Below are positions 1-33,994 of a DNA stretch of 33,994 bases, piece by piece. The translations under genes and the position numbers were made by a program. Under the pieces are notes generated by a model. It made no database searches, was not told where the DNA came from, and saw only the letters and a program-made list of their open reading frames with translations. Source of the stretch: an uncultured Streptococcus sp. (GTDB taxonomy: Bacteria > Bacillota > Bacilli > Lactobacillales > Streptococcaceae); contig CAURHZ010000001.1 in assembly GCA_963524345.1 (NCBI GenBank), positions 1 to 33,994 on the forward strand. Reading direction: 5' to 3'. Positions within the stretch are counted from its first letter, which is position 1; each line of letters begins with the position of its first letter.

Positions 1-596
1 GTCCTAACACTGGTGGGATGGGTGCCTATGCGCCAGTTCCTCACTTGCCACAGAGTGTGGTTGACACAGCGGTTGAGACTATTGTCAAGCCAGTCCTTGA
101 AGGGATGATCAAAGAAGGACGTCCTTATCTGGGGATCCTTTATGCAGGGCTTATCCTAACAGCAGATGGTCCTAAAGTCATCGAGTTTAACGCACGCTTT
201 GGAGATCCTGAAACTCAGATTATCCTACCTCGTTTGACATCTGACTTTGCGCAAAATATCACGGATATCCTCGATCGCAAGGAGCCAAACATTACGTGGA
301 ACGACAAGGGTGTAACACTGGGTGTGGTCGTCGCATCCGAGGGTTATCCGCTAGATTACGCAAAGGGTGTAGAGTTGCCAGCCAAGACCGAAGGTGACAT
401 CATCACCTACTATGCAGGGGCTAAGTTTGCGGAAAATAGCAGAGCACTGCTCTCAAACGGAGGCCGTGTCTATATGCTCGTCACCACAGCAGACACCGTC
501 AAAGACGGCCAAAACATTATCTACAATGAACTCAACAAACAAAATACGGATGGCCTCTTTTATCGTACGGACATCGGTAGCAAGGCGAATAAATAA
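1..596 (+). CDS. purD: Phosphoribosylamine--glycine ligase, 3' part (gene begins upstream of window)
   Basis: GPNTGGMGAY, VIEFNARFGDPETQ and GGRV motifs of GAR synthetase; upstream of purE. Confidence 0.97.
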   Translation, partial: PNTGGMGAYAPVPHLPQSVVDTAVETIVKPVLEGMIKEGRPYLGILYAGLILTADGPKVIEFNARFGDPETQIILPRLTSDFAQNITDILDRKEPNITWNDKGVTLGVVVASEGYPLDYAKGVELPAKTEGDIITYYAGAKFAENSRALLSNGGRVYMLVTTADTVKDGQNIIYNELNKQNTDGLFYRTDIGSKANK

Positions 597-604
597 ATTT
601 TAAA

Positions 605-799
605 AGCGACGAAGTCGCTAAATCCGATAATGGTCGTTTGATTTGCGAGCGTTAGCGAGCTAGTATAGGATAATCGTCGCAGTAGTGGAACTCCTAGTAG
701 CTTTGCTACTAGGAGCGGAAAACTGGAGACTCAGGCTCCAGTTTTAGTAATGGAACGCCTTAGGCGGTCGCTTACGTCCGCACTACATTAGACGATTAT
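605..799. repeat. Structured intergenic palindromic element (multi-hairpin) between purD and purE
   Basis: Stems AGCGAC/GTCGCT (605-619), CTCCTAGTAGC/GCTACTAGGAG (691-715), AAAACTGGAG/CTCCAGTTTT (719-745), closed by GTAGTG/CACTAC and ATAATCGTC/GACGATTAT (670-799). Confidence 0.7.
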
Positions 800-815
800 T
801 AAAAAAGGAGAATAA

Positions 816-1304
816 ATGAAACCAGTAATTTCCATTATCATGGGCTCAAAATCTGACTGGGCAACCATGCAAAAAACAGCAGAAGTCCTAGACCGCTTCG
901 GTGTAGCCTACGAAAATAAAGTTGTTTCCGCTCACCGTACGCCAGACCTCATGTTCAGACATGCCGAAGAAGCACGTAGTCGTGGTATCAAGGTCATCAT
1001 CGCAGGTGCAGGTGGCGCAGCTCATTTGCCAGGTATGGTCGCAGCTAAAACAACCCTTCCAGTCATTGGTGTGCCCGTAAAATCGCGTGCCCTTAGTGGT
1101 GTGGACTCGCTCTACTCTATCGTCCAGATGCCAGGTGGAGTGCCTGTCGCAACTATGGCTATCGGTGAAGCAGGTGCGACCAACGCTGCCCTCTTTGCCC
1201 TTCGTATCCTATCAGTAGAGGATCAGTCTATCGCGACAGCATTGGCAGATTTCGCAAAGGAGCAAGGAAAAATCGCAGAGGAGTCTACCAATGAGCTCAT
1301 CTAA
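816..1304 (+). CDS. purE: N5-CAIR mutase (AIR carboxylase catalytic subunit)
   Basis: [28 protein letters not shown] motifs; AAGGAG RBS at 805-810. Confidence 0.98.
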
Positions 1305-2382
1305 AACAATCGGAATTATCGGTGGCGGCCAGCTGGGTCAAATGATGGCCATTTCTGCTATCTACATGGGCCACAAGGTTATCGCGCTGGATCCTGCTGC
1401 AGATTGCCCGGCCTCTCGCGTGGCGGAAATCATCGTGGCACCTTATAATGATGTGGAGGCCCTCCGTCAATTGTCGGAGCGTTGTGATGTCCTCACCTAT
1501 GAGTTTGAAAATGTTGATGCTGACGGTTTGGATGCTGCTATCAAGGAGGGACAACTACCTCAAGGGACAGATCTCCTTCGCATTTCTCAAAATCGTATTT
1601 TTGAAAAGGACTTCCTCTCAAACAAGGCTCAAGTCACTGTAGCACCTTACAAGGTTGTGACTTCTAGCCAAGACTTAGCAGATATCGATTTATCGAAAAA
1701 CTATGTCCTCAAGACTGCGACAGGTGGTTACGACGGCCATGGTCAAAAGGTTATTCGCTCAGAAGCAGACTTGGAAGAAGCCTACGCTCTAACTGACTCA
1801 GCGGACTGTGTTTTGGAAGAATTTGTCAACTTTGACCTTGAAATCTCTGTCATCGTGTCAGGAAACGGCAAGAATGTGACGGTTTTCCCAGTTCAGGAAA
1901 ATATCCACCGCAATAACATCCTATCTAAGACCATTGTGCCAGCCCGCATTTCAGAAAGTTTAGCAGAAAAGGCTAAATCTATGGCTGTGCGAATCGCTGA
2001 ACAGCTTAACTTGTCTGGAACTCTCTGCGTGGAAATGTTTGCGACAGCTGATGATATTATCGTCAATGAGATTGCCCCGCGTCCACACAATTCAGGACAC
2101 TACTCAATCGAAGCCTGTGACTTCTCCCAGTTTGATACCCATATTCTAGGAGTTCTGGGAACACCATTGCCAGCCATTAAACTGCATGCGCCTGCTGTTA
2201 TGCTCAATGTCCTCGGCCAACACGTCGAGGCTGCTGACAAATATGTCACAGAAAATCCAAGCGCCCACCTCCACATGTATGGTAAAATAGAAGCAAAGCA
2301 CAACCGCAAGATGGGACATGTGACTTTGTTTAGCGATGTGCCAGATGAGGTTGAGGAGTTTGGGAAAGGGATTGAATTTTAG
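1291..2382 (+). CDS. purK: N5-CAIR synthetase (ATP-grasp)
   Basis: [38 protein letters not shown] motifs; overlaps purE. Confidence 0.98.
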
Positions 2383-2388
2383 GAAAAT

Positions 2389-3138
2389 ATGAAAAAATAT
2401 TTAAAAAACAACATAAAACAGCTGATATTTTTATTGTTACTAGTGATGGCATCTGGTCCCTTTTTCTCAGCTGTTATAGGAATTTTTTCCAATTATTTGA
2501 ATTCTGGATTGGGTGATTGGTTGAGCTTTTATGGAAGTGTCGCTGGAATTGTAATCTCATTGATTGTTGTCCATTTACAATTATCACTCGAAGAAGAAAA
2601 GGAATTACGTAAGTATCGACCAGAGTTGGTTTTAAGCAATGATTATCAGCTTATCAAGCCAAACTGTAGAGTATATTTTGATGATAAATATTGGTTTCAT
2701 CTACGAAAATCAGAAAATAACAAACAATATGTAGCAGCTAATAGTTTTGAAGAATCTTATTCTAATGAGGATAAAAGAGATAAAATTTTATCTCTTGAAA
2801 TTGTTAACAATCAACCGATATTTAATGTTCGAATCTTATTTGGAGAAAGTTTAGACGGTGAGCTGATACCAAAGTTAAATGCGGAGCAAAGATTATATGT
2901 AATTTCGAAAGCACATCAAAAAGAGATACATCAACATATCTTAGGTAACAAGCCTAATTTTAATCACGTCCCAGAGACGATTACTTTATTCTTTACAACG
3001 CTTTCTGGAGAAGTGTGTAAGTATATTTATAATGTTGATGGCAAAGGATATTGTAGCATTAATCGGAAGTATTTTGGGGTAGACTATCCTGAAGCTACTA
3101 AAAATATTCATATTTGTGACTATATTGTTAGTAAATAG
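2389..3138 (+). CDS. Hypothetical membrane protein (two N-terminal TM helices plus soluble domain), AT-rich accessory gene
   Basis: 249-aa ORF starting 6 nt after the purK stop; hydrophobic segments at about aa 12-33 and 44-65; visibly AT-rich versus pur genes. Confidence 0.8.
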   Translation: MKKYLKNNIKQLIFLLLLVMASGPFFSAVIGIFSNYLNSGLGDWLSFYGSVAGIVISLIVVHLQLSLEEEKELRKYRPELVLSNDYQLIKPNCRVYFDDKYWFHLRKSENNKQYVAANSFEESYSNEDKRDKILSLEIVNNQPIFNVRILFGESLDGELIPKLNAEQRLYVISKAHQKEIHQHILGNKPNFNHVPETITLFFTTLSGEVCKYIYNVDGKGYCSINRKYFGVDYPEATKNIHICDYIVSK

Positions 3139-3210
3139 GAGGTATTAAGTAAATTTAGTTTTTTATAGATTAATTCATTTTTTATATTTTCGCCGAAAAG
3201 GATAGAATCG

Positions 3211-3298
3211 TAGCAATTTATGATTTACCGCTGGATACTGATTTGAATACACTGGATCACTATCCATCTGTATGGATTGGGAAATAGGAGTTTGAATA
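3211..3298 (+). pseudogene. Remnant copy of the 3' third of the 75-aa gene at 4900-5127
   Basis: Translates AIYDLPLDTDLNTLDHYPSVWIGK*EFE versus AIYDLPLDTDLNSLEHYPSVWIGKEEFE; 69/84 nt identical by hand count. Confidence 0.9.
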
Positions 3299-3332
3299 TC
3301 TTAATAGGTAATATTTAGGAGTATATTTTATA

Positions 3333-4148
3333 ATGACAATTGATTTAAGAGGAGAGGTTAGATTAGCGGATGAGGCCTTGGCTTTAGATTGGTATAAAGA
3401 TAATGGCTACACTAATATAGGAGAAGCTATATGCGCTATAAAATATGGATACATAAAAAATAATTCCCTTACCTATAGTCATGTTCAACACGAAATCAAT
3501 TATTTGGTGGAACAGTTAAGAATTTATGTTGAAAATTGTGATATTATTCTTCCTGTACCTAGTTTTAATCCATTTCATAAAGATAATCCAGATGGGAACT
3601 TAAAGATTATGTACATGATAGCTGAGCGTCTAAGTGAGGTTAGTGGGAAAAAAGTTGATTTTTCTGTACTCGGAAAGCGAACATCAAAACAAGCTAAAGA
3701 TTCTCAAATCAGTGCTGATGATTATGTATCGAAAAATTTACCTAGTAATATAAAAAGTGTATTATTAATTGATGATTTATTTGGTGAAGGTAATACGGCA
3801 AATTACACTGTTTCGGCGTTAAGACGGGAAAATCCAAATATTTTTATTAGATTTATTAGTCTTACAAAAAATAAATATGGAGGCATTCCTAAAAAATATG
3901 AATGTAGAATTTCAAAATATAGTAAATTGTCTGTTAACAATGGAAGTGAGTTCATAGATTTATATTTTTATAGAGATGACAAACCTGAACACGTCAAGAT
4001 TTGGCAAGAGCACTATTTGTTCGGAGAGGTTAAGCAAGCATTTGAACAAAATGATTTTAAAAGAGTTTTTTATTTATCTGTGTATCGAAATTCTAATGGA
4101 TATTGGACTGTGAGTAAGAATGTTGATGAAGAGAGTGATGAAGAATAA
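3333..4148 (+). CDS. ComF-like type I phosphoribosyltransferase-domain protein with extra C-terminal domain
   Basis: DIILPVPS and PRPP-loop-like VLLIDDLFGEGNT motifs; AGGAG RBS at 3317-3321. Confidence 0.8.
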   Translation: MTIDLRGEVRLADEALALDWYKDNGYTNIGEAICAIKYGYIKNNSLTYSHVQHEINYLVEQLRIYVENCDIILPVPSFNPFHKDNPDGNLKIMYMIAERLSEVSGKKVDFSVLGKRTSKQAKDSQISADDYVSKNLPSNIKSVLLIDDLFGEGNTANYTVSALRRENPNIFIRFISLTKNKYGGIPKKYECRISKYSKLSVNNGSEFIDLYFYRDDKPEHVKIWQEHYLFGEVKQAFEQNDFKRVFYLSVYRNSNGYWTVSKNVDEESDEE

Positions 4149-4163
4149 CTTGAGGTGTTTCAT

Positions 4164-4805
4164 ATGAGAAAAATATTCATAAGTGGGAGTATTTCAAGCA
4201 AAGAAATTCCCCAAGAAGTTATTAAGTCAGTTGATGATAGTCGTAAAAGAAATTATACAATCTTGATAGGTGATGCTAAAGGGATTGATAAAAATATACA
4301 GGATATGCTTAAGGCAGATAATTATAAAAATGTAGAGGTTTATCATGTAGGTCCTAGTCCTAGAAACCTTTCAGATCTAGAATGGATTGATAGGCGTATT
4401 CCTGTAGACACTGAAAATGAAAAATTTTTTAAAAACGGGAAATATACTAGAGAAGCTCAAATGATAAAGGATAAAGCTATGTCTAATGATGCTGATTTTG
4501 GTTTAGTAATTTGGAAAGACACCAGTAAAAATCGGTTTGGGAATATTTCGGTAAGTAAAGGTTCATTAAATAATATTTATAATTTACTTGTCCAAAATAA
4601 ATATGTTGGACTCTTCTATATTCCTAAGCCAGAAAAAGGAATAATGAAGTTTAAGAATATAGCAGAATTTGAAGAACAGGTTATTGAAAAGCTTGTTCAG
4701 AAAGAAACAAAGGATTATTACTATAAAATGAAAAAAAATGCTAATAAATCAAATAATAAATATTCTGAACATGGTAATAATGAGCAGCTTTCCTTATTCG
4801 GCTAA
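4164..4805 (+). CDS. SLOG-superfamily (DprA/YspA-like Rossmannoid) protein
   Basis: KIFISGS...ILIGDAKGID...KDKAMSNDADFGLVIW...SKGSLNNI pattern typical of SLOG folds; GAGGTG RBS at 4152-4157 favours the ATG at 4164. Confidence 0.7.
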   Translation: MRKIFISGSISSKEIPQEVIKSVDDSRKRNYTILIGDAKGIDKNIQDMLKADNYKNVEVYHVGPSPRNLSDLEWIDRRIPVDTENEKFFKNGKYTREAQMIKDKAMSNDADFGLVIWKDTSKNRFGNISVSKGSLNNIYNLLVQNKYVGLFYIPKPEKGIMKFKNIAEFEEQVIEKLVQKETKDYYYKMKKNANKSNNKYSEHGNNEQLSLFG

Positions 4806-4899
4806 AGTTACTTTTTAGAAAAAATAAATTAGAAGAAAAGAAAGGAGCAAGGGGCCTAGTATTCACCAAGACTGAATACTATGGACTTGATTAATTCCT

Positions 4900-5127
4900 A
4901 TGATTCAAATCATCGTCAACGCATTTGTTGAAAAAGATAAGACTGGAGCAGCCGTCGAAGTCGTGTATGCTAGTAGCAATCACGAAAAAGTGAAAGCTAA
5001 GTATGAAGAGCTGCTTGCTCAATACCCTGAAAATTATTTAGCAATTTATGACTTGCCACTGGATACAGACCTGAATTCATTGGAACATTACCCGTCTGTA
5101 TGGATTGGGAAAGAAGAATTTGAATAA
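4900..5127 (+). CDS. Conserved 75-aa hypothetical protein of the streptococcal purK-purB interval
   Basis: 75-aa ORF directly upstream of purB; resembles the small gene at this position in pneumococci (from memory); coding conservation shown by the synonymous-biased remnant copy. Confidence 0.8.
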   Translation: MIQIIVNAFVEKDKTGAAVEVVYASSNHEKVKAKYEELLAQYPENYLAIYDLPLDTDLNSLEHYPSVWIGKEEFE

Positions 5128-5197
5128 TTTGGCTAATCAATGTTCTATGCTTTGTTTGCACATTGTGAAGTAGAAAAAGAAAGGAAAAATTAACAAC

Positions 5198-6496
5198 ATG
5201 ATCAACCGTTACTCTCGCCCTGAGATGGCGAATATTTGGAGTGAAGAAAATAAATACCGTGCTTGGCTTGAGGTGGAAATCTTGGCTGACGAGGCATGGG
5301 CTGAGTTGGGGGAAATTCCTAAGGAAGATGTGGCTTTGATTCGCGAGAAGGCGGACTTTGACATCGACCGTATTTTGGAGATTGAGCAGGAGACGCGTCA
5401 CGATGTGGTTGCCTTCACACGTGCAGTTTCTGAGACGCTTGGTGAAGAGCGCAAGTGGGTCCACTATGGCTTGACTTCTACCGACGTGGTGGATACTGCC
5501 TACGGCTACCTTTACAAGCAGGCTAACGACATCATTCGTCGTGACCTTGAAAACTTCACTAACATCATCGCTGAAAAGGCTAAGGAGCACAAGTTCACCA
5601 TCATGATGGGTCGTACCCACGGGGTGCACGCTGAACCTACAACTTTTGGTCTTAAATTGGCGACTTGGTACAGCGAAATGAAGCGCAATATCGAGCGTTT
5701 CGAGCATGCGGCTGCTGGTGTGGAAGCTGGTAAGATTTCTGGTGCGGTTGGAAACTTTGCCAATATCCCGCCATTCGTTGAGCAATACGTCTGCGACAAA
5801 TTGGGTATCCGTGCTCAAGAAATCTCTACACAGGTCCTTCCTCGTGACCTTCACGCTGAGTACTTTGCGGTTCTTGCTAGCATCGCGACTTCAATCGAGC
5901 GTATGGCGACGGAGATCCGTGGTCTTCAAAAATCAGAACAACGCGAAGTGGAAGAGTTCTTTGCCAAAGGTCAAAAAGGTTCATCAGCAATGCCTCACAA
6001 ACGCAACCCTATCGGTTCTGAGAACATGACGGGTCTTGCGCGTGTTATTCGTGGTCACATGATTACGGCCTATGAGAATGTTGCTCTCTGGCACGAACGT
6101 GATATCTCTCACTCATCAGCTGAGCGCATCATCACACCAGATACGACCATTTTGATCGACTACATGCTTAACCGTTTCGGAAATATCGTCAAGAACTTGA
6201 CAGTCTTCCCAGAAAATATGATTCGCAACATGAACTCTACGTTTGGTCTCATCTTTAGCCAGCGTGCCATGTTGACCTTGATTGAGAAAGGCATGACCCG
6301 TGAGCAAGCCTATGATCTGGTACAACCAAAAACAGCCTACTCTTGGGACAATCAAGTAGACTTTAAACCACTTTTAGAAGCAGATCCAGAGGTGACATCA
6401 CGCCTCACACAAGAAGAAATCGACGAAATTTTCAATCCTCTTTACTACACTAAACGAGTGGATGATATCTTTGAACGTCTTGGACTTGGTGACTAA
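5198..6496 (+). CDS. purB: Adenylosuccinate lyase
   Basis: [11 protein letters not shown] signature, [11 protein letters not shown]. Confidence 0.98.
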
Positions 6497-6500
6497 TTAT

Positions 6501-6539
6501 AAAATAAACAGCGAGCTTCAATCTCGCTGTTTATTTTTT
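6501..6539. terminator. Bidirectional intrinsic terminator between purB and strH
   Basis: AAAATAAACAGCGAG-cttcaat-CTCGCTGTTTATTTT hairpin with A/T tails. Confidence 0.85.
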
Positions 6540-6550
6540 ATCGAAAAGAC

Positions 6551-10342
<3,792 letters not shown>

Positions 10343-10348
10343 CTATTT

Positions 10349-10404
10349 TGATAACGTTTACATAAAACCAATTTAATTTTATTATCTATATAGTAAAAAG
10401 TCAA
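10349..10404 (-). promoter_or_regulatory. strH promoter with cre site
   Basis: Minus strand TTGACT (10404-10399), 17 nt, TAAAAT (10381-10376); TGTAAACGTTATCA (10362-10349) fits the CcpA cre consensus. Confidence 0.7.
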
Positions 10405-10589
10405 GTAAATTTATATAATAACTATAATAAACGGAGGAAATCATAAGATTTTGGAAATAACAACTTATATAAGGAGGTAAAATCAAGGAAAAATCAGTGA
10501 TTTTTAACTTATTTTTAGTACAAGTGCTACAAATAAATATATTTAATAATAGCGTTTTCATATTCGCCTTTTCGTGCTATAATATATAG

Positions 10590-10618
10590 AAAAAGCCTGA
10601 GCAAGGCTCAAGCTTTTT
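10590..10618. terminator. Intrinsic terminator downstream of the GntR regulator gene
   Basis: AAAAAGC-C-TGAGC-aag-GCTCA-A-GCTTTTT hairpin. Confidence 0.7.
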
Positions 10619-10619
10619 C

Positions 10620-11336
10620 TTAGTGACCACGGTTACATGAAATGAATTTGATTTTGTAGTAATCTGCTCTCTTATACGTTTCGCTGTATGCGAGAACTTG
10701 ACCAGTAGACTCTAGTTTAGTAGTCTTGGTTTGTAAAACGGTTGGGAATTGTTCATCGACTCCGAGGACCGAAGCCGCATGTTCTGGAGTTGGAAATGCT
10801 ATTTCATTGATTTCTTCAAAATGTTCATCATTCATGTGAATGTGGTAATCCAATTTGAAACGGTTATAGATAGAGCTATAATATTCAAGATTTGGATAAT
10901 TTGCGTTGACGTATTGTTCTGGGATGTAAGATGTATGGTAGATGTACACAACACCACCTGTTTCGCGTACGCGTTCAATCTTGTAGTAGAACTGATCTCC
11001 GCGTAGTCCAAGTTTTTCTAAGTAGCCTAGTTTGTTTCCACGCTCAATAGAAAGGACGGTAACTTTATCATCTTTAGTTTCAAAAACTTCTACATCTGAA
11101 AACTCTACGAGTTTGTGTTTACGTGCGCGTGAAACGAATGTACCCTTTCCTTGTTGGCGGACAATATAGCCATCCTTGGCAAGGTCGTTTAAGGCGCGGA
11201 CAACTGTGATAGAACTCACATCATACATTGCAATCAATTCAGCTTCAGTGTAGAATTTATCTCCACTGGCAAATTGACCAGAAATGATTTTGTTCTTTAA
11301 CTCATCTTTAATATATTGATACTTTGGAATTGCCAT
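10620..11336 (-). CDS. agaR: GntR/HutC-family transcriptional regulator (UTRA domain) of the bgaC-PTS-agaS operon
   Basis: N-terminal winged HTH (YTEAEL...VSSITVVRAL...QGKGTFV); divergent from bgaC. Confidence 0.85.
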   Translation of the reverse strand: MAIPKYQYIKDELKNKIISGQFASGDKFYTEAELIAMYDVSSITVVRALNDLAKDGYIVRQQGKGTFVSRARKHKLVEFSDVEVFETKDDKVTVLSIERGNKLGYLEKLGLRGDQFYYKIERVRETGGVVYIYHTSYIPEQYVNANYPNLEYYSSIYNRFKLDYHIHMNDEHFEEINEIAFPTPEHAASVLGVDEQFPTVLQTKTTKLESTGQVLAYSETYKRADYYKIKFISCNRGH

Positions 11337-11574
11337 ATTTTCACCTCGATTTTCCTTCTCAGTTAAAGATTTTACCATAAAACTGGAAAGAATAGTAGCC
11401 TTTTGAATAAAAAAATTAGAATAATAGGCTATAAGGTTAATTTACATAGGAATAAATAGAAAAACCTACATTTTTATACATGGTGCTAAAATGTTGTTAT
11501 GACTATAGATTACAAGATTTTTATAAGTTTTTTTGTAAAAATTAGTAAAAAATGAAAAAAATCGTGAAAACCTA

Positions 11575-11632
11575 TTGACAAATGTAAGATATTGAGTTAT
11601 ATTTACTATATCAACAAATGAAAGCGTAAACT
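11575..11632 (+). promoter_or_regulatory. bgaC operon promoter with cre-like site
   Basis: TTGACA (11575-80), 17 nt, TATATT (11598-603); TGAAAGCGTAAACT at 11619-11632. Confidence 0.75.
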
Positions 11633-11654
11633 TTAGTTGTCAGAAGGTAAGAAT

Positions 11655-13438
<1,784 letters not shown>

Positions 13439-13442
<4 letters not shown>

Positions 13443-13915
13443 CAATTGTAGGATGCCGTATCGATGGACGTTTGATCCACGGACAAGTAGCCAATCTTTG
13501 GGCTGGAAAACTAAATGTTTCACGTATTATGGTTGTAGATGACGAAGTTGTCAACAACGACGTTGAAAAGAGTGGTTTGAAACTAGCGACACCACCAGGT
13601 GTGAAATTGAGTATTTTGCCAATTGAGAAAGCGGCAGCCAATATTCTTGCTGGTAAATACGATAGCCAACGTCTCTTTATCGTGGCTCGTAAACCAGACC
13701 GCTTCCTTGGTTTGGTAGAAGCAGGTGTACCACTTGAAACCCTTAATGTTGGGAATATGTCTCAAACACCAGAAACTCGCGCTATCACACGTTCTATCAA
13801 CGTAGTGGACAAGGATGTGGAAGACTTCCACAAACTGGCAGAAAAAGGTGTTAAACTTACTGCTCAAATGGTTCCAAATGATCCAGTTTCAGACTTTTTG
13901 AGCTTATTAAAATAG
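13439..13915 (+). CDS. gadV: PTS mannose/sorbose-family IIB component (galactosamine/GalNAc type)
   Basis: RIDGRLIHGQV phosphorylation motif. Confidence 0.9.
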
Positions 13916-13941
13916 GAAAAAATTTTTAGGAGGTCATTGTT

Positions 13942-14847
13942 ATGATACAATGGTGGCAAATTTTACTTCTCACTTTGTACTCAGCTTATCAAATCTGTGA
14001 TGAGTTGACGATCGTTTCATCTGCAGGTTCCCCTGTATTTGCTGGTTTCATTACTGGTTTAATCATGGGAGATGTGACAACTGGTTTGTTTATTGGTGGT
14101 AGCTTGCAGTTGTTCGTTCTTGGGGTTGGTACCTTCGGTGGTGCTTCTCGTATCGACGCAACTTCTGGTGCGGTTCTTGCAACAGCATTCTCAGTTTCAC
14201 AAGGAATTGCTACAGACCTTGCGATTACAACAATCGCTGTGCCAGTAGCAGCTCTCTTGACATACTTCGACGTTCTTGGTCGTATGACAACTACTTTCTT
14301 CGCTCACCGCGTGGATGCTGCAATCGAACGCTTTGACTATAAAGGTATTGAACGTAACTACTTGCTTGGTGCGATTCCTTGGGCTTTATCTCGTGCCCTT
14401 CCAGTCTTCTTTGCCCTTGCCTTTGGTGGCGAATTTGTACAACACGTAGTAGACTTCGTTACAAAATACCAATGGGTTGCAGATGGTTTGACTCTCGCAG
14501 GACGTATGCTTCCAGGTCTTGGATTTGCAATCTTGCTTCGTTACCTTCCAGTTAAACGTAACCTTCACTACCTTGCAATGGGATTTGGTTTGACAGCTAT
14601 GTTGACTGTTCTTTACTCATATGTAACAGGTCTTGGTGGCGCTGTTGCTGGTATCGTAGGCACTCTACCGAAAGATGTTGCTGAAAAAATTGGTTTCGTG
14701 AACAACTTCAAAGGTTTGTCTATGATCGGTATTTCTATCGTAGGTATTTTCCTTGCAGTGCTTCACTTCAAAAATAGCCAAAAAGTAGCTGTAGCAGCAC
14801 CTTCTACACCATCAGAAAGTGGGGAAATCGAAGATGACGAATTCTAA
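13942..14847 (+). CDS. gadW: PTS mannose-family IIC component
   Basis: Polytopic membrane protein; GLIMGDVTTGL, LPGLGFAILL motifs. Confidence 0.9.
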   Translation: MIQWWQILLLTLYSAYQICDELTIVSSAGSPVFAGFITGLIMGDVTTGLFIGGSLQLFVLGVGTFGGASRIDATSGAVLATAFSVSQGIATDLAITTIAVPVAALLTYFDVLGRMTTTFFAHRVDAAIERFDYKGIERNYLLGAIPWALSRALPVFFALAFGGEFVQHVVDFVTKYQWVADGLTLAGRMLPGLGFAILLRYLPVKRNLHYLAMGFGLTAMLTVLYSYVTGLGGAVAGIVGTLPKDVAEKIGFVNNFKGLSMIGISIVGIFLAVLHFKNSQKVAVAAPSTPSESGEIEDDEF

Positions 14848-15655
14848 TTACAAACTTACAAAAGAAGATTTTAATCAAATCAACAAACGTAGCTTGTTTA
14901 CTTTCCAATTAGGTTGGAACTACGAACGTATGCAAGCTTCTGGTTACCTGTACATGATCTTGCCACAATTGCGTAAAATGTATGGTGATGGAACTCCTGA
15001 ATTGAAAGAAATGATGAAAGTTCATACTCAATTCTTCAATACTTCACCATTCTTCCATACCATTATCGCTGGTTTTGACCTTGCCATGGAAGAAAAAGAT
15101 GGTGTGGGTGCAAAAGACGCCGTTAACGGTATCAAGACAGGTTTGATGGGACCATTTGCTCCTCTTGGAGATACAATCTTTGGTTCGCTTGTACCTGCTA
15201 TCATGGGGTCAGTCGCAGCAACTATGGCTATCGCTGGCCAACCTTGGGGTATCTTCCTTTGGATCGCAGTTGCAGTTGCTTATGACATCTTCCGTTGGAA
15301 ACAGTTGGAATTTGCCTACAAAGAAGGGGTTAACCTTATCAACAACATGCAAAGTACCTTGACAGCTTTGATTGACGCTGCATCTGTACTTGGTGTCTTC
15401 ATGATGGGTGCTCTTGTAGCAACAATGATCAACTTTGAAATTTCTTACAAGTTGCCAATCGGTGAAAAGATGATTGATTTCCAAGACATCTTGAACCAAA
15501 TCTTCCCACGTTTGCTTCCAGCAATCTTTACTGCCTTTATCTTCTGGTTGCTTGGTAAGAAAGGTATGACTTCTACTAAAGCTATCGGTATCATTATCGC
15601 TCTTGCAGTAGGTCTTTCTGCCTTTGGTAAATTTGTACTTGGAATGGGCGCATAA
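14834..15655 (+). CDS. gadE: PTS mannose-family IID component
   Basis: WNYERMQ, FFNT, KTGLMGPFAPLGD motifs. Confidence 0.9.
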   Translation: MTNSNYKLTKEDFNQINKRSLFTFQLGWNYERMQASGYLYMILPQLRKMYGDGTPELKEMMKVHTQFFNTSPFFHTIIAGFDLAMEEKDGVGAKDAVNGIKTGLMGPFAPLGDTIFGSLVPAIMGSVAATMAIAGQPWGIFLWIAVAVAYDIFRWKQLEFAYKEGVNLINNMQSTLTALIDAASVLGVFMMGALVATMINFEISYKLPIGEKMIDFQDILNQIFPRLLPAIFTAFIFWLLGKKGMTSTKAIGIIIALAVGLSAFGKFVLGMGA

Positions 15656-15658
15656 TTT

Positions 15659-16063
15659 ATGGCTAAATCATTAATTTTGGTGAGTCATGGTCGTTTCTGT
15701 GAAGAACTTAAAGGTAGCACTGAAATGATTATGGGCCCACAAGACAACATTTATACAGTAGCTCTTCTTCCAGAAGATGGCCCAGAAGAATTTACTGCAA
15801 AATTTGAAGCTGCTATCGAAGGGTTGGATGATTTCCTAGTCTTTGCAGATCTTCTCGGTGGAACACCATGTAACGTGGTAAGCCGTTTGATTATGGAAGG
15901 TCGTGACATCGAACTTTACGCAGGGATGAATCTTCCAATGGTGATTGAATTTATCAATGCGAGCCTTACAGGTGCAGATGCGGACTATAAGAGCCGTGCT
16001 GCAGAAAGCATTGTGAAAGTTAATGACCTGTTAGCTGGCTTCGATGATGACGAAGATGAATAA
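15659..16063 (+). CDS. gadF: PTS mannose-family IIA component
   Basis: LVSHG, DLLGGTPCN, GMNLPM motifs. Confidence 0.9.
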   Translation: MAKSLILVSHGRFCEELKGSTEMIMGPQDNIYTVALLPEDGPEEFTAKFEAAIEGLDDFLVFADLLGGTPCNVVSRLIMEGRDIELYAGMNLPMVIEFINASLTGADADYKSRAAESIVKVNDLLAGFDDDEDE

Positions 16064-16168
16064 TACTCTTCGAAAATCAAATTCAAACCGCGTCAACGTC
16101 GCCTGGTCGTACTCGAGTACAGCCTACGGCTAGTTTCCTAGTTTGCTCTTTGATTTTCATTGAGTATA
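16061..16168 (+). repeat. BOX element (boxA-boxC type)
   Basis: TAATACTCTTCGAAAATC...GGCTAGTTTCCTAGTTTGCTCTTTGATTTTCATTGAGTATA. Confidence 0.92.
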
Positions 16169-16268
16169 CGATGTGACAACGTGAAAATCGTTAGAGCATC
16201 TTATATAGAATATACATGGGAATGGGGCTTACTCCCATTCCCATATTTAATAGAAAAAGAGGAACTCA

Positions 16269-17435
16269 ATGCTACATTATACAAAAGAAGATTTGCTCGA
16301 ATTAGGTGCAGAAATCACTACGCGTGAAATCTACCAACAGCCTGATGTATGGAAAGAAGCTTTTGAATCTTATCAAGCACAACGTGAAGAAATTGCGGCT
16401 TTCCTACAAGGGATTGCTGATAAACATGACTATATCAAGGTTATCTTGACAGGTGCGGGGACTTCTGCTTATGTAGGAGATACCTTGGTACCTTACTTTA
16501 AGGAAGTCTATGACGAACGCAAATGGAATTTCAATGCCATTGCGACAACAGATATCGTTGCCAATCCAGAAACTTATTTGAAAAAAGATGTGGCGACTGT
16601 CCTTGTATCTTTTGCTCGTAGTGGGAATTCTCCTGAAAGTGTGGCAACTGTTGACTTGGCCAAAGCCTTGGTGGATGAGCTTTATCAAGTGACGATTACT
16701 TGTGCAGCAGACGGGAAATTGGCTCTTCAAGCCCACGGTGATGACCGAAATCTCTTACTCTTGCAACCAGCTGCTTCTAATGACGCTGGCTTTGCCATGA
16801 CTTCTAGCTTTACGTCAATGATGTTGACAGCTCTCTTGGTCTTTGACCCTGCAGAATTTGCTGTGAAAGCTGAACGTTTTGAAGTTGTATCTAGTCTTGC
16901 CCGTAAAATTCTAGACAAGGCAGAAGATGTCAAAGAGCTTGTTGACCTAGACTTTAACCGTGTCATCTACCTTGGTGCTGGTCCTTTCTTCGGACTTGCT
17001 CATGAAGCTCAGCTCAAGATTTTGGAATTAACAGCTGGTCAAGTGGCGACTATGTATGAAAGCCCAGTCGGCTTCCGTCACGGTCCAAAATCTCTTATCA
17101 ACGAAGATACAGTTGTTTTGGTCTTTGGTACTACGACAGACTACACTCGCAAGTATGACTTGGACTTGGTTCGTGAAGTTGCTGGTGACCGTATTGCTCG
17201 TCGTGTTGTGCTTTTGAGTGATCAAGCCTTTGGACTTGAAAATGTCAAAGAAGTGGCCCTTGGTTGTGGCGGTGTCTTGAATGATATTTACCGTGTCTTC
17301 CCTTACATCGTTTATGCCCAACTCTTTGCCCTATTGACTTCACTCAAGGTAGAAAATAAACCAGATACACCGTCTCCTACAGGAACAGTAAACCGTGTGG
17401 TACAGGGTGTTATCATCCACGAATATCAAAAGTAA
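16269..17435 (+). CDS. agaS: SIS-domain galactosamine-6-phosphate deaminase/isomerase
   Basis: LTGAGTSAYVG, SFARSGNSPES, FAMTSSFT, GFRHGPKS, PDTPSPTGTVNRVVQGV. Confidence 0.93.
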   Translation: MLHYTKEDLLELGAEITTREIYQQPDVWKEAFESYQAQREEIAAFLQGIADKHDYIKVILTGAGTSAYVGDTLVPYFKEVYDERKWNFNAIATTDIVANPETYLKKDVATVLVSFARSGNSPESVATVDLAKALVDELYQVTITCAADGKLALQAHGDDRNLLLLQPAASNDAGFAMTSSFTSMMLTALLVFDPAEFAVKAERFEVVSSLARKILDKAEDVKELVDLDFNRVIYLGAGPFFGLAHEAQLKILELTAGQVATMYESPVGFRHGPKSLINEDTVVLVFGTTTDYTRKYDLDLVREVAGDRIARRVVLLSDQAFGLENVKEVALGCGGVLNDIYRVFPYIVYAQLFALLTSLKVENKPDTPSPTGTVNRVVQGVIIHEYQK

Positions 17436-17540
17436 TACTCTTCGAAAATCAAATTCAAACCACGTCAGCTTCGCCTTGCCGTACTCAAGTACAGCCTGCG
17501 GCTAGCTTCCTAGTTTGCTCTTTGATTTTCATTGAGTATA
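17433..17540 (+). repeat. BOX element (boxA-boxC type)
   Basis: Near-identical to 16061-16168; overlaps the agaS TAA. Confidence 0.92.
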
Positions 17541-17656
17541 AGACAGTGTTTATGAATTCTTGACAAGAGGATTTGTAAATCATCAGATAAACCATAGATT
17601 GTCAAGGCGCTTTCTATGGTTTGTTTGCTTGAGAGAAATAGTAAAAGGAGAAGAGA

Positions 17657-18694
17657 ATGAAAGCATACACAGAGCGTGTATTTGGAAATGTTGAGGGCAA
17701 GGATGTCTTGGCCTATCGTTTTGAGACGGACGGTGGCTACCAACTTGAGGTTATGACTTATGGTGCGACCATCTTGCGCTATGTCACACCTGACAAGGCT
17801 GGAAATTTTGCCAACGTTATCTTGGCTTTTGATGATTTTGCTAGCTATGTAGGCAATAGTCCCAAGCATGGAGCTAGTGTGGGTCCCGTGGCAGGTCGTA
17901 TCGCAGGTGCGACCTTTGAGCTCAATGGCCAGACTTATAATCTTGAAGTCAACAATGCTAGCAACTGTAACCACAGTGGTTCAACTGGCTGGGATTCGAG
18001 CGTGTTTGAACTAGTTGAAGTGAGCGATCATGGTTTGACACTCTATACAGAGCGTACAGATGGGACAGGAGGATTTCCTGGTAATTTCAAGATTTGGATT
18101 AGCTACAACTTGGAAGAAACTGGTGCTTACGAAATCAGCTACAAGGTGACGACCGATCAGGATACGCTGGTCAATCCAACCAACCACAGCTATTTCAACT
18201 TGTCTGGTGATTTCACGCAGACAATTGACCGTCATGTCTTCCAACTAAACACAGAGGGGATTTACCCAATCGCTCCTGACGGTGTTCCTGCCAAAACTCC
18301 AGATGCCAATCGTGATGTGGTTAAACACATCTATAATGGAGCTTTGTTGAAGGATATCTTTGCAGAGGAAGATGAGCAAATCCAGCTTGTATCTGGTTTG
18401 GATCATCCATTTGCCCTTCCTATAGGCCATGATAATGCTGGTTTCCTTTATGACCAAAACTCAGGTCGCTTCCTGCTTTTCAAGACAGAGGCTCCTTGCT
18501 TTGTGGTCTACACAGCAAACTTTGTGGATGAGAGTGTCATTATAGGAGGTCAGCCAATGGTACAGCACAATGGGATTGCCCTTGAAGCGCAAGCTTTACC
18601 AGATGCCATTCACAGTGACCTCAAAGATCAAGTTATTCTCAAAGCGGGTCAAACTTTTACAAGTAAGACACGTTATGAGCTTGTTGTGAAATAA
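17657..18694 (+). CDS. galM: Aldose 1-epimerase (galactose mutarotase)
   Basis: GPVAGRI, NHSG, NPTNHSYFNL, LDHPF, LEAQ motifs. Confidence 0.94.
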   Translation: MKAYTERVFGNVEGKDVLAYRFETDGGYQLEVMTYGATILRYVTPDKAGNFANVILAFDDFASYVGNSPKHGASVGPVAGRIAGATFELNGQTYNLEVNNASNCNHSGSTGWDSSVFELVEVSDHGLTLYTERTDGTGGFPGNFKIWISYNLEETGAYEISYKVTTDQDTLVNPTNHSYFNLSGDFTQTIDRHVFQLNTEGIYPIAPDGVPAKTPDANRDVVKHIYNGALLKDIFAEEDEQIQLVSGLDHPFALPIGHDNAGFLYDQNSGRFLLFKTEAPCFVVYTANFVDESVIIGGQPMVQHNGIALEAQALPDAIHSDLKDQVILKAGQTFTSKTRYELVVK

Positions 18695-18738
18695 AAAAAG
18701 CTGGGCAAAAAATCTTTAAAATTAAAATAACGCATATT

Positions 18739-19047
18739 GTCAGTACAGCACGAAAATTCCACGAGGTCAACTATAGTCAGAAAGCTGAACAACAAGCCAA
18801 AACGCCAAAAAAAGGCGGCAAAAAGCAAGCACCTGCAAGCAACGTGCCGAAATGGTCAAATCCTGATTATGTCAACGAATTAGACCCAACAATCGTTGAT
18901 ATGCTAGTAGAATTTCACAAGTCACAAGGCATTTTGGAAACTCCCGAGGCGTAAGCAGAAATCGCCCAAAAACGTGAAGAAATCGAGCAAAGGAGAGCTA
19001 AGCTTGAGGCTAAAAAACAAGAACTTTTGAACCGCTTGAACAAATAG
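18739..19047 (+). pseudogene. C-terminal fragment resembling streptococcal DnaB/DnaD-type replication proteins
   Basis: Frame reads ...SNVPKWSNPDYVNE...LEAKKQELLNRLNK* with an internal TAA at 18952-54; no 5' part. Confidence 0.55.
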
Positions 19048-19096
19048 AGTTTCGCAAGTATTATGCTTACAAATTACTTGAGCAATTAACTAAAAC

Positions 19097-19130
19097 ATAA
19101 ACTCTGCCTATATATAAAGGCAGAGTTTAT
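19097..19130. terminator. Bidirectional terminator
   Basis: ATAAACTCTGCCT-atatataa-AGGCAGAGTTTAT. Confidence 0.8.
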
Positions 19131-19133
19131 ATT

Positions 19134-19793
19134 TTAGAAATTCACGTAGGTTGTTTCGGTTTTTACATACCCAGTATAGTCTGAGTTTCTATAGTATTCA
19201 GTGATAAACTTCCATTTTCTTTGAGCAACATGGATATAAGTACTTGTTATGTAGTATGGATATGGGCTTTGTGAATCCAAGTAAGACTGATAAGCTTGTA
19301 TACCAAAATATGCTCGACCAATTATGCCACCCCATGGGGCACCCAATATAGAACCTATAAGGCCAAACATCGCGGTTATTCCAGAATCAATCATGAAGTG
19401 AGCGAATGTGTTGGCTTCTTTATTCCCATGTATTGTGTTGACGTAATTCCAAACATTAGGATCGTATGATCTAAAAGATATATTTAGGTCGATTTCATTC
19501 TTTTGCTAAGCCATATAAAATGACCCATTGATATAGACGCCATCAGCACGTCGTTCAATAGTGTCTACACTTCCATTTGGATTGACCACCTCAAGAACTT
19601 CATCACTTAAAATATTTACTTGCGTATCTCCGAACCGCACTGATGAGCCATTCTCAAACTGAACCTCACCAAATACAACTTTAGAGTTTGCCGATAAGCT
19701 ATCATCAGCAAAAACAACAAGCGACGGGGAAATGCTAGACATACAGAAAACAGACATAACTAGCAAACACATGCATTTAAACATCTTAGACAT
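19134..19793 (-). pseudogene. Secreted ~219-aa protein split by one in-frame TAG; bacteriocin-like
   Basis: ORFs 19506-19793 and 19134-19394 share a frame with 37 open codons between; Sec-type signal ending VVFA-D; Gly-rich hydrophobic hairpin in C-terminal half. Confidence 0.75.
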
Positions 19794-19873
19794 AACGGAA
19801 ACTCCTTTGTATTTTTGATTTTTTTCAACTTTTATTATACAATAAAACCAAATAAAAAGAAAGCGGTAACAAT

Positions 19874-20071
19874 ATGCTTAATGTGAAAATTTTTTATATA
19901 TTTTTATTTTTGATCGTTGTCGAAACTACAGGCTTGTTGTTGTTGAAAAACGGTCTTGAAAGAGGTTATTTAGATACAGGAGCTATCATCCTTGCAGTTT
20001 TTTCATTTGCTTTCTACAACCTATGTTCATTCGGTTGGGTCTACTTTACAATAAAAAACCATAAAAAATAA
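19874..20071 (+). CDS. Small 2-TM membrane protein (immunity-like)
   Basis: 65 aa, two hydrophobic helices, basic tail; followed by GGAGG/CCTCC hairpin with T-run at 20084-20108. Confidence 0.55.
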   Translation: MLNVKIFYIFLFLIVVETTGLLLLKNGLERGYLDTGAIILAVFSFAFYNLCSFGWVYFTIKNHKK

Positions 20072-20323
20072 ATAGGACAAATTGGAGGCTAACACCTCCG
20101 ATTTTTTTGTATGCAGACCCTGAATTTTCGTTTTTTCATGCAAAAATAGCGCATTTTCGGTGCTGAGACAACGATTCTGAGAGCTTTTCAGACTTTTTTG
20201 CGACCTGTCCCTATCATTAGAAAAGCTTAGAGCACCAAAGGAAAAGTTTGATAATATGCGTTTTATTATGGAAAGATTTACGTTATCTTATCCTGAAATG
20301 GCTTTGTTTTTGAGTTGTCTAAC

Positions 20324-20375
20324 TTGACTTTCTTGATGGGAATGATATAATAGTTGTAACAAAAAATATTACAAC
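20324..20375 (+). promoter_or_regulatory. catE promoter with SifR (Rrf2)-type operator
   Basis: TTGACT, 16 nt, TATAAT preceded by TGn; GTTGTAA-N9-TTACAAC palindrome at 20353-20375. Confidence 0.7.
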
Positions 20376-20392
20376 AGAAAAGAGGACTATTT

Positions 20393-21250
20393 ATGACCTA
20401 TGAATACAAGAGCCACATTTATTTGGCAGAGGCAGTTTTAAATGTCAAGGATTTGGCAAGTCAAACAGCCTTTTATCAGCAAATTATTGGTTTAGAAATC
20501 CTATCTAAAACTGAGACAGAGGCCGTTCTAGGCCTGGGTGGAAAAGCCTTGGTACAGCTGATTCAAGCACAAGAAAGCGGTGAAGTAAGGGAACATTATG
20601 GCCTTTACCATCTGGCCATTCTCTTGCCGACACGAAAGGCTTTGGCTGATGTCTTGAAACACCTGACAGATTTACAGATTCCTCTTGTTGGCGGTGCAGA
20701 TCACGGTTACAGTGAGGCCCTTTACTTGGAAGATTTGGAGGGGAATGGCATCGAGCTCTATCGAGATAAGCCCGTTTCCACATGGGATATTCGAGAAGAT
20801 GGACGCATTATCGGGGTGACAGAGGCTCTTGCGGCGCAGGATATCTATGAGTTGGGGGACAGAGTAGAGCCTTTCATTCTTGCCGAGGGTACGAGAATGG
20901 GGCATATTCATCTGTCCGTCAAGGATAGTCGAAAGTCAAGCCAGTTTTATCAAAAGGTGTTAGGACTAGAGGATAAATTTAGTGTGCCTAGCGCTAGTTG
21001 GATTGCGGCTGGAGATTACCATCATCATTTAGCAGTCAATGAATGGGGAGGAAAAGGTCTGGCTCCGCGTAAGCAAGGCTTGCCAGGTTTGGCCTACTAT
21101 GTTATCGAAGTCACACATAAAGAAGAACTGTTAACGATTGCCCAGAGAGCACAAGAAGTTGATGCACCAATCAAGTGGCTGACATCGAGCCAGTTGGAAA
21201 TCACAGACCCAGACGGAATCGTGACCCGTATTCGTTTAGACAGGATATGA
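20393..21250 (+). CDS. catE: VOC-family catechol 2,3-dioxygenase-like protein
   Basis: GLYHLAILLP, DHGYSEALYLEDLEGNGIELYRD, MGHIHL, YHHHLAVNEW. Confidence 0.88.
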   Translation: MTYEYKSHIYLAEAVLNVKDLASQTAFYQQIIGLEILSKTETEAVLGLGGKALVQLIQAQESGEVREHYGLYHLAILLPTRKALADVLKHLTDLQIPLVGGADHGYSEALYLEDLEGNGIELYRDKPVSTWDIREDGRIIGVTEALAAQDIYELGDRVEPFILAEGTRMGHIHLSVKDSRKSSQFYQKVLGLEDKFSVPSASWIAAGDYHHHLAVNEWGGKGLAPRKQGLPGLAYYVIEVTHKEELLTIAQRAQEVDAPIKWLTSSQLEITDPDGIVTRIRLDRI

Positions 21251-21345
21251 TGACAATCAGAGGATCAATTGTAGAAAGTACCCCTTATTCTAGTCAGATA
21301 CGTAGAAAATTTGATATGATAGTAGGGAACAAGGAGAAAAATACT

Positions 21346-21903
21346 ATGACCAGTGAATACCAGAAAATGATAGCAGGAGAGTGTTACCGTCCGTCAGACC
21401 CAGAACTGAGAGCCTTGGCTCAGGTTTCTCGCCAAAAACAGGCTGCCTTTAACAAGGAAGAAGATCCCTTGAAGGGAGCCGAAATCATCAAGACTTGGTT
21501 TGGTTCGACCGGGAAAAATCTTTATATCAATACGCGCTTGATGGTGGACTACGGTGTCAACATCCATCTAGGGGAAAATTTTTACTCTAATTGGAACTTG
21601 ACCATGCTGGACATCTGCCCTATTCGTATCGGGGACAATGCTATGATCGGTCCCAACTGTCAATTTTTAACTCCCCTCCATCCACTAGATCCGCAGGAGC
21701 GCAATTCAGGTATCGAGTACGGAAAGCCTATCACAATCGGAGATAATTTCTGGGCTGGTGGTGGCGTCATTGTCCTTCCGGGAGTGACACTGGGAAATAA
21801 TGTCGTTGCAGGAGCAGGGGCCGTGATTACCAAGTCCTTTGGTGACAATGTTGTCCTAGCTGGTAATCCTGCGCGCGTGATTAAGGAAATACCTATGAAA
21901 TAA
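21346..21903 (+). CDS. Maltose/galactoside O-acetyltransferase family (hexapeptide repeat)
   Basis: DYGVNIHLGENFY, ITIGDNFWAGGGVIVLPGVTLG, GNPARVIK; AAGGAG RBS. Confidence 0.92.
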   Translation: MTSEYQKMIAGECYRPSDPELRALAQVSRQKQAAFNKEEDPLKGAEIIKTWFGSTGKNLYINTRLMVDYGVNIHLGENFYSNWNLTMLDICPIRIGDNAMIGPNCQFLTPLHPLDPQERNSGIEYGKPITIGDNFWAGGGVIVLPGVTLGNNVVAGAGAVITKSFGDNVVLAGNPARVIKEIPMK

Positions 21904-21915
21904 AGGGATGGGATA

Positions 21916-22006
21916 AAAAGTTTTTAAGATAAGAAAAAGGCAACATATCAACGGTTTTTAAACATTTGATATGTTGCCTTTTATCATAAATCAGATTGAC
22001 TTTTTC
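21916..22006. repeat. SPRITE-like terminator hairpin between convergent genes
   Basis: Perfect 17-bp stem AAAAGGCAACATATCAA (21935-51) / TTGATATGTTGCCTTTT (21966-82). Confidence 0.65.
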
Positions 22007-22059
22007 TTCTTACTATTGAGTGTTTACCTGGATTTTTTATAGATTTCACGCAAGAAGTT

Positions 22060-22743
22060 CTATAAATTTTTTCTCTTTTTGGCATTTTTGGTCAGGGAAA
22101 CCTGGTAAGTATTTTGTTCTTTAGTGAGATAATTGATGATTTGAAAATCGTCTGTTTGAGCCTTGAAATCCACTTCGTAGACAGTGGTGACTTGTTCTCC
22201 ATCATTGCTGGTATCAATCGAGATGAGGTCTAACTCAGTACAGAATTGTGCCAGTCCAGATTGGATAGTTTGAAGTTGATTTTCTTGGTTCGCAATTGTG
22301 ATGGTCAAGAGTCTACGACGTTGGTGATTGCTCTTGCTCTGTTGTTTTTCCAAAAAGAGCCAAATACCTAGGATAAAGACCGTGAAGAGTACGGCTAAGA
22401 AAAGGTAGCCTGTCCCTGCTGCTAGCCCGATAATCATGGCAAGGAAGATAGCAATTAGTTCCCGTGAACCACTGGTAGCTGAACGAAAACGAATGAGGCT
22501 AAAAGTTCCTGCAACGGCGATAGAGGTTCCTAGGCTGCCATTTACCAGAAAGATGACCAAGGTCATCAAGCAGGGGAGTAGGGTCAAACTGACAGCGAAT
22601 TCTCGTGTATAGAGAGTACGGTGTTTGTAAGCCCAGGTCAGCGCCAAACCTAAAATCAGGCTGACCAAGAGAGCCAGAAAGAGCTGGATAGGATTTGCAG
22701 TGGCAGTTGTGTCGTTGAAGATAGAATTAAAAAGATTAGACAT
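22060..22743 (-). CDS. DUF4956-family membrane protein
   Basis: SLGTSIAVAGTFSLIRFRS motif; several TM helices plus a C-terminal ACT-like domain. Confidence 0.85.
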   Translation of the reverse strand: MSNLFNSIFNDTTATANPIQLFLALLVSLILGLALTWAYKHRTLYTREFAVSLTLLPCLMTLVIFLVNGSLGTSIAVAGTFSLIRFRSATSGSRELIAIFLAMIIGLAAGTGYLFLAVLFTVFILGIWLFLEKQQSKSNHQRRRLLTITIANQENQLQTIQSGLAQFCTELDLISIDTSNDGEQVTTVYEVDFKAQTDDFQIINYLTKEQNTYQVSLTKNAKKRKNL

Positions 22744-23516
22744 AAGTAGTACCTACACTTTCTGTGCTTGGTCGTGGGCTATAGTCCAGCCCTTGAGACT
22801 TGTGGTAGGCGCAGCTGTATTTTGAAAATTTCTGCTCTACCAGTCCATATTGGTCGAGAATATCTTGTAGCCATTGGGGTTTTCTACCTGGAGCTTTAAT
22901 TTCCATGATGACAATGTCCTCGTTTAGTAGAGGGAAACCGTCCTTTCCTGAGAATAAACTGACATTATCATCACGATAGGTTAGATTTTGGTCAATGGTG
23001 ATACGAATTTTATTGTAGGGAAAACCGATAATTTCTTTCTTTCTTTTCCTTGAGAGAAAAACGGTCATAGTATATATACATACGAGGGATAATGGCTTGC
23101 TGATATTCCTCTTGGAGTTGCTGGATTTTTTCAATCATCATTCGATCCTTGATACTGCTATCCAGCTGTCCCTTGGTCATAAACTGGGTGATAGACTGGG
23201 GAGTCGATAAGAGACGATGTTTTCGTCCGACACCAGCTCTGTCCTTAGATTTGATTTCTAAAAATACCTGACTATCAGGCTGGACTTGACTGAGATAGGT
23301 TCGCATCCGAATCTTTTCTTTGCGCTTAGTACCTTGGCCATCCTCCTGAATCATATCAAATTGCTCTGTATCAAAGTAGATGTTGGAAATGGTCGAAGTT
23401 GGATAATCATCCTCTACGAGGTATATTTTTAAGTCCTCTATTAAATTAGCCAAGTCACCCTTGGCAACGACATATTTGGTTTCGATTCGTTTAAAGCTTG
23501 TTTCAATTGGTTTCAT
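22736..23516 (-). pseudogene. VTC-domain (polyphosphate polymerase-like, CYTH) protein, frameshifted
   Basis: RIETKY, ISNIYFDT, KIRMRTY, FLEIKSK in one frame; RITIDQNL, IMEIK, FSKY in another; shift at (TTTC)3, 23032-23043. Confidence 0.85.
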
Positions 23517-23743
23517 AAATCCTGTCTCCTTTATCAAACTATTTTAGTACGCTATCTTATTAGCAGATAGGTGTGTCTGGGCAAGTTGAACTTGCTTGTG
23601 ATTAGTCTATGGAATTTTCCTAAAACTTTTGTTAAAGATAACTTAACTGAAACTGAACTTAAGAAAATTTTCAGAAAAAGTTTAGATTTTTTCAGACTTC
23701 CCCTGTAAACTAAGCTCAAGCTAAATGAAGGTGAGGAAAAAGT

Positions 23744-24982
23744 ATGAAATCAAAAAAATGGACCCTAATCTTAACCAGTTTAACAGCTCTGACTTTGATG
23801 ACAGCTTGTGGGCAGTCAACGACCAAGTCAAGTACAACTGCAGCGGCAGATACCACTGCCATCTCAACTTCAGCTACAAACAGTCAATCTTCTTATTTTA
23901 CAGAAAAGGACTATGATACTTCTTATGATGAAAGTACAGCTTCTAAGATTGAGTTATCTGGCTCATCAGCAAACGTCTCTGGAGATGGGGTGACAGTCTC
24001 TGGATCAACAGTGACCATCACAAAATCTGGGACCTATGTGATTTCAGGTCAGTCTGACGGAGTGCAGATCAAGGTCGAGGCAGATAAGTCGGCAGATGTT
24101 CATCTAGTCCTAAAAGGTGCGACCATTACCAATACCAATGCAGCAATTTCAGCGACATCAGCCGGTCATGTCTACCTGACTCTGGCGGAGGGAACTACCA
24201 ACAGTCTCTCTGACTCAAGCTCTAATAGTGATGACAAGGCAAATGCAGCTCTCTTTTCTAAGGTGGATTTGACCATCAATGGCTCAGGTACCCTTACTGT
24301 CGATGGCAAGAAGAACAACGGAATCAAGGCCAACGACACCCTCCACATCACGGGTGGAACCTATAACATCATAGCAGTTGGCGATGCCTTTAATGTTAAT
24401 GATGAACTCAATATCACTGGTACGACCATGACCATCGATGCCAAGGAAGATGGTGTCAAAGTTGACAATGATGAGGATATGACTGTCGGCAATATGTATT
24501 TGGCTAACAATACCATAACAGTCACAGCAGGAGATGACGGTATTCACGCTTCTGGTAACCTAGTGATTGACAGCGGTACTTACACCGTCAAGAATTCGAC
24601 TGAAGGAATTGAAGGGAAAGCCATTACGATTAATGGTGGTGATATCAATGTCTACGCGACAGATGATGGGGTCAATGCAGCTAATAAAAATGCTCAGCAA
24701 AGCGATATTTACTTTACCATGACAGGTGGTAATCTAACTGTAGAAGTCGGTCAAGGGGACACAGATCCGATTGACTCAAATGGCAATATCACGGTCACAG
24801 GTGGAACCATTAAAATGATTGGTCAATCAGGCTTTGACTTTGATGGAACAGCGACCTATACAGGTGGAGATATCTATCTCAACGGCGAAAAACAAACTGA
24901 TATTGTGAACTCTATGCCTGGAGGCGGTGGACCTGGTGAGGGACCTCAAGGCGGCGGTCCAGCCCCTGGCGGACAAGGATAA
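23744..24982 (+). CDS. Lipoprotein with Cthe_2159/DUF4353-like beta-helix carbohydrate-binding domain
   Basis: Lipobox LMTAC; Ser/Thr linker; repeated DGI/ITINGG, IDSNG motifs; Gly/Pro tail. Confidence 0.85.
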   Translation: MKSKKWTLILTSLTALTLMTACGQSTTKSSTTAAADTTAISTSATNSQSSYFTEKDYDTSYDESTASKIELSGSSANVSGDGVTVSGSTVTITKSGTYVISGQSDGVQIKVEADKSADVHLVLKGATITNTNAAISATSAGHVYLTLAEGTTNSLSDSSSNSDDKANAALFSKVDLTINGSGTLTVDGKKNNGIKANDTLHITGGTYNIIAVGDAFNVNDELNITGTTMTIDAKEDGVKVDNDEDMTVGNMYLANNTITVTAGDDGIHASGNLVIDSGTYTVKNSTEGIEGKAITINGGDINVYATDDGVNAANKNAQQSDIYFTMTGGNLTVEVGQGDTDPIDSNGNITVTGGTIKMIGQSGFDFDGTATYTGGDIYLNGEKQTDIVNSMPGGGGPGEGPQGGGPAPGGQG

Positions 24983-24983
24983 A

Positions 24984-25027
24984 CAAAAAAGGATAGCATT
25001 GCTAAGAGCAATGTTATCCTTTTTGTA
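24984..25027 (+). terminator. Intrinsic terminator
   Basis: AAAAAAGGATAGCATTGCT-aag-AGCAATGTTATCCTTTTT. Confidence 0.8.
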
Positions 25028-25103
25028 TCGTAGATTCATATGTTGCGAGTGGTTTTATAATCGTAGCTTTCAAAGGCTAAATTGTTCAGTCATCCGTTGT
25101 TGT

Positions 25104-25760
25104 TTACTTAAATTTCTTGAATTTTAAGAAGGTATTGAGTAGTTTTCCCTTAAATGTTTTGTTTTGGTAGGCGATTGTGAGGGAATTGAAAAATTCAACT
25201 GCTAGGTGTTCTTGGTGACCGAGCTCCATCTAGCTTGGGGTTGCTTCTGGGGAAAAGACGCCTAATTTGATGCGGAGTCCACCTTTTTTCATCTTGAACT
25301 GATGCATACCATACATCTTGATATCAAGGCTTGTATCGGACATGAGAGTAGCAGTATCACCTGCCATAGAAATTTTTGTATCGGCATCCGGAACGCCTGT
25401 TTTTTCAGTATCTAGACTGATAAAGATTTTTTGATAAGTTGGTTGACCGTACTCTCCAATCAACTCCTCACTTCCTGTCCACCGTGAACTCCAGCAAATA
25501 CAAAATGTTCAGGGTGAATTTTAAAAGGAAGTGCTTGGTCACCCATTTTATTTAGTCCTTGGTTGAAGGCGAAGAAATCTCTCAAAGTAAATCCATCCAC
25601 GTAAGCAGCTTGTAGGTTACGTCCCTTAACCGAATTCTTAGAAATGCCATGCCGCATTTGGTCTGATTCTGCTAGACGGTCAGCGTAGAGTTCGAGGATT
25701 TTTTGACTTCCAAGGGCTAATTTGGTTTCAATTAGGTCTTGAAAATTTCTTAGTCTGTTT
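25104..25760 (-). pseudogene. Degraded gene of unknown function (multiple frameshifts)
   Basis: Consecutive frames join as ...KIHPEHFVFAGVHGGQEV / IGEYGQPT...GMHQFK...LGVF / GHQEHLAVEFFNSL...KFK*. Confidence 0.6.
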
Positions 25761-26001
25761 CATATAAAAATGAGTAAAATGAATTCCCATTACCAAGGTC
25801 ATTAGAGTTGCGATAGCAATGACGATGGTTGGATTAGCCGAGAAAAGTAGAGGGGGAATAGGCCTTTAAAAAGTGGACAGAAAAGACCATTTCGGAGTAT
25901 AGAGAGGAAGTTCAAAAACATTTTTAGAAATAAGACATGTGCATTATAAACATCAGATACGAATCTGGTGCTTTATTTTTTAAAGAATTTCAACTTTTTT
26001 C

Positions 26002-26063
26002 TTGACAAGTGAGTAAACACTCACTATAATAGGTCTATATTCAGTAAGTGAGTAAACACTCAC
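26002..26063 (+). promoter_or_regulatory. Consensus promoter with two identical palindromic operators (likely TetR)
   Basis: TTGACA (26002-07), 17 nt, TATAAT (26025-30); AAGTGAGTAAACACTCAC at 26007-24 and 26046-63. Confidence 0.88.
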
Positions 26064-26077
26064 CTAGGAGGAAGCAT

Positions 26078-26794
26078 ATGAAAAAATTGCTACATTTACA
26101 AGATTTGGATAAGTCTTTTTGTCGTCAAATGGTTTTGAATCATGTCAGCTTTGAATTGCAGCCGGGAGAAATTATAGGCTTAATAGGTCCGTCTGGTGCT
26201 GGTAAATCGACTATGATTAAGACTATGTTAGGGATGGAAAAAGCTGACGGAGGGGTTGCTTTGGTATTGGATCATACTATGCCCAATCGTCATATTTTAG
26301 GAGATATTGGTTATATGGCCCAGTCAGATGCCTTATATGAGGCTTTGTCAGGTCAAGAAAATCTGGAATTTTTTGGTCAGCTAAAAGGGCTATCCAAAAG
26401 AGATCTGACAGCTGAAATTGCCCATGTGGCTCAAGTTGTGGATCTGACAGAGCATTTGAATAAAACGGTATCCGGTTATTCTGGAGGAATGAAGCGACGC
26501 TTGTCTTTAGCCATCGCGCTTCTGGGGAATCCTCAGCTCTTGATTTTGGACGAACCGACAGTTGGAATCGACCCTTCTCTTCGGAAGAAAATCTGGAAAG
26601 AATTATTCGCGCTTAGAGACAATGGGGTTGGGATATTAGTTACTACCCATGTTATGGATGAAGCAGAGTTAACGGATAAGGTCGGCTTATTATTAGGTGG
26701 AAAAATCATTGCTTTTGATACACCGCAACACTTAAAAGAAAGTTATCAAGTTTCAAGTATTGAAGAAGTATTTTTGAAAGCAGAAGGAGAGTAA
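26078..26794 (+). CDS. ABC-2 type exporter ATP-binding protein
   Basis: GPSGAGKST Walker A, YSGGMKRR signature, LLILDEPT Walker B; AGGAGG RBS. Confidence 0.93.
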   Translation: MKKLLHLQDLDKSFCRQMVLNHVSFELQPGEIIGLIGPSGAGKSTMIKTMLGMEKADGGVALVLDHTMPNRHILGDIGYMAQSDALYEALSGQENLEFFGQLKGLSKRDLTAEIAHVAQVVDLTEHLNKTVSGYSGGMKRRLSLAIALLGNPQLLILDEPTVGIDPSLRKKIWKELFALRDNGVGILVTTHVMDEAELTDKVGLLLGGKIIAFDTPQHLKESYQVSSIEEVFLKAEGE

Positions 26795-26795
26795 G

Positions 26796-27878
26796 ATGAG
26801 AACCATTGCTATTGCTAAAAAAGTTATCAAAGAATTGCTTCGTGACAAACGAACCTTGGCTATGATGTTTGTAGCGCCGGTATTTATTATGTGGCTGATG
26901 AACCTCATGTTTTCAGCTAGTACAACCGTGAATGTCAAGTTAGCGACACAAGATCTACCAACTGGTTTGATAACGAAAATGGATGAGCTTGATCATGTGG
27001 ACATCGAGACTTATCAAGACTTAGATCAGGCCAAAGAAGCGCTAGCAAATGAAAAAGTCGATGCTGTGATTTCTTATAAAGATGGTGAGTATCAGGTCGA
27101 CTACGCAAATACAGATGCCTCCAAGACATCTATGATACGACAAGTGTTACGAACAAGTATCGCCAGTGAAGGCACCGATCAGTTACTATCTCGTATCAAA
27201 CAAGCTCTTCCACAATTGAAATTAGATGCAAAGGCGCCTGAAATCAAAGAATCTTACCAATATGGAGATAAAAATACTGGATTCTTTGCACGTATGATTC
27301 CAATTTTAATTGGCTTTGTGGTCTTCTTCTTTGTCTTTTTGATTTCTGGTATGGCACTTTTGAAAGAGCGCACAAGTGGAACCTTGGATCGCTTGTTAGC
27401 AACCCCAGTGAAACGTTCTGAAATTGTCTATGGCTATATGTTGTCTTACGGTATTATTGCGATTTTTCAAACGGCAGTTGTCGTCTTAGCAGCAATTTGG
27501 CTACTAGATGTAGAAGTTGTAGGAAATATTTTAAATGTTATAATAGTTAATGTGGTACTGGCTCTTGTAGCACTAGCTTTTGGAATTCTCTTGTCTACTC
27601 TAGCAAAATCAGAATTCCAAATGATGCAATTTATTCCTCTCGTGATTATGCCTCAACTCTTTTTCTCAGGGATTATTCCATTGTCATCCATGGGAGCATG
27701 GGCTCCAACTGTGGGGAAATTTTTGCCATTAACCTATTCTGGTGATGCAATAAGCCAGATTATTCTTTACGGACACAATCTTGGTGATATTTTGCCAAAT
27801 CTTGGTGTTTTAATGATTTTCTTGATCATTTTAACAATTCTCAATATTGTTGGATTGCGTCGTTATCGTAAAGTTTAG
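26796..27878 (+). CDS. ABC-2 type exporter permease
   Basis: KELLRDKRTL, KERTSGTLDRLLATPV motifs; multiple TM helices. Confidence 0.92.
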   Translation: MRTIAIAKKVIKELLRDKRTLAMMFVAPVFIMWLMNLMFSASTTVNVKLATQDLPTGLITKMDELDHVDIETYQDLDQAKEALANEKVDAVISYKDGEYQVDYANTDASKTSMIRQVLRTSIASEGTDQLLSRIKQALPQLKLDAKAPEIKESYQYGDKNTGFFARMIPILIGFVVFFFVFLISGMALLKERTSGTLDRLLATPVKRSEIVYGYMLSYGIIAIFQTAVVVLAAIWLLDVEVVGNILNVIIVNVVLALVALAFGILLSTLAKSEFQMMQFIPLVIMPQLFFSGIIPLSSMGAWAPTVGKFLPLTYSGDAISQIILYGHNLGDILPNLGVLMIFLIILTILNIVGLRRYRKV

Positions 27879-27917
27879 AAATCAACATAAATAATGCTAA
27901 AAAGGTGTGAAGATTAG

Positions 27918-28541
27918 ATGGATAAGACTGTTTTTGAATCGTTTGAAGATTACTTAGAAGAAGCGAATTACCCTCAAGGAAAGAAAAAAATCATGCAGGC
28001 AGCAGTGGATCTCATATCAACTAGGAGTTACCATGGGACTTCAACTCTTCACATAGCTGAGCGTGCTGGACTAAGCCAGGCAACTTTGTTTAAGTATTTT
28101 AAGACGAAGGATGATCTACTGACGGCTATTTTACATCCTGTAGTCCCAGGCATTTTCGGTAGTTTTGTTGAGGAACTCTTAGCTTTTGAAACGACAGAAG
28201 AGAGGGTTCGTTATCTCGTCCACGATCGTATGAGCTATCTCAAAAAAAATCGTGCTTTGATGAAAATCATTCTGCAGGAGAGTTTTTCAAATAAGAAACT
28301 AAAAAATGAACAGATTTTTATCTGGAATGCTATTCAAGATAAACTTCGAGTGCTTCATAAAGAATTGCTAGCAGATCCACGTGTAAATCCAGAGTTAACG
28401 ATTCCTCAAATGGTTCGTATTTGTGTTGGTCCATTGTTGGCTTACTTCGCTCAACTTTATATCGTTAGCGACAACGGAGAAATAAAGGAAGAGGACCTAG
28501 ACTTATTAGAAAAACAGATTTTAGGTGGTTTGTGGAAATAA
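27918..28541 (+). CDS. TetR/AcrR-family regulator
   Basis: TSTLHIAERAGLSQATLFKYFKTKDDLL HTH. Confidence 0.92.
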   Translation: MDKTVFESFEDYLEEANYPQGKKKIMQAAVDLISTRSYHGTSTLHIAERAGLSQATLFKYFKTKDDLLTAILHPVVPGIFGSFVEELLAFETTEERVRYLVHDRMSYLKKNRALMKIILQESFSNKKLKNEQIFIWNAIQDKLRVLHKELLADPRVNPELTIPQMVRICVGPLLAYFAQLYIVSDNGEIKEEDLDLLEKQILGGLWK

Positions 28542-28590
28542 GGGAGTTCTAGAAGAGCTAAGATTTATTTACTTGACTTTCAAACAAGCT

Positions 28591-28632
28591 AAAAAAGACA
28601 TGTTCTGCTTATTTCAGATTCATGTCTTTTTT
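28591..28632 (+). terminator. Probable terminator after the TetR gene
   Basis: AAAAAAGACATG...CATGTCTTTTTT inverted repeat. Confidence 0.65.
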
Positions 28633-28813
28633 GTTGTTGGATTTTGTATTCTTCATAAGTCCTCAATCGCTTTGCCAAAACAGAAACCGACTTCTCCAGC
28701 GGTGCAACGATTTCTCAAGTGTATGGAAGAGGAGATTTCTGGCTTGCTAAAGAGAATTCCTTGACACTCGGTCAGCTTTTGATACAATAGTACAAAATTA
28801 GAGGAGGTGAGTT

Positions 28814-29578
28814 ATGATTCAAAAACATGCGATTCCTATTTTAGAGTTTGATGACAATCCTCAGGCGGTCATCATGCCTGATCACGAGGGGCTGGACTTG
28901 CACTTGCCCAAGAAGTGTGTCTATGCTTTTTTAGGTGAGGAGATTGACCGTTATGCGAGGGAAGTAGGGGCGGACTGTGTCGGCGAATTCGTTTCAGCCA
29001 CCAAGACCTATCCAGTCTATGTCGTTAACTACAAGGGCGAGGGAATTTGTCTGGCTCAGGCACCTGTCGGCTCCGCTCCAGCAACCCAGTTTATGGATTG
29101 GTTGATTGGCTATGGTGTGGAGCAGATTATTTCCGCTGGAACCTGTGGTGTGCTGGCTGATATAGAAGAAAATGCTTTTCTAGTCCCTGTTCGCGCTCTG
29201 CGAGATGAAGGAGCTAGTTATCACTATGTGGCCCCTTCTCGTTATATGGAAATTCAGCCAGAGGCTATTGCTGCTATTGAGCAAGTTTTGGAGGCCAGAG
29301 GGATTCCCTATGAAGAAGTCATGACCTGGACCACAGATGGTTTTTACCGAGAAACAGCTGAAAAGGTGGCTTATCGCAAGGAGGAAGGCTGTGCTGTTGT
29401 GGAGATGGAGTGTTCTGCGCTTGCGGCAGTAGCCCAACTGCGTGGGGTTGTCTGGGGTGAATTGTTGTTCACAGCTGATTCCTTAGCAGACTTGGACCAG
29501 TACGATAGTCGTGACTGGGGTTCAGAAGCTTTCGAGAAGGCCTTGGAACTCTGCCTTGAGATAACTTCTCAGATATAG
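28814..29578 (+). CDS. Nucleoside phosphorylase (PNP/UDP family)
   Basis: GTCGVL, RDEGASYHY, WTTDGFYRET, VEMECSA; promoter TTGACA...TGATACAAT at 28761-88. Confidence 0.9.
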   Translation: MIQKHAIPILEFDDNPQAVIMPDHEGLDLHLPKKCVYAFLGEEIDRYAREVGADCVGEFVSATKTYPVYVVNYKGEGICLAQAPVGSAPATQFMDWLIGYGVEQIISAGTCGVLADIEENAFLVPVRALRDEGASYHYVAPSRYMEIQPEAIAAIEQVLEARGIPYEEVMTWTTDGFYRETAEKVAYRKEEGCAVVEMECSALAAVAQLRGVVWGELLFTADSLADLDQYDSRDWGSEAFEKALELCLEITSQI

Positions 29579-29611
29579 CTACTCTCCTTCTTTTTATGGT
29601 ACAATGGATGT

Positions 29612-30991
29612 ATGTTATTCAAAATATTTGTGAAAAAAATTGAAAGAGCCTTGGGCGGACTTTCGCCTGCTCGTCGCATTTTTTTAAGTTTCGCTGGAGT
29701 TATTTTTATAGGTTCTCTTCTTTTGAATTTGCCATTTGTCCAGGCGAGTGGTTCGCAGGCTACTTATTTTGACCATCTCTTTACGACGGTGTCTATGGTC
29801 TGTGTAACTGGCCTTTTTACGCAACCAGTGGCTACTACCTATAATGTATGGGGTCAGTTGATTTGTATGCTCTTGATACAGATTGGTGGACTGGGGCTCA
29901 TGACCTTTATCGGGATTTTTTATATCCAAGGCAAGCAAAAGCTTAGTCTGCGTAGTCGTGAAACCATTCAGGAGAGTTTTAGTTATGGGGAAAGTAAGTC
30001 TTTGAAGTCTTTTATGCGTTCCATCTTTTTGACGACTTTTCTAGTGGAGGGTTTGGGTGCCTTTCTACTAAGTTTCCGTTTTATTCCTGAGTTCGGCTGG
30101 GGACGAGGCATTTTCACCTCTATCTTTTTAGCCATTTCAGCCTTTTGTAATGCTGGTTTTGATAATTTCGGCAGTAGCAGTTTAGTGGCTTTTCAGACGG
30201 ATCCCTTAATCAATCTGGTTATTGCTGGCTTGATTATCACAGGTGGTCTTGGCTTTATGGTCTGGTTTGACTTGGCAACCCAGTTTGACAAGAAGAAAAA
30301 ACGCCGTCTGCGTTTCCACACCAAACTAGTCCTCTTCTTGACTGCAGGGATTTTGCTGTTTGGGACAGTATCCACACTCTTTACGGAGTGGCACAATCCA
30401 GGAACCATTGGCAATCTCAGTGTGCCAGAGAAAGTGCTGGTCAGCTTTTTCCAAACCGTCAGCATGAGAACGGCCGGTTTTGCTTCTATTGACTATACTC
30501 AAGCTCGACCTGTGACCTTGTTTATCTATATCCTACAGATGTTTCTGGGTGGAGCGCCTGGAGGGACGGCTGGGGGGCTCAAGATTACGACTTTCTTTGT
30601 CTTGTTGGTCTTTGCGCGTAGTGAATTGCTGGGCTTGCCTCATGCCAATGTTGCGCAGAGAACCATTGAGGCTCGAACAGTCCAAAAATCCTTTAGTGTC
30701 TTCATTATCTTTTTGATGACCTTCTTGTTGGGCTTGATGTTGTTGGGAATTACGGCAGAAGGAACACCGCGATTTATCTACCTCATGTTTGAGACCATTT
30801 CAGCCCTTGCGACAGTTGGGGTGACGGCAAATCTGACACCAGAATTGGGCAAGCTAGCTCTTAGCATTGTCATGGTGCTCATGTTTATTGGCCGTATCGG
30901 TCCCTTGACCTTGCTGGTTAGTCTAGCTGACTACCAGCCTGATAAGAAAGATTTGATTCAGTATATGAAAGCAGATATTAGCATTGGATAA
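29612..30991 (+). CDS. trkH: Trk/Ktr potassium uptake membrane subunit
   Basis: VCVTGL, SAFCNAGF, RTAGF, GGAPGGTAGGLKITT, MFIGRIGPLT pore-loop motifs. Confidence 0.93.
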   Translation: MLFKIFVKKIERALGGLSPARRIFLSFAGVIFIGSLLLNLPFVQASGSQATYFDHLFTTVSMVCVTGLFTQPVATTYNVWGQLICMLLIQIGGLGLMTFIGIFYIQGKQKLSLRSRETIQESFSYGESKSLKSFMRSIFLTTFLVEGLGAFLLSFRFIPEFGWGRGIFTSIFLAISAFCNAGFDNFGSSSLVAFQTDPLINLVIAGLIITGGLGFMVWFDLATQFDKKKKRRLRFHTKLVLFLTAGILLFGTVSTLFTEWHNPGTIGNLSVPEKVLVSFFQTVSMRTAGFASIDYTQARPVTLFIYILQMFLGGAPGGTAGGLKITTFFVLLVFARSELLGLPHANVAQRTIEARTVQKSFSVFIIFLMTFLLGLMLLGITAEGTPRFIYLMFETISALATVGVTANLTPELGKLALSIVMVLMFIGRIGPLTLLVSLADYQPDKKDLIQYMKADISIG

Positions 30992-31004
30992 GAAAGGAAG
31001 AACG

Positions 31005-31670
31005 ATGTCAGATCGTACGATTGGAATTTTAGGCTTGGGGATTTTTGGGAGTAGTGTCCTGACGGCCCTCGCCAAGCAAGATATGAATATTATTGCCATT
31101 GACGACCACGCCGAGCGCATCAATCAATTTGAACCTGTTTTGGCGCGTGGAGTTGTGGGCGATATTACAGATGAGGAACTCCTCAGAACTGCAGGTATTG
31201 ATACCTGTGATACGGTTGTGGTCGCAACAGGGGAAAATCTGGAGTCGAGTGTGCTTGCAGTAATGCACTGTAAGAGTTTGGGTGTGCCGAGGGTTATTGC
31301 CAAGGTCAAAAGTCAGACAGCCAAGAAGGTACTGGAAAAAATCGGTGCCGACTCGGTGATCTCGCCTGAGTATGAAATGGGGCAATCCCTAGCGCAGACC
31401 ATTCTCTTTCATAACAATGTTGATGTCTTTCAGCTGGACAAAAATGTGTCTATCGTGGAGATGAAAATTCCTAGTGTTTGGGCAGGTCAAAGCCTGAGCC
31501 AGCTGGATCTACGTGGCAAATACAACCTCAATGTCCTAGGATTTCGTGAGCAAGAAAATTCACCACTGGACGTCCAGTTTGGGCCTAATGATCTCTTGAA
31601 AGCAGATGCCTATATCTTGGCGGTCATTAACAACCAGTATCTAGATGACTTGGCAGAGTTAAATTCCTAA
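31005..31670 (+). CDS. trkA: Trk/Ktr potassium uptake NAD-binding (RCK) subunit
   Basis: IGILGLGIFG Rossmann motif, IGADSVISPE; downstream of trkH. Confidence 0.93.
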   Translation: MSDRTIGILGLGIFGSSVLTALAKQDMNIIAIDDHAERINQFEPVLARGVVGDITDEELLRTAGIDTCDTVVVATGENLESSVLAVMHCKSLGVPRVIAKVKSQTAKKVLEKIGADSVISPEYEMGQSLAQTILFHNNVDVFQLDKNVSIVEMKIPSVWAGQSLSQLDLRGKYNLNVLGFREQENSPLDVQFGPNDLLKADAYILAVINNQYLDDLAELNS

Positions 31671-31794
31671 GGAGGGGAATCCCTTCTTTTTTGATGTCCA
31701 AGATAGCAAATAGAGTCAGAAACCCTTGTATTCTAGTAAAAGTCCTTCAGAAGCTGGACTTTATGGTAAAATAAAAAGAAGTGACAAGAGAGAG

Positions 31795-31910
31795 TAATAC
31801 TCAATGAAAATCAAAGAGCAAACTAGGAAACTAGCCGCAAGCTGCTCAAAACACTGTTTTGGGGTTGCAGATAGGGCTGACGTGGTTTGAAGAGATTTTC
31901 GAAGAGTATA
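31795..31910 (-). repeat. BOX element (opposite orientation, partial boxB)
   Basis: TAATACTCAATGAAAATCAAAGAGCAAACTAGGAAACTAGCCGC...TTTTCGAAGAGTATA. Confidence 0.92.
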
Positions 31911-31941
31911 AGAAAAAATCAGTCCCCTAAAGGAGTAGATT

Positions 31942-32958
31942 ATGAAGTTATTGTCTATCGCCATTCCTAGCTACAATGCCGCAGCCTATCTTCATTACTG
32001 CGTGGAGTCGCTAGTGATTGGTGGTGAGCAAGTTGAGATTTTGATTATCAATGATGGGTCTCAGGACCAGACTCAGGAAATAGCTGAGCGTTTAGCTAGC
32101 AAGTATCCTAACATTGTTAGAGCTATTTATCAGGAAAATAAGGGCCATGGTGGAGCTGTCAATCGTGGCTTGGCAGAGGCTTCTGGGCGCTATTTTAAAG
32201 TAGTTGATAGTGATGACTGGGTGGATCCTCGCGCTTACCTGAAAATTTTGGAAACCTTGCAAGAACTAGAGAGTGAGGGTCAAGAGGTAGATGCCTTTGT
32301 GACCAATTTTGTCTATGAAAAGGAAGGTCAGTCTCGTAAGAAGAGTATGAGTTACGAGTCAGTCTTGCCTGTCCAGCAGATTTTTGGCTGGGATCAGGTC
32401 GGAAATTTCTCCAAAGGCCAGTATATCATGATGCACTCGCTGATTTATCGGACAGATTTGTTGCGAGCGAGCCAGTTCCAACTGCCTGAGCATACCTTTT
32501 ATGTCGATAATCTCTTTGTCTTTACCCCCCTTCAGCAGGTCAAGACCATGTACTATCTGCCTGTCGATTTCTATCGTTATTTGATTGGGCGTGAGGACCA
32601 GTCAGTCAATGAGCAAGTGATGATTAAGCGCATTGACCAGCAACTCAAGGTCAATCGACTCTTGGTAGACCAGCTTGATTTATCTAAAGTAAGCCACCCC
32701 AAAATGCGAGAGTATCTGCTGAATCATATTGAAATCACGACGGTGATTTCCAGTGCCTTGCTCAACCGAGCAGGCACAGCAGAGCATCTGGCAAAAAAAC
32801 GGGAGCTGTGGACCTATATTCAGCAGGAAAATCCAGAGGTCTTTCAGGCCATTCGCAAGACCATGCTCAGCCGTTTGACCAAACATTCGGTCTTGCCAGC
32901 TCGCAAACTGTCCAATGTCGTCTATCAAATTACCAAGTCTGTTTATGGATTTAATTAA
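31942..32958 (+). CDS. Glycosyltransferase family 2
   Basis: SIAIPSYN, INDGSQD, NKGHGGAVNRG, VVDSDDWV; AAGGAG RBS. Confidence 0.92.
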   Translation: MKLLSIAIPSYNAAAYLHYCVESLVIGGEQVEILIINDGSQDQTQEIAERLASKYPNIVRAIYQENKGHGGAVNRGLAEASGRYFKVVDSDDWVDPRAYLKILETLQELESEGQEVDAFVTNFVYEKEGQSRKKSMSYESVLPVQQIFGWDQVGNFSKGQYIMMHSLIYRTDLLRASQFQLPEHTFYVDNLFVFTPLQQVKTMYYLPVDFYRYLIGREDQSVNEQVMIKRIDQQLKVNRLLVDQLDLSKVSHPKMREYLLNHIEITTVISSALLNRAGTAEHLAKKRELWTYIQQENPEVFQAIRKTMLSRLTKHSVLPARKLSNVVYQITKSVYGFN

Positions 32959-33061
32959 TATAAGTATTTTATAAGAGGGATTTAAGAAAAATTTTAACTT
33001 TTTCTTAATCCTTTTTAATTTTAGGAGATTATACTAGAGTCATCAAATAAAGAAAAACTCT

Positions 33062-33100
33062 AAGGAGAATCCTATGAAATTCAATCCAAATCCTTCATAA
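33062..33100 (+). pseudogene. pavB: 5' stub of a pavB-like adhesin gene (RBS plus MKFNPN, then foreign sequence and stop)
   Basis: AAGGAG then ATG at 33074; MKFNPN matches the PavB N-terminus as I recall it; expected syntenic position after trkA. Confidence 0.6.
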
Positions 33101-33994
33101 TAGCCCAAAGCAGCCATCAATTCAAAGGCTTGTTTTCTAAAGGTGATATCCCCACTCATACCAGAGTCATTTTGACTAACACCATAAATGGTATCAAACA
33201 TATCCACTAAATAATATCCATTTGCTGCAATTTTACCTTTATCTGAAAAACCAGCAATGATATAACGATTGACCAGGATATGATTGTCAATCAAACTATC
33301 AATATCTGTCAATTTTTTGGCATCTTCTAAAGTCAGAGCTTGAATCTCCTCACTCTTATGAGTTGGTTTAACTGATGGATTACGGTAATCTACCCAAGTT
33401 CTAGGACCTGTTGAAGGAATCGGCGTTATTTTTTTGAAATAAATCATATTGTATTCTGCAGATAATTTTATACTTGACTATGCTTGTAGATAATCTAGAG
33501 TATAAAGAAAATCAAAAATTCCCTTCATATAAGATTTCAAATCTTCTGCCGTTTTAAATCGATCAGGTGTTTTATTGTAAAATCCATTCTTATCACTCTC
33601 ATCATATACAAAGTTGAGATTGAAATAAGTATCCTTTTCTGGATTATAGGAGTTTTCAAAAATACCACGCGCATAAAACTCTGCTCCTGTACCATCTCGA
33701 CGACCGTGATTATTAAACAAGACCGTTCTATCTAGTAAGTGCGTCATTTCATGAGAATAAGTAGCTGAACCTCTATCATCCAGAACCCTATCTATAAAGT
33801 AACGGACACCTAATCCATTGGCCTCAGCTCCCACCTTAATTACTGGAGAATAGTAATTCATAGGAGTCATAAATTGGTCGACCCCCGTATCAGCTCCACT
33901 ACCAGTAGCTGGTGACCAAGTGCTATCAATCTGGGCATTCGGATCACTTGTATATTTCTTCATCGTATCAATAATCAAGCGATTTGTAAGCAAC
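33087..33994 (-). pseudogene. Peptidase M26 (ZmpC/IgA1-protease-like) zinc metalloprotease fragment; in-frame stop and 3' truncation
   Basis: HEMTH zinc motif, RRDGTGAEFYARG, GDITFRKQAFELMAALGYYEGF; TAG at 33478-80 in frame with the downstream ORF; homology ends at about 33087. Confidence 0.85.

Follow-up and report, generated by a model that had tools for sequence, protein, structure and literature searches.

DarTG relies on a writer that marks ssDNA and on an eraser that takes this mark off again. The defence systems that lie closest to the locus described in this study are built on a PRTase and a dedicated partner. In ShosTA, the toxin (ShosT) carries an N-terminal hydrolase/PPase domain of ~164 aa and the antitoxin (ShosA) consists of a SAM and a DprA Rossmann domain, spanning 313+ aa (PMC11961720). 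The D331A/D332A exchange abolishes the toxicity of ShosT (PMC11961720, PMC12961424), which was found to bind PRPP and none of the tested purines (PMC11961720); its acceptor is stated as open in the 2026 structure paper, where the function of ShosA is reported to need both ssDNA binding and RecA (PMC12961424). The PRTase of RqlH is genotoxic and RqlI binds RqlH (PMC4670107), for which the authors speculated that the PRTase alters a DNA nucleotide and that RqlI resolves the alteration; since this model has already been published, the idea of DNA modification by such enzymes is not in itself new. DS-32 combines a PRTase with a DarG-like NADAR protein and is validated in phage defence (bioRxiv 10.1101/2025.01.08.631726; PMC13092281), while SLOG proteins of the LOG clade cleave base-ribose N-glycosidic bonds (PMC9503650).

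Here, we analyse a two-gene locus carried by a 33,994-nucleotide stretch of DNA (contig CAURHZ010000001.1; hereafter the window) from an uncultured Streptococcus of the mitis group (a 5.3-kb stretch is 95.7% identical to an S. mitis contig). The features referred to in the text, all on the forward strand, are listed below.

1291..2382, +, purK (name assigned from sequence), left anchor of the hotspot
2389..3138, +, accessory ORF of 249 aa with a hydrophobic N-terminus, a separate cassette
3211..3298, +, decayed duplicate of the 75-aa ORF's 3' end, forming with 5039-5126 an 88-nt direct repeat (83%) that flanks the cassette
3333..4148, +, gene A, ComF/ShosT-like type I PRTase of 271 aa, predicted toxin ('writer')
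3771..3776, +, D147-D148 of the gene A PRPP loop (DDLFGEGNT); DD invariant in 23/23 family PRTases
3882..4124, +, residues 184-264 of gene A (C-terminal domain), probably of OB/S1 fold with a predicted ssDNA-binding role; an acidic tail comes after it
4164..4805, +, gene B (ATG start at 4164), predicted antitoxin ('eraser'), a 213-aa stand-alone SLOG-fold protein whose family is unnamed
4785..4799, +, QLSLF, the beta-clamp-binding motif with which the disordered tail of gene B closes
4900..5127, +, ORF of 75 aa, context only, outside the PRTase-SLOG pair
5198..6496, +, purB (name assigned from sequence), right anchor of the hotspot

Genes A and B form a conserved, tightly linked pair. They are separated by 15 nt and have a GC content of 30-31% (vs 47-49% in the flanking pur genes), in agreement with a preliminary description of this DNA, which had seen two AT-rich genes set apart by a gap of that size. 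Among four streptococcal alleles both genes are under purifying selection, with gene A diverging faster (dN/dS 0.18-0.29, dS 1.4-1.7) than gene B (dN/dS 0.10-0.12, dS 0.56-0.82). Promoter and terminator scans of the locus gave no excess over shuffled sequences (17 vs 15.0). We take the ORFs at 1291..2382 and 5198..6496 to be purK and purB; beyond the latter (6551-13442) the window holds ordinary streptococcal genes, presumably a 1263-aa wall-anchored hexosaminidase-like (strH-like) gene, a GntR-type regulator and a beta-galactosidase gene.

The structure model of gene A predicts a type I PRTase domain with the PRPP-binding DD loop, a fold that begins at residue 1 of 271 and leaves no place for an N-terminal hydrolase/PPase domain, as the preliminary description had already proposed. 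ShosT was the top Foldseek match of this model, and in profile scans gene A fell below the Pfam PRTase threshold (22.1 bits, cut-off 26.3) and was weakly matched by the PADLOC models of ShosT (19.9 bits, E 1.4e-4) and of a retron PRTase. A strong ShosTA HMM hit, which would have made the pair a known system according to the preliminary description, was looked for and did not appear (only the ShosT match given above, and none to ShosA). Weak ShosT matches were recorded for 23/23 scanned family PRTases and PsyrT matches for 20/23, while the Pfam and PADLOC scans detected no RecQ helicase within the 271 aa of gene A, from which a zinc ribbon is absent as well. Across 401 Bacillota genomes the cassette PRTases scored 142-237 bits, as against <=84 bits for the other ComF matches, which are presumably housekeeping ComF proteins.

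Residues 184-264, the C-terminal domain of gene A, probably adopt an OB fold (the OB/S1 type being defined as a barrel of five strands in which a helix joins strand 3 to strand 4). Sequence searches with this domain returned no relative outside the PRTase family. The order of the two genes is reversed in six genomes of another genus of the same order (L264-L269), in which the PRTase keeps this domain (matched over the full length of the profile, at E 1e-38 or lower). In all six (6/6) it ends, after the C-terminal domain, in a DLPF tail that is a trait of this one lineage (gene A of the window terminates in an acidic tail devoid of DLPF). Only 3/1542 ORFs of the own genome end in DLPF there, two of them presumably SSB-like as judged from sequence.

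Gene B is modelled as a SLOG Rossmannoid fold that starts at residue 1 and has no SAM domain. The SLOG domain of ThsA bound to cADPR was its top Foldseek match, with ShosA, DprA and YpsA tied in the fold comparison; hence, both folds named in the preliminary description are upheld by structure models and Foldseek. Sequence searches of gene B against PDB, Pfam, NCBIfam and PADLOC (models dating from 2023) produced no credible match, and those to Csf3 and RobA were dismissed as chance. In the Atlas, gene B falls into unnamed clusters only, plus one in which 18% of the members carry DNA_processg_A; weak Pfam matches to this domain were seen in a few distant members of the SLOG family and not in gene B. 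ShosA models matched neither gene B nor any of the 47/47 alignment members at E<=0.001 (one distant member reached 16.6 bits), and PsyrA models did not match gene B. The DprA-like character earlier ascribed to the partner holds at the level of the fold only; gene B belongs to a SLOG family of its own, which is very large (a profile search gave 2161 clusters at 50% identity). In one plasmid record a long form of gene B is labelled 'addiction module antidote protein', a label that may stem from its extra C-terminal part.

Eleven residues of gene B (G8, G36, D37, G40, D42, R67, K102, D103, S131, G133 and N137) are kept in 97-100% of the 249 rows of a profile-recruited, partly redundant alignment in which orphans are included. 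From their conservation, the invariant D37, D42, D103, R67, K102 and N137 suggest a catalytic pocket. LOG enzymes are recognised by the motif PGGxGTxxE with its catalytic Glu; this motif is absent from the gene B family, which has SxG[TS]xxN instead (a correspondence drawn by motif order, not by residue-level superposition).

The two genes were found together well beyond streptococci. In the genome searches a PRTase lies directly upstream of the SLOG gene in 41/80 loci (the best 80 of 147), and it has the same upstream position in 16/17 loci on viral contigs, where the remaining one reaches a contig edge. The reverse search, for which we used a proteobacterial-type PRTase alignment and considered 25 viral loci (overlapping those of the SLOG-side viral search) plus the best 80 of 418 metagenome matches, placed a SLOG gene directly downstream in 102/105 PRTase loci, or 102/102 of the evaluable ones, as the remaining three are located at contig edges. 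No SLOG-less PRTase locus was noted among the 102 evaluable ones and no NADAR partner in the 105, so that the co-occurrence of homologues, named as a check in the preliminary description, is borne out. The genes of the pair overlap or abut in family loci, and their hosts comprise Bacillota, Spirochaetota, Pseudomonadota (Alpha- and Gammaproteobacteria) and Binatota, i.e. at least four phyla, together with plasmids and viral contigs. The earlier reading of the locus as a 'divergent Firmicute variant of ShosTA' is not supported: the partner belongs to a separate SLOG family and the same PRTase occurs across four phyla. The pair is nonetheless rare and patchy (2/400 other Streptococcus genomes and 1/400 other Bacillota genomes). 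Plasmid records numbered 101 for the SLOG protein and 63 for the PRTase, with plasmid copies of the pair adjoining CBASS/TA genes or RM genes, and the GenBank phage records (50,697) contained no SLOG match and five weak PRTase matches. In Neisseria gonorrhoeae (L099 5435-6546) the pair stands directly before what we take to be carB, with carA further upstream, and in Trichococcus (L006 3155-4645) just upstream of the presumed thyA; counting the pur site, the insertions next to genes of nucleotide synthesis thus number three, in as many genera.

The SLOG gene was also encountered on its own, in 39/80 genome loci (again the best 80 of 147). As 37 of the 39 distinct orphan rows group in a single clade (100/100) that lies within the PRTase-linked copies of Alphaproteobacteria, they represent about two events rather than 39. 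In this rhizobial clade (L012-L080) the pocket residues are retained and the clamp motif (see below) is absent; toprim and DUF2493 genes lie upstream of the one annotated orphan (L102 8001-8534), which a rhizobial plasmid carries, and an anti-defence role of the rhizobial orphans is possible. Next to the SLOG gene, the PRTase ORF is broken or cut (<=131 profile positions) in 7/58 linked loci; on an Enterobacter NDM-1 plasmid (L100 4344-6552) it is apparently truncated, next to an IS3 transposase, with the SLOG gene whole and RM genes adjacent. Loci with a SLOG gene and no whole PRTase speak for the PRTase as the toxin of the pair and the SLOG protein as its antitoxin; L269 is a counter-case, as there the SLOG gene is split and the motifs of the adjacent PRTase are intact. 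Fusions were found too: P0210 unites the PRTase and the SLOG domain in a single protein, and in P0176, P0179, P0192, P0220, P0224, P0253 and P0259 the SLOG domain is joined to a PsyrA-like N-terminus, to YpsA or, in a 2134-aa protein, to RNase H. Because a PsyrA-like N-terminus precedes the SLOG domain in 4/5 of the long fusion proteins scanned, their architecture suggests that this domain is able to take the place of DprA in a known antitoxin; a PsyrA-N/SLOG fusion query against 400 other genomes retrieved unfused relatives only, in 6/400.

Gene B ends in QLSLF, situated in a disordered tail, conforming to the QL(S/D)LF pentapeptide and corresponding to the consensus beta-clamp motif (PMC9690074). 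A broadened version of the motif is present in the last 15 residues of 28/150 family members, compared to a mean of 1.6 (maximum 6) in 200 shuffles of the tails, the regular expression having been composed after the motif was noticed. The strict Qx[SD]LF, missing in most family members, occurs in the tails of 11/150 (shuffled mean 0.14), and a clamp-type motif was likewise found in 33/95 uncut further loci. In the own genome (71% complete) 3/1165 ORFs end in QL[SD]LF, namely gene B and two that we take to be PolC-like pieces. When residues 182-213 of gene B were modelled with the clamp of the same genome, the score was 0.75 (best control 0.00), with residues 206-212 contacting the clamp pocket, a contact agreement of at least 71% and a partner pLDDT of at least 46. 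The mark applied is reached by 51/78 solved pairs and 2/108 mismatched pairs, and since clamp-peptide complexes have already been solved, the pass may reflect likeness only, not binding. Gene B is thus predicted to dock on the beta sliding clamp through its tail. The preliminary description had overlooked this motif as well as the probable OB fold of the PRTase and the SSB-type tail that follows it in one lineage; these features speak for fork DNA, not for nucleotide pools.

The streptococcal purK-purB interval in which the pair resides is a defence-gene hotspot. Its length is 311-5131 bp across 20 relatives, whose 57 ORFs in this interval fall into 36 clusters, including 30 singletons. Out of 35 interval representatives scanned (one 62-aa ORF being left out), seven had PADLOC matches at E<=1e-5 (PD-Lambda-1, PD-T7-3, NsnA/GmrSD, AriA/Old, PDC-S15, a generic kinase and AbiU/PDC-S18), to which Pfam added Mrr, HNH, NYN and DUF3800. 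This setting lends weight to the candidate defence function put forward in the preliminary description. A purine-biosynthesis role for the pair was rejected because unrelated genes occupy the slot in relatives, and so was a three-gene system including the 249-aa ORF (2389-3138), because this ORF is missing beside the pair in L004 and L005; it had no family match in Pfam, PADLOC or NCBIfam, and a similar-looking ORF fills the same interval slot in L146. The 75-aa ORF recurs in the interval (13 copies among the 57 ORFs of the 20 relatives), and repeated 3' ends of this ORF and of purK delimit cassettes in the window and in L141, L146, L151, L153 and L004. These flanking repeats suggest cassette exchange by homologous recombination, for which the repeated 3' ends could serve as handles.

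Set against the described systems, the pair resembles ShosTA in its ComF-like PRTase, the DD...GN loop, the long PPi loop and the SLOG-fold partner. It differs on the toxin side, where gene A lacks the N-terminal pyrophosphatase domain and carries an extra probable OB domain, and on the partner side, where gene B lacks the SAM domain and possesses a clamp motif and invariant Asp residues. PsyrTA/RqlHI is comparable in that a genotoxic ComF-like PRTase is restrained by a DprA-like partner, whereas gene A has no RecQ helicase and gene B stems from a different SLOG family. DS-32 shares the two-gene layout of a PRTase and a partner of predicted glycohydrolase fold, this partner being NADAR instead of SLOG. 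The resemblance to DarTG lies in the proposed writer/eraser logic on ssDNA; the folds are unrelated (PRTase and SLOG vs ART and macrodomain/NADAR) and the proposed donor is PRPP, not NAD+. From ComF(C), gene A is set apart by the missing zinc ribbon and its accessory, patchy occurrence, and gene B from LOG, YpsA and the ThsA SLOG by an identity of 8-15%, the lack of a Pfam match and the LOG motif that is not kept. The pair would work like ShosTA/PsyrTA, yet it fails the defining features of both. Full-text literature searches (subscription journals lying outside their scope) found no description of a PRTase-SLOG pair in titles or abstract openings, and it is not described in the available parts of PMC5512222, bioRxiv 10.1101/2025.09.30.679545, PMC12191111 and PMC12795458.

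We reason that the pair is very probably a toxin-antitoxin defence module of some kind. As to its chemistry, we infer that the PRTase, using PRPP and D147/D148, would transfer ribose-5-phosphate onto ssDNA at replication forks, and that the SLOG partner, held on the beta sliding clamp by QLSLF, would hydrolyse the adduct off the host DNA. Phage infection might act as the trigger by halting host protein synthesis, by displacing the eraser from the clamp or by flooding the cell with ssDNA, upon which adducts would accumulate and the replication of both phage and host would stall. We favour this complete chain (writer, clamp-riding eraser, anti-phage toxin-antitoxin function) while granting it somewhat less than an even chance. 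Its main rival, which we regard as unlikely, is that the pair operates as published for ShosTA, with a PRTase that poisons purine/PRPP metabolism and a SLOG protein that is a non-catalytic ssDNA-binding mediator of clamp-guided, RecA-type repair at damaged forks. This would sit well with ShosT as the top Foldseek match of gene A, with the tie of ShosA/DprA and YpsA in the fold of gene B, with the ssDNA and RecA requirement of ShosA, with the LOG Glu that gene B does not retain and with the position of the streptococcal copies within the pur operon. However, gene B has no SAM domain and is ~100 aa shorter than the ShosA structure, ssDNA binding would not need invariant acidic residues, a soluble-pool target leaves the OB domain and SSB-type tail of the toxin unexplained, and the pur site houses many unrelated defence genes.

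Less probable still is a small-molecule version of the writer and eraser, in which the product of the PRTase is an unusual base-ribose-phosphate, a nucleotide that is toxic or acts as a signal and that the SLOG protein hydrolyses or senses, with clamp binding serving to sanitise the pool at the fork. The match of gene B to the cADPR-bound ThsA SLOG, the action of LOGs on free nucleotides and the one SLOG fusion to YpsA speak for it, but ShosT bound no tested purine, the OB/SSB-like extension remains unaccounted for and a diffusible substrate makes a clamp motif needless. We deem it very unlikely that the SLOG protein is a guard that binds and inhibits the PRTase and senses through its clamp motif, so that a phage protein taking or stripping the clamp frees the toxin (or, in a variant, that it is itself a clamp-blocking effector like SocB/RipA). 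Although RqlI does bind RqlH, clamp-blocking toxins exist, the genes overlap or abut with one PRTase-SLOG fusion on record and the PRTase evolves faster than the SLOG protein, the pocket residues are invariant in PRTase-free orphans and would be needless in a steric inhibitor, the clamp motif is missing from many members and a fused protein cannot be released. The slimmest chance of all is left to the view that the pair plays no part in phage defence and is either a selfish addiction module or an accessory to nucleotide salvage: plasmid carriage and copies in or beside nucleotide-synthesis genes of three genera would fit, but the slot is filled by known defence genes in relatives, the pair is rare and patchy, and related PRTase systems are validated defences.

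The pair is the smallest version of the defence PRTase systems: each of its two proteins is a single domain of 160-270 aa, neither a helicase nor a pyrophosphatase is present to confound an assay and, in some lineages, both proteins carry a replisome address. It bears on the question of which acceptor is used by the defence PRTases, meaning ShosT and PsyrT/RqlH and, if one extends the argument, ComF, and makes the DNA-modification hypothesis directly testable. If favoured chemistry holds, a reversible DNA mark would take its place beside ADP-ribosylation and a very large unannotated protein family would obtain a name; even with other chemistry, the pair would constitute an uncatalogued, cross-phylum candidate defence system. 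A wider proposal, more doubtful than the chain set out for the pair itself, would have the locus found a class of reversible DNA phosphoribosylation, in which the SLOG family (>2000 clusters) erases from the clamp, ShosA, PsyrA and NADAR proteins are interchangeable erasers and the orphans on rhizobial conjugative elements act as anti-defence erasers.

The streptococcal purK-purB interval is also a ready source of further candidates; most of its clusters have no family match at all, and several look like candidate defence genes by prediction. Outside the streptococci, the Neisseria proteins P0061 and P0062 are 79% identical to gene B, and P0061 nests among the streptococcal copies, suggesting, as far as the sequences indicate, a recent cross-phylum transfer among oral bacteria.
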